Source of the DNA: Squalus acanthias
Taxonomy: Eukaryota
Direction of reading: 5' to 3'
Assembly (NCBI GenBank): GCA_030390025.1
Contig: CM059432.1
Location: forward strand, 83,516,001 to 83,580,000
Length of the DNA stretch: 64,000 bases
Part shown: positions 1 to 64,000 of the stretch, one piece after another
Numbering within the stretch: the stretch's first letter is position 1
How the letters are laid out: each line of letters begins with the position of its first letter
Translations under genes and position numbers: made by a program
The notes under the pieces: model-generated
Database searches by the model: none
Seen by the model: the letters and a program-made list of their open reading frames with translations, nothing else
What the model was told of the DNA's origin: nothing

Positions 1-3000
1 CAACCCTTAAACCCACATTGTTCCCAATGCAAGCACAAACACGGCGAGAAAACTAAAACATCGATATATTCTTGCAAGCATTGTGCAATCAAAATGTGCT
101 GTATTTCATAAATATGTATATCAAGAATGTAAACTCTTGATAATACAACTTTAAAAAGTGGAAAAAGAAAGGATATGCGTGTGTATTTGTGAAAGAGAAG
201 GGGAGAGGGAGCAAGACAATCCTCTGTCTCTAAACTGCTACTAATTTTATTAACACCAGGTGGCATTATGCCTGCACTACATCACAGTTTGTTCGTGGAC
301 TATACTCTGCCTTCACTATCTAAACACACTGCTGATCCAGGCTAATTTACAGGGCATGACTTGATGCTGATGTACTTTAAAATCTGACATTTCAGATTTA
401 TCCACCCTTTTCTCCAGTGTCAAAAGACTTGATGAAAATAATGAAGTTTTCCACATTCCCCAAATTCTCAACATGAGGGTTGGCAAATATGTTGATGTTT
501 CTTTGTCAAAAAACTTTGCTATGGTGCTGATACAGTCTGGCAAAGTCTGTCAAAAAAGCACTGTTATGCAGAAACAAAACTTAAAACAATCCACTTTTGG
601 AATAATTCCACCAGCAACACATTGCATAAACACAAATGATGGCTTTCCTTTGTCAAAACGTTTGTCAAGTGTTAGTAGAGGTTTGTTGGATGTACCAGCA
701 AGTAATTAAGCAACATGATGATTCTTAAGACAAAAAGATTGACAGAGAAAAACATCGATACACCAATGTCATGTAAAGATCCTAGTATTCAGTTAACATG
801 CCCCACTCTGAAAGTGAAAAAAGTACTCGAGAGAACTACTTTATGACTGGATCAGTATGCTGTGTGGAATGCCTGCTTTAAATTGTTGTTTCTAAATTAG
901 AGGTGCTTCACATTACCAGTGCAGTATTGCCTACACATTACAGTTATAAATGCCTTGGATTCCTCATGGCACAAGGTAAAATAGATTCTATTAGACCTGT
1001 GAGCACGGGTGGCTTGCTACAATCTGCTTTTGGTGGAAACTGGAATGTCTCCCGATCACCCACACAACTGTTTGCAGAGAGAGCTATTACACCTCCCTGG
1101 ATTTTGGTTAGACTGTCAAATTAGAGGATCCACTGAGCAGCTCCATCAGACTGGTTAAAGAGAAAGAGAAATGCAAAACAACTGACTTGTTAACTTGCAC
1201 ATGAAGGAGCACAAGAAACAAAGCGAGGGTTTAATAGATAAAACTCAAAAAAACAACTAGCTTTCAAATTAGCTGAGTTGTTTTAATTGTGAGAGCTACA
1301 GGTCACCGCCACTCATTTTGTTTCCTCATACTGCTTGCAGGCCTCAAGACCAATCAATAAAATGTGAGTAACCCTGCCTGTGAACCAGAATGAATAGTTC
1401 AACCACAAAAGCAACAAAAGAAGGCAAGGATCTTTTCATGTCCTTTCATGTGTACTTAAAAGGAATCTCCCCATTAGTCCCCCATTTTCCAAAGCTAAAA
1501 TAATTATGATTAATGTGCAACGTTGAAGTGCTAAAAATGACTAAAGCACCTTGGGCAAATTACTTTATGTGCTGATTTTACCTCAGACCCTTTGCACTGC
1601 TGCCCGGGAACTTCCCCAGGCCAGTTTTCCTGAAGATGTTATCGACACTCAGGCTTCTCAACATGAAATAGTCAAAAATTAGATTAAAAAACAAAAGGGT
1701 GGTAATGTTAACTAAAGCACTCTTAAAACTGTATGATTCTTAAAAAAGATATATTCCCTCTTTAATCTAAAGTAAGAAGAAAGTCGAAATGTGCAAGAAA
1801 ATTGTGCGCACAAATCTGACAACGCAAATATGTCATCAGATTAGAAATACATGGAGAGGTCCATCCAAAAGGAAGCAGCTTTAGAAATAAGTGACAATAC
1901 AAGAAATGACAAGATGCATTCACCATTGCATTCATTATCCCCTTATTATTGTTGGATGTATGAGTAAACTTTTGAACATGATTACTTTGTCCATTGACTT
2001 ACATATGGACCAGTGTTACTTTATTACAGTATAAAATGAAATACTATCCTGGTTGCTGCTTTTAAGTCAATGGCTCTGAAAGTCCATAGGCCAACAATCC
2101 CAGCACCTACTGGGAACCTCCTCTGTTGACCACAACAGACAAGACAGGAGGAGATTTCCAACTTTGAATCCCATTGAATTGGCACTAGGGTTACATCTGG
2201 GGCATGTGTCATAGCAGCAAGGCTGAAAAGTCTAACAAAGAAGGGCTGGGCTGGGATGGGGTGTCTCCACATCTGCCGGTGGGTCAGGAGGTATGGCCAG
2301 TTTGACCAGGTTACCTCTGCCAACCATACGCTGAGTCCCTCTGAAGACCCGAAGCATGGGAGTTTTTGATGTAGCGAGTCAGGAGAGAAGGGAGAAGGGG
2401 AAAAAGGGGATAAGGCTCCTGTGATGATTAACTGGGTAATTATAATTACTATAGTGCTACTGAGCATTAGACTAGCAAGATATGAAACTTGATTCCTCAT
2501 CTATGGTGAGTTAGCTGATCTGCAATTGGAGTGCTACAATTGGCCTTAATGTCAATGGTTAGGGAGAGTAAAAGTTACTGCTCCTGATCAGCATCCAATG
2601 TGTGTATATGTAAATTGGGCAAGCACATTTTGAGCTCACTGTGTAGCTCACCATGGTTAACTAGCTGACCTATGCTTTACACTCCCGCCTCCCTTGTTTG
2701 GAGCACAGCTCTGGGTGTGTAAAGCTCAGGTCAGCTTTTTAACCATGGAGCTTCATAGTGAGCCCCAAATGACCCACTGACCCTGGCCATATTTCTGGCT
2801 CAGGGAACATTCATGCATGGAAGATGGGCTCTCCAGCTTCCACTGGGGAGTCGCACCAGACTAAGGACAGAGACTTGTGGTGAAGGTCTGGGGTCTTCCA
2901 CAGCTGGAAAAAGAGGAGGCCAAGAGCTGCCATTAAAAATTATTTTCAAGGAAATGTCTTTATCTGGATGAAGAGGCCTATGCATGGCTGTGCTCTGAGA

Positions 3001-5404
3001 GAGCTTGCGCAGGTATCTCTTCAGCCATTGCCTCGGTGCCCCCGTCGCCGATCTCTGAACACTGGGTCCCAGGGCCAAACAGGTAGGCCCTGCATCCAGC
3101 GTCTGAAGAGGGCAAATGTTCGGACACATGGAAGAGCAATTCTTCCTTAATTTTCATACAGTTCCATATGCCCACCCCAAATCGGGCCGGTATAGTTTCC
3201 CTTAGTGTGACCAACCACTAAAAGACTGAGGGGAGATAGGGAGGCAGCAGAACACATCCCTGAGTTGCTTTCAGCCTTTACCTGCCCCAGCTCTGTTAGA
3301 AATTCTGCTGGAAGGCAGAAAGCCTAGGCCTCACAAGCTAAGCTCACACAGCTAGACTGGCCATTTGGACAAGGTACTGGAGGGTTGTCAGGGCCTATGC
3401 AATGATTAACAGTTGCATACTTTATTGAACTTCCACTCTGTTATCTGGCTAATGGAAGCAATTGTGTTTTTTTCTGTGGTATCTTAGTCTCAGTGAAGTT
3501 GTAGATTCATGAAATCAAGGAGGATCAGAGGCACTGAAAGGCTTGCAGATGTGCAGCAAGGAGCCTGGAATGACAGTGATGTTGCTAATGTTTCATTTGG
3601 ATCAACTGATGATGAAGATATCAAAAGAGATCACTGGATCTTACTGACAGCTAGCTCAATTGTTTGCATCTGTTTCCCCTGCATTACACACGTCTGGAAT
3701 GGATTACGTTGGCCTGTGCTGAGCACACTTCACCTTCACAAACAGATGGGCTCCAGTAAAACTACTGCTATTATTCAACTTTAGAAACTCATGCAGAACT
3801 CTAACATAAAGATTTTAAAAGGCAACACATATAATAAAAAGAAGTGGGACATAATAAGTAAAAATATATTGGCCCAGAATTTGCTGGGAAAATAACGGTG
3901 AGTTTAATGCGCATGTCGTTATCAATGTGTAAAAAATCCAGCAATATATGACGAGGAAAAGCTATGCTGTGAGTTGCGAATCGCCACAAATTGCTGGAAG
4001 ATTTGTGCCGCTCCACTGTTAGCCTCGTGAAAACGGGAGCTCGCAGGCAATGTTCCCTCTAAGGTGCGCGGGAGATCTGTAAGGTCCCGCACACTTAAAT
4101 TCAAAGGCCACGCACAGTGAGCTGGAGAGCTGGAACGGCGGAGGGGCCCAATACCCAACGCCCAAAGCGCGAGTGGGAAAAAGTCATAGAGATGAGAGAA
4201 TGGCCTAGGAATCCTCACAGGGAGCATCGTTTGTGACCTCACAGAGCCGATCCGAATCCCGACACCTGCGCATTGAAGCCCGTTCCTACGGGCCTGATGA
4301 CATTGGGACTGGGGAACTCCTCCAAGTTACACCCACTTGCACGCTGGATGTCTTGCACTCTTGCTTGGAGAAGTACAGTGGCCAATTGCACAGCTATGGC
4401 AGGGCTCATTAAACAACAGCACTTCACCAAACTCATGATTGCAGGAAGAGTTGTCAATCGGAGCAGCACACCCAACCTCCACCTCAAAGCTAACTGAAGG
4501 AGCTCATTCTGGATATAGTGAGCCACCGCTTTGTGGGGTCCATTGAAGAGGGGTATACGAGTAGCCATCTTGTATCTGGAGGTTAGTACCCATTCGTTTA
4601 GCTTTTGATTCCCTCCATGTATTTGTCATAACTCAGGTATTCTATCCGTAGGCAACTTAACCAGGTACCACAGCATCATAGCATGGCATGTGTTGGCTAC
4701 TGAAATGTGTTACAAGCAATGTTTTACAGATTGCAATAGATGCTTTTTCTCATTGTGTTTCCGTAGGGACAGCTAAGCAGCATCAGCTAGCAGGGCTTAA
4801 GGGTGTAGGCTCTTGCATGAGGCAGCATAAATCACTGTATCTGCAGCAAGTAACAACTGAGTAATATTCACTCAGGGGGAAGGTGTAGAGTTAGATTTAG
4901 AGCAGAAAGCAGTGCGGTGAACACACACAGCATGAATGAGAGGAGCAAGTGTAGGTATCAGCACAAGAGCAGGAAGAAGTTGGCTAGAGGATCAGCTTGA
5001 GGTCACCCTGGGGTTTTGCCTCCACTTGATACAGAAAGTCAGTCTCCTCTCTCTGATCCACTGTACAAATGTATTTATTAGAAAGCTGCAGCCTCCAAAT
5101 CTTTCACTACAGTTAGTCCAGCACACTGAGCAGTGACTGCTGCTAACATCTGAGTGGTGTTAAACAAATCCCAAACCAGTCAAAGATCGACAGCTCACGA
5201 AAGAGTTTAGCAGAATTCTAAAATATATTATCGTCAGGGAAAATGAGGCAAAACAAACTTCAAGCTTCAGTCGGTGGATTACACCGACCAGTAATGCACA
5301 GATCATTCCGGTAAATTGCTCTGTTCTGCAAAGTACAGATACGGTTTATTCAGCAGGATAGGGACTATTTACCATATAACTGTTTGGACTTACTGTTTAT
5401 TCAG

Positions 5405-5583
5405 AATAATTTGCATTTACATAGCACCAATAACGTGGAAAACACCCCAAGGCACTTCACAGAGGCGTGATCAGGTGCAAATGTACACAGAGCCAAAGAA
5501 GGGGATATTAGGATTGGGTGATCAAAGGCTTGCTCAAAGAGATGAATTTTCAGTAAGTTCTTAAAGGAGAAGAGAGAGGTAGA
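5405..5583 (-). mobile_element. L2-like LINE 3' end fragment
   Basis: ttgcatttacatagcacc...cccaaggcacttcacag resembles the reverse complement of the tail also seen on the Deu-SINEs in this window. Confidence 0.4.
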
Positions 5584-5698
5584 CCCAAGGTGATCAAATA
5601 TAACAGCAAAATACCGCGGATGCTGGAAATCTGAAATAACAACAGAAAACGCTGGAAAAACTCAGCAGGCCAGGCAGCATCCGTGGAGAGAGAAACAG

Positions 5699-5735
5699 AG
5701 TTAACGTTTCAGGTCTGGGACCCTTCATCAGAACC
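5699..5735 (-). ncRNA. Minimal type-I hammerhead ribozyme (Penelope pLTR)
   Basis: Minus strand reads GGUU-CUGAUGA-A-GGGUC CCA GACCU-GAAA-CG-UU-AACU: conserved core, helix II, palindromic ACGU in place of helix III, helix I GGUU/AACU. Confidence 0.75.
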
Positions 5736-5736
5736 G

Positions 5737-6056
5737 TACTTTACTTGTACTTCTTGCAATTTAGTATACTGTATTCGCTGCTCACGATGCGGTTCCTCTA
5801 CACTGGGGAGACCAAACGCAGATTGGGCGACCGCTTTGCGGAACATCTCCGTTCAGTCCATAAGGGTGACCCTGAGCTTCCAATCGCCTGTCACTTTAAT
5901 TCACCGCTTCACTCCCACTCTGATCTCTCTGTCCTCGGCCTATTACATTGTTCCAATGTAGCTCAACGTAAGCTCGAGGAACAGCACCTCATCTTTCGAT
6001 TAGGCACTTTAAAGCCTTCTGGCCTCAACATTGAGTTCAACAATTTCAAACTATAA
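5737..6056 (+). pseudogene. Penelope GIY-YIG endonuclease fragment (frameshifted)
   Basis: FTCTSCNLVYCIRCSRCG (ORF 5683) joined to LYTGETKRRLGDRFAEH...CHFNSPLHS...GLNIEF (ORF 5745): VY..C..C..YxGET motif, frameshift near 5795. Confidence 0.85.
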
Positions 6057-6904
6057 CCCCTGCCCCCATTTTTCATGCTGTATGATTTTGCCATTCCCAT
6101 TTGCAACATTTTATCTTTCCTGCCTCTTACAAAAGCACAGTATGTTCCTTCAATTCCTTCCTCCCCTCCTGTCTCTGCACCTGCTTAATATCTGTTATAT
6201 ATCCAGCTTTTTCCAGTTCTGATGAAGGGTTAACTCTGTTTCTCTCTCCATGGATGCTGCCTGGCCTGCTGAGTTTTTCCAGCGTTTTCTGTTGTTATCC
6301 CAAGGTGATCAAACTTGGTTTCGTAGGTGTTGGACTTTAATGTGAGTCATATCACATGATGCCCAAAATGTATATTGAAGCGAGCTTCCTTCTCACCAAA
6401 CCTCCAGATCTTGACATAATGGCCATCTTGATGGTTTAACTGCTAATCAATTTAACCCGATGTTTCCTCTCTAAATTTACAAAGGAACAGGAGATGACCT
6501 GGACAATCTCAGATAGTTGCTAATGTGTTAGCTTCAGTGCCTTCATTGTTCTGGCCAATCTGCTATTAACACCTCACTTGGGATGTTGCCAACCCGTCTG
6601 CTACTTCTTACTCCACCATTGTCCTGACCAATCTCCAATATTAGCATATCCTAATTGGACTATGACCCCGAGATGTTATGATTAACTTTGATGGGACACC
6701 TGACACAAAGCAAATGCTAACACGAGATATGTGTAACATAGTTTTTGTAAGAACTGTGAATGTTAGAGATTAAATAAAGTCACTAATAAGGTTTATAAAC
6801 CAAAAAAGAGCAACTGATTTCATGATTTTTAAGAGTTTGTCTGATTGTCTCATGATTTGAGATGGTGGGGAGGCAATATGGCATTACTGCATATATGCTT
6901 TTAA

Positions 6905-7010
6905 ATAGTTGTTGCGGTCATTGTTGTTGTAAAATATGTTGTTGTTGTAAAAGTTGTTGCTGTTGTAAAAGTTGTTGTTATATCATTTGTTGTTGTTGTT
7001 ATAAAATATG
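6905..7010. repeat. Imperfect (TTG)n microsatellite
   Basis: Repeated gttgttgttgtaaaa units. Confidence 0.8.
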
Positions 7011-7246
7011 TCCATGGACAAAAAGGTCGCGCTCAAAGGAGTTTGTGGCCTGCTCAGTGCAAAAAAAATTAGAGGGAACATTGCTCACAATCAACCTTCC
7101 CATGTGTTTCAAGAAATTGCTACATTTACGCTGTTAAAACAAAGTAAACTCGCCACAGAAAGTTAGGGCTGGTATTTAATGATATAAGGACCTTTTTAAT
7201 TATGAGATTTATGTTCCTGCAAAGTCACTCAACCTTGGAGGCCCAG

Positions 7247-10200
7247 AACATAAGAATTAGGAGCAAGAGTAGGCCATACGGCCCCTCGAGTCTGCTCCGC
7301 CATTCAATAAGATCATGGCTGATCTTCGACCTCAACTCTACTTTCCTGCCCTATCCTCATATCCCTTGATTCCCCTAGAGTCCAAAAATCTATCTAGCTC
7401 AGCCTTGAATATTCTCAAAGACTCAGCATCGACAGCTCTTTGGGGTAAAGAATTCCAAAGATTCACAACCCTCTGAGTGAAGAAATTCCTCCTCATCTTA
7501 GTCTTAAAAGGCTGAACCCTTATCCTGAGACTATGCCGGCTAGTTCTAGATTCTCCAGCCAGGGGAAACAACCTCTCAGCATTTATCCTGTCAATCCCCC
7601 TCAGAATCTTACATGTTTCAATGAGATCACCTCTCATTCTTCTAAACTCCAGAGCGTATGGGCCCATTCTACTTAATCTCTCCTCATAGGACAACCCTCT
7701 CATCCCAGGAATCAATCTAGTGAACCTTTGTTGCACCGCCTCTCAGGCAAGTATATCCTTCCTTAGATAAGGAGACCAAAACTGTACACAATACTCCAGG
7801 TGTGGTCTCACTAAAGCCCTGTACAATTGTAGCAAGACTTCCTTACTCTTATACTCCAATCCTCTAGCAATAAAGGCCAACATGCAATTTGCCTTCCTAA
7901 TTGTTTGCTGTACCTGCATGCTAACTTCCTGTGTTTCTTGTATCTAAATCTCTCTGAACACCAACATTTAATAGTTTCTCACCATTTAAAAAATATTCTG
8001 TTTTTCTATTTGTCCTACCAAAGTGAATAACCTCACATTTCCCCACATTATACTCCATCTGCCATCTTATTCCCCACTCACTTAACCTGTCTAAATCCCT
8101 TTGCAGGCTCTTTGTGTCCTCCTCACAGCTTACTTTCCCACCTATCTTTGTATCATCAGCAAAGTTGGATATATTGCACTCAGTCCCTTCATCTAACTCA
8201 TTTATATAGATTATGAATAGCTGAGGCCCAAGCATTGGTCCTTGCAGCACCCCACTAGTTACAGCCTGCCATCCCAAAAATGATCCGTTTATTCCTACTC
8301 TCTGTTTTCTGTCCATTATCCAATCCTTTATCCATGCTAATATATTACCCCCATGTGCCCTTATCTTGCGTAACAATCTTTTATGTGGCACCTTATCAAA
8401 TGCCTTTTGGAAATCCAAATATACTACATCCACTGGTTCCCCTTTATCTACCCTGCTAGTTACATCCTCAAAAAACTCTAATAAATTTGTTAAACACGAT
8501 TTCCCTTTCATGAAACCATGTTGACTCTGCATGATCATATTGGGCCGGATTTTCCGATCGGAGGCTTCCTGCGTGCGGATGCCTTCGATCAGGAAAAATT
8601 TACGCACTTACCTTCTGGCTCCATAGGTCCCGAGACTTCTGATCCTGGGCTTCTGGTGCGCGCGCGCAGAGGCCCAGGGGCGCAGGCGGTTCGCAAGCGT
8701 CCCTGGGATCATGTGGGCTATGGGGAACTAATCAAAGAAGGGAATCCCCCCTCACACTTTTGACAGGTCTCTACGCATAGATCTGTCAAAAGTATGAACG
8801 GGGATCACAGTTAAAAACACAGTTAAACATTAAATAAATTTTTTTTAAATCACGTATTTAAAATTAGTTAAAATTACATTAAATTAAATATTTTAAACAA
8901 AAATGTAATTTTTTTGAGAAAAATAATTAAAGTTTTTTACAGGGCTAAAAATGAACTTACCTTTTTTAAAAGTATTTTTAAATTATAAATGAGTGAAATT
9001 TTTTTTTACCAGGCGTAAGATTTTTAAAGGTTTTCAGCGGGCGGAGGTTGTGCAGAAAGCGGAACTCTCCCCCCGCAGAGGCCCCTCTCCCGGGCAGGCG
9101 GAGGATCTGTCAAGTGGATTCTTGACAGATCGGAAGTGCCGGTTTTCAGCGCATGTGCTTCGTATGCCTGAAACCGACACTTGCGAGGCCCCTACGGGTG
9201 CGCACACACCTCGTACCCACCCGTGGGGGTCGGAATATCTGGCCCAATATGATTTTCTAAGTGCCCTGTTACCACTTCCTTAATAATGGATTCCAGCATT
9301 TTCCCGATGACTGATGTCATGCTAACTGCCTGTAGTTGCATGTTTTCTCTCTCACTCCTTTCTTGAATAGCGGGGTTACATTTGTTACCTTCCAATTCGC
9401 TGGGACCGTTCCTGAATCTCAGGAATTTTGGAAGATCACAACCAATGCATCCACTATCTCTGCAGCGACCTCTTTTAGAACCCTAGGATGTAGGCCATCA
9501 TGTCCAGGGGATTTGTTGGCTTTTAGTCCCATTAGTTTCTCAAGTACTTTTTCTGTATTGATATTAATTACTTTAAGTTCCTCACTCTCATTAACCCCTT
9601 GGTTCCCCACTATTTTCGGTATACTTTTTGCGTCTTCTACTGTGAAGACAGATCTAAAATATTTGTTTAAAGTCTCTGCCATTTCCTTGTTCCCCAATAT
9701 AATTTCTCCTGTCTCAGCCTCTAAGGGACCAATGCTTGCTTTTTCTACTCTCTTCCTTTTTACATACTTATAGAAGCTCTTACAATCTGTTTTTATATTT
9801 CTTGCTAATTTACTCTCATTATATTTTATCCCATTTTATCAACTTTTTGGTCATCCTTTGCTGGTTTCTAAAGCTCTCCCAATCCTCAGGCTTACTATTC
9901 TTCACAACATTATAAGCCTCTTCTTTTAATCTAATACTATCCTTAACTTCTTTAGTTAGCCACGGATGGATCACTTTTCCCGTGGAGTTTTTATTTCTCA
10001 ATGGAATGTATACTTGTTGAGAATTTTAGAATATTTCTTTATATGATTGCCACTGCTTATCTACCATCATACCTTTTAATCTAATTTCCCAATCTACCTT
10101 AGCCAACTCGCCCCTCATACCTATGTAATTGGCTTTGTTTAAGTTTAAGACTCTAATGCCAGACTTAGGAATGTCACTCTCAAACTTAATGTGAAATTCT

Positions 10201-10268
10201 ATATTATGATCACTCTTCCCTAGAGGATCCTTTACTATAAGATTACTAATTAACCCTGTTTCATTACA
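7247..10268 (-). mobile_element. CR1-clade LINE, 5'-truncated
   Basis: ORF fragments with YLDFQKAFDKVPH, GVLQG..LGP, FADDTK, FFTQRVVNLWNSLP; agaacataag tail at ~7247; interrupted by a MITE at 8542-9245. Confidence 0.95.
8542..9245. mobile_element. MITE (GGGCC-terminal family) inserted in CR1
   Basis: TIRs GGGCCGGATTTTCCGA / TCGGAATATCTGGCCC (14/16); flanks ATT/AAT; CR1 sequence resumes on both sides; GC-rich ends, AT-rich core; homologous to 45869-46649. Confidence 0.85.
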
Positions 10269-13200
10269 ATTGAAACAATTGAACAATTGAAACTGTGGAG
10301 TCTCACTCCTATAGCTAGTAAATTGTTCCTAGAGGTTTTAACATTTAAAATTTATATTTAAAAGATCTTACTTTTCCTTTCTGTCTGTTTTTATCTCTCT
10401 TAATCCAATCTTCCTTTCCCTCTCTTTATTTCTCTTTCTGTATCTAATTTTACTCTCATTCACTCTATTTCCTTCTCCATCTTTGCTCTGTTTATTTCTC
10501 TGTCCTTAAATTTCATTTTGTAAGGAGGTAGGCTGTTGGTACCATCGTTCACCAAGGTCCCGTCACTCACCAAGGTCCAAGATTCCCCGTTCACTTCACT
10601 GCACCGTTATCAGCTTGCACTTCTAGCAATTTGTGGTGCAAATTATTTTCGAGCTGAAGGGTAAGGGAAAAAATCTAATGAACGGGGCATGCCGCGAGAT
10701 ATCTATTCCAGCAAATTCTGGGCCATTATTTTGATTTTGATAGCTTTATACCCCATTTCTATCATATGACAACTTTAAGATATTGTTTTCTCTTTGACTA
10801 TGACAAAAAAACTTTAAAAAAAAGACAAATGCTTAGAAATTCTAAGTTGTGCCTCTGGAAGTGCAGCCTGTCTTTGCCATGACTCCGTCCCTAATCCCAG
10901 GACCTGGGTCATTTACATATTATAGATGGGAGCTTGTGCCAGTAGAGACACTACTGGTGCACCCACCTCTCAAACCTGGAGGGATGACAATGCGGTTCCT
11001 TGCTGCTCGGTGGGAGGTGGTTTAGGCCGGTCTGACTGAATTCACTGGTGTCCCAAAGCCAACAGGAAAGCCTCTTCCTCATCAGTCAACCAGTCTCCAA
11101 ATGGAAATTGATCTCTCTTGGATCGATCGGCGCTTGAATATGAAACGGTGGAGCCAACATATGCCTATATACGGCAAGTACACCTGCTTGATGCAGGAGT
11201 ACTTACCTCTGGCTCTACAGGAGGTGTAACCGATGGGTTTTCCAGGGGAGACCGCTCCCAAAAATGACATTGGGAGGGAGAGCCCCCCATCTCATTTTCT
11301 GGCCCCCCGTCCCCAGAACAACTGATTTCCCTTCCAAAAAAAGGAATGGAAGTTCTAGCTCAAGGCCACTTTAAAATTGGAGCAGCTTTAAATCCTGCTC
11401 TGCCTTATTTTACCAAGATTATTTGTATTTGTTTTTACTGAAATTTATCATCATAATCTTTGTTTAATATTGATGTTTTAAATTTTTTAATTTAAGTATC
11501 TTCAATGTGCCTTTATTTATGCTAAATTAAGCAGCACACAAGTCAGAGGCAAAAGCGTGCATTTATATGATGCAGAGAAAACAAGTTAATGCAAAATACA
11601 AGGGTAAACACAATGGAAAGTAAATTTGTTGTTTGCAGGTAGCCAGGAAATTGTGGCTTCTTCCTGTCAGTGAGCAGGTGGTATTTACCTAGTAGATTGC
11701 ATTGGGCAGCTGGCTGATAGGACCCTCCAGCTGGACATTTCTACCCCATTCAGACTAGCCACACCTGCTCTAAACTGCAAACAAGAGCCTTTCTTCAGTC
11801 GATCTGTCAGCACAAAGCCATTGGTTCAATCATACTTTCCCAGCTGTAATATTTCATAATTGCCTGGGATTCCATCTAGACTTCACTAAGAGCAGAATTG
11901 TCCTTTTCCCCTTTACCACACCATTCTCTTCAAAACAACTACTTTATTATCTCCCTTTATCACTTGATCAACTTTATCCTTGCCACTAATAATCTCTTAC
12001 CCTGAAAGCTTGCAATGGAATAAGTATGAGTGCCTTGTATAAGAAACAGCAGAATACTTTAATGAAAGATTAATGACTTCCTGTAAGCACTTTGTATCTG
12101 ATGATTAGCAATTACAAAAGTATGCCCAGAAGAAGGAGGGCTGTTGAGAAGTACTGGCTTGGCATCTACTGCTAAGGAAATGACTATAACTACAGGCTCC
12201 AGGGCCAGCTTCCATCACATTTAGTTATAATATTAGTACTGTTCTCAAACTACAAGGATCCTTTCCTCACTTCTTTCGGTGTATATCAAAAAAAATTAAA
12301 CTAAAAAATGTACTGACTAAAGGGTTTGAAGCTACTGGATCTATTAAAAGGCATCACTATTATGGCTGTTACACACAGGGGCCCAAATTAAGCTTTACAT
12401 TCAAAAGCATGTTTCTGGATTTGATTTCAATGGGAAAGATGGAAAATGGGGTAGTCACAAATTTCAATTGGCAAAGAAGTTCTTAATAAAGTGCTTCTCC
12501 CTATCTGATCTAGAAATAGACACTGGACATTTTATGAAATTGAGCTTCAAAAACTTGGTCTGGTTTTCTTCTTAATTAGCCCTATTCTCCAAGGCAAACT
12601 GTTCTTTGCTACATTATATATTCATAGTTAGATGAAAATTCTAGTATATTTGCAATGGACTTTATAAAAATCTCTCTGCAGCAGTGCACATATCAGGTTG
12701 AAATTTACTCACGATGTCTGGTGAGTTTGGAGCGTGAAATGAGTGCACCGACACTTTTGGTCGTGGATTCTGGGCAGGACCCATTTCAAGTTGTTTTCCA
12801 TCCTTTAATTGCAACACTGTTGTTTCCGCCACGATGTGGGGCCTTCTCAAGGTGCACGCGCCGGAGCTGCTAGGAGATCATTACAATAAATGCTAATGAG
12901 GAGGAGCTGGAGTGTCAAGAACATGTGATTTGCATCCCAATAACACCAAGGTTAATGCATAATGACTTAAAAGAGGTGTGCCTGTTGCCAACATCAGCTG
13001 AGACTGGCAAAAGTGCTTCACTTTAGAGCCTGAAGAAACTTTGAGGAGTGACTGGTGGAGTTACAGTAGGGCTTTTAAAGCAGTTTTTTCCCCTTGCATC
13101 TAAATAGAGCTGGACTTGCCAATAACAGCCCGAGGGCCTGAGAGACCAGCAGAATATTTTTACCGCCACCTACTGTAAGAAGTTCTGAGTTTTGGGTGTG

Positions 13201-13319
13201 GGATTCTCTATAGACATTCCCTTCTTTGAAATTATAATAGAGGAGGAGAAGCAGTCCAGGATGGTGAAAAGGAAAGTGAGGCTGCATATGAGTTCTAGAA
13301 AATATTACTCCCCCCAAAG

Positions 13320-14620
13320 GATTTACAGACCGAACAGATCGTAGGAAGATCTCAGTGTCATTGTCTTGATAGATCTCTCATGGCAGCTTCCTCCTGGGAA
13401 GGAGACACTTCTGGCTGTATTTCTGAAGCTTGTGCCTGGGCAGCCTGGCGTCACGTTCCACGTGACACTTGCATGGTGCTCTGTGAGGGAAGACCTGATG
13501 TCTGGCATGTGCTGCCGTCCTGAAAAGCGACAGCCTCATGCAGGTCTACTGCCATCTTCAATGTATTGGGCCCTGGATCTGTGCATCCACCAATCAGTGG
13601 GCTTGTTGGGCTAATGACAACTATCAGATCTGAAAGTCTTGAGAGACTGCAGTTTGCACCACAGCCTCCAAGGTCTGGAAGCTGGTACACAGGGTGCTGT
13701 CTAATTTGCACCAGGGGAAATGCTTCTGTGGAGGTGGAGGCACCAACTAGCCCCAGCCGTTTCTGAGGTGGGATCGTATCGCAGAATCTGGTGAAGCTGC
13801 CATATGCTACATTGGTGCCTGCAACAAAGAAAATGCTTTCATGATGTTCCCACAAATGAGGGCTGTAGACTCTAGAGGGTCAGTTGCAGCACATCCTCAG
13901 ACACTGACCTCAAAGCCTGCATGTAGGTGTGATGTTCCCCGAACATCTGTCTTTGAGTTGTGGCTCCCACAATTCCAAAGTCACGTGCAGCCTTTCCCTC
14001 TGCCTGGGCTGGGATGGTGACCATTTCTCACCCACTCCCCACTTCTCTGGTCCCCTTGTTCTCTGTGTATCATCTGGTACCACATCCTCACTTATACTAT
14101 CTCATTACACCCTGATGGCAGTATCTGAGCTGGTGTGTGGGAACGAGGAAGTAATGGCTCAGGGGCTGACATTGAGGGGGATGTGACAGAGGTACATAGG
14201 GCAGGACTTCAGGGACTCCTGTTTGGCCTGGTCCTCATCATATTCTTCCTCATCAGCATCCTCTGTCCTTCTTTGTCATGATGGATTTGTAGGAAAGGAG
14301 GTCATAGGCTAAGAATGGGTGAGCATTACCCCCTTGGTATTAAGGAGGCAGAGAAAGGGGTGGAAACTTCTGGCTGTGTGCTGCTTCACAGGGATGCCGC
14401 AGTGACTGTCCAGATCTGTAACCATTAACCTGCAGCCTGCGCTGCACGGCAACCACGTTTGTCATCTCCCACTGCTTGAGCTCTATGGCCTGCTATGCTT
14501 AGGGGCTGAGCTCTCTGATGATGGGAATAACACCTCCGATCCCCTGCCATTCACAGGCATTTGCACAAGATTGTCCTGTAACAAGATTAAGTGCTTTAAG
14601 TGAACGATAGCATTTGACAC
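13320..14620 (-). pseudogene. Very decayed Harbinger-like coding remnants
   Basis: FPGGSCHE (cf. YPGSCHD) in ORF 13323-13508; EVLFPSS (cf. Myb exon 1 KEVLFPSSG) in ORF 14483-14746; acidic tract ~14230-14265. Confidence 0.3.
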
Positions 14621-15020
14621 ATTTCTCCTCTCCCAGGTAAAATCAGACAGCTGGTGTAATAGCTGGTATCTCCCTCTTAATGTGGAAGGAATGAGTTTAA
14701 AGCTTCTGCTTGTAGGTAATTCCTGTTCGGGAAGATGGAAACACATATTGTAAGAGACAGAGTAAGTCTTACCACAGTCATGAGCACGGAGGAAAATTGA
14801 GGTGGCTGATGAGCTCTTAAAGATCTGTGGCAGTTTTAAGGGACTGGAGCATCTGAGAATCTTGGGAGAGCCTATGGATGGATTGGGATAGCCTGAGCCT
14901 GGGTGAACAGTGTGTAGACAAACGTACTGGCATGATTCTGAAAATTAATTCTTACCAGAAAGTAATTGTTAAAGTAAGTTCAAGGCAGCAGGAAAAAGTA
15001 ATAGTTTGGAATCCATCAGC

Positions 15021-15263
15021 ATGCCAGTAAAGAGGGCTGGTTGCATAAGGATGCCCTGTTTTGATGATGAGTCTCTTGAGCAGCTGTTGCAGGAAGTAGA
15101 GCAGAGGAGGGATGCCCTATTTTTCCACCATGGAAGGAAGATCATGAGGGCAGTGGCATGCATGCCGTGGGAAGAAGTGGCTGAGGCTATCAACAGCAGC
15201 ACTGTGCCAAGAACATGGGTGCAATGCGGAAATAAGTTTAATGACTTCACCAGGAGGGGGAAA
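15021..15263 (+). pseudogene. Harbinger Myb/SANT-like DNA-binding protein exon 1
   Basis: PCFDDESLEQLLQEVEQRRDALF...WEEVAEAINSSTVPRTWVQCGNKFNDFTRRGK followed by GTAAGT donor at 15264; the rest of the element probably continues beyond the CR1 at ~20600-21290. Confidence 0.8.
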
Positions 15264-16633
15264 GTAAGTGCGAACCTTTACACAGATTTAAAAATGTTTC
15301 TGAGCACTATGGCAACTATTTGTAAAAGGGAGGGATAGAAAGGCTGTGTTACAATGGCTGAAATGGTCAGGAGAATGTTTCCCATCATGAAAGGATGATA
15401 TAATCTCCTGTACATAGGATTACATAGGATATACGGCACAGAAACAGGCCATTCGGCCCAACCAGTCCATGCCGGCGTTTATGCTCCACTCGAGCCTCCT
15501 CCCATCTTTCCTCATATAAATCTATCAGCATAACTCTCTATTCCCTTCTCCCTCATATGCTTGCCTGGCCTCCTTTTAAATGCATCTATATTTTCGCTTC
15601 AACCACTCCCAGTGGTAGCGAGTTCCACATTCTCACCACTCTTTGGGTAAAGAAGTTTCTTCTGAATTCCCTATTGGATTTCTTGGTGACTATCTTATAT
15701 TGATGGCCTCTAGTTATGCTCTTCCCCACAAGTGGAAACATTCTCTCGCTATCCACTCTATCAAAATCTTTCATAATTTTAAAGACCTCTATTAGGTCAT
15801 CCCTCAGCCTTCTTTTTTCAAGAGAAAAGAGACCCAGCCTGTTCATCCTTTCCTGATAGGTATACCCTCGCATTTCTGTTATCATCCTTGTAAATCTTCT
15901 CTGCACCCTCTCCAGTGCCTCTATATCCTTTTTATAATATGGCGACCAAAACTGTACGCAGTACTCTAAGTGTGGTCTACCCAAGGTTCGATACAGGTTT
16001 AGCATAAATTTTTTAATAAATACTTTTCAATTCTATACCTCTAGAAATAAACCCTAGTGCTTGGTTTGCTTTTTTTATGGCCTTGCTAACCTGTGTCGCA
16101 ACTTTTAGTGATTTGTGTATTTGTACTCTGAGATCGCTTTGTTCCTCGACCCCACCCAGACTCGCACCCTCCAAGTAATAAGTGACCTCCCTATTCTTCC
16201 AACCAAAATGTAATACCTCATATTTATCTGTGTTGAACTTAATTTGCCAATTATATGCCCATTCTACAAGTTTATTAATGTCCTCCTGTAACTTGTTGCA
16301 GTCCTCCTCAGTATGACTATCACCCCCAATTTGGTGTCATCCGCAAATTCAGAAATTGTGTTTTTGATTCCAAAGTCTAAATCATTAATATAAATTGTGA
16401 ACAACAGTTGTCCCAGCACTGATTCTTGTGGAACACCACCTTCTGCCACTGTGAATAGTTATCTTTTACCCCATCTTCCTGCTTTCTGACTTGAAGCCGG
16501 TTAGCTATCCATTCTGCTACTTGTCCTCTGACTCTGCATTTTCTGTGATGCGGAGATGCCGGTGTTGGACTGGGGTGGACAAAAGTGAGAAGTCGCACAA
16601 CACCAGGTTATAGTCCGACAGCTTTATTTGAAA

Positions 16634-16670
16634 TCACAAGCTTTCGGAGCGCTGCTCCTTCATCAGGTGA
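16634..16670 (-). ncRNA. Minimal hammerhead ribozyme
   Basis: Exact reverse complement of 17207-17243. Confidence 0.8.
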
Positions 16671-17206
16671 AGTGAAGAAATACATATGGGCACAGCATAT
16701 ATAGTCAGAGAACAATGCCAGACGACTACAGTTAATCTTTCTAACTGCCCTTTATCACACCTCGGCAGAGAGACAATCACGGCAATCAAAGGTGTGGATG
16801 GTGTCCAACCAGGTCAGTCAGGAAGACATTACATCAAAGACGATAGCAAAATACAACAAAGACAATGAGGTGGGGTCACAAGGGGACAAATGTGGCAGAT
16901 GCGGCCGGACCTGCTGTGATTTCCAGCAAAAAAAGTAAAAAGTTTAAAGTTTTTGGTTTTCCATACAGACTGCAGCATCTGCCACATTTGACCCCTTGTG
17001 ACCCCACCTCATTGTCTTTGTTGTATTTTGCTATCGTCTTTGATGTAATGTCTTCCTGACTGACCTGGTTGGACACCATCCACACCTTTGATTGCCGTGA
17101 TTGTCTCTCTGCCGAGGTGTGATAAAGGGCAGTTAGAAAGATTAACTGTAGTCGTCTGGCATTGTTCTCTGACTATATATGCTGTGCCCATATGTATTTC
17201 TTCACT

Positions 17207-17243
17207 TCACCTGATGAAGGAGCAGCGCTCCGAAAGCTTGTGA
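17207..17243 (+). ncRNA. Minimal hammerhead ribozyme
   Basis: UCAC-CUGAUGA-A-GGAGC AGC GCUCC-GAAA-GC-UU-GUGA: helix I UCAC/GUGA, 5-bp helix II, palindromic AAGCUU in place of helix III. Confidence 0.85.
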
Positions 17244-17497
17244 TTTCAAATAAAGCTGTTGGACTATAACCTGGTGTTGTGCGACTTCTCACTTCTGCAT
17301 TTTCTGACCTTGTTCATCAGTCTATTATGGGGTACCTTATTGAAAGCCTTTTGAAAATCTAGATAAATTACATCTACTGCATTACGATTGTCTACTGTCT
17401 CTGTTACCTCTTCAAAAAATTCAATGAGGTTGGTCAAGCAAGACTTTCCCTTTTGAAATCTATGCTGACTATTCATTACTATGTTTTTGGATTCTAG

Positions 17498-18375
17498 GGG
17501 CTGGATTTTACTTTTTGATGTGGCTTAGGGGCAGGACAGCTGCCTTCCGGGTTCCAATCCCGCCCCCAACAACGTCCGACGCACAGACGCTATTTTGCGT
17601 CAATTGGCCTTGTTAAGCCCGCCCTGTGGGCTTGCCGGCCAATTAAAAGAAAGCCAGTGTCAGATGATGTCAGTTGATGATGCGTCATCTGCCGGTTTTC
17701 TTAAAGGGGCTACGCACAATTTTGTTTGAAAGGTAATTTTTCAGTGTTTGACAGCATTGAGGTGCTGCAAACACTGACAATCACTGTACAAAGGTGAGCC
17801 CTTTCACCCAGGCTCTCCAGTGACTCCCTCCTTAGGCTAGAACAGATGACAGCTGCAGATGAGGTTACAGAAGCGATCTGTCACTGGTGAGAGAGGTTCT
17901 CCCAATGAGGTGGGACTACACAAACTCTTCAAAGCTTGTTACCTACAGAAAAGTCTAAATACATTAAAAATGATTTTCCCAACATTTTCTTACCTCTGAA
18001 ACTCACCAGTGTACCATTGGATCCTTCACATCACTTCTGCAGCTGTCATCAATGAAGAAACATTACAGTAGACCCACAGCACACCACACTTACTCTGACG
18101 TGGTGTCTGGATGTCGGGAAGCCCGCAGTAGACCTGTCAAAGTTGGAAAAAGCCTCTTAACTGCCTGTTAACAAGCTGTTAACAAGCAGTTAAGTGCCTA
18201 TAATCCTCTTCCCGCCGCTAGGTGTCGGGTCCATGCATAAATGGGGGACCCGACACCTGGGAAGATTGTTTGGAGGCGGCTTGACAGCGGGTTCGGGACC
18301 CACTGGCAAGCTTTGCAATTTTGCCACTGGTCCCGCCTCCAAACCCGCCCCCTGAGGGCCAGCAAAATTCCCTCC
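17498..18375. mobile_element. Non-autonomous Harbinger-like element in CR1
   Basis: TAG TSD (17495-17497, 18376-18378) restores the CR1 sequence; imperfect TIRs GGGCTGGATTTTACT / AGCAAAATTCCCTCC. Confidence 0.8.
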
Positions 18376-18591
18376 TAGATGTTCTTCTATTTTCTCCTTT
18401 AGTAGGGATTCCATTCTTTTTCCTACCACCAATGTTAAGCTGACTGGTCTATAATTCCCTGGACATGTTCTATCCCCCTTCTTAACTATAGGTATTATGT
18501 TAGCTATCCGCCAGTCCTCTGGCATTACACCTTTTTCTAACGAATTATTAAATAAGTGTAGTAATGCCTCTGCTATCTCTTCCCTAGATTT

Positions 18592-19989
18592 TTAAAAAAT
18601 GCATCGATGCAACCCATCCGGACCAGGGGTTTTATCCTCTTTGAGTTTGATTAGTTTATTTAATATACCCCCTCTTTTTATTTTAAATATACTTATCTCA
18701 TGACTAATCTCATCATCCAATGTCATGTCTACTTGTTCTATCTCCCTGGTAAATACTGAAGCAAAATAATTATTTAATATTTCTGCCATCGCTCTATCGT
18801 TACCTATGGTATTATCCTGTCTACGCCTTAATGGCCCTATTCCCATCCCAACCTTCCTTCTTTTATTGATATGCCTGTAAAATATTTTACTATTTTGTTT
18901 TATGTTCCTTGATAATTTAATTTCATAGTTCCTCTTTGCCTTCCTAATTGTTTTTTTGACTTCTCTCCTAATCTCTTCATATTCTCCCTTATCATGCACT
19001 CCCCTGCTGTCCATGTTCTTAATGTATGCCTCTTTCCTTACCCTCAATTGTTCCCTTATGGCTTTATTCATCCATGGAGTCTCATTAGTGTTTAGTTTGT
19101 TCTTTCTTTTTAGCAGAATATATTGTTCCTGCACTCTGTTGAACACCGTTTTAAATGTTTCCCATTGCTGTTCTACATCGTTGTTTGCCAATATTGTTGC
19201 CCATTTTATTTTCCCAAGTTCTATTCTCAGCCCCTCAAAATCAGCTTTTCTCCAATCTATTACCCTGGTTTTTGTCATACTTATGTCCTTCTCAATTATC
19301 ATCTTAAAGTGTATTATATTATTGTCACTATTGCCTAGGTGTTCCCCTACTTTTACTTCTCTTATCTGCTCTGGTTCATTTCCCATTACTAGATCCAATA
19401 GCGAATCCTCCCTTGTTGGGCTTTTTACACATTGGGTAAGAAAGGAGTCCTGTCCACATTGTAGGAACTCCATTCCCTTATCTACTTTACCTACCTCTTC
19501 TGTCCAATTAATATCAGGGTAGTTGAAATCCCCCATGATTATTATTCTATGTTTTTTACTCATTTCCCTAATTTGTCTGCATATTTCTTCCTCCACCTCC
19601 CTTCGACTATTAGGTGGTCTGTAGACTACACTTATTAGTGTGATTGATCCTTTATTATCTTTTATCTCTATCCATATGGATTCTATTTTTGTCTTGCTAA
19701 TAGCTGCGTCACTTTTTTCTACTGCCATTATGTTATCCCTAATAAGTACAGCTACTCCACCTCCCCTTTTTCCCTCTCTATCTTTTCTAAATATGTTATA
19801 CCCTGCAATGTTCAATTCCCAGTCCTGATTTTTCTGTAGCCATGTCTCAGTAATCCCTATTATGGCTGGTTCCTTGCAATGCATGATTGCCTCCAGCTCC
19901 CCTGTTTTATTACAGACACTGTGTGCATTTCTGTACAGACAGTTTAACTCATTTTTAATAGGATTTCCTCTCACTTTATGTTTAACCAT
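18592..19989 (-). CDS. CR1 ORF2 N-terminal AP endonuclease and linker (465-aa open stretch)
   Basis: GITETWL, RGGGVA, YRPP, MGDFNYPDINW, LDLV, HLGNSD, KTPGPDGLH motifs; frameshifted downstream. Confidence 0.85.
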   Translation of the reverse strand: MVKHKVRGNPIKNELNCLYRNAHSVCNKTGELEAIMHCKEPAIIGITETWLQKNQDWELNIAGYNIFRKDREGKRGGGVAVLIRDNIMAVEKSDAAISKTKIESIWIEIKDNKGSITLISVVYRPPNSRREVEEEICRQIREMSKKHRIIIMGDFNYPDINWTEEVGKVDKGMEFLQCGQDSFLTQCVKSPTREDSLLDLVMGNEPEQIREVKVGEHLGNSDNNIIHFKMIIEKDISMTKTRVIDWRKADFEGLRIELGKIKWATILANNDVEQQWETFKTVFNRVQEQYILLKRKNKLNTNETPWMNKAIREQLRVRKEAYIKNMDSRGVHDKGEYEEIRREVKKTIRKAKRNYEIKLSRNIKQNSKIFYRHINKRRKVGMGIGPLRRRQDNTIGNDRAMAEILNNYFASVFTREIEQVDMTLDDEISHEISIFKIKRGGILNKLIKLKEDKTPGPDGLHRCIF

Positions 19990-20129
19990 CTTTTTAGACT
20001 CCTGTTCTAGAACTTTCTTTATTCCCTTGCCATCAATGTCCTCCCTTACTTTATTCTTTCCTATGCTCTCTTTTCCTGTTTTGTTTATAATTAGGCTGGT
20101 TATGTTTCTTGTAGATCCCTCCCCCCCAT

Positions 20130-20599
20130 CTTACTAGTTTAAAGCCTTTGCCACCTCCCTATTTACCCATTCCGCTATGACGCGGGTCCCATCCCAGTTC
20201 AGGTGGCGCCCGTCCCATCAGTATAGCTCCTTCCTGTCCCAGAACTGGTGCGAGTGTCCCATGAAAAGGAACCCCTCTTTCCCACACCAGCCCTTTAGCC
20301 ACATGTTAATTCTCCTGATCTGTCTGCTTCTATGCCAATTTGCACGTGGCTCGGGCACTAATCCAGAGATTATTACCCTTGAGGTCCTGCTTTTTAATTT
20401 AGAGCCTAACTCCTGATACTCTTTCAGCAGGGCCTCTTTCCTGTTCCTACCTATGTCATTTGTTCCAACATGGGCCACAACAACTGGATTTACCCCCTCC
20501 CTTTCCAAGTTCCTCTCCAGCCGCCATGAGATATCCCTTATCCTGGCACCGGGTAGGCAACATGCCCTTCGGGATTCTCGTTCTTGGCTGCAGAGGACG
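20130..20599 (-). pseudogene. CR1 ORF1 SGNH esterase-like fragment
   Basis: VVAHVGTNDIG...ISGLVPEP...WLKGWCGKEGFLF...FWDRKELY followed by DGRHLN. Confidence 0.85.
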
Positions 20600-23066
20600 T
20601 TACAATTCAGATTGACTCACTGGTCATGTCACACTCACTCCACACAACTATTTACAAGGATCTAATGCATGAAAGATCAGTAAAACAGCACAACCTTCTT
20701 GTTCCTCCTCTACTTGCTCCATTTCTACCAACTCTAGGTAGATGCTCCTATCGATAACCAGGTTATGGAGTCAGCACTCTACTCCTCTGGTGACATCTCA
20801 CTGCTCTCATATCCAGCAGTGCTTCCTCCTCCTCCTCCTGCCCCATAACCCATGTAAGGGGGATCCCAAAGAGCAGTCTAATCCTGCATCTTGCACTGAT
20901 ATTCTTCAATCAGCCACAAATAGCATGACAAACCATCACAAGTGACTGCCTCTTTAAACAGCTCCTACATCAGATTACTTGCTTTACCTCACACATAATC
21001 TGCTGAGTCAAGCCCTCAAGCACCCTAACAGCTCTTTAACTTTTCACAGCACCCCTTTTCATGGGGGCAGCTTTCCCGCAACCTCCGACTGGCACTGCAC
21101 TGGAAAATCGAGGTGTAGCTTCCTATGATGTTGTAAATGTGACAAAACTCCTAATTCAATGAGGTGCAATGGGGAACCTCCGGTTGGAGCAGAGGCCGTG
21201 GCGTGCAGCTCTCCAGCTACATTTCCAATTCACTTAGGTTTCTTCTACAAGTGCTCCTGGGGCACCAGGGCCAGGGAAATTGGACCTCTGGTGTTTCCAT
21301 TGTGAACAGACAGCCATTTATCTCTATTCTGTGAGATGATTATCATACCATAAATTTTCTTCTTTGCCATTTTTGCAGGATAACTTTGTTTTAGAAACAT
21401 TTTCTCTTGTATACCTACCTGTGTGCCCCTCTGGAAAGGGCTATCAGATGAGGCTTTGTATGATATTATTCAGAGATGTCAGAAATGCTTCTAATTAAAC
21501 CCACTAAATTCTATTAAAATGAATAAAATAATCACTTTTAGTATGAAAAGAGCCCACAGCAACTGACCACCCAGATTATGAGAATTTACAAAGAATTAGA
21601 AAATCTGTCAGTATTTCAGCAAGTACATGTCGTGTCATTTGTCCTCTACAACAAAGCCTCTTTGTGCGTTATCTCCAAAGTCTACCTAGTGTTACCCACT
21701 GCAAAGGTCAATGGTTCATTATCGCATTCCTTCAGGAATGTTACTGTGAGGTTATTTGTGCACATAAGTAATTGTCCATTATGACATATTTGGGTTATTT
21801 TCAAAAAATTGTTCTTGGTTTTCCTTTGGAGTTCTGGTCATAGCTTAATTAGTATAAGATGTTAGATGATTTTCATGTCATAATTTTTTTCCTTTGCCAT
21901 TTTTGCAATGATAACTTTATTTTTAAATCATTTTTCCTGTAAATGTACCCTTGTGGCTCAAATATGGTTTTGTATGACATGAATGAGAAATATCAGAAAT
22001 GCTAGTAAATAAACCCAAAAATGGCAGCATCCAAGAGTGTTTAGTAAAGTGCATGTGACTGAAGACTGATGACTGTGCTGGAGACAAAACAGCTGCATTT
22101 TGTAGTCTCACCTGTACACTAGTGAGAAATCATATGGTTGAGAAAATATAAGTGATCATTATTATGACATGGCATGCCCAACACATGATTTAAATAAATA
22201 TAGCAAATTCATAAATTAAAAATGCCAGAATGCACCTGACGAGGGATATGGAGAGGGCGATTTCATTCAAATCAATGACATAACTCACTTGTGATTTTGT
22301 AGTTAAGGGTCTTTCACACACACAGAAAATCATGTCCATTATAAAATGAATTATCTCCCATTGTAAAACAAGCAGAAATGAAATTCTATAAGATTTCTCA
22401 GTCTTGCACTGAATTATAAATGTTTGCAGTTAAGCATGCCACACATCTTCACCTGGCTCTAAACAATCTTTGGATGCGAAATTCCCCCTCTTTTTGCCGG
22501 CATTTAAGGCTGGTTTTGGCAGAAAAATGGTGGCTGCCTCGCTTACCGCCAGTTCTGGTGCAGGCCGCGGCGGTCACCATTTTGGGCAGGTCGGTAGCGC
22601 GGCCGTTCCTGCATTCGGCAGAAGAATACAAATGAGGCAGATCATGACGTCAATCAGCGTGGAATGTGATTTAACGCAAGACCTGTTATTTTGGACATTG
22701 CCGTTCAACTGTACGCCCTCTCCAAAGCAGGCACAGCTGAACATGCGTTCAGCTGCATGACGGAGCCCCCACCAGTGCTACTTAAAGGGATACACACAAC
22801 TTTGAGGTAAATTGCTTTTTGCTTTTGTACTGGTTCCTGTTCAGTTTATTTGAGTAGTGGCTTGGTGTAAGACATTTAAAAAGTTGTTAAAGTGTGCAGG
22901 GAGTGCAGGGAGTGCTGCTGGATGTTTGCAAGGCATTGGCTCTTAAAGGAAGACCTCTGAGAACACCACTTGCTCCCAATCCTGGGGGCTCTAGTTACAG
23001 TCCCCCTTGGGCTGCAGCATGACATGGAAATGGAGCAGAGGCAGCAAAGGGGACAAGCTGCTTGCA

Positions 23067-23127
23067 GAGGGAGGAGGAAAAGGAGGAGGAGGAAGAGGAA
23101 GAAGCAGAAGATGAGGAAGCGAAAGAG

Positions 23128-23159
<32 letters not shown>

Positions 23160-23245
23160 AGAGGAAGAAGCAGAAGAGGAGGAAGCGGAAGAGGAGGAAG
23201 CGAAGAGGAGGAAGAGGAGGAGGAGGAAGCGGAAGGAAGGAGGAA
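23067..23245 (+). repeat. (GAG/GAA)n purine-rich tract
   Basis: Directly visible; lies at the transposase deletion junction. Confidence 0.9.
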
Positions 23246-24316
23246 ACCCAAACAAGGCCTTTTTGGCTGGATATCTGAGATCGAATCATTCGCCTGCGGT
23301 ACCAGTGAACGCAACCCCAATTCCCCATTCAAAATTACTCCCACACCTTACCTTCCCTCTGTTATTGACTATCACAGCGTCCTCTTGGCCACAATGCTGA
23401 AATAAAAGCCACCACAAAGCAAACATTCCAATCCAACTTTATGCATCTATCCATCCAATATTACATCAAAAAATTAATTAATCACACTTGTGCATTCCCT
23501 TAGTGACTGTCTTCCATGTGCCTTTGCCTATCCTAGTGCTCCTACGCAGTGCTACCCCAGTGGCTGCAGCGTGCTGGTGGAAGGCTGCTGACTTTCAGTG
23601 GGGGAGACTGCAGATGGCCTTTCAGGATGACCTTGCGCAGCTCTTGGCCTAACCGGCCTGGATTTGCATTGCACCACCTCAGCATGGGCGGCAGCAGTCA
23701 GGGCTGGCTGGCTGACAGGCAACAGCGAGGGCACTGGCGGAGTGGCAATTGTACGAGTACGAATGCTGTCATCCTGAGAGAGAACAGCAGGTTCATCCTC
23801 CATGGATCGATTGCCACTCCCCCTGGGCAGCACCTCAGCAATCCTAGTAATCTGCTGACGGACAGACTGCTGGACTGCTGTGACACCCTGCAAGCCCCTT
23901 TCAACACTGGTAAACCCAGCTATGATGGCAGCAGTCTGTGCTTGCATGGCAGAAAGCTACGCTTGCATAACTTCAGTCTGAGCTTGCATTGCAGCACTCA
24001 GACGTTGGGTGGATGCTGCTTGTGCTGCAATGGAAGCTGAGACATTGGCCATCAGAAAATGACCCGTTTATCCCTTCTCTGTTTTCTGTCTGTTAACAAA
24101 TCCTCTGTCCATGCTAATATATTACCCCCAACCCCATGAGCCCTTACCTTGCGTAGCAACCTTTTATGTGGCACCTTATTGAATGCCTTTTGGAAATTCA
24201 AATATACTACATCTACTGGTTTCCCTTTATCTACCCTGCTAGTTACATCCTCAAAAACGCTAATAAATTTGTTAAACATGATTTCATTTTCATAAAACCA
24301 GGTTGAATCTGCCTAA

Positions 24317-25436
24317 TCATAGAATCATAGAATAGTTACAGCACGGAAGAAGGCCATTCGGCCCATTGAGCCTTTGCCGATGCTCAGCTAGTCCCACTCC
24401 CCTGCCCTTTCCCCATAGCCCTGCAAAATTTTTTCCTTCAGATACTTATCCAACTCCCTTTTGAAAGATAAGATTGAGTTTGCCTCCACCACCCTTTCAG
24501 GCAGTGCATTCCAGATCTTAACCACTCACTGCGTAAAAATGTTTTTCTTACGTCGCCTTTGGTTCTTCTGCCAATCACCTTAAATCTGTGTCCTCTGGTT
24601 CTCGACCCTTCTCTCTATCTATTCTGTCCAGACCCCTCATGATTTTGAACACCTCTATCAAATCTCCTCTCAATTTTCTCTGCTCCAAGGCGAACAACCC
24701 CAGCTTCTCCAGTCTATCAACGTAACTGAAGTCCCTCATTCCTGGAATAATTCTCGTAAATCTTTTCTGCACCTTCTCTAAGGCCTCACATCCTTCCTAA
24801 AGTGCGGTGCCCAGAATTTGACACAGTACTCCAGTTGGGGCCAAAATAATGTTTTATACAGGTTCATCATAATTGCCACACTTTTGTACTCTATACCTCT
24901 ATTTATGAAGCCCAGGATCCCGTAAGCCTTTTTAACTGCTTCCTCAACCTGCCCTGCCACCTTCAACGATTTGTGCACACATACCCCCAGGTCTCTCTGT
25001 TCGTGCACCCCCTTTAGGATTGCACCCTTTAGTTTATATTGCTTCTCCTCATTCATTCTACCAAAATGTATCACTTCGCACTTTTCTGCATTAAATTTCA
25101 TCTGCCACGTGTCCGCCCATTTCACCAGCCTGTCTATGTCTTCCTGAAGTCTAGCACTCTCCTCCTCACTGTTCACTATACTTTTAAGTTTTGTGTCATC
25201 TGCAAATTTTGAAATTGTGCTCTTTACTCCCACAGTCCAAAGATGTGCGGGTTAGGTTGATTTGGCTATGATAAATTGACCCTTAGTGTTAGGGGGATTA
25301 AATACGTGGGGTTACGGGGATAGGGTGGGATATGTGTCGGTGCAGGCTCGATGGGCCGAAATGGCCTCTATCTGCACTGTGGGGATTCTGTGGTATTCTG
25401 TGGTATTAATATATATCAGGAATAGCAGTGGTCCTT
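24317..25436 (-). mobile_element. CR1 LINE 3' fragment nested in CR1
   Basis: atagaatc tail; ORFs 24575-24772 and 24778-25233 (KFADDTKL, LEYCVKFWAPH). Confidence 0.9.
25229..25405 (+). mobile_element. 5'-truncated HE1/V-SINE-like SINE
   Basis: Near-identical to the reverse complement of 27985-28150; attctgtg tail. Confidence 0.85.
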
Positions 25437-25624
25437 GACTGCAATAGAACTGAATATCAGGCACTGCATATAACGGGCGGCCGATCCGATACTGCCCATT
25501 TTTCGCCAACTCCCAAGACGAATTTCCACCCCTTTTTCTCTACTGATATTAATTACTTTAAGTTCCTCACTCTTATTAGCCCCTTGGTTCCCCATTATTT
25601 TTGGTATGCTTTTATGTCTTCTAT

Positions 25625-26999
25625 CAGTGTCAGCTGTGGCTCAGTGCGTAGCACTCTCGCATCTGCGTCAGAAGGCTGTGGGTTCAAGTCCCACTCCAGA
25701 GACTTGAGCACAAAAATCTAGTCTGACACTCCAGTGCAGTGCTGAGGGAGGAGTGCTGCACCGTTGGAGGTGCCGTCTTTCGGATGAGACGTTAAACCGT
25801 GGCTCCGTCTGCTCTCTCAGGTGGACGTAAAAGATCCCATGGCACTATTTTCGAAGAAGAGCATGGGAGTTATCCCTGGGGTCCTGGCCAATATTTATCC
25901 CTCAATCAACATAACAAAAACAGATCATCTAGTCATTATCACATTGTTGTTTGTGGGAGCTTGCTGTGCGCAAATTGGATGCAGCGTTTCCTACATTACA
26001 ACAATGACTACACTTCAAAAGTACTTCATTGGCTGTGAAGTGCTTTGGGACATCTAGTAGTCGAGAAAGTCACTATATAAATGCAAGTCTTTGGGGTAAA
26101 AATTAGGTCGCGCCCCATTTGGGGCGCAAATATCGTCTGGACGCAAATATTAGCGCCTGGCGCTAATTATCGGCACTGACTGGAAACTTCACTTTTACCG
26201 CCCCGGGAGGTGAGTGGAGCGCTAAATCAGGCGCTGCACACCTGTCTTAAGGCGCAAAGGCCAAGGAGTGAGGCGCTAACTCAGAGCGCTGGCGAAGCTC
26301 ATGTAATGTCAGTCAGCAATGGAACACACACACAATGGCACGGGCCAGTTCTTAAAGGGGGTGGTTAATCTTGCTTTCCATCCACATCCTGTTCATTGCC
26401 GCCTTGAATCTCGGCCTGGAGAGACTTGCACATCAAATGTGCTGGAAAGAACAATGGAGAGTACCAGGCAAAGAGCTCAGAGTGCAGCTCCCACAGTCTC
26501 TGCTAAATCGATACAAGGAATGGCAAATCAAAATGAACCTGCAAAGTGCTGCTCAGTACCCAAAACTCCTTCACACAACGTTGAATCTCTCCAGAAGTCT
26601 CTCCCTCTCTCTCTCTCAGAATGCGTAGTTCAAAAATGCCACCAACAATAAAAGACAGGAAGAGGCCCCCTTTAAATAGTGCCCCCCCCCCAGCCCCACA
26701 GCGATTGATAGCGTTCCAGTCTTCCGGTCGTTGGAAGCGCCAGGCGGTAAGGCAGGGGGCGCCACTCAATTTCCGCTCCGGGGCGCCACAAGGGCGTTGC
26801 ACCATGGAATGACGTCACAATCTGCGCGCGCAGGTGGTCGCAGTGGTAAGTTTTAGCGCCGCCGCACAATCTCTAGTTAAGTTCCCGAGCGGCGCAAACA
26901 TCGCTGCGCCCGGGCGTTAGCGGCTTTGCGCCCCATTAGCGCCCTCTTAAGGCGCTAACGGGAGGCGCAACCAACTGAATTTTTACCCCTTTCTTTCTT
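25625..26999 (+). mobile_element. tRNA-headed Deu-domain-like SINE (body 25625-26090; tail split by a MITE)
   Basis: Box A TGGCTCAGTGCG, box B GGTTCAAGTCCC, Deu core GGTGCCGTCTTTCGGATGAGACGTTAAACCG, tail ctatataaatgcaagtcttt. Confidence 0.85.
26093..26989. mobile_element. Harbinger-type MITE (~0.9-kb family, copy 1)
   Basis: Perfect 12-bp TIRs GGGGTAAAAATT/AATTTTTACCCC, TTT flanks; homologous to 31241-32133 and 47440-48249. Confidence 0.9.
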
Positions 27000-27910
27000 A
27001 CTGTGAAGACAAATACAAAATATTTGTTTAAAGTCTCTGCCATTTCCTTATTCCCCATTATAATTTCACCTGTTTCAGCCTCTAAGGGGCCAGTGCTTCC
27101 TTTTGCTACTCTCTTCCTTTTTACATACTTGTAGAAGCTCTTAGAATCTGTTTTTATATTTCTTGCTAATTTACTCATTCTATTTTCTCCCTTTTTATCA
27201 ACTTTTTGGTCATCCTTTGCTGGTTTCTAAAGCTCTCCCAATCCTCAGGCTTACTACTATTCTTTGCAACATTATACACCTTTTTTAATCTAATACTAGC
27301 CTTAACTTCTTTAGTTAGCCACGGATGGATCACTTTTCCCGTGGAGTTTTTATTTCTCAATGGAATGTATATTCGTTGAGAATTTTGGAATATTTCTTTA
27401 AATGTTTCCCAGTGCTTATCTACCGTCATACCTTTCAATTCTAATTTCCCAATCTACCTTAGCTAACTCACCCCTCATACCTATGTAATTGGTTTTAGTC
27501 TGACTGAAGTATTTCACTCTCAAACTCAATAAGAAATGTTATCATATTATGATCACTCTTGCCCAGAGGATCCTTTACGATGAGATTACTAATTAACCCT
27601 GTCTCATTACACAATACAAGATCCAAAATAGCCTGTTCTCTGGTAGGTTCCATGATGCATTGTTCTAGGAAACTGTCTCGAATGCATTCCATGAACTCAT
27701 CCTACAGACTTCCTTTGCCAATTTGATTTGCCCAGTCTAAAGTCCCCCACGATTATAGTATTACCTTTGTTATAAGCTCCTATTATTTCTTGATTAATAC
27801 TCTGTCCAACGGTATAGCTACTGTTTGGGAGCCTATAAACTACTCCCACCAGTGTTTTCTACCCCTTGTTATTTCTTATCTCCACCCATTTTGATTCTAC
27901 TTCCAGATCT

Positions 27911-29651
27911 TAAGAACATAAGAACATAACAAATAGGAGCAGGAGTAGGCCCCTCGAGCCTGCTCCGCCATTCAATAAGATCATCACAGAATCACAGAAT
28001 CCCCACAGTGCAGATAGAGGCCATTTAAGCCCATCGAGCCTGCACCGACACATATCCCACCCTATCCCCGTAACCCCACGTATTTAATCCCCCTAACACT
28101 AAGGGTCAATTTATCATAGCCAAATCAACCTAACCCGCACATCTTTGGAAGGAAACCGGAGCACCCGGAGGAAACCCACGCAGACACGGGGAGAATGTGC
28201 AAACTCCACACAGACAGTCACCCGAGGCCAGATTCGAACCCGGGTCCCTGGCGCTGTGAGGTAACAGTGCTAACCACTATGCCACCGTGTTGCCCGTGGC
28301 TGATCTTCTACCTCAACTCCAGTTTCCTGCACTATCCCCATATCCCTTGATTCCCTTAATATCCAAAAATCTATCGATCTCTGTCTTGAATATACTCAAC
28401 AACTGAGCCTCCACAGCCCTCTGGGGTAGAGAATTCCAAAGATTCACCACCATCTGAGTGAATAAATTTCTCCTCATCTCAGTCCTAAATGGCCGACCCC
28501 TCATTCTGAGACTGTGACCCCTGGTTCTAGTCTCCCCAGCCAGGGGAAACATCCTCCCTGCATCTACCCTGTCATACCCTGTAAGAATTTTGTATGTTTC
28601 AATGAGATCACCTCTCATTCGTCTAAACTCCAGCCTAGTCTACTCAATCTATCCTCATAGGACAATCCCCCCATCCCAGGAATCAGTCTGGTGAATCTTT
28701 GCTGCACTCCCTCTATGGCAAGTATATCCTTCCTTAGGTAAGGAGACCAAAACTATACACAATACTCCAGGTGTGGTCTCACCAGGGCCCTATATAATTC
28801 AGTAAGACATCTTTACTCCTATACTCAAATCCTCTTGTAATAAAGGCCAACATATATTTGCTTTCCTAATTGCTTGCTGCACCTTCAGTGATTCGTGTAC
28901 AAGGACACCCAGGTCCCTCTGAACACCAACATTTCCCAGTCTCTCACCATTTAAAAATTACTCTGCTTTTCTATTTTTCCTACCAAAGTGGATAACTTCA
29001 CATTTCTCCACATTATATTCCATGTGCCATGTTCTTGCTCACTCACTTAGCCTGTCTGTATCCCCTTGAAGCCTCTTTGCATCCTCCTCACAACTTACAT
29101 TCCCACCTAGTTTTGTATCATTAGCAAACTTGGATATATTACATTTGGTCTCCTCATCCAAATCATTGATATAGATTATGAATAGCTGAGGCCCAAGCAC
29201 TGATCCTTGCGGTACCCCTATGTTACAGCCTGCCAACCCGAAAATGACCTGTTTATTCCTACTATCTGTTTTCTGTCTGTTAACCAATCCTCTATTCATG
29301 CTAGTATATTACCCCCAGATCCCATGAGCCCTAATTTTGTTTAATAACCTCTTGTGTGGCACCTTATCGAATGCCTTCTGAAAATCCAAATACACCACAT
29401 CCACTGGTTCCCTTATCTATTCTGCTAGTTACAAAAAACTCTAACAGATTTGTCAAACATGATTTTCCTTTCATAAATCTGTGTTGACTCTGCCCAATCC
29501 TATTATTATTTTCTAAGTGCCCTGTTACCACGTCCTTAATAATAGATTCTAGCATTTTCCCTGCTACTGATGCCAGGCTAACTGGTCTGTAGTTCCCCAT
29601 TTTCTCTCTCCCTCCTTTCTTAAATCGTGGGGTTACATTTCCTATCTTCCG
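27911..29651 (-). mobile_element. CR1 LINE 3' part nested in CR1
   Basis: aagaacat tail; ORFs 28313, 29039 and 29364 with CR1 RT motifs. Confidence 0.9.
27985..28295 (-). mobile_element. Near-full-length HE1/V-SINE-like tRNA SINE
   Basis: Minus strand: GGTGGCATAGTGG box A, GGGTTCGAATC box B, V-domain GTGGAGTTTGCACATTCTCCCCGTGTCTGCGTGGGTTTCCTCCGGGTGCTCCGG, CR1-type tail. Confidence 0.9.
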
Positions 29652-31240
29652 AGCCAAGATCCTTTATCACTCATGTCCTTATGTCATCCTTTATTATCAG
29701 GGCTACACCCACTCCTTTTCCATTCTGCCTGTCTATTCAAAATGTCAAGTACCCTGGAATATTTAGTTCCTAACTTTGGTCACCTTGCAACCACATCTCT
29801 GTAATGGCTATTCGATCAAAGCTATTTATCTTTATTTGAGCCATTAATTCATCTATCTTGTTACAAATGCTTCATGCATTCAGATAAAGAGCCTTTAATT
29901 TTATCTTTTTACCATTATTCCCTGCCTTCACCTTATTCGCTGATGCATTTTTACCGTTAAACTCTCTGTCCTTTCCTTTCACACTCTAATTATCTTTACC
30001 CAAATCGCGACACTGCTCTATTGCCTTGACTTTTCTCTTTAGATTTCTAAATTTCCCCTCACCTGACCCCTCCCCCCTTTTTAGTTTAGATGTGCGTGTG
30101 AGCCTTTTACCAGTGTGTGAGGGTAAGGTGAAGCTAGAAATGTGAGCTATGCCCCTTTTTTGTAGAGATTGTTGGTAGGTGAGTGATGGGGGGTGTGGTG
30201 CATTGAGCAGTGTGTGAGGCTAGTAGTGCAGTTGGTAGGAGACGGTTCTTGAAGATGAATTCACTTGACTACTCGTGTGAGGTCATTAAACTTCTTATGG
30301 CACTGGAGCCACGTCCTAAGGTGCGACACAGCTGGAAGTGACCGCATTGGTGATCTGGTCCCACATCCTTCTTATAGTGTTTCTGGAGGGCCACCTGGCC
30401 CCTGTGGCTATAGGACCTCTCTTCGAGTGTTCACACCCAGCACAAAGGCCTCGAGGGCTGTGTCCGAGACCCTGGGTGTTCATCCCCTGGTCCGTTGGGC
30501 CATTTTGGTTTGTGATGAAGCAGTTTTAAAATTTTTGATCACCAGAAGGCAGCTCACCTTTCAGAGGTGCAGACTGACTTTAAGAGGCACAGGCTAGCTT
30601 TAAATCAAGCTTTAAGTAAAGCTAGCCTTGTGCGAACATCGTGAACTTTGACCCCCTGCTGAGCGCACAGCCAGTCAGCAGCGCGCTCAGCGCTGGGCTG
30701 TGCGCTACCATCATTATAATTAGCAGGCAGCATGAATTTTACATGCTGCCTGCACTCCTTTCAACGGGCGCGGGCCGATCACACATCGCGATCCCAGAGC
30801 CCGATTTCGGGCCTAATCCAATTTTACTCCCTAGGTGTTAGCTATTTGCTTTTAAAAATGCTGACTTCACGCTTCTTGTAACATTAATTTATTACTCATT
30901 ATATAGAAACTTAAATGGTGAAGCTTAATAAAACTTTATTAAACATTTGCAGGTAACTTATAACCAGAATCAATGGTAATCCATGATTGCAGAATTTTTG
31001 CAGATTCTGTGTAATTCAAAAGTTTGGTTGAAATTAAGAAATCCTAACTTTTCAAACAGAAATATTTAGATCCAAAAACAGAGTTACAATTATGGAATTA
31101 TGTCTAATTTAATCTCTGTTGGCTCTCACATTGCTTGAAATGATTATTCAGTGATTACTAAACGATGCCATAACGTCAAATAATTTCTTGACGTCCAGAA
31201 ATGTGTATTTTTGTTACAGATCGCTGTTCATAGAGTCATA

Positions 31241-32133
31241 GGGGGAGAAATTCAGTATCGCCCTATTGGGGCGCAATTATCGGCTGGGCGCAAAGATTAG
31301 CGCCTGGCGCTAATTATCGCCACCGACTGCAAACTTGACTTTTATCGCCCCTGGAGGTGATTGCAGCGCTATATCAGGCGCTTCACACCTGTCTTAAGGC
31401 GCAAATGCCGAGGAGCGAGGCGCTACCTCAGAGCGCTGGCGAAGTTCATGCAATGTCAGTCAGCAATGGAACACACACACAATGGCACGGGTCTGTTCTT
31501 AAAGGGGATGGTTAATCTTGCTTTCCATCCATATCCTGCTCATTGCAGCCTTGAATCTCGGCCTGGAGAGACCTGCACATCAAATGTGCTGGAAAGAACA
31601 ATGGAGAGTACCAGGCAAAGAGCTCAGAGTGCAGCCCCCACAGTCTCTGCTAAATCGATACAAGGAATGGCAAATCAAAATGAACCTGCAAAGTGCTGCT
31701 CAGTACCCAAAACTCCTTCACACAACGTTGAATCTCTCCAGAAGTCTCTCCCTCTCTCTCTCAGAATGCGTAGTTCAAAAATGGCACCAACAATAAAAGG
31801 CAGGAAGCAGACACCTTTAAATAGCGCTCCCCCTTTCCCTTCATGACTGCAGAACGCTCCCCTCAACCTGTCGTTGCTAGCGTCAGGCGGTAAGGCAGGG
31901 GGCGCCACTCAATATCTGCTCCGGGGCGATACCGGGGCGTTGTGCACTCGAGTGACGTCATGATCTGCCGGCGCAGGAGATCGTGGCGGTAGTGTTTAGC
32001 GCCGCCGCAAAATGTCTAGTTAATTTCGCGAGCAGCGCAAACTTCGCCGCGCCTGGGCGCTAGATGCTTTGCGCCCCATTAGCGCCCTCTTAAGGCGCTA
32101 ACGGGAGGCGCAACCAACTGAATTTTTCCCCCC
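31241..32133. mobile_element. Harbinger-type MITE (copy 2)
   Basis: TIRs GGGGGAGAAATTCAG / CTGAATTTTTCCCCC; colinear with 26093-26989. Confidence 0.9.
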
Positions 32134-33234
32134 TATAGAGTCATAACGGCACAGAAGGAGGCCATCTGGCCCATCGAGTCCATGCCGGCTCTCTGTAGAG
32201 CAATCAAGTCAGTCGCATTCCCCCGCTCTATCCCCGTCGCCCTGCAAGTTTATTTCCCTCAAGTGCCTATCCAGTCTCCCCTTGAAAAAACTGAGTGTCT
32301 CTGCTTCCACCACTTCCGTCGGCAATGAGTTCCAGGTCATCACCACTCGCTGCGTAAAAAAGTTTTTCCTCACATCCCCCCTGTATCTCTGGCCCAAAAC
32401 CTTAAATCTGTGTCCCCTAGTCCTTGTACCTTCAACTAGTGGGAACAGCCTTTCCCCGTCTAGCCTATCCAAACCCGTCATAATCTTGTACACTTATATC
32501 AAATCACCCCTCAACCTCCTTTGTTCTAATGAAAACAAATCCAGCTTCTCCAACCTGTCCTTGTAGCTAAGATCCCCCATCCCCGGAACCATTCTGGTAA
32601 ATCTCCTCTGCACCTTCACATCATTGCTAAAGTGTGGTGACCAGAACTGGACGCAATACTCCAGTTGTGGCCTAACCAGCGCTTTATAAAGATTCAGCAT
32701 AACTTCGCTACTTTTGGGGCTCAATTTTGCCGGCGCTCAGGGGGCGGGGTTGGAGGCGGGTCAGGCGGTAAATTTGAAAAAAATGCCAGCGGGTCCGATC
32801 CCGCCGTCAACCCGCCTCCGTCCAACTTTTCCAAAGGCGGGCTCGCAGATTCCCGGTCGGTCCCGCCACCAAGTTGCGGGATAGGGCCTTAAGGGAGTTG
32901 TTAACTCCCTGTGTAATCCTATTTTGCCTGGCCTTTTACATTTTACCACATTTTCAGTGTGTTCCACCTCATTACCAAACCACGCCAGCTAATTGTGTCG
33001 GGTTCACAAGTGACTGGCTTCCTGATAGCTGCAGCTCCAGCATAAAAACTGAGCTTTCAACAAGGCTCAGTTGCAGGTGGCAGAACTTTGTTTTTTCAGG
33101 TCTTGGCAAACTTTTTGCAGGTCTACTGATTTTGGAAGTGGTGAAGCTGAGATCCATCTCCTCTGTGACCTCCTGGGAAAACCCTCTCCCCACACTAACT
33201 GAGCACTTCCTCAACTGAGATATTTACCAGCAGC

Positions 33235-34353
33235 ATGGGAACCATTTATTTCCTTTCATCCTGGTCCTCAGATTTGGAGGAAGAGCAGCCGCAGCAGCAG
33301 CAGAACCAGGAACAACAACAGCAGCAACAACAGGAGCGCCAACCTGCTGCTCACCCACCTGAAGCTGCACAGGGCAGAAGGCATCAGTGCAGGGAAGCAC
33401 GTCGCTGCAGGAGATACCCCCAACACAGGGTTTACAGGCCGAGGAGCAGCTTCCTAAACATGAGTGAGCAGCAGTGCCAAAGGAGGCTGAGATTTTCACG
33501 AGAGGTAGTCGGTGACATCTGCGCAATGCTGCATCAACGCCTGGAGCCCAGAGGAGTGGGTGGACACCCCTTACCAGTGGCTGTCAAAGTCACCACCGCA
33601 CTCAATTTTTTAACTTCAGGGTCCTTCCAGGGATCATCAGCAGACATCAGCGGCATCTCCCAGTCGGCCGCACACACTTGCATCACGCAGGTAACCGATG
33701 CCCTCTTTGCCAAGGCGCACAATTACATACACTTCTCGATGGATCAAGCAAGTGTAACCGCGCGTGCGGTTGGAATTGCAAATATGGCAGGCTTGCCAAG
33801 GGTGCAGGGCGTCATAGACTGCACACATGTGGCCCTTAGGGCACCTCATCACAACCTAGTTGTTTTTGTCAACCGCAAGGGCTTCCACTCCCTCAACGTT
33901 TGCTGGTGTGTAACCACAGGAAGGACATTTTGCATGTTTGCGCGAAGTACCCTGACAGTTGTCATGACTCGTTTATCCTGCGCCAGTCTAGTGTGCCTCC
34001 GCTCTTCAATCCACCAAACCAACTTGTGGCTACTTGGAGACAAGGGCTATCCCCTGAAGACGTGGCTGAAGACGCCGTTGAAGAGACCATCCAATGAAGC
34101 TGAGGAGCGCTATAATGCCAGCCACATTTCTACCAGATCCATTATCGAGCAAACCATCAGCTTGCTGAAGATGCGATTCAGCTGTCTTGATAGATCAGGT
34201 GGAGCCCTACAGTATTCAGCAGCCAGGGTCTCCAGAATCGTCGTGGTCTGCTGTGCACTGCACAACATCGCACAGCATCGTGGCTTGCAGCTGCCTGAGG
34301 AACAAGTGGCTCAGCGCATAGCCTCCTCAGATGAGGAGGAGGAGGAGGAGTAA
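33235..34353 (+). pseudogene. Harbinger (HARBI1-like) DDE transposase with internal compensating frameshifts
   Basis: [41 protein letters not shown] motifs; the [11 protein letters not shown] segment lies in another frame (33900-34025). Confidence 0.9.
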
Positions 34354-34727
34354 GAAGACATTGCGGAGGCGGATCAGCCAGCTGCAGCAGCATGCGAGCA
34401 CACTGCTGCCCGGGATGCAAGGGATGCACTAATATTTGCCAGATTCGCTTAAGTAGACGAATCAAACAAATGGGGCTGGCACCTTCTTAGCACACCATAC
34501 ACAATGGACAAGAACCTGTGGCTTCCTATCACTCTGACCACCATCATTACAAATGCAAGTCGCCCTGAACCCTCAATGTGGAACTTCCATTTCCGAGATC
34601 AAATAGGCCAGAACTTCAACTGTTTGCCATCACTTCTGTTTAATCCATTCACAGAAGGATGACAATGTCAAATATTAAATAAAACAAAAGACAACAGAAC
34701 AGAACACCCAATTGACTACCCTTGTGA

Positions 34728-36645
34728 CTAATTGTGCTTTATCTTCCTCTTACGTGTGCTTCTACGTGGTGCTTCCCCTGTGGCTTCTGGGTTTGCGAGC
34801 CTCTGAGGGCTCGGCAACAGTCTCCTCTCATGTGTCTGTGCAGGGGCTGAGCCACCCATCTCAGTTGGGTGAGGACTCTGGTGGGGATCTGACCGAGGGC
34901 TACTTAGTGGCATGGGAGTGTGAGCGCTTGAAGAGGAGCCCCTACTTCCTTGTTGCCTGCCACCAACATCCCTCTCATGGGTCAGCCCCACTTCAGTGCT
35001 AGCAAGTGGCTTGACAGCACCTTGCTGCACATCAGGGGGGCCAATGAGGACCCGTATCTGCACTGGCAGTCCTACTCCAGAGGACTTCCATGAAGCTCTG
35101 GTTTCTCTGCTCAATAGCTGCCCATCGCTCCTCCAGAGATATCAGTCTATTCTGAACATTCACCATGTTTTCCTGACTCTGGCAACTTATTTCATCCATA
35201 GCCGTAGCCATCCTCTCCTCTACCGTTGCCAACCTTTCCAGAGAGGTAGCCATCATTTCCACGGAGGTTGCTATCCTTTCCGTGATGGTGCGTTCATGTG
35301 CCATTGCCTCCACAAAGGCACTGCTCATGTTAGAGTTGGACTCCTCCATCCTCTCCACACTCGCAGTAACCATGGAGATAAAACCTGCCAGAGACTCCTG
35401 CATTTCTTCCTGGAGTTCCAGCACCGCTCTCCTTCTGGATGGACCCAGAGGCACAGGGGCCACATGCAGCTGAGCCGAGCTGGGAGTGCCCTGCGGCCTC
35501 CAATGAAGACTCTCCACTGCTGTCCCTGTCTCCACCATCTGCTGATGCTCACTTGTGAGCTGTGATACACCAGGTGACAACACTACTCTATCTCCCGAAG
35601 GTCCCACCGAGGTGTGAGTGTCTGCGCTGGTGCTGGGTGCGCTTAATTCTGCTGACGCTGCACCCTCAGAGGTTGCAGGTTCCTCTGAGGAGTCTTCCGG
35701 CTCAGCCTCTTGCACCTGGACAGTGGGGAGGGGGGCTGTCGATGGTCCTGTGGGGGAGTAAAGGCATGAGTTAGAAATGTGATATTAACGTAGCATGCAC
35801 ATGGACTTGTGCAGATGATCATAAGTCAATTTGTATGAGCATCAGAAGCCATATCAGTCACTCATGCAATGTGAATGATAGAGATGCAAAACTATTCTGT
35901 CACCAGCTTGCTCAGATGCGCCCATCTGTCCGTCCCCCACTTCCAGATCCTCCTCGACTCCCACGATCTCCAGGGCCGCCTCCTCAGCGCTGGTGAGATG
36001 GGCTATTGTGGGTGGCCCTCCTCCTGTCTTCACCCTTTCCCCCTTATTGTGGGCTCTCTTTTCCTGCAATGAGGGACACAAGTGGAGTTTGAGTAATAAT
36101 GATGGAATGAGTGTAGAGAATCCATAGCATAGATGCTTAGAAGGAGACAAAGATGGAGTGAGTTCCAAAGTCAAGGGCCCTCCCTGTGTGTTGTTAGTTG
36201 TTGTCATTGCATAACAGTGATAGGGAGTGTGAGGGCAGCATAGTCGAATAGTGAAGTGATTGTGTACATAGAGAGAGAGGGATGGTTAAGGGTGCAAGAG
36301 ATGTAAGGGTAAAGTGGGATGTGTAGGAGTAGGTTGGCAATGCAGAGTGCTGGTGCTGAGAGGAGATGGGGAGCAGAATGAGGGTAAAGGTGATGGTCTA
36401 CTCACTTTTCCTGTGCGGACAAGGTCATTGAACTTCTTTCGGCACTGCAGCCAGGTTCTGCTGCACACTGATCTGGAGCTCACCTCCTGAGCCAGTTGCA
36501 GCCACACAGCTTTGGTTTGCTGAGGAGGTTTTTTCTTCCCAGAGGAAGGAAAGAGCACTTCCTTTTGAACTCTCGCTCCCTCCACCAGAGCATGGAGGGA
36601 GTCATCATCGAAACGTGGTGAGGCCTTGGCCCTTGAGCTCGACAT
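34728..36645 (-). CDS. Harbinger Myb/SANT-like partner protein, 3 exons (36645-36406, 36063-35904, 35747-35032; probable frameshifted tail to 34728)
   Basis: PRFDDDSL...WLQLA...RTWLQCRKKFNDL; GT-AG introns in phases 0 and 1 give a continuous 371-aa frame; coiled-coil-like exon 3; basic RRSTRKRK end in an adjacent frame. Confidence 0.8.
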
Positions 36646-37529
36646 TTCAGCAGTAGAACACACTTTAAGCAGTTGTCACTCTGGAAGAACATAGGCACAA
36701 AATGAAGCAATGCTGCTTGGAGGCCTTAAATGCAGCTGGAGAAATGACGTCAGCAGGGGCGAGTTTCAAGTGCCAATTAGGGCAATATCGCAATTTTATC
36801 CTGCCCGACAGCGGAGGCGGAATCGGGACCCGCCGACCACCTGACCCGCACTCAACCCGCCACCAATGGCAAAATCGAGCCCTTGTACTCAATACCTCTA
36901 TTTATGAAGCCCAAGATCCCATATGCTTTGTTAACCACTCTCTCAATATGTCCTGCCACCTTCAGGGACCTCTGCACATTAACTCCCAGATCCCTCTGTC
37001 CCTGTACACTCTTTAAAACTGTGCCATTAAGTGTATATTGCTTCTCCCTGTTCCTTCTGCCAAAATGCATCACCTCACACTTCTCTGTATTAAATTCCAT
37101 CTGCCACTTGTCTGCCCATTCTGCTAGCCTTGCTATGTCCTGTTGCAGTTGATTGGTATCAACCTCACTGTTTGCCACACCCCCAAGTTTGGTGTCATCG
37201 GCAAATTTAGAAATTCTACTCTGTATTCCAATATCCAGGTCATTTATATATATCAAAAAAAGCAGAGGCCCGAGTACTGACCCTTGGGGAACACGACTGT
37301 CTACCATCCTCCAGTCTGAAAAACAGCCATTTACCACAACTCGCTGTTTTTTGTCCTGAAGCCAATTCCTTATCCAAGCTGCCACTGCCCCACCTATTCC
37401 ATGAGCCTCAATTTTGTTAACCAGCCTTCTATGTGGTACTTTGTTGTTACTGGGACAAATTTCTAATGCCTGTGTCAAAGTGCTGTACTAAATGGCCATC
37501 GTCATTCAGAAACTGGCTGCTGAAGGCAG

Positions 37530-37900
37530 TTTTTATTTTGTTCACAGGATGTTGAGAACTCTGCATTTATTGCCTTTTCCTAGTTACACTGAGGGCTGGT
37601 GCCTTCTCCTTGAACCACTGCAGTAGCTGTGGTTTATTTGCATTGGATAGGCTTGCTGGGCCACTTCAGGTTCTGTGCAATTCAAAAGTTACATGTAGTT
37701 TGGTCAAGGTAAGGGCAACAGGTTCCTTGTGGGACATTAGTGAACCAGTTAAGTTTTTATGATAATCTAGCAGCTTTTATAGCCATAGCCCTCACATTTT
37801 CCAGATTTATTGAATATAATTTCATAGCAAGATTTTGTACTAAAGACCTCTGGATTGCTAGTCCACTATCATAACTAGTATCCAGTTAGAGTATTAAAAT
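37530..37900 (-). mobile_element. Decayed SINE related to 40044-40515
   Basis: gcatttattgcc...cttgaaccactgcagt...ggacattagtgaaccagtt...ctggattgctagtcca matches the reverse complement of that SINE. Confidence 0.6.
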
Positions 37901-40043
37901 ACTAAGAGCAAGATCACCGATTTGTGCCACAGGTGTGCAATAGAGGTCTTTGTTTTTGGTCTCTTTGTTGCAGTGCCATTATTTGAAGTTGCATCATATA
38001 CCTGCAGAAAAACGTCTCCACATGCATAACAGCTAAGAAATATGGGACAGGAGCTTAGTAATGACATGTCTCAAATTCCAAACAACTGCACCTGGTGGAA
38101 AAATAGAAAGGCATATATTGGCAAATCTTCCACTAATGTTGGAAGTAACACAAATGGACTGATGCCAATACCATGGTATTTCGAAGAACATGCCTAAAGA
38201 ACACAGTACATAATATTAGTGGCAGGTACAATCATGGAGTTGATCCAAATTGCAGTGAGCACTTCCATTATTTCTTGGCTGCCGCTCACCACCACTGATG
38301 TTGAACAATCAGTCTGTGCTTATGGGTAATATTTTCAAATACACTTTTTAATTTTTATGAACATGTTCTCCATTTCTAGCTATTTGTCCCCTCTTTAGGT
38401 CCCGTCATGTTACTGCAGGCAGGAGAAATGCTCATCATCTCTGCCAGTTGCTAGAAAGCTCATGGGTCTTATCCTCAAATATTCCATTTTTTGTGACCAA
38501 GTGCCTTGCCTTCCTTCAGGTCATCTGCTGTGGAGAAAATCTGATAAAAAAACATCTGTCAAGCTGCTGATGATGCCAAATTAATATACTGTGTGATTAA
38601 TACTCAGAAGTAGTGTCATATCACTTGTTCACATGACTTTTACTGTCATGAGGTGGGACACAGGATCATATATCATGCTACTACACTTCTGCTGATTGAA
38701 ACAGCAATTTCTGCCGCCTCCCAAAATGCTGACACAGTAAATACTTAAGATCCATACAGATGTTTTAGGTCCACCTTCACTACAGCCAATGTCCTCACAG
38801 CATAAAAGTCACAACCACCTCCAGCACAGCAACCAGATACAATCCCTGCACTGTGACACACATTGAGAGCTGCTCCATCACTTTCATACATATTTTTAAA
38901 TGAAAAGCATTACAATTACTTACTCATTTTATAAATGGAATACCACAATATCTTACTGAGATTTGCCCCAATAATTAGCACTGATTGGTGTATTAGTTAA
39001 CTTTACTTATTAAGCTGTACCTAATCGGATGGGGATGAAGTGGAATAATTTTGATAATGATGGTGGCTGTTAATTTACTGTCAGTGATAGCATACTGCAA
39101 TAAGTGGCATATTTGTGGTACAATAGCAATATACAGGATGATTCAGCCAAGAAATTTCTATTGTGGTGACAAAGTGAATTCACAAAGTACTTCAACTGAT
39201 TTTCTTAGGACTACAAAAGCAATAAAAATAATTGTTAGAATTTTTTTTTAGTTGAATGCGTACTGTAAGTATTAAAATAAAGGATGTGTGCTAATTAGCC
39301 ATGCATCATGATGAATATCTCTCCTCACAAGATAACCATAAGTCATCACTCATAAGTTATCCTGTCAGCCTCACATGTAAAGACATTTACCAAAAGTCAT
39401 GGCAGGTCTTGACATATACCCCATATAATAGATATCGGGCACAATGTTGTGTCAACACATTGGAATTCAGGGAGGAAGTGGCCTTGTCTGATACAGCACA
39501 GATGCAGCTACTTGCTTTAAAAGACAAAATATGGAATATGACTTGCTTTGTGTTTGGTTTTATTTTTAAAAGAGACAGAAATTTGGGTGCAAATCAGGCT
39601 TTGAAAACAGCTTACATTTTCTAGGAGAGAGTCTGGGCGAAGGAAGTCAAGGTAGAGGGGATTTCAATTTACAAAATACTCCGCAAAAGCTCTTACACAA
39701 CTACTCACTGCATCTCTTTCATTAGTTATATCATTTTTTTAATACTTTATCTAAATGTTGCTTAAAACAACATAAGAAAAATAGAAAGCAATTATGCTAT
39801 TTAGCCTAATATTTTCCAATTGCCTTCAGAAAAAAAGTTTTCTTCAAACAATTTTTTAATTGCTAACAGTATACAGGGGATTCAAACTTGGGCAATGTCA
39901 AGAACATGAGATGCCAATTGGAATGGATGGAGGGAGCACTCAGTCACAGCAGAAAAAGAATATGTTGAGACACAAAGAGGTTGGGAAGGCTGAGAAATGA
40001 ACAGCGAGAAATGACAGACTGCAGAAAGAGGAGACACTGTGTT

Positions 40044-40515
40044 TGGGTACAGTAGCATAGTGGTTAGGTTACTGGACTGGACTAATAATCCAGAGACGTG
40101 AGTTCAAATCCCACCACGGCAGCTGGGGGGATTTAAATTCAGTCAATTCAATAAATCTGGAATAAAAAGCTAGTATCAGTAATGTTGATCATGAAACTAC
40201 CGGATTGTCGTAAAAACCCAACTGGCTCACTAATGTTCTTTAGGGAAGGAAACCTGTCGTCCTTACCTGGTCTGACTCCAGACCCACAGCAATGTGGTTG
40301 ACTCTTAACGGCCCTCTGAAATGGCCTAGCAAGCCATTCAGTTGTACCAAACCACTACGACAAAGTCAGCACTGTGGCAGGACCTTCACCACACGGACTG
40401 CAGCGATTCAAGGTGGCGGCTCACCACCATCTTCTCAAGGGCAATTAGGGATGGGCGATAAATGCTGGCCTTGCCAGCAACGCCCACATCCCATGAACGA
40501 ATAAATAAATAAAAA
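40044..40515 (+). mobile_element. tRNA-headed SINE with LINE-derived 3' tail
   Basis: Box A TAGCATAGTGG, box B GAGTTCAAATCCC, tail CACCACCATCTTCTCAAGGGCAATTAGG...(aata)n. Confidence 0.8.
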
Positions 40516-40871
40516 ATAGGGCAATAGGGGCTGAGCATCACCAGGGCAACATAGAGATATAGGGCTAAATATACAATAAGGCCCAAAAACGGGCGCAAGG
40601 ATCGCGAAGCGCGATCTGCCCACGCCCATTGATAATAGTGCAGGCAGCACGTGAAATTCATGCTGTCTGCTAATTAACATGTGCTCAGCCCAGCGTTGAG
40701 AGTGCTGCTGGTTGGCTGAGCACTCAGCAGGGGGCCAAATTCCATGGGAAGTTTGATCTCTATTTAAAGCTAGCCTGCAGTTTGAAATGCAGCCTGCACT
40801 TCTTAAAGGGAAGGTGCTTTCAGAAATAAGCACCTCATTGTAATTGTTGTAAAGGAAACTGTAATGTAGCT

Positions 40872-42760
40872 ATGGCTCACCAGGGCAGAGAAAGGGCATC
40901 TTGGTTCTCAGATGCAGCACTGGAGGCCTTAGTGCAGGGCATCGAAAGGAGGAGACAGGTCCTCTACCCGTAGGGTGCAAGGAGGCCCTCCAGACTGACT
41001 GTAAGAAGGCAGTGGGAGCAGATTGCTGAAGCGGTCAGTACCACCAGTCTTTCCCCCAGGAACTGGATCCAGTGCCAAAAGAAGTTTAATGACCTCACAC
41101 GAGTGGTCAAGGTCAGTGAATTTATCTTCAAATGCCATATCCCACCAAGTGCACCACTAGCCTCACAGACTGCTCAATGCACCACACCCCCCTCACAAAT
41201 CTACCAACAATCTCAATCAATCACAACTCATACCTCACAATCATAGCTTCACCTCATGCTCACACATTTACCACTGTTGCAAGCCTCACACCCACATCTC
41301 ACAGCTTTCTCACATTTAACCATGACAGCCACATCACCCAAACACATTGCACCACACTCACTGATACACTTCCCTTTCTCTTGCAGACCAGTGCCAGCAG
41401 CAGCTAACAGGCGGGGGACAGGCACGGCCGCATATCCTGACCCAGCTGGAGGAGACAGTGCTAGACATCATTGGAGGGGCCGTCACTGAGGCTGTGGTGA
41501 TCGGCGAGGTTGGAAGTATTGATGATGACGGTATACCCATACCTCATCCTCCTTCTCACATCCCACTTCCCCCTCATCCCATAAACTCTTCTCACTTACA
41601 AGCTGTTGCTGGTGTAAGCATGCACATCTTGCTTTCCCCCCGCACTCCCCTCACCACAACCCTACCCTTGTGCCTTTCTCATTTCAGATGCCCAAGAATT
41701 CCAACCAGCCCAGCCAATGCAGGAAGAACAAGAGGAGAGTGATGGAGAAGAAGAGACACCGTCACTCGATCTGACACTCGCAGACACCAGCTCAGAAACT
41801 GGCACCACGCGTACTTTAGAGGGTAGTATAGAGGCGGGATCTGCATGTGGTGAGTCACTGGGCACAAGTAGGCTGCAGCCATGGCAGGGGGAAAGGGTAG
41901 CGCAGGTGCCAGCTCCCCAGAGGGCGAGGTCGCGCATGAGTTCTGCTGCAGAGGACTCAGATGAGGACTTTGATGGGGTGGCCTTCAGAAGATGGGCATG
42001 CACACAGGAATGCTTGGTGCATTGACAGGTCTGCCAGACAGCCTGATGTCACTGTCAAGAAGCATGGAGGAGACCGACTCCAACCTTGCACAGGGCTTTG
42101 CCCAAAGCTTGGAGCCCATGATTTCCAGGATGGAAGTGATGGGCAACTTCATTAGAGCACTTGTGGACCCAACCATGATACTGGGTGTGATGGCCAATGC
42201 CTCAGCTTCCATTGCAGCACAAGTGGGAGCGACCCACCATCTGAGTGCTGCAGTGGAAGCTCAGAATTCTGTCATGCAAGCTCAGACTGCTCTCATGCAA
42301 GGTCAGCTTGCTGCCATCGTGGTTGCTTTACCAGTGTTGAAAGGGCTTACAGGGTTTCACAGCAGTCTAGCAATCTGTCCTCCAACAGATTACTAGGATT
42401 GCTGAGGCGGGGAGTGCCAGTGGCTCTGTGGAGCACAAACCTGCTTTCCTCTCTCTGGATTACAGTATTCGTACTTCCACCACTGCCACGCCGCCAGTGC
42501 CCTTGCTGTTGCCTGTCAGCCAGCCAGTCCAGACTGCTGCCACCAATGCTTAGTTGGTGCAGTCTACAGCTGGGCCTCTAGGCCCAGAGCTACTCGAGGT
42601 CATCCTGCAAGGCTATCTGCAGTCTCCCCCATTGAAAGTCAGCAGCCTTCCACCAGCTATGCTATGTCCACTGGGGTAGCACTTCGTAGGAGCACTAGGA
42701 TAGGCAAAGGCACACGAAAGACAGGCACTAAGGGAATGCACAAGGGTGATTGGTTGACTT
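40872..42760 (+). pseudogene. Harbinger Myb/SANT-like gene (3 exons, stops and frameshifts)
   Basis: 240-nt exon 1 (40872-41111, WFSDAALEALV...WIQCQKKFNDL, internal TAG) with GT donor; exons from ~41387 and ~41688. Confidence 0.8.
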
Positions 42761-42879
42761 TGTTTTGCATTGGAATGAATGATTTATAAATTATGTTTGG
42801 AATGTTTGTTTTGTGGTGGCTTTCATTTCAGCATTGTGGCCAAGAGGACGCTGTGATGTTCCATGACAGAGGAATGGTA

Positions 42880-44053
42880 AGGTTGGGAACTGTTGAGCAA
42901 CGGGGATCTGGCGACAGCCCGTCCGGAACATGGATTTGCAGGTTGCCTTCTTCCTTCCTCCTCTTTTTCCTCTTCCTCCTTTTCTTCCTTCTCCTCCTCC
43001 TCTTCATCTCCTCCTCCTGAGATTGTCGTGGAACCCGTGGTGGCAAGGGCTGTGCCCTCATGATGGTCAAGTTGTGTAGGATGTAGCAGACCACCACGAA
43101 ATGAGACACCTGCTCCGGTGAATATTGGAGGGCTCCTCCCGAGTGGTCAAGGCAGTGGAACCATTGCTTGAGCACCCCGATGATCTGCTTGATGATGTTC
43201 CTCGTGGCAGCATGGCTGTCGTTATATGAGTGCTGGCCACGAGTGGTGAGGTTGCGGAGGGGCATCATCAGCCTGGTGTAGAGCGGATAGCCCTTATCAC
43301 CTAGCAGCCATCCTCAGGTTCAACGTGCTGGCTGGAAGATTGCTGGCACAGTGGACTGGCGCAGGATGAGGGCATCCTGACTGCTGCCAGGATACCAGGC
43401 ATTCACCATCATGATGTGCTGGGCACGGTCAAACACAAACTGCACATTAAGTGAGTGGAACCATTGACGGTTATGGAACATCTCACCATTGATAAGCGGC
43501 GCTCACAAAGCTATGTGTGTGCAGTCGATGGTGCCCTGCACCAAGGGGAAGCCCAATATCCTGGCAAAGCCATGGGCGTGCTTCTCCTGCTTCTCTCTGT
43601 TTAGAGAGAAGACAATGAAGTCCCCTCTCATAGAGCACAGAGCCTCTGTGACCTTCCGGATGCAGCAATGGACAGCCAACTGTGAGATGTTTGCTATGTC
43701 ACCTGTTGTAGCCTGGAAGGATCCACTGGCAAAAAAATTCAGGGCCACGGTCACCTTCAAGGCCACTGGCAGAGCTATAGTTGCCCTGCTCTGAGGTTGC
43801 AGATCTGGTTCCAAGAGGTGACAGAGTTTTGTGACCACCTCCTTTGTTGAAGCGGAGCCGCTGAACGCAGTGCTCCTGGTTTAGGTGCAGGCGGGAGAAG
43901 TGCTCCCTAAAGACCCTAGGTCAGTGAGGCCTCCTGCTCAGAGCCCTCCTCTCCCTCCTCCTCTTGCTGCGAGCAACATGTCTTCTTCGCTGCCTCTGCT
44001 CCATCTCCCTGTCATGCTGCAGCGTGAGGGGACCTGCAACTAAAGACCCCATT
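42880..44053 (-). pseudogene. Harbinger DDE transposase, fragmented
   Basis: ORFs 43503-43838 (ALNFFASGSFQ, GTIDCTH) and 42828-43268 (GVLKQWFHCLD, CYILHN); GDKGYP at ~43285-43305. Confidence 0.9.
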
Positions 44054-44542
44054 ACCTGGTGTTCTAAGTACTCAGAGGCCTTCCAGTAGCAGCCAACACC
44101 TTCCCAACATCCAGCAGCACACTCTGCACTCTTTAACAACTTTTGAAATGTCTTCCAGCAACCCAGTATTCATACAAACTCTTCAAGAGCCAGTACAAGA
44201 GCAATAATCTCTGCAAGTTGCATGTTTCCCTTTAAATAGCGCAGGTGGGGTCCCTCTTGCATCTGAACGCAGGTTCAGCTGTGCGTATTTTGGAGAGAGC
44301 GTTGAATGGAGCAGTGACGTCCAAAATGGCAGGTCATGCATCAATTCAGCGTTACATGCTGACTGACGTCATGATCTGCCTACTCTACATACTGCTGGTG
44401 CACACACGTACCGCCCATGCTATCGCCCTCACCAAGATGGCCAACAGCACGGGCTGCGCCAGAAGTGGGCGGAAGCGAGGCCTTTTTTTTAAAAAAACGG
44501 TCATAACTACCGGCGCTAAGGTGCTGAATTTCGCAGATATAC

Positions 44543-45138
44543 TGGCAAATTTTCTTGAGCGGCCTTTTGGGCGTGGATCTTGGGAGTGGCAGAACATCCA
44601 TCCGCCGACCAGCAGCATCCCTGACCTCGCCCCACTTTCCACCGTCAGCGGCATTTGCATGAATTGGGAGGGGGCCGTGCAATTCATAAGGCATCACCAA
44701 CGGAAATTTGCTATTATGTCTGGCTTGTAGCCTAACGGTGCCAGACTACAGAAACCGGAAGAAAAAAATTGCCGTTTATTTTTGCTACTTAATTTGATCA
44801 CATGCATTCTTGTGATTAGAGTTGCTAAGGTTACAGATGTGGGAATGATATCATTATAATGTCACTCCTCCATTTGCAGGCACTGCTTCTGGTGGACCTA
44901 TTATCCTGGCGGGAATTCTGGTGGGTGATTCTGCCAGTCTTTTGATGTCATCTGGAAAAGGGGTCTGCCATTCCTCCTGGAGAAACCCTCAGCACAAGTC
45001 AAATTAGGCAAAAACCCAGCATCAGTGGGAACTGAGCAACTTCCACCCCTGCGAGCCCCTGCTTCTCCCTGTATAATGCCCCAACCCCCCACCCCTCCCC
45101 CACCAACCCTTCCCCTGCCCCCTGAGAAAATACAGGGC
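44543..45138. mobile_element. Putative MITE adjacent to Harbinger
   Basis: Degenerate ends GGCAAATTTTCTTGAG / CTGAGAAAATACAGGGC; GC-rich termini. Confidence 0.35.
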
Positions 45139-45868
45139 GAAGTAATCTTGGAAAATGCAGTATTACTTTAATTGATTCAATCCACACCCTACTAATTGCT
45201 ATTTTTAGTTTGCAAACTGATTTAAGCACATCTCAAATAATGCCATGTGGATTGATATCACTTCTCTCAGTGCAGTGAGAATGTTTGATTTTGCACAGAC
45301 TTTTAAGCAGAAATCAATTCAAGATTTTAAGGAAAATTTTTAGTTTTGTTTCAACAGTGTGTAGCAAGGGGATGTCATCTTTTGTTTACTTTAGTTTTAT
45401 ATCATTAAACGGAGAGCAGACATCCAAATCATACAATCTAAAAGATTTTTTAAAGCTATTTTTGCAAGGTTCATGTGAACACACTATTTAGCATACACTA
45501 TTTTACTTTCAGTTAAATTCTGAAAATTAAATTGATTGCTGATGAAAAAAATATCCTTTAGAAACACAGAAGGCCAGTCAGATAGACAGATAGAAAGTAT
45601 TCATTTTAATTACTTGGGAAGTTGAATAAGCAAGTTAAATAAAGTGAACATTTATCAGATTTCAGTGACCGATTCTGTCCTTTCAACTCAAAAATGAACA
45701 ACATAACATACAATATAATGCATCTATAACATGGAAAATAGATTTATCTATTACCAGTCTAAATGAGGTCTGAATAATATATTTTAATCCTGAAAATTAA
45801 CATTGAATATATGGCTGAGAATCTGTTTCTGAAGTTCAACACATTATTTGTAGGAGATATAAAACATT

Positions 45869-46649
45869 GGCCCAGAAATTTGACTTGGAGGCTTGCCGCG
45901 GGGGTAAGGATCGCGCGCGATCTTACCTACCGCGCCTGCCTTTATGTTTTGGGCCCACACAAACTTCTGGTCCTGGGCCTCTCCCTGGTGCCGGCGCGCA
46001 GTGTGTGCGTGTCCCAGAGGCGCAGTTAGTTCGATGCGACCTCTGGGATCACGTGGGCCATGGAGAGCCAATGGCAGCACACCATCTTTCATTCATAGTT
46101 TTGACAGGAGAACTGTCAAAACTATGAATACAAATTGCCCCCAAAAGAACAGCTAAACCTCAAATAAATTTAAAAAAAGACCATCACATTAATAAAATAA
46201 CTATAGTTAAATAAATTAACCACTTTAAACAAAAATTTAAATTTTTGAAATTTTTTAAGTTCTTTTTAAAAGTTATAAAAATAAACTTACCTTTCTTTAA
46301 AGTCTCTAAAAAAGATAAACCTGTTGAAAAAAATTTAAAAGAATACTTAATTAACAACTTACCTTGTTAAAAGGGGGTCTTACGCCTCCTTTCTTCATGT
46401 GTAAAATCTTCAATACTTACCCTCGCGTTGAAACCTGAAAAAAAACCTAAGTGCGCTGCATGCGCACAGCCTGTAGTGCGCACAGCCTGTAGTGCGCACG
46501 CGGTTCACTTAGGAACCGCCCCCTTAGCAATACCGGAAGTGCCGGTTTCCCGCGCATGCGCAGTGCATGCAGGAAACCGGCACTTCGGGACCAAATACAC
46601 GAGAGTACACAGTTCGTACTCTCCCGTATTCAGCCGAAAGTTTTGGGCC
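45869..46649. mobile_element. MITE (GGCCC-terminal family)
   Basis: GGCCCAGAAATTT / AAAGTTTTGGGCC TIRs with ATT TSD; homologous to 8542-9245, including the internal GAAGTGCCGGTTTCC...GGAAACCGGCACTTC hairpin. Confidence 0.85.
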
Positions 46650-46799
46650 ATTGTTAGACCTTTACTGAGTATCAAGACAGGAAGTTGTATACTTAGAGAC
46701 TAATAAATTGTGAGTTTGGATGAAAATAAAACAGAATGCTGATATATGAAATAAGTCCAAGTGCCAGTTTAATTAAAAGTTTTTAGAAGTTTTCAGAAG

Positions 46800-47063
46800 T
46801 TTTTAGAATGTAATTTCTATGGAAGAGACTGAAAGAAGTTTCTGTGGGCGTGGCTTAGTTTTGACAGATTTTGTGGGCGTGTCTTCCCTTACGCATAGGC
46901 TGTACGCTGCACTCCTGGCCTTTGTGATGTAATACGCTGCGCACAACTCTGTAGCACCGAAGAGCAAGTCTCCGTTCTGGGCCTCACACAAGGTAAGTAC
47001 GTATTCTTTTCGAAGGTCGGTGGCATACTCCGTAGCTACGCCGCCGATTACAACTTTTGGGCC
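46800..47063. mobile_element. Orphan right end of a GGCCC-terminal element
   Basis: CpG-rich stretch ending AACTTTTGGGCC|AAT; no matching left end found. Confidence 0.45.
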
Positions 47064-47439
47064 AATGGTTTATAACCACATAGCACACCTGGCATCAGTA
47101 TAAGTGATAGAAGTCAAGTCAAGTTTGCAGTCGGAGGCATATTTGCACAATTCTCTGGAACAGTGCCACCAACCTGAGGCTGTTTCCTATCTGTAGAATT
47201 TTTTGATCTAGTGTAGGCATGATTTTTAACTTCATCTTTGCTAGGAGGTATTTTTTGGGTTAGGTAAAAAAAAGCCATGCAGTATAAGTGAAGCCAAGTC
47301 CATACCGTTTGCACTGTCTAGATAGTGGGGTAGATTTCATGGTTAGGCTCCAGAAATGTATGACTTTAGGATAAAGGTACCATACATCCGCTTATCTTTA
47401 GAATAAAGTGCAAGAATGTTGCTGGCATATTTTGAAATT

Positions 47440-48249
47440 CTAATTATCGCCTCCGACTGCAAACTTGACTTCTATCGCCCGTGGAGATGGTTGGAGCGCT
47501 AAATCAGGCGCTACACACCTCTCTTAAGGCGCTAACGCCGAGGAGCGAGGCGCTACCTCAGAGTGCTGGTGAAGCTCATGTGATGTCAGTCAGCAATGGA
47601 ACACAGACACACTGGCGCTGGCCAGTTCTTAAAGGGAAGGGTTGATCTTGCTCTCCATCCACACCCTGCTCATTGCAGCCTTGAATTTCGGCCTGGAGAA
47701 ACCTGTACATCAAATCTGTTGGAAAGAACAATGGAGAGACCCAGGGAAAGAGCTTAGAGTGCAGCCCCCATGGTCTCTTCTAAATCGATGCAAGGAAGGT
47801 CAAATCAAAATGAACCTGCAAAGTGCTGCTCAGTACCCAAAACTCCTTCACACAGTGTTTAATCTCTCCAGAAGTCTCACTCTCTCTCTCATAATGCGTG
47901 GTGCAAAAATGCCGCTGACAAAAAAAGGCAGGAAGTGGTCGCCTTTAAATAGCACTCCCCCAGTCCCTCCCGACTGCAAAATGCTTCCCTCAACTTGTTG
48001 TTGCTAATGGCAGGTGGTAAGGCAGGGGGCGCCACTCAATATCCGGTCCGGGGCGCAACCGGGGCATTGCACGCTCGACTGATGTCACGATCTGCGGGCG
48101 CAGGGGATCGTGGCGGTAGTGTTTAGCGCCGCCGCAAAATGTCTGGTGAATTTCGTGAGTGGCGTAAACATCGCCGTGCCCGGGCGCTACTTGCTTTGCG
48201 ACCTAAGAGGGCACTAACGGGAGGCGCAAAGCAACCGAATTTTCCCCCC
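47440..48249. mobile_element. Harbinger-type MITE (copy 3, left end missing)
   Basis: Colinear with 26093-26989; ends GAATTTTCCCCCC. Confidence 0.85.
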
Positions 48250-48739
48250 ATGTACCTTGATGGATTTTGTTGTTTTAATGTAACTGATTATCAACAGGTG
48301 GCCTGGGCATAAACCAAGAGTTGTGGATCGGCTGCCCGTTATAGAAACTGCCCGATGATGGAAATGAAAATTGATGGAAATGAACATCGGGCGGGTTCTA
48401 TAATGGGCGGACAATCAAGCCTACTGAGGTATTGCCCAAGCAGTGAAGATGAAAATAACTCCCAATATCTCTTATTCAAACCTATTAAACTTCTGCACTC
48501 TGATATCTTTTTGTAGACACTTGGTGGCCTTTTTTTTCCCATCTTGCATCAATTCAATTAGTTTTGGTCCATCAAATCAATTTGTGAGATGAATTGATAG
48601 TTTATGTAAGACTAGAGGTAAAACAAAAACTGTGAATGCAGGAAATCAGAGAAAGAAACAGAAACTGCGCAGAGGATTAGCTAGCATCTGAAAAAGATAG
48701 GCAGAAGTTTGCAACCAGTTGGGATTCAGATTTTAACTG

Positions 48740-48954
48740 TGTCATAAATCGCAAGTAACAACTCAGGAAGTACTACTGGGCGGCCAGCTGGGGCGCCGTC
48801 CAGAGAGTATAAATACTCAGGCATGGGCCCACCTTGGGCAGAGACAATCTGGAAACAGGAAGCTAGTGACTGCTAACTAGACCTCCATGTTTTGTTACAA
48901 GTTGATTAAAGCCTTGCTTTATGTTCAAGTGCGTAGTGAGTCTTTATTACGTCA
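48740..48954 (+). repeat. 5' LTR
   Basis: TGTCATA...TACGTCA; TATAAATA at 48808-48815; ATTAAA at 48905-48910. Confidence 0.97.
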
Positions 48955-48955
48955 A

Positions 48956-48968
48956 TTTAATCAACTTG
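48956..48968 (+). promoter_or_regulatory. Putative self-complementary primer-binding site
   Basis: TTTAATCAACTTG is the exact reverse complement of LTR 48898-48910; no TGG (anti-CCA) after the LTR. Confidence 0.75.
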
Positions 48969-49054
48969 ATATCGTCTCCACGCTTTGGGTGATTCGGAAC
49001 AACCAGCTGCAACTCGAACCACAGAAGGGAACTAGGGCAAGAAACTGATCCATC

Positions 49055-49860
49055 ATGGAAAACTCCTTAGACCCGCTCGTCTCGACCTGGACCCGAATGC
49101 ACCTGCGGCAGCGAAGGTATGGAAGCATTGGTTTCGTACCTTTAGCAACTTTCTTGAAGAATGTGGGGCGGATGTCCCTAATAAGTTACGAATGCTTATC
49201 AACTACGTGTCTCCTCATGTGTATGATTATATTGAGGACTGTATAGACTATGACACTGCTATCGAAATCTTACAGCAGCTATATGTCAAGTCCCCAAATG
49301 AAATCTTTGCTCGACACCTACTGGCCACAACTCGGCAGCAGCCTGGGGAATCACTCGATGAATTTCTCCAGAAACTTCGCAGGCTCAGCAAGGATTGTAA
49401 CCTTAAAGCAGTTACAGCTGAACAGTATCAAGAGGAACTAATCCGCGATTCCTTTATCAATGGGATCGCGTCCCCTTTTATACGTCAGCGCCTGCTGGAA
49501 AATAAAACCCTCAATTTACGGGCTGCTTATGACCAGGCGTGTTCCTTGGACTTGGCCAAGAAAAATGCAGACACTTATCTCCCACCACGTGCACGGGCGG
49601 CGGCTATCTCCTTTAATGAGTCTTTCGGTAGGTCTCGGGCGGATGCCCCCACTGATGTCGACTCTACTCTAACAGACGACGACCCTACCCTAGAGGCCTT
49701 CGCTGATGACGACCCCTGCCCTAGCAGCATCCTGGCAATCAGGAAGAAAGTGTTTCTTTTGTGGAGGGGCGTGCCATCACAGAAAATTTTGCCCGGCTCG
49801 TAATGTGACCTGCAATCATTGCAGCAAGAAAGGACACTTTTCCAAGGTATGCCAGTCACG
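49055..49860 (+). CDS. gag: Gypsy Gag with two CCHC zinc knuckles (frameshifts at ~49060 and ~49715)
   Basis: LRPARLDLDPN..WKHW, RQQPGESLDEFLQKLRRLSKDC, LIRDSFING, CFFCGGACHHRKFC, CNHCSKKGHFSKVC. Confidence 0.85.
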
Positions 49861-52800
49861 GGCCTTTGCTAACAAGAAAGGCCGCTCCTCTAAAGTATAC
49901 CGGTCGAGAGCTCCTGTTAGCTTCACAGCTGCTATCTATGGAGCTGCTCCTCCCCCAGGAACCACTGTTAAGGCTACAGTTGCCGAAGGGAAAATTGCCC
50001 CTCCTCCCATCACGGCTGTTTTTCCCCAAAGTTTGTCCCATGCAGCCACGAAGGTTTCAGTAAATGGGCACACTCTAAGCGCGCTAATCGACTCCTGCAG
50101 CTCTGACAGCTTCATTAGTAAGCGGGCTGTCAACAGGTTAAAACTGCACATTTATCCCTCGGACAGGGAGATTGCAATGGCTCTGACGACTCTGACCACC
50201 AATTCTTCTGGCTTCTGTCTGGTCAACCTCATCCTCAACGGCCGCACGTATCTCTCCACCCGGCTCGGAGTACTCGCAAACTTATGCAGCGATGTGCTTC
50301 TGGGACAGGACTTCCAGAAGCAGCACAAGAAGATCACTTTTGAGTTTGGAGGATCAAGGCCGGAGCTTACCATTTCTAAGGTGCCGTTTTGTGCACTCTC
50401 GGCGGCCTTACTCGGTGAACCCTCCCTGTTTGCCAATCTTCCCCCCCGCTGTAAACCCATAGCCACCAAATCGCGGCGCTTTAGCCAAGACGATCGAGCG
50501 TTTATTGAGGCGGAAATCTCTCGCCTTTTAGTCGACGGTATTATCGAGCCATGTTCATCTCCCTGGCGGGCTCAGGTCGTCATCGTGAGGAATCCCTTAA
50601 AACAACATAAAAAACGTCTGTGTATCGATTATTCGCAGACTATTAATCTATATACCGATCTGGATGCCTACCCGCTGCCACGCATAGATGACATGGTCAA
50701 CAACCTTGCCAAATACAAGGTATTCTCGACCTTCGATTTAAAAAGCGCGTACCATCAGGTGCCACTGCAAGACTCCGACAAGAAGTATACGGCCTTTGAG
50801 GCCAATGGTCGGCTTTTCCAGTTTCGCCGCCTTCCATTCGGGGTCACCAATGGGGTGGCCGTCTTCCAACGGGCCATGGATGGCCTAGTCCGGCAAGAGA
50901 ACTTGACGGATACCTTTCCGTATTTAGACAATATCACTATTGCCGGCCATGATCAAAAGGAGCATGACGCCAATCTTCAGAGATTTTTTGATGTACTCCG
51001 CCGTCGCCACTTAACGTTAAACGAATCCAAATCGGTGAAGTCGGTGCCATCGGTGAACATTCTTGGCTACTGGGTGGGCAACGGTGTTATTAAACCGGAC
51101 CCAGAGCGACTTCGTCCACTTCAGGAGCTCCCTCCCCCGACGAACCTCGGCTCTCTTCGTCGGGCACTTGGCATGTTTGCTTATTACGCAAAATGGATAC
51201 CACACTTCTCCGATAAAATACAGCCCCTGCTCCATGCGAAGTCTTTTCCATTGGAAGCTACGGCTATTTCTGCCTTCAACCTCCTCAAACGACAGCTGGA
51301 GAAAGCCACGCTTCGCTCCATTGACGAAAATCTTCCTTTGTGGTCGAATGCGATGCATCGGAGGTGGCGATCTCCGCTACCTTGAATCAAGGTGGCCGAC
51401 CCGTGGCATTCCTATCCAGAACCTTGCAGGGTAGCGAGCTCCATTACCCCCCCGTCGAGAAGGAGGCTACGGCCATCATCGAGGCTGTACGCCAATGGGG
51501 TCATTTTCTTGCTCGGCGTCATTTTACGCTTATAACTGACCAGCGCTCTGTGGCCTTCATGTTGGATAACCGGAGGCGCACGAAAATCAAAAATAATAAA
51601 ATTCAACTCTGGAGGATGGAGCTGGCTGCCTTTGGATATACTATTTGCTACCGACCCGGCAAACAGAACGTGGCCCCAGATACCTTCACACGGGCATTTT
51701 GCTCCTCAATGTCAACGTCGACTCTGGCGGATTTGCATATGGACTTATGCCATCCTGGTGTGACCCGCATGTTGCACTTTGTGCGCTCCAAAAATCTACC
51801 ATTTTCAACCGAGGACGTAAAGAAAACATGCTCCTCCTGTAGGATTTGTGCAGAATTGAAACCACAATTCTTTCGCCCATCAGATGGCTTACTCATACAT
51901 GCAATGCAGCCTATGCAGAGGCTCAGCATAGACTTTAAAGGGCCATTGCCTTCGTCGACAAGGAACACCTACCTACTTACGATGGTGGACGAGTATTCAC
52001 GCTTTCCCTTCGCCTTCCCCTGCCCTAATATGCTTACCTCTACGGTAATTAAATGCCTCGATCAGGTCTTTTCCCTTTGCGGGACGGCCAATTTTATCCA
52101 CACTGATCGGGGTCCCTCCTTTATGTCGAGTGAACTTAAAAGTTATCTCTCCCAACGGGGAATCGCCTCAAGTAGGACGACACCATATCACCCAATCGGT
52201 AACGGACAGGTTGAACGATACAATGCCATCATCTGGAACTCTGTCCGTCTGGCACTAAGGTCACGCAACCTGCCGGACCAGCAGTGGGAAACGGTGCTCC
52301 CCGACGCGTTACACTCTATCAGGTCTCTTCTCTCCACATCTACTAATGTCACGCCTCATGAGCGATTCTTCAAATTCCGGCGTCGCTCTACACATGGGAC
52401 GTCTCTACCGTCATGGTTGGTGGCTCCAGGCCCGGTGCTACTCCGGAGGTTCGTCCGGTCTGCCAAAAACGACCCTCTCGTTGACGAGGTGGAGTTAACG
52501 GAGGTAAACCCCACGTATGCGCACGTACGGTACCCTGATGGCCGGGAGACCACCGTCTCGCTCCGAGATCTGGCTCCCTGCCCAACCGGTCACACGGGCC
52601 CGAATGATGAAGGATCCCCCGACAATGATATCAACACTCCGCACCCCTATGAAAATGATGCCCCGCCTGGGACATCGGGGGATCTGCCGGCAACGCTACC
52701 GGATCAACTCAGGGAGCTGGACGCTCCCCGTAGGATGGCCACCCGAAACCAGGACGCCGGACAATCTCCAGCCACGACCCGGGATGAGGCCAGCTCAGCA

Positions 52801-52995
52801 CCTGTGGGGACCCGCACCCGGAGTCATGATATTCCCAGTCCTCCACAGGATGATCAAGATGACGCGGACTCTACTGACTTACCGGTACGGGCCAAGCGAC
52901 CCAGGGACCAGGACACGGTCCGGGGAGACGTGCCTTCCAGTCACAAGCAGAGAGCCAAACGTCTACGGCTATTTCTGGTCCGCCTAGTCCGTTAA
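49861..52995 (+). CDS. pol: Gypsy Pol: protease, RT, RNase H, integrase (frameshift at ~51338)
   Basis: ALIDSCS; DLKSAYHQ, LPFGVTN, YLDN; CDAS, EKEA, TDQ; HHCC, IDFKG, HTDRG, VERYN; no chromodomain evident. Confidence 0.92.
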
Positions 52996-53021
52996 AGGAA
53001 GACTGGACTTCCAAACCTTTT

Positions 53022-53033
53022 AGGGAGGAAGAA
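53022..53033 (+). promoter_or_regulatory. Polypurine tract
   Basis: AGGGAGGAAGAA immediately before the 3' LTR. Confidence 0.9.
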
Positions 53034-53248
53034 TGTCATAAATCGCAAGTAACAACTCAGGAAGTACTACTGGGCGGCCAGCTGGGGCGCCGTCCAGGGA
53101 GTATAAATACTCAGGCATGGGCCCACCTTGGGCAGAGACAATCTGGAAACAGGAAGCTAGTGACTGCTAACTAGACCTCCATGTTTTGTTACAAGTTGAT
53201 TAAAGCCTTGCTTTATGTTCAAGTGCGTAGTGAGTCTTTATTACGTCA
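53034..53248 (+). repeat. 3' LTR
   Basis: 214/215 identical to the 5' LTR by eye. Confidence 0.97.
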
Positions 53249-53280
53249 AACTGCCTTAAGAAAATAAATAAATATATAAT

Positions 53281-56200
53281 GGGGATGAAATTGGAGGCGT
53301 TAACTCCAGCTGCTACCCCCATGAAATGGCGAAAAGACGGCAGCCGGCGCTCTTCTGCCAGCTGGTGGCGAATCCATCGGCGCAGGCCATTTTGGAGCTG
53401 CTGGTAAACACTAGGGCCAGGGAGATTTAAATGAAAGCGATTGTGACGTCAGTGAGTGTGTAACGCTCACATGCCCCCCGATCTCCAACATTGCATTTAG
53501 CCATTGTACTTACCGTCAGTGCAGAACAACGACAGGGAGAGCTGTCGGCCCAGCAGGAAGCAGGCTGCAGCAGCGATATTTAAAGACACCATCCCAATCA
53601 GTTGCACCTGACATGGTTCTGCAGTTTCAGTGGCTGTTTGCTGCTTCCTGCAACTGAAACAGCTTTCTTTAGTTATTTCAAGTTCTTTTGGTAACAGGGA
53701 GTGTTGATTCAAGTGCAGAAGTCCCTCATTTTTTAAAGGTTTCTGCTCACAACAGGTCCTCATGACGGCTGCACTGGCAGTTGACCTCGCCCTCCAGGAT
53801 CTACGGCAGAAGGAGCGGAGGCAGCGAGGAAGATGGGAACCTGCACACAGAGACAGGAGGAAGAGGGCCATGAGGACTCTCAACAGGAGGCCTTACCCAC
53901 CTAGGGTCTTCCAACAGCACTTCAATTAAGCGAGGAGCAGTGTCTTAGGAAGCTATGCTTCAGCAAGGAGGTGGTCACAGAACTCTGCCACCTCCTGCAA
54001 CCAGACCTGCAGCCTGAGAGCAGTCAAGGACACCGTGGCACACCACATCCCCATCATACCATACCTGTGTCACGGAATATCACATCGCTCTCCTGGACAC
54101 AAAGCTGAAATGAGACACACCACAAAAGATTCCAAACACAATTATTAAATTTATCAATAATCGCAAGACTCATATTTACAATTATACTATCAACTAATCA
54201 CCCTGGTGCAATCCCTTAATGTCTGTTTTTCGTGTGGCTTTTCCTATTCCAGTGCTCCTACGATGAGCTCCCCCAGTGGCTGCAGCATGGCTGGTGGAAG
54301 GCTGCTGACTTTCAGTGGGGGAGACCTCAGATGGCCTTGTAGGACAACCTCAAGCAGCTCTGGTCATAGAAGGCCCGGCTGTAGACTGCACTGCATCGGC
54401 ATCGGCGGCAGCAGTCTGGGCTGGCTGGCTGACAGGCAGTGGCAAGGGCAATGGTGGAGTGGCAGTGGTGGGAACAGGAATGCTGTCATCCTGAGAGAGG
54501 ACAGCAGGGTCCTGCTCCACTGACTCACTGTCACTCCACTGGGGTGGCGCCTCAGCATTCCCACCAATCTGTTGGAGCACAGATTGCTGGCCTGCTGTGA
54601 CACCCTGCAAGCCCCGCTCAACGGTGGGCAACCCAGGCATGATGGCAGCAGTCAGAATTGGGTGGCACCAAGCAGAGACTGCATGATAGCAGTCTGAGCT
54701 TCCGCTGCAGCACTAAGATGTTGGGTCACTTCCGCCTGTCCTGCAATGGAAGCTGCAACATCACCCATCATGCGCGCCATTACCTCTGGGTCGGTACAGT
54801 CTCTCTGGGAGTGCACGATCATTTCCAGGCTGGAAATCCTCAGCTCCATGCTCTGCGCAGAGCCCCGTGCAATGTTGGAGGTGGACTCCTCCACACTCCT
54901 TAACATTGCCGAGAGGCTCTCTGGCAGCCTTGCCATTGTACCTATCATCTCCCTGTGCATGCCCATCATCCTTCTTCTGAAGGCCTCCTCATCTGAGTCC
55001 TGTGCAACAGAACTTGCGCTCGAACTCGCCCTCCGGGGAGCTGGCCCCCAAGCTACCCTTTCTCCCTGGTCTTGCTGCAGCCCACTCATGCCCGGTGCAT
55101 CACCCAGTGCAGATCCCGCTTCTACACTAGCCTCTAAAGTTTGCGTAGTACCAGTTTCTGAGCTGGTGTCTGCGAGTGAGAGATGTAGTGACGGTGCCTT
55201 TTGTTCCTCCTCCTCTTCTCCCCCGCGCTCTCTGCGGTGTCCTCGGGGACAGGCTGCTCAGCTGCTTGTTGATTATCTGAAAGCACAAAGACACAAGAGT
55301 TGGGTTATGTTGAGGGGTGGGGTGGGTGGGGGGCGGGGGGAGCCAGAAATGCATCCATACAGCATAAGCAGCTCGAAAGTGAGGAAAGATTGTGGGCTGA
55401 GGGGGAAGTGGGATGTGAGAAGAAGGATTAGGAATGACCATACCGTTGTTGTCCCCAAAGGGTCAAAACTCACCAGTGGCCACGGCCTCTACCACGTCAT
55501 GCCCAATGATCTCAAGCACTCACTCCTCAAGCTGGCTCAGGTGTTGAAGGTCCACCTGGCCCCTTCCTGACCACTCCTGCTCCCCGACCTTGGCCTGCAA
55601 GAGAAAGAGAAGTGTTGAGTGAGCGTGGAGCAATGTGTTTGGGTGATGTGCCTGCCATAGTTGAATAGCTGCCGTTGTGTGCAAGATGTGAGATGTAGGT
55701 GTGAGTGTTGATAGGTGGAGATTGTTGCTTTGTGAGTATTGGGGGTTTGATGCATTGAGCAGTGTGTGAAGTTGTGTTGCAGGTGGTGGTATGTGGCATT
55801 TACTGAAGTCTTCACTCACCTTGACCACCTGTATGAGGTCGTTAAGCTTCTTCCAGCACTGGGTGTGGGTCCTGGAGCCAACAGTGCTGGTCGTGACATG
55901 GTCCACTTCTCACGCCACATGGTCCTGGATGCGTGTGGCGAGGGTCTCCTGCCAGTTTGTGTGTATAGCACTGCCTGCCTCGAGAGCTTCGTCGGAGATC
56001 CTAGGGGCTATCTCCCTCTGTCTATGTTCTACTATCACTACTTGTAAGTGTTGCTTCACCGTCCGCCTTTTCACTGTGCTGTTGGGGCAGCTGAACAGCC
56101 TAACAGCCAAACAATGAGGTGCTGCAGCATTAATCCACCCTCCTTTTAAATAGGAAAAAGTCTGTGGCAATCATGACTGAATTAGACCGTCCACCATATT

Positions 56201-56382
56201 GGTCCACCTGTTCAGTGTAACGCCAATGAGCAGCAGTTTTAGCACTGAAATCATGACTAAAATCATGTTAATGAAGAGTGAGGACGAATTTTACAATCCT
56301 AACTAGACCATTTTCCGGTGGCGGCTTAACCTCATTTAGTCTTAACACTGCCGCTTTCTTGGCAATATCCAATTTTTAACCC
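53281..56382. mobile_element. Harbinger derivative: transposase core deleted, Myb pseudogene retained
   Basis: TIRs GGGGATGAAATTGGA / TCCAATTTTTAACCC with AAT TSD; transposase stub ~53760-54030 (+); Myb exons (-) ~54200-56030. Confidence 0.85.
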
Positions 56383-56385
56383 AAT

Positions 56386-56762
56386 GCTTTTCACAACCTC
56401 AGGACGTCCCAAACACTTTATAGCCAATTAAGTACTTTTGAAGTGTAGTCACTGTTGTAATGTAGGAAATGCAGCAGCTAACTTGTGCACAGCAAGCTCC
56501 CAGAAATAGTGACCAGATGATCTGTTTTTAGGTGTTGGTTGAGGGATAAATATTGGCCATGACACCAGGGAGAACTCCCCTCCTCTTCTTCAAAATAGTG
56601 CCATGGGATCTTTTACATCCACCTAAGAGGTGTCCAAAAGGCGATACCGCCAACAGTGCAGCACTCCCTCAGTACTGCACTGGCATGTCCAGCTAGATTT
56701 TGTGCTTATGCCTCTGGAGTGGGACTAACACGAGGGTGCTACTACTGAGCCATGGCTGACAC
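56386..56762 (-). mobile_element. Deu-domain-like SINE (tail interrupted by the Harbinger)
   Basis: Reverse complement of the 25625-26090 family. Confidence 0.85.
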
Positions 56763-57679
56763 CTATATATTGGGTTTAGTGGCGTGCTGGAGCCGCGAGT
56801 TCCTGACTGCATCCCCCCCACCCCCCAAAGTAAATTTGGTGGATACGTTTTTTAATCAGTTCTTCCTGACAGCCATCAATAGTGAATCTTTCATGTTTAC
56901 TTTGTCAGGGCCTGGTGGCCCTAGCTTGCCAGTAAACCCAGCATAAAAACAACTTAAAACTATCTTTTTGTCTTTACAAACTATCCCTCCCTCATTGAAT
57001 TCACAGTGTGATCCTCACCTTTGCTTTTGGCTGATGTAAAGATTATTTGTGAGGTAAAGTTGACAGGATTATAACAGTAAAACTTTAAAAAAATCACAAA
57101 GATTGAATTTAACCCTTACAACTGCAAAGTATCAAATGTGTGCAACTGTGGATGTGCTGTAACCATCAGGTCACCCTGTGAGGACTTATTGTTTGGCAGA
57201 AATCCAGGCTAAATGCCATTGAACAGGTGTTAAAACACATGAGAATACTGGGATAACTGACAACTCATATTATGATGGCCATAGGTCACACAAAAGTGGG
57301 TTTGGGTTGTGCATGCTTGTAGACATACTTTAAATAAACAGTATAGATTTATTCCTTTTTGCTTGAATAAATCCTGGAGTCAATATCCTGTGGAGAACAG
57401 TCATGTGACATCGACCATTGGTAAAGTGCAATGCTGAGATGCTGAGTTGCAAAAGCATGTACTGAGAATTGATTTTTAGGTGGAAGGGAGAAGGATTAGA
57501 ATAAAACAGGCATAAATACTGACCAGGAAGTTTGGATGAAACAGAATTCCAACTCAGCAAAAAGTAAGACAAAAAAAAAGCATAGAAAGAAAAATGAGAG
57601 TGCACATGAGGAGAGATAGAAAACACATCTGGACACCGTCACAGTATCAAGCTGCAGGATGAAAACGCATAACTCATGG

Positions 57680-58922
57680 ACATAGCATGGTTACAGCACA
57701 GAAGGAGGCCATTCAACCCGTTGAGCCCGTGCCAGCTCTCTGTAAGAGCACTTCAGTTAGTCCCACTCCCTCGTCCTTTCCCCGTAGCCCTGCAATTTGT
57801 TTTCCTTCAGGTACTTATCCAATTCCTTTTTGAAAGCCATGATTGAGTCTGCCTCCACCATCCTTTCAGGCAGTGCATTCCAGATCCTAACCACTCGCTG
57901 CGTAAAAAAGATTTTCCTCATGTCGCCTTTGCTTCTTCTGCCAATCACCTTAAATCTGTGTCCACTGGTTTGCGACCCTTCCACCAATGGGAACAGTTTC
58001 TCTCTATCTACTCTGTCTAGACCCCTCATGATTTTGAACACCTCTATCAAATCTTCTCTCAACCTTCTCTGCTCTAAGGAAAACAACCCCAGCTTCTCCA
58101 GTCTATCCACGTAACTGAAGGCCCTCATCCCTGGAACCATTCTTGTAAATCTTTTCTGCACCCTCTCTAAGGCCTTCACATCCTTCCTAAAGTGCGGTGC
58201 CCAGAATTGGACACAATACACCAGTTGAGGTCGGAACAGGGTTTTATAAAGGTTCATCATAACTTCCTTGCTTTTGTACTCTATGCGTCTGTTTATGAAG
58301 CCCAGTATCCCGTATGCTTTTTTAACCGCTTTCTCAACCTGCCCTGCCACCTTCAACAATTTGTGCACATATACCTCCAGGTCTCTCTATTCCTGCACCC
58401 CCTTTAGAATTGTACCCTTTAGTTTATATTGCCTCTCCTCGTTCTTCCTACCAAAATGTATCACTTCGCACTTTTCTGTGTTAAATTTTATCTGTCACTT
58501 GTCCGCCCATTCCACCAGCCTGTCTATGTCCTCTTGAAGTCTATCACTATCTTCCTCACTGTTCACTATACTTCCAAGTTTTGTGTCATCTGCAAATTTT
58601 GAAATTGTGCTCTGCACACCCAAATCCAAGTCATTAATATACATCAAGAAAAGCAGTGGTCCTAATACCGACCCCTGGGGAACATCACTGTGTACCTTCC
58701 TCCAGTCCGAAAGACAACCGTTCACCACTACTCTCTGTTTCCTGTCACTTAGCCAATTTCGTATCCATGCTGCCACTGTCCCTTTTATTCCATGGGCTTC
58801 AACTTTGCTGGCAAGCCATGTGGCACTTTATCCAATGCCTTTTGGAAGTCCATGTACACCACATCAACCGCATTGCCCTCATCAACCCTCTCTGTTACCT
58901 CATCAAAAAACTCAATCAAGTT
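57680..58922 (-). mobile_element. CR1 LINE 3' part
   Basis: ORFs 57757-58368 and 58495-58776 ([16 protein letters not shown]). Confidence 0.95.
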
Positions 58923-58934
58923 ATTTCATCTCTA

Positions 58935-59070
58935 ACATTTTCCGGTTTTGATGAAAAATCATCCACCTAAAACATTAACTCTGTTTCTCTCTCCGCATAT
59001 GCTGCCTGACCTGCTAAGTGTTTCTAGCATTTTCTGTTTTTATTTCAGATTTCCAGTATTTTGATTTTAT
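58935..59070 (+). mobile_element. Decayed Penelope pLTR
   Basis: ttaactctgtttctctctcc..atgctgcctgacctgct matches 6229-6298; hammerhead core mutated. Confidence 0.7.
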
Positions 59071-59547
59071 CCCTTTAAGCGACACTGGTTCTGGCCATTT
59101 CATGCTCTGTGCAGTGGGCGGGTCCAGCACTCAGCAGGTGTCACGCTTAACTGCATCGAAATGGCATCAGGGTTCTAACAACATCATGTAATGAGGCTCC
59201 CTCTTTCTGGCGACAGGGCTGGCTGCCTAAATCGAGGCCCGATGGAAATTGGCAGCGGGAGGGCCTCAGGCAGTAAGTATTATTTTTTTAATTTTGGTAT
59301 TGCTATAGCCCTGTTCCCACTGAAAAAATGGGATGGTAGCTAGAGACCAAAATCAGGACCATGGTGTCAACTATCATTGGGAAAAAAATCTTTCTTCTAA
59401 GATAATAGAGAAAAAGTGACAGCATAAAGCAACTGATTTTTTTGAGCTCCAAAAACTAAAATATTTACTTAAACTCAGTTTTTGCATACTCCAAGTCAGA
59501 TAACCATGTGTTACCATGACATGAATGTCTCTTTAGCAGCATTAAAT

Positions 59548-61961
59548 GGCCCTAAAATGCCGGCCACCACTCTTTCGCCAACTGGTGGCGAGTCCCGTGA
59601 CGGCCGCCATTTTGGTCCCTACCTTTGCGTTGATGGTAACTGGCATTGCCATTCTGAACAAAATGGCGGCGTTGTGACGTGCACGCCGACTTAACGTCAC
59701 AAATGCGAACTTGGACCCTAACACTGGGTCCTAAGCACGCAAGCATGGCGTGCAAGCAGGCTGACAGTGGTGATGTCAACACCTCTTAAAGGACACACAC
59801 ATCTTTCAGGTAAGTTTGTATTTAAGCTTTATGACTTTTTTTTTGATTTTATTGAAGTAGTGGCTTGCTGCAATAGATATTAAAAGTTTTTTAAGTGTGT
59901 AGGAAGTGCTGCTGGATGCTTGCAAAGGCTCGGATGGTAAATGAAGGCCTTTGAGCAGACAGAAAATGTTGCAAATACTCAGCAGGTCAGGCAACATCTG
60001 TGGAGAGAAAAACAGAGTTCACGTCTCAGGTCGAGATGCTGCCTGACCAGCTGAGCATTTCTAGCATTTTATGCTGGCATTTCACATTTACAGCATCCAC
60101 TCGCAGAGGGAAGAGGAGGACACAGAAGAGGACGAAGCAGAAGAGGAGGAAGCAGATGGATGGATGCATCCCAGACAGCCCCTTTGTGGCTGAGATATCT
60201 GGGATGGTATCATCTGCCTCCGGTACCAGTGACTACAACCCAAATTCCAACATTAGTCCCACACCTTACCTTCCCTCTTTTACTGACCATAACAGTGTTC
60301 TCTTGGCCACGATGCTGAAATAAAAGCCACCATAAAGCAAACTTTTCAATCCAACTATATACATCTATCCATCCAATGTGACATCAAGAAATCAACTCAT
60401 TACCCTTATGCATTCTCTTAGTGACTGTCTTGTGTGTGCCTTTGCCTATCCTACTGAAGTCACGCAATACTACCCCAGTGGCTGCAGCATGGTTGGTGGA
60501 AGGCTGCTGACTTTCAGTGGGGGACACTGCAAATGGCCTTGCTGGTCGACCTTGAGGAGCTGGTGGCTGGGACTGTGAAATCAATCTTCTTCTTCTTGTT
60601 CTTCTTCACCCTCCTCTCCCTCTTCTTGGTCATCCATTGACTGGGCAGGCTGCATTTCTTGGGTGTGTGAAATGAGGAAGGCACAAGGGCGTTGTGGTGA
60701 CGGGAGGGCAGGAAAGCATGAGGTGCATGCCAGAAGGAGGATAACGTATGAGGATACCAGCATCTTGTATCCTTTCAGCCCCACCACTGGCCAAGGGCTC
60801 AGCCATGCCCCTGCCAAGAATGGCCTGCACCATCTCCTCCAAGGGGGTGAGGTGAGGCTAGGAATGGGAGATGTGCCTCGTGATTGGTGCAGATTGTTGG
60901 TAGGTGAGTGATTGGGGGTCATACATTGAGCAGTGTGTGAGGCTAGTGGTGCAGTTGGTAGGAGACGGCTTTTGAAGATGCATTCACTGACCTTGACCAC
61001 TGGTCTGAGGTCATAAAGCTTCTTTGGGCACTGGATCCACGTGGTGGGGGCGACACTGCTGGCAATGATAGCCTCGGTCATCTGGTTCACATCGTTCTTT
61101 CTGGAGGGCCTCCTGGCCCCTGTGGGTAGAGGGCCTATCTTGCATGTTGATCCCCTGCACAAAGCTGGAGTGCTGAGTGTAAGATGTTGGGTGCCCCTTC
61201 CCTGGCTTGCTGAGCCATTTTGTTAGTGCTGGAGCACTTTTCCCATTTTTTGAGGTTAGAAAGGGAATTCAGCTTTAAGAGCTGAATATTCACATCTGAG
61301 ACTTCTTTTTAATGTTTTAAAAAAAAATCAGACTGGGCTGAAAACTGGATTGTTTCATTGGATTTTAATTTGTATTATTTCAGAGTGCATGGCCCCTTTA
61401 ATTCTCAGGCCTTTACATTGCCCACAATTCCTTGCGAGCTCCACAGCCTCGCTTCCCCTAAAAAGAGTAAATGCTGTTCTACTCTGCCTTATAGGAGTCA
61501 CCAGGAGAAAGGGAGTGCTTGCTAGAGGGCCCCTTGATCTGCAGGAGGAATGGGAGGCCAGGCAGAGCAGCATCAGCTGCTGCAGGAGAGAGGGACAGGA
61601 GGGCGAGGTGGACTCCTTCCCTCTGTGAGTACAGGACATCCCTCCTCCTCTGGACCGCCTCCATCAGGACCTCCAGTGCCGCGTCCAAGAACCTGTGAGC
61701 CCTCTCACTCGGTCCCTGAGCCATCCTGAAAGGTGCCACTGTGCCAGCGCACATTACATCTTCAGTAGAAGTGGGTGAGTGAGCCTAAAAATACTGCTCC
61801 ACGAAAATTGTGTCTAATCAGCGCCTCCAGGCAAGTTCAAATTATGGTAATCAGCAGTTAGAACCAAAATTGCATGCTAAAACCACTTTCAAACAGGCCG
61901 TATCTTATTAGCACACCACCCATTTAGCACCTGTGTGCATCCTTTCACCAAAATAACCCCC
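59548..61961. mobile_element. Harbinger derivative (transposase deleted; two Myb exon-1 remnants)
   Basis: Transposase 3' stub ~60100-60230; Myb remnants (-) 60410-61220 and 61620-61725 (HRFLDAALEVLMEAVQRRRDVLY). Confidence 0.7.
59955..60098. mobile_element. Short inverted Penelope pLTR pair
   Basis: actcagcaggtcaggcaacatct ... agatgctgcctgaccagctgagc. Confidence 0.6.
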
Positions 61962-62330
61962 AGTGGGTTCAAGCCCCAATACAGACTTGAACACGTAAAT
62001 TAGAGTGGCACGTCAGTGGAGTGCTGAGTATTGCATTGTTAAAGGTGCCGTCTCTCAGATGAGATGTTAAACTAAGGTCCCATCTGCCTGCTTAGGTGGT
62101 GGTAGAAAACCCTGTGCTGCTATTCGAAGAAGAGCTGGGTATTGTGACCCTCTTAACCAATGCCACCAAAGCAGATTATCTGGCTATTTATTCATTTGCT
62201 GTTTCTCCTACCTTGTTGTATGCTAGCTTTTGCATTGTGTCAAATTTTGTCTGGTTACACTCCCGTGAAGTGCCTTGTGATGTTTTACTACATTAAAAGC
62301 GCTATATAAATGCAAGTTGTTGTTGTTGCT
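61962..62330 (+). mobile_element. Decayed Deu-domain-like SINE
   Basis: gggttcaagcccc; ggtgccgtctctcagatgagatgttaaac; gcgctatataaatgcaagttgttg tail. Confidence 0.8.
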
Positions 62331-62781
62331 TTTGCCTACTTAACAGCAGTTCTTGCATTTTGAAAGTAACCCGTCGCTTAGTGCTTTGGGACATCATGTG
62401 GATGTTGAGGAAACTGTATTGTAATATTACGCTGACAATTGTATTACAGAATTGTATGACTTCAACTAAAAAGTAAAGAGTGTTGTGAGAACAAGTGAAT
62501 TTGATTGAGATTCATTACTCCACTCAGTATAGCAAGACCGAGAGATAGGGAAGTGAAAATACCTACATGCCACAAATTAGAACATTTCCAGGAGTCTCAT
62601 AGCTGCAGGGTCAAAGGAAGCTTCAATGCCAGAACCATGAGATAATGTCTAGGATCTAAGTTAAAACTGATACCTGAAATATGCTCATTCCTCTCCAACT
62701 CCACTTCCCAGCATACATGGATCCAAATGGCAAGGGAGTTTAGTCTGGTAGGAGTAAAATAAGTTCTATCCAAGATTGTAA

Positions 62782-62965
62782 GGGGGGAATTTTTCAGAGG
62801 GTCAGCGGGTGCGTTCGGTGGCGGGTCGGGTGGGAAATTTTTTTTTTGATTGGGTCAGGACCCCACTGTCAACCTGCGCCTTTCTGAGATGTCGGGTCTG
62901 TCAGCGCTGAACAGACCCGACATGCAGTGGCGGGGGAGGCAATTCAGGTCATTATGACCTTATTA
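62782..62965. mobile_element. Left end of a Harbinger-like MITE, interrupted by CR1
   Basis: GGGGGGAATTTT terminus; GC-rich subterminal region resembling the reverse complement of 18200-18375. Confidence 0.5.
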
Positions 62966-64000
62966 ACATAAGAACATAAGACATAGGACGTAGGAGCAGG
63001 AGTAGGTCATTTGGCCCCTCGAGTCTGCTCCGCCATTCAATAAGATCATGGCTGATCTGATCTGGGCCTCAACTCCACTTCCTGCCCGCTCCCCATAAGC
63101 CTTGACTCTGGGGAAGAGAATTCCAAAGATTCACGACCCTCTCAGAGAAGAAATTCCTCCTCATTTCTTTTTTAAATGGGTGCCCCCTTATTCTGAAATT
63201 ATGCCCCCTAGTTCTAGATTCCCCCACGAGGGGAAACATCCTCTCTGCATCTACCCTATCAAGCCCCTTCAGAATCTTATATGTTTCAATAAGATCCCCT
63301 CTCATTCTTCTAAACTCCAATGAGTATTGGTCCAATCTGCTCAACCTTTCTTCATAAGACAACCCCTTCATCTCCGGAATCAACCTTGTGAACCTTCTCT
63401 GAACTGCCTCCAATGCATGTATATCCTTCCTTAAATAAGGAGACCAAAACTGTACGCAGTACTCCAGGTGTGGTCTCACCAACACCTTGTACAGTTGTAA
63501 CAGGACTTCCCTACTTTTATACTCCATTCCCTTTGCAATAAAGGCCAACATTCCATTTGCCTTCCTAATTACTTGCTGTACCTGCATGGTAACTTTTTGT
63601 GATTCATGTACAAGGACCCCCAGATCACTCTGTACCTCAGCATTTTGTAATCTCTCCCCATTTAAATAACAATTTGCTTTTTTACTTTTCCTACCAAAGT
63701 GGATAACCTCGCATTTTCCCACATTATACTCCATCTGCCAGAATTTTGCCCACTCACTTAGCCTATCTATAGCCCTTTGGAGATTCTTTGTGTCCTCCAC
63801 ACAATTTGCTTTCCCACCTATTTTTGTATCATCAGCAAATTTGGCTACATTACACTCGGTCCCTTCATCCAAGTCATTAATATAGATTGTAAATAGTTGA
63901 GGCCCCAGCACTGATCCCTGCAGTACCCCACTGGTTACAGTTTGACAACCTGAAAATGACCCATTTATCCCGACTCTCTGTTTTCTGTTAGTTAGCCAAT
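62966..64000 (-). mobile_element. CR1 LINE 3' part (runs off window)
   Basis: 280-aa open RT C-terminus 63069-63911; aagaacat tail. Confidence 0.95.

Follow-up and report, generated by a model that had tools for sequence, protein, structure and literature searches.

A head-to-head pair of truncated Penelope-like element copies with predicted hammerhead motifs inside a CR1-like LINE of Squalus acanthias

A hairpin insertion of 748 bases (16546-17293) in the Squalus acanthias genome carries one hammerhead motif on each strand. The locus lies in a stretch of 64,000 nucleotides (GCA_030390025.1, CM059432.1, positions 83,516,001 to 83,580,000) that was analysed as a whole and is called the window in the following. 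The question is whether such a foldback belongs to a mobile family of its own, in which self-cleavage might compete with dsRNA formation, or whether it is what a Penelope-like element (PLE) ordinarily leaves behind when it integrates. We consider the latter the best explanation overall, i.e., with a probability of roughly 0.8 we are looking at two head-to-head truncated PLE copies that were formed once, at integration, and that contain passive hammerheads. As a single locus the insertion thus read matters little, as it is the expected footprint of Penelope-type integration. The features referred to below are the following (coordinates, strand, description and, in brackets, evidence).

15900-17501, minus strand: host, a decayed CR1-like LINE (RT region); interrupted by the insertion, coordinates as given by the blast matches, with the LINE itself extending beyond them
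16533-16545, no strand: TSD, left copy, 13 bp (register test; empty-site continuity)
16546-16582, minus strand: PLE tail, 37 bp, at the left end only, family 3' terminus (register test; family loose ends)
16546-16902, minus strand: shorter, tail-bearing, 5'-truncated copy, i.e., arm 1 (16583-16902) plus tail (register test and run contigs)
16634-16670, minus strand: minimal type I hammerhead motif, predicted cut between 16638 and 16637 (descriptor)
16896-16902, no strand: 7-nt microhomology common to both copies at the inversion junction (run loose ends)
16896-16905/16972-16981, no strand: intrinsic inverted repeat, its 5' strand holding 16896-16902 (sequence comparison)
16896-17293, plus strand: longer, tail-less, 5'-truncated copy, i.e., spacer (16903-16974) plus arm 2 (16975-17293) (register test, run contigs)
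16896-16928, plus strand: segment about 80% like the Neptune-like pLTR of the window's second PLE family (alignment and shuffles)
17207-17243, plus strand: minimal type I hammerhead motif, predicted cut after U17239 (descriptor)
17294-17306, no strand: TSD, right copy, 13 bp (register test)
5584-6313, no strand: second PLE insertion, other family, same geometry

According to the register test, the inverted arms 16583-16902 and 16975-17294 pair over 320 bp in the register i+j=33877. About two mismatches had been noted and exactly two are found (16617/17260 and 16886/16991); a second repeat comparison gives 326 nt at 99%, chance extension included. The 72-bp spacer (16903-16974) and the 13-bp direct repeat (16533-16545 and 17294-17306) also hold to the base; base 17294 belongs to the outermost pair of the arms and at the same time opens the right TSD copy. 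With only two differences in 320 bp, the event is young, or gene conversion acted later. Compared with the family majority in public runs the variant at 16617 is private to arm 1. The 37-bp tail (16546-16582) sits between the left TSD and arm 1, while the right end shows no partner for it; such a one-sided tail is a PLE signature. An AATAAA is located at 17249-17254 and, mirrored, in arm 1; in both copies, read in sense orientation, it follows the hammerhead directly on its 3' side.

The flanks of the insertion belong to one decayed CR1-like LINE on the minus strand, which other copies in the window match at 59-79%. Its RT frame ends in the right flank with ...NKVRKCR and resumes in the left flank with RKCRVRG..., i.e., the overlap consists of the duplicated codons only and the frame crosses the empty site with a single TSD copy. 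Empty sites are also found directly: CR1 contigs run from 16545 into sequence like that from 17307 onward, 29 of them in run X5 and 53 in run X6. Since the frames overlap only in the TSD codons and such empty-site contigs exist, the 13-bp repeat is a true insertion scar. This bears out the earlier argument that the TSD speaks against an assembly artefact. Palindromes are prone to fold-back errors in assembly, and among the contigs listed none spans the whole compared stretch 16250-16995. An artefact is nevertheless scarcely credible given the TSD with its continuous CR1 frame, the empty-site contigs of both runs, the one-sided tail with flanks that differ between the sides, the two arm mismatches, and a spacer that matches real family sequence. 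With regard to the wider neighbourhood, 61 frames of the window reach at least 120 aa; for the 30 that were scanned with Pfam no host gene was found, which is compatible with an intronic position of the insertion. Matches were obtained in 9/30 scanned frames, all of transposon type except for one sub-threshold match inside a LINE frame.

The original prediction of a Penelope-type origin is well founded, as tail, inverted truncated copies, TSD and minimal hammerhead are all present. We find a head-to-head truncated copy, a tail in the range of 30-40 bp at one end, a TSD with an empty site, a minimal type I hammerhead in the pLTR, and a fixed 3' end with varied flanks. That the locus is a routine PLE inverted insertion is therefore very probable in our view. 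An inverted 5'-truncated copy with a tail at one end and a TSD is described as the typical PLE structure (PMC8557442, PMC3846280, PMC8969392), and the insertion has this published head-to-head 'inverted pLTR + tail + TSD' shape, which is well known for such elements. Compared with the EN+ PLE insertions covered in the available parts of PMC3846280 and PMC8557442, the shark locus shares the head-to-head truncated copy, the tail of 30-40 bp (37 here), the TSD (13 bp here, 8-10 bp in rotifer examples), the location within another retroelement, and the hammerhead in the pLTR. In contrast to these examples (PMC3846280, PMC8557442), its junction is no perfect palindrome but a 72-bp loop with a 7-nt overlap, and its copies are cut too short for an ORF, which is why the insert is almost a pure palindrome.

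The predicted lack of a coding domain was confirmed by tblastn with 12 PLE-related proteins, which revealed no PLE coding domain in 16560-17293; only 1 of 38 matches touches the element, namely the CR1 RT flank at 16434-16559. Two other classes were considered and rejected. With neither an RT or GIY-YIG ORF nor a PLE protein match in 16560-17293, i.e., because the ORF is absent, we do not count the insertion among the autonomous EN+ PLEs (Penelope/Poseidon, Neptune) and assign it to no named clade. A MITE or foldback DNA transposon does not agree with a 37-bp tail outside the left arm that has no counterpart on the right.

With regard to the hammerheads, complete cores had been claimed at 17207-17243 (+) and 16634-16670 (-), and our descriptor recovers both. 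Each shows a 4-bp stem I, CUGAUGA, one extra A, a 5-bp stem II, GAAA, a loop-less palindromic helix III (AGCU) and a CUU cleavage triplet; "intact" here denotes consensus-complete cores. The loop-less palindromic helix III in each arm agrees with the minimal dimer-type hammerhead that was expected. In the whole 64-kb window the descriptor reports three motifs (C3 at 17211 on the plus strand, and on the minus strand at 16666 and 5731), each of them having a palindromic helix III without a loop, compared with a mean of 0.03 motifs per window in 100 dinucleotide shuffles, none of which had a palindromic helix III. Rfam reports no hammerhead family at gathering score, nor among the 4 matches at E<=5; three miRNA-precursor matches far below gathering score are generic hairpin matches. 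Folded in isolation, hammerhead pieces of 56-134 nt are no better than shuffles (z from -0.73 to 0.19), as expected of a minimal motif. The only core variant among the family contigs listed, considering well-supported differences, is 16662 at the free N7 position. Variation confined to N7 hints at a constraint on the hammerhead core in the mobile family, as far as these contig differences can tell.

Dual minimal hammerheads about 100-700 bp apart on opposite strands have been tied to truncated PLEs (PMC4209133). The shark motifs resemble those described in that source in their opposite-strand pairing (about 570 bp apart here), the 4-bp helix I, the extra base between positions 9 and 10.1, the G10.1-C11.1 pair, the palindromic 15.2-16.2 and the missing loop 3. 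They differ in a helix II of 5 bp, compared with 7-8 in Schistosoma, and in their host, a cartilaginous fish (PMC4209133). In the experiments of PMC4209133, minimal motifs did not cleave as monomers and cleaved only little as dimers. The hammerhead of an Anolis PLE, in the available account, cut only in the presence of protein and was dispensable for insertion in vitro (PMC11167929).

The original prediction also proposed that self-cleavage and long dsRNA compete in transcripts of either direction, which would make the locus a functional RNA switch. Two observations are in its favour beside the consensus-complete cores: N7 is the sole listed core variant, and a transcript from the spacer start, which lacks the antisense arm, is predicted to form stems II and I with probabilities of 0.93 and 0.81. 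For a transcript starting inside the arm, the respective values drop to 0.40 and 0.01. Read-through RNA behaves differently in the equilibrium folding predictions. Because the copies are arranged head-to-head, the antisense arm is transcribed before the ribozyme arm from either side, and stem II is left with a probability of about 5e-19, which also holds for a transcript ending just after the hammerhead. The two strands fold with predicted energies of -668 and -652 kcal/mol, such that no competition arises in the model. Only RNA that starts inside the element would, according to these models, leave a hammerhead motif free, and such RNA would still be short of the second copy on its own strand which a helix III without a loop requires. 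Among the 3 motifs of the 64-kb window no such twin exists, the third one being different in helix III, and the inverted layout provides no partner. When forced, the active fold of two copies reaches -19.1 kcal/mol vs. -28.9 kcal/mol for the best alternative cofold, i.e., the dimer fold is not favoured in the model. Together with the reported inactivity of monomers of this type (PMC4209133, available parts) and the dependence on protein of the Anolis hammerhead (PMC11167929, likewise), this makes a functional switch a most improbable reading. Both hammerheads are instead predicted to be locked in dsRNA and passive.

What the competition model had right may be its dsRNA side. Read-through RNA is predicted to fold as a 320-bp duplex without self-cleavage and would then be a potential Dicer/ADAR substrate, which is plausible if the locus is transcribed. 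Run X16, which we guess to be RNA, shows a depth peak at 16550-16650, but summed contig depth is no measure of expression and the peak carries no weight here. The dsRNA/Dicer route itself is already published for Penelope inverted repeats in Drosophila (PMC3681739). These share with the shark locus a long inverted repeat derived from rearranged copies and thereby the potential for dsRNA; the Drosophila repeats are a source of siRNA, whereas the shark locus is known from its DNA sequence alone (PMC3681739, as far as available).

Non-LTR retrozymes are another class of hammerhead-bearing elements with which the insertion can be compared (PMC7229834; bioRxiv 10.64898/2026.07.22.740005). Both are non-coding, PLE-related and equipped with type I hammerheads, and their sizes are similar (mean consensus of 363 bp, one chondrichthyan; bioRxiv 10.64898/2026.07.22.740005). 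Retrozyme units are joined head-to-tail and allow for dimer cleavage and circles, whereas the head-to-head shark insert allows for neither, as judged from the accessible part of PMC7229834. We rejected this assignment, since the hammerheads lie on opposite strands and the window contains no same-strand twin.

To place the locus within its family, four public runs (X5, X6, X16, X22) were compared with 16250-16995, i.e., with the left flank, the tail, arm 1, the spacer and 21 bases of arm 2; X22 contributes 13 reads and stems from a more distant organism. Joints are reported for the best 15 of 40 and loose ends for the best 19 of 810. In X5 alone, 16,741 contigs cover the element and the CR1 flank. 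The tail end at 16546 is followed by varied flanks in at least 141 contigs of X5 (agreement 0.39), at least 27 of X16 and at least 3 reads of X22, while X6 shows a tail end at 16552 in at least 41 contigs, again with varied flanks. That is, the tail end is a fixed family terminus and the element an interspersed repeat with varied flanks. Exact-pattern scans for the hammerhead region gave 0 loci in viral contigs and 0 in metagenome contigs; the 17-nt tail motif has 5 viral loci, all of them chance 19-nt matches without further likeness. Several family contigs skip 32-41 bases within 16776-16818, which suggests a subfamily deletion.

The inner breakpoints behave differently from the tail. Loose ends before 16896 occur in at least 22 contigs of X5, 72 of X6 and 8 of X16, and the sequence upstream is common to them (agreement 0.83-0.97), i.e., where contigs enter the spacer at 16896, they do so out of this shared upstream sequence and not out of arm 1. 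Behind 16902, at least 38 contigs of X6 run on into sequence that resembles the right end of the spacer in reverse complement. At least 6 contigs of X5 continue differently from those of X6 and may represent another family. X5 also shows an opposite-strand joint 16894/16973. Given the contigs at 16896/16902 and this joint, the spacer is the sense family sequence of the plus copy (16896-17293). As the plus copy starts at 16896 and the minus copy runs from 16902 to 16546, both overlap by 7 nt at 16896-16902. Among the 15 joints listed (of 40), four further ones connect an antisense arm head-to-head with a sense spacer at other breakpoints:

16758/16954: X5 and X16, one contig per run
16770/16900: X5, one contig
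16841/16951: X5, one contig
16780/16915: X6, one contig

These four joints have a depth of 26-34 and extra letters between their sides, and with sides of 20-29 letters at 88% likeness they are less reliable; deletions within a fixed foldback could have produced them. Copies with the very junction of the reference locus do not register as joints. Since the tail joins many flanks, the spacer is ordinary family sequence and the other breakpoints differ, each insertion likely forms its foldback afresh, and a recurrence of the exact 16896-16902 junction is unlikely.

The original prediction had left the choice between a one-off truncation product and a mobile non-autonomous ribozyme-foldback family that moves as a fixed hairpin unit. 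The former is the likely one. The mobile unit could draw on the clean TSD, the young arms and the missing ORF, as well as on the finding that no more than pLTR sequences is needed to mobilise cargo in trans (PMC3846280). We nevertheless consider it improbable, since contigs leave the sequence of the locus on both sides of the junction, i.e., before 16896 (at least 22, 72 and 8 in the runs named) and behind 16902 (at least 6 and 38), and since the four other junctions have other breakpoints. Furthermore, a 320-bp duplex would be a poor RT template and would hide the RT start region.

Additional evidence against a fixed hairpin comes from the window's second PLE family, which shows the same shape with its own junction. 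The insertion at 5584-6313 has a 15-bp TSD (5584-5598/6299-6313), inverted arms, and a 37-bp tail (5599-5635) on a short minus-strand copy, while the longer, tail-less plus-strand copy carries the end of a GIY-YIG domain. Its minimal hammerhead has C3 at 5731 on the minus strand. That hammerhead is complete in the short copy; in the long copy about 17 bp are missing (3' side of stem II and GAAA). Relatives of this family hold RT and GIY-YIG domains and a cysteine-rich linker, the latter being a mark of the Neptune and Nematis clades (PMC8557442, as far as available). The window's PLE fragment has 12 relatives, and all 8 named ones are from sharks, skates and rays. No DNA likeness is found between the arm body and the 3' UTR of the second family (401/500 shuffles are as good), and the likeness between the hammerhead end of the arm and the second family's pLTR is not significant (32/500 shuffles). 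As two independent families thus share the geometry within 12 kb, the inverted shape is probably a by-product of PLE integration. A third, older head-to-head remnant of the Neptune-like pLTR is observed at 59959-60098, where two inverted pieces meet near 60033, and a single copy of this pLTR lies at 58943-59059.

How could a PLE generate such a product? For the mechanism we lean towards priming from two nicks. The PLE endonuclease would make staggered nicks 13 nt apart; the top-strand end would prime at the outer RT start site (the tail end, 16546) and be copied to 16902, while synthesis from the bottom-strand end would begin at the inner start site (17293) and pass the spacer to end at 16896. 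Being complementary, the 3' ends of both cDNAs would then anneal at 16896-16902, followed by fill-in. This route accounts for the TSD, the one-sided tail, the head-to-head polarity and the overlap. Purified PLE protein has been described to cut and extend both target strands, with a dimer being predicted, and its RT to start at two adjacent internal sites that bound the tail (PMC11167929, parts available to us). The element of that study, Poseidon of Anolis carolinensis, is similar to the shark insertion in its two adjacent tail-bounding ends, in both strands being usable as primers, and in a hammerhead about 55-90 nt upstream of the element ends; in contrast, the in vitro work is without an inverted product in the part of the source at hand (PMC11167929). 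Downstream of its hammerhead, the shark insertion differs from Poseidon in lacking an ORF start tied to any protein.

A related scheme is the twin priming of LINE-1, where both target overhangs prime cDNA, leading to an inversion and a TSD (PMC9148063, as far as accessible). The shark insertion, unlike L1 products, copies the same 320 nt twice, which needs two templates or re-copying. In L1 twin priming, the inverted and upright parts stem from different RNA stretches.

Re-copying leads to an alternative for the same kind of insertion, which we regard as possible although clearly less probable than the two-nick route. Here, the inverted arm would arise by fold-back self-priming at 16896, i.e., a cDNA or antisense template ending at this position would snap back on the intrinsic inverted repeat and copy itself, with the tail derived from a short second priming. 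The junction lies exactly at this repeat (16896-16905/16972-16981), and the 16896-16902 overlap is part of the stem of the intrinsic hairpin (predicted -20.4 kcal/mol as RNA and -10.8 as cDNA). Furthermore, the arms differ at only 2/320 sites and yet share non-majority variants such as 16662 and 16715, and self-priming on an antisense template is favoured for head-to-head PLE junctions in the available text of PMC3846280. However, a tail-less cDNA cannot template the tail when snapping back, such that a second priming is needed anyway, and the four other junctions lie away from the intrinsic hairpin and carry extra letters. One locus cannot separate fold-back self-priming from two-nick priming. 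Still, the insertion is a clean example: it is young, and priming from both target nicks, at the two RT start sites known from the in vitro work, agrees with its TSD, with the polarity of its tail and with the 7-nt overlap at its junction. A catalogue of shark junctions could show how PLE inverted repeats arise.

Finally, the source RNA of the insertion deserves attention. The segment 16896-16928 is about 80% like the Neptune-like pLTR, a score that 0/2000 shuffles reached against each of two copies, and a looser likeness to the Neptune-like family runs through its tail region to about 16981. Other copies, from two organisms, also have this segment connected to the arm, as seen from the joints 16770/16900 and 16780/16915. 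From the likeness and the arm joints, the source RNA seems to combine two PLE ends on the same strand, with an additional, Neptune-like pLTR piece apparently located upstream; the loose-end consensus upstream of 16896 comprises 30 letters only. A bolder version, which we regard as doubtful, is a chimeric non-coding PLE derivative of cartilaginous fishes with a Neptune-type pLTR about 370 nt upstream of an unrelated pLTR. The former would probably have its own hammerhead and promoter, while hammerhead and tail of the second pLTR would be used for integration. If true, this would be a two-ribozyme, retrozyme-sized parasite that takes its promoter from one PLE family and its enzyme from another, and the many inverted insertions of this parasite would document, in nature, how PLEs integrate. 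A two-pLTR chimeric parent would then add a small new variant of PLE parasite. In the literature covered we found no description of the shark family or of a two-pLTR chimera; the family may already be catalogued in Repbase/Dfam.

The window contains several other repeats. A 157-bp inverted pair (25236-25392/27993-28149) with 99% identity is separated by 2.6 kb. One partner is a SINE-like fragment, truncated and embedded in a CR1, the other belongs to a longer copy close by; candidate readings of this arrangement are gene conversion and a local retrotransposition event. The pol region of an LTR retrotransposon with long open frames (protease, RT, RNase H, integrase) is located at 49036-52995 and is likely young. 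At 40052-40115, a weak tRNA match at the Rfam threshold is probably the head of a tRNA-derived SINE. Frames with DDE_Tnp_4 transposase and Myb/SANT domains are present at 33199-36675 and 42828-43313, which we take to be Harbinger-like by this domain pairing, and several related copies of them give rise to the long inverted matches of the window.

Follow-up and report, generated by a model that had tools for sequence, protein, structure and literature searches.

The window analysed here, a stretch of 64,000 nt, carries a young, high-copy Gypsy retrotransposon of 4.5 kb between positions 48740 and 53248 (Table 1). The marks of Ty3/Gypsy elements are all present: LTRs of the TG...CA type, a target-site duplication, a polypurine tract (PPT) and the domain order PR-RT-RH-IN, with Pfam matches to protease, reverse transcriptase (RT), RNase H and integrase in Gypsy order. 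The closest solved RT is that of Ty3. A single difference separates the two 215-nt LTRs (48740-48954 and 53034-53248). The coding region of the window copy is split into three frames; sister copies have a single frame of up to 1315-1325 aa. Querying the element's own 3.7-Gb genome with LTR and leader gave 1294 candidates, and the 40 that were scored were all at least 99% identical. Named protein relatives, at 51-72% identity, come from crustaceans, cnidarians, a mollusc and a spider; no relatives of the element were found in viral_contigs. Pfam detected neither a chromodomain, as the first-pass annotation had also stated, nor SH3_Tf2-1 in the window element. With its two CCHC knuckles, Gag is presumably Mag-like.

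Elsewhere in the window we noted a 384-aa frame with DDE_Tnp_4 (33199-34353, plus strand), a Harbinger-type transposase; diverged repeats at about 41000-43900, 53850-55770 and 60400-61100 that match one another; and, on the minus strand, LINE fragments at 18592-20130, 7921-8607 and 36852-37487 comprising one endonuclease frame and two RT frames. Contig depth is about 10-fold higher at window positions 48803-48836 in three runs, and loose ends at this place match the L118 subfamily of the element, which is seemingly far more abundant. At a related locus of the same genome (L025/L026), a PPT is followed by an LTR and then by a primer-binding site (PBS), with the next LTR 4286 nt away, the arrangement of a two-element tandem sharing one LTR.

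Table 1. Features of the Gypsy element and its flanks, in window coordinates.
Feature	Position	Strand	Remark
Left target-site duplication, 5 bp, AACTG	48735-48739	+	5-bp duplication likewise in 9/10 full-length sister copies
5' LTR, 215 nt, TG...CA	48740-48954	+	
TATAAA (48808-48813) within short palindrome	48805-48818	+	Probably not the working promoter
Predicted self-primer; 11-nt core 48900-48910	48898-48910	+	RNA 5' end predicted at 48898-48900
ATTAAA poly(A)-signal hexamer, 3' end of predicted primer	48905-48910	+	
Predicted cleavage site AAA/GCC	48910-48911	+	By analogy with Tf1
Hairpin just 3' of predicted cut; window-copy stem 48913-48929	48911-48929	+	
LTR-end hairpin	48931-48952	+	Real in the window's family, no clade feature
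Spacer base between LTR and PBS	48955	+	
Primer-binding site, complement of 48898-48910	48956-48968	+	
Mutation hot spot, one base beyond PBS	48969-48969	+	Candidate footprint of RT run-off at primer 5' end
gag frame	49036-49803	+	
Two CCHC knuckles, protease, reverse transcriptase; YLDN at 50921-50932	49694-51385	+	
RNase H and integrase; without chromodomain, without SH3_Tf2-1	51325-52995	+	Pfam
Polypurine tract	53022-53033	+	
3' LTR, 215 nt	53034-53248	+	
Right target-site duplication	53249-53253	+	

No TGG follows the 5' LTR of the window element. The first-pass annotation had pointed out that the 13 nt at 48956-48968 pair with a segment of the LTR itself, and they are indeed the exact reverse complement of 48898-48910, with no extension on either side. 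Both stems that it had drawn within the enclosed loop (48913-48929 and 48931-48952) are present in the predicted fold, and its placing of TATAAA (48808-48813, ending 85 nt before 48898) and of ATTAAA (48905-48910) is correct. When the 21 nt after the LTR were compared with dinucleotide-shuffled LTRs (n = 2000), the longest complement was 11 nt and the mode 5; 13 nt was reached in 0/2000.

The pairing extends to the relatives of the element. We examined 101 loci, made up of 80 from metagenomes, 20 from the element's own genome and the window copy; 29 had no gag N-terminus or too little upstream DNA and were excluded, which left 72 testable loci. An exact helix of at least 10 bp precedes gag in 62 of these. 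Inspection by eye of the loci where it was missed showed deleted copies within helix-bearing families (L054, L068, L092), one mismatch or insertion (L055, L107) and gag matches that are not true starts (L035, L096); at the other three (L033, L042, L050), neither LTR nor helix was seen before gag. The latter three are clade members by RT and are possibly truncated, rearranged or domesticated. Together with two further loci (L046 and L086), the 62 fall into 26 families at <70% identity.

These 26 families have 22 different 11-mers. Counted back from the junction at which the helix ends, positions -1 to -11 are Watson-Crick pairs in 275 of 275 cases in 25 families (L086, in shifted register, was excluded), although the choice of families on exact helices of at least 10 bp accounts in part for the perfect pairing at -1 to -10. 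Double changes relative to the commonest pair account for 52 of the 275 core pairs, and when one family's PBS was set against another's LTR, 11/11 pairing was seen in only 10 of 650 pairings. The compensatory covariation between PBS and LTR segment that the first-pass annotation had proposed to look for in relatives is present in the double changes (52/275). Helices measure 11-18 nt, none of the families falling below 11. A separate family (L051, with L062, L066, L067, L095 and L101) has a 13-nt primer and PBS identical to those of the window element, at an RT identity of 54% and with an LTR otherwise unrelated; in one of its copies, L060, a one-base change is compensated on both sides.

A common anatomy emerges, which reads: pyrimidine run, A-G-T-N4-T-A-A-A, junction, R-C-C, loop of 24-77 nt, CA, one base, T-T-T-A. 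The helix ends at the junction in all families, with R-C-C next in most; across the clade the paired LTR segment lies 24-77 nt upstream of the PBS, and in every family the partner strand starts 1 nt past the CA of the LTR. TGG was found at the PBS start in 0/26 families. By comparison, four TGG-type Gypsy elements from the same genome, which we take to be Mag-like, have self-complements of 4-7 nt and a TGG no more than 4 nt from the LTR end. In unconstrained folds, all 11 PBS-LTR pairs form in 25 of the 26 families and 10 pairs in the remaining one. Within the loop, a stem starts at the junction in 20/26 families against 6.0 expected (the window copy, whose stem begins 2 nt further on, does not contribute to the 20), whereas the LTR-end hairpin (9/26 families against 9.3 expected) and a leader-loop ("pretzel") duplex (6.2 nt against 6.0 nt in shuffles) are at chance level. 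Taken together, these patterns of pairing and position make it likely that elements of this clade prime themselves in some way.

How the primer would be made depends on where the RNA starts. The first-pass annotation had placed the primer-like segment about 85 nt downstream of the TATA box and had suggested that the primer might arise by internal cutting of the RNA or be supplied by its 3' LTR copy. The distribution of TATA-like motifs does not bear out the TATA box as working promoter: they occur in 6/26 families, 78-175 nt from the junction, and none was seen in the available sequence of the other 20 families (upstream sequence reaches 120 nt or more in 19 families). Such a motif lies 86-103 nt above the junction in the window's family, to which L118 belongs, and in the L111 family. 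A short palindrome surrounds it in the window copy and L118; in the L111 family it occupies the loop of an 8-bp inverted repeat. A YR dinucleotide, on the other hand, is found at -11 or -12 in 24/26 families against a background of 0.55 upstream, in a test devised post hoc, after the data had been seen, and on families that are related. The A-G-T at -11 to -9 is conserved and -8 to -5 are more variable. Set beside the initiator consensus, the YR before the helix end is read as an initiator. A DPE-like motif was found in no more than 3/26 families at any position, and a search of the element's own genome for retroposed poly(A)-tailed copies gave 0 matches. Of 16 sequencing runs, all consisting of contigs and one recorded as RNA, four were aligned; three of these cover the element's start region, and among the rows listed for them there is no RNA start, RNA end or poly(A) loose end.

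Pairing beyond the core fades over the same region. At -12 to -17 the numbers of paired families are 25, 21, 15, 15, 16 and 8 of 26, against 8, 11, 11, 8, 9 and 8 in cross-family comparisons; in the second family of the element's own genome, -12 is unpaired in 14/19 copies. As pairing stays above background beyond -13, up to -16, the RNA might sometimes start further up, or the extension might have another cause. The YR signature and the fall-off in pairing would place the 5' end of the RNA near 48898-48900, at a TATA-less initiator, and this is where the proposed internal cut and 3' LTR origin lose ground. A start at this place would amount to ordinary Tf1-type geometry, the very case that the first-pass annotation had named as counting against its own proposal; we arrive at it by inference from sequence patterns. 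Construction of the primer by splicing was also considered and rejected: complementarity in the genomic LTR already runs through the AG, and the preceding base is a purine in 12/26 families.

Variation among sister copies, which were picked by protein query (51 fully covered, 53 at the primer and hot spot), bears on the same question. Variant alleles number 4 in the 71 nt of 48898-48968 against 41 in the 158 nt of 48740-48897 (p 4e-4, calculated on copies that are not independent), and the predicted primer, 48898-48910, is invariant in 53/53 copies. Conversely, the TATA window has five singleton changes in 16 nt, one of them within TATAAA (51 copies), and both the TATA region and 48820-48897 are as variable as the rest of U3. 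A single position stands out just past the PBS. At 48969, 43 copies have A, seven G and three C; this is the sole site of 430 with three alleles each present in at least two copies, and G occurs on five haplotypes. Small indels are found at the equivalent place in the second own-genome family. One could envision that plus-strand synthesis runs off the end of a short primer there and that an untemplated base is added. The available text of PMC3035444 describes such addition in vitro by RTs including that of Tf1; nothing on the PBS end in vivo was found in that text.

The scarcity and lack of constraint of the TATA motif, the YR, the fading of pairing by -17 and the hot spot past the PBS all favor a short, Tf1-like 5' primer. 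We therefore lean, with moderate confidence, toward a 5' RNA primer of 11-13 nt in Tf1-like geometry, operating in a non-chromoviral animal Gypsy clade. In such a system, transcription would begin 11-13 nt ahead of the helix end (48898-48900), from an initiator without TATA, and the capped 5' end would fold onto the PBS, stacked on the hairpin that begins at the junction. The element's RNase H would cut after ...UAAA (48910/48911), freeing the 11-13-nt primer, from which RT would copy about 45 nt to the cut before jumping to the 3' end of the RNA. There the hexamer would act as poly(A) signal, and an overlap of about 15-25 nt would be left; a CA is present at 48927-48928. Plus-strand synthesis would then copy the primer back into the PBS, leaving errors just past it; this copying back would keep the PBS-LTR pair perfect. 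Start site, primer and poly(A) signal would apparently be packed into 11-13 nt.

The strongest competitor retains the internal cut. Here the RNA of the own-genome families, at least, would start about 30 nt below the TATA at 48808, and the primer would be a capped fragment of about 70 nt with its last 11-13 nt paired. Several observations fit this scheme: the TATA-like motifs of the window, L118 and L111 families, a possible hairpin at 48847-48893, between TATA and primer, and the pairing above background to -16. We nonetheless consider it unlikely: no TATA-like motif was seen in 20/26 families and the other six have it at 78-175 nt, the TATA window carries its five singletons in 16 nt, and 48820-48897 varies like U3. 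In addition, reasoning from established LTR replication, a long primer would have no counterpart to the modified base at which plus-strand copying of a tRNA halts, and its use would result in an unpaired 3' tail. The fullest form of the proposal, in which TATA is the real promoter of the own-genome families, an internal cut exactly where the poly(A) signal ends releases the long capped primer, and a single helix serves both to block 5'-LTR polyadenylation and to prime a YxDN-type RT, strikes us as similarly doubtful. If true, an internal cut would add a third route to minus-strand priming, one that shares neither origin nor geometry with Tf1.

A different role for the helix comes to mind from the position of the poly(A) signal. 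In 17/26 families the last six bases of the predicted primer, and so of the LTR arm, are AATAAA or ATTAAA, and the PBS-side arm is found only behind the 5' LTR; the helix could simply hide this signal in the 5' LTR while something else primes. This we regard as improbable, and more so than an internal cut. In nine of the 26 families the helix is present but contains no canonical hexamer, three of these having the hexamer outside, in the loop; the partner strand starts 1 nt after CA, the exact priming position; and TGG is lacking. Furthermore, the inner hairpin uses G-U freely whereas G-U pairs are absent from the helix at both -11 and -12; inspected by eye, the 10 misses include no G-U-interrupted helix. 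Occlusion of the poly(A) signal may instead be a second role of a helix that primes.

Two further sources of primer seem very remote. The 3' LTR copy, with the RNA circularising or pairing in trans and being cut after the hexamer, contains the same 13-mer and cannot be told from the 5' copy by sequence alone, but the 5' copy closes a loop of 45 nt and forms in the unconstrained fold, and cutting the 3' copy would presumably remove sequence needed for strand transfer. Priming by a host RNA (a tRNA fragment or another small RNA), the LTR match being incidental, has a precedent in the half-tRNA priming of Copia lineages described in the available text of PMC6317226, but is hardly credible when 22 different 11-mers each match their own LTR, the best tRNA match is 7 nt among 44 host tRNA genes of four isotypes, and Rfam gives no meaningful match in 48600-49200.

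In a quick RT-RH tree of 47 rows (5 rows with <200 columns were left out), the clade forms a single branch with an SH-aLRT of 100, apart from three chromoviruses and from 10 other Gypsy rows of the same genome; the TGG-type elements of that genome form a separate clade. Nesting of the clade among the three sampled chromoviruses was rejected in a 16-row quick tree (p-AU 0.003). Support for a sister position to chromoviruses is 35, and a sister position to the TGG group has a p-AU of 0.45. A chromodomain was detected in 0/9 full polyproteins of relatives and in 3/3 chromovirus controls. The earlier suggestion that the element differs from Tf1/sushi is supported as regards its separate lineage and lack of chromodomain, and is not supported as regards its geometry, which is probably Tf1-like. 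The clade appears to work like Tf1 and yet lies outside the Tf1/sushi group; an independent origin of its self-priming is likely.

The RT motif sets the clade apart as well. It is YLDN in the window and YxDN in most of the clade (L031-L130), with YxDD in two basal rows (L072, L078) and in L032, L033 and L097; the YxDD of the basal rows suggests that YxDN is a derived state that has reverted in places. Literature searches combining YLDN with Gypsy, and YxDN with reverse transcriptase, found no relevant report. The element's own genome was also searched for chromoviruses: 16 PF00385 matches all lie in frames of <260 aa, the eight PF24626 loci have a YVDD-type RT in six cases and no RT in two, and a chromovirus motif pattern gave 0 matches. 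Among these loci, L131-L136 combine YVDD-type RTs with an SH3_Tf2-1 match; they are retrovirus-like and far from both Gypsy groups in the tree. Of three chromovirus circles from viral_contigs, only L201 has a self-complement before gag, of 10 nt and just upstream of it, and is probably a self-primer of the Tf1/sushi type.

The nearest analogues are Tf1 and Tf2 of Schizosaccharomyces pombe, Tj1, Tosmo and the Tf1/sushi group at large, in which the PBS likewise lies directly after the 5' LTR and is complementary to an LTR segment. The 11-nt core, the Gypsy domain order and the single gag-pol frame of intact copies are further points in common with Tf1. To our knowledge, self-priming has been shown experimentally only for Tf1-type elements of fission yeast, and it has been treated as a mark of the Tf1/sushi group. 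Unlike that group, the present clade is without chromodomain or SH3_Tf2-1, forms an RT clade of its own and mostly has YxDN; unlike Tf1, it is without the pretzel duplex and has a hairpin at the predicted cut and a poly(A) hexamer within the predicted primer. According to the available text of PMC7175516, the Tf1 primer is 11 nt long and is released by RNase H between bases 11 and 12; the available portions of that paper and of PMC4600332 cover self-priming in Tf1 and Tj1, and those of PMC5341516 report that the choice of start site decides priming in Tf2. The pretzel leader structure, and the finding that seven of seven fission-yeast elements are chromoviruses, are described in the accessible part of bioRxiv 10.1101/2022.12.06.519325.

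Among animal elements, the clade resembles by description Mag A/B/C, Cigr-1, CsRN1 and MolGy1-16, which are short, with short LTRs and without chromodomain. The term "PBS" is absent from the main text of the clade surveys PMC6238403 and PMC8556966, and no motifs of our clade were found in the supplements of the former, one PDF of which was unreadable. Neither did the literature that we searched, including the available text of PMC3601003, yield a report of self-priming in a non-chromoviral animal Gypsy clade; Butler 2001, Repbase or supplements may hold one. Annotation that relies on the PBS would miss such a clade. Independence from tRNA would, by inference, also allow these elements to escape silencing by tRNA fragments.

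Systems outside the Tf1/sushi group offer further parallels. The fungal GalEa Copia elements also have no tRNA PBS and carry a conserved inverted repeat at the PBS position; in GalEa, as described in the available text of PMC5445492, both arms lie downstream of the LTR, with no LTR complement, whereas here one arm is inside the LTR. Others are the plant elements Tcn1 (Gypsy) and TAR, Houba and Osr-1 (Copia), for which self-priming was likewise inferred from PBS-LTR complementarity. The criterion used for Tcn1 and TAR, in the portion of PMC6317226 available, was a complement of 10 bp or more that begins 0-5 bp past the LTR, and the plant predictions given there show that the trait arose outside Tf1/sushi. 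Tcn1 is chromoviral, TAR belongs to Copia and both have plant hosts; the present clade is, by contrast, one of animal, non-chromoviral Gypsy elements. The same signature in a widespread animal Gypsy clade outside Tf1/sushi would mean either that self-priming arose independently or that it is a much older trait.
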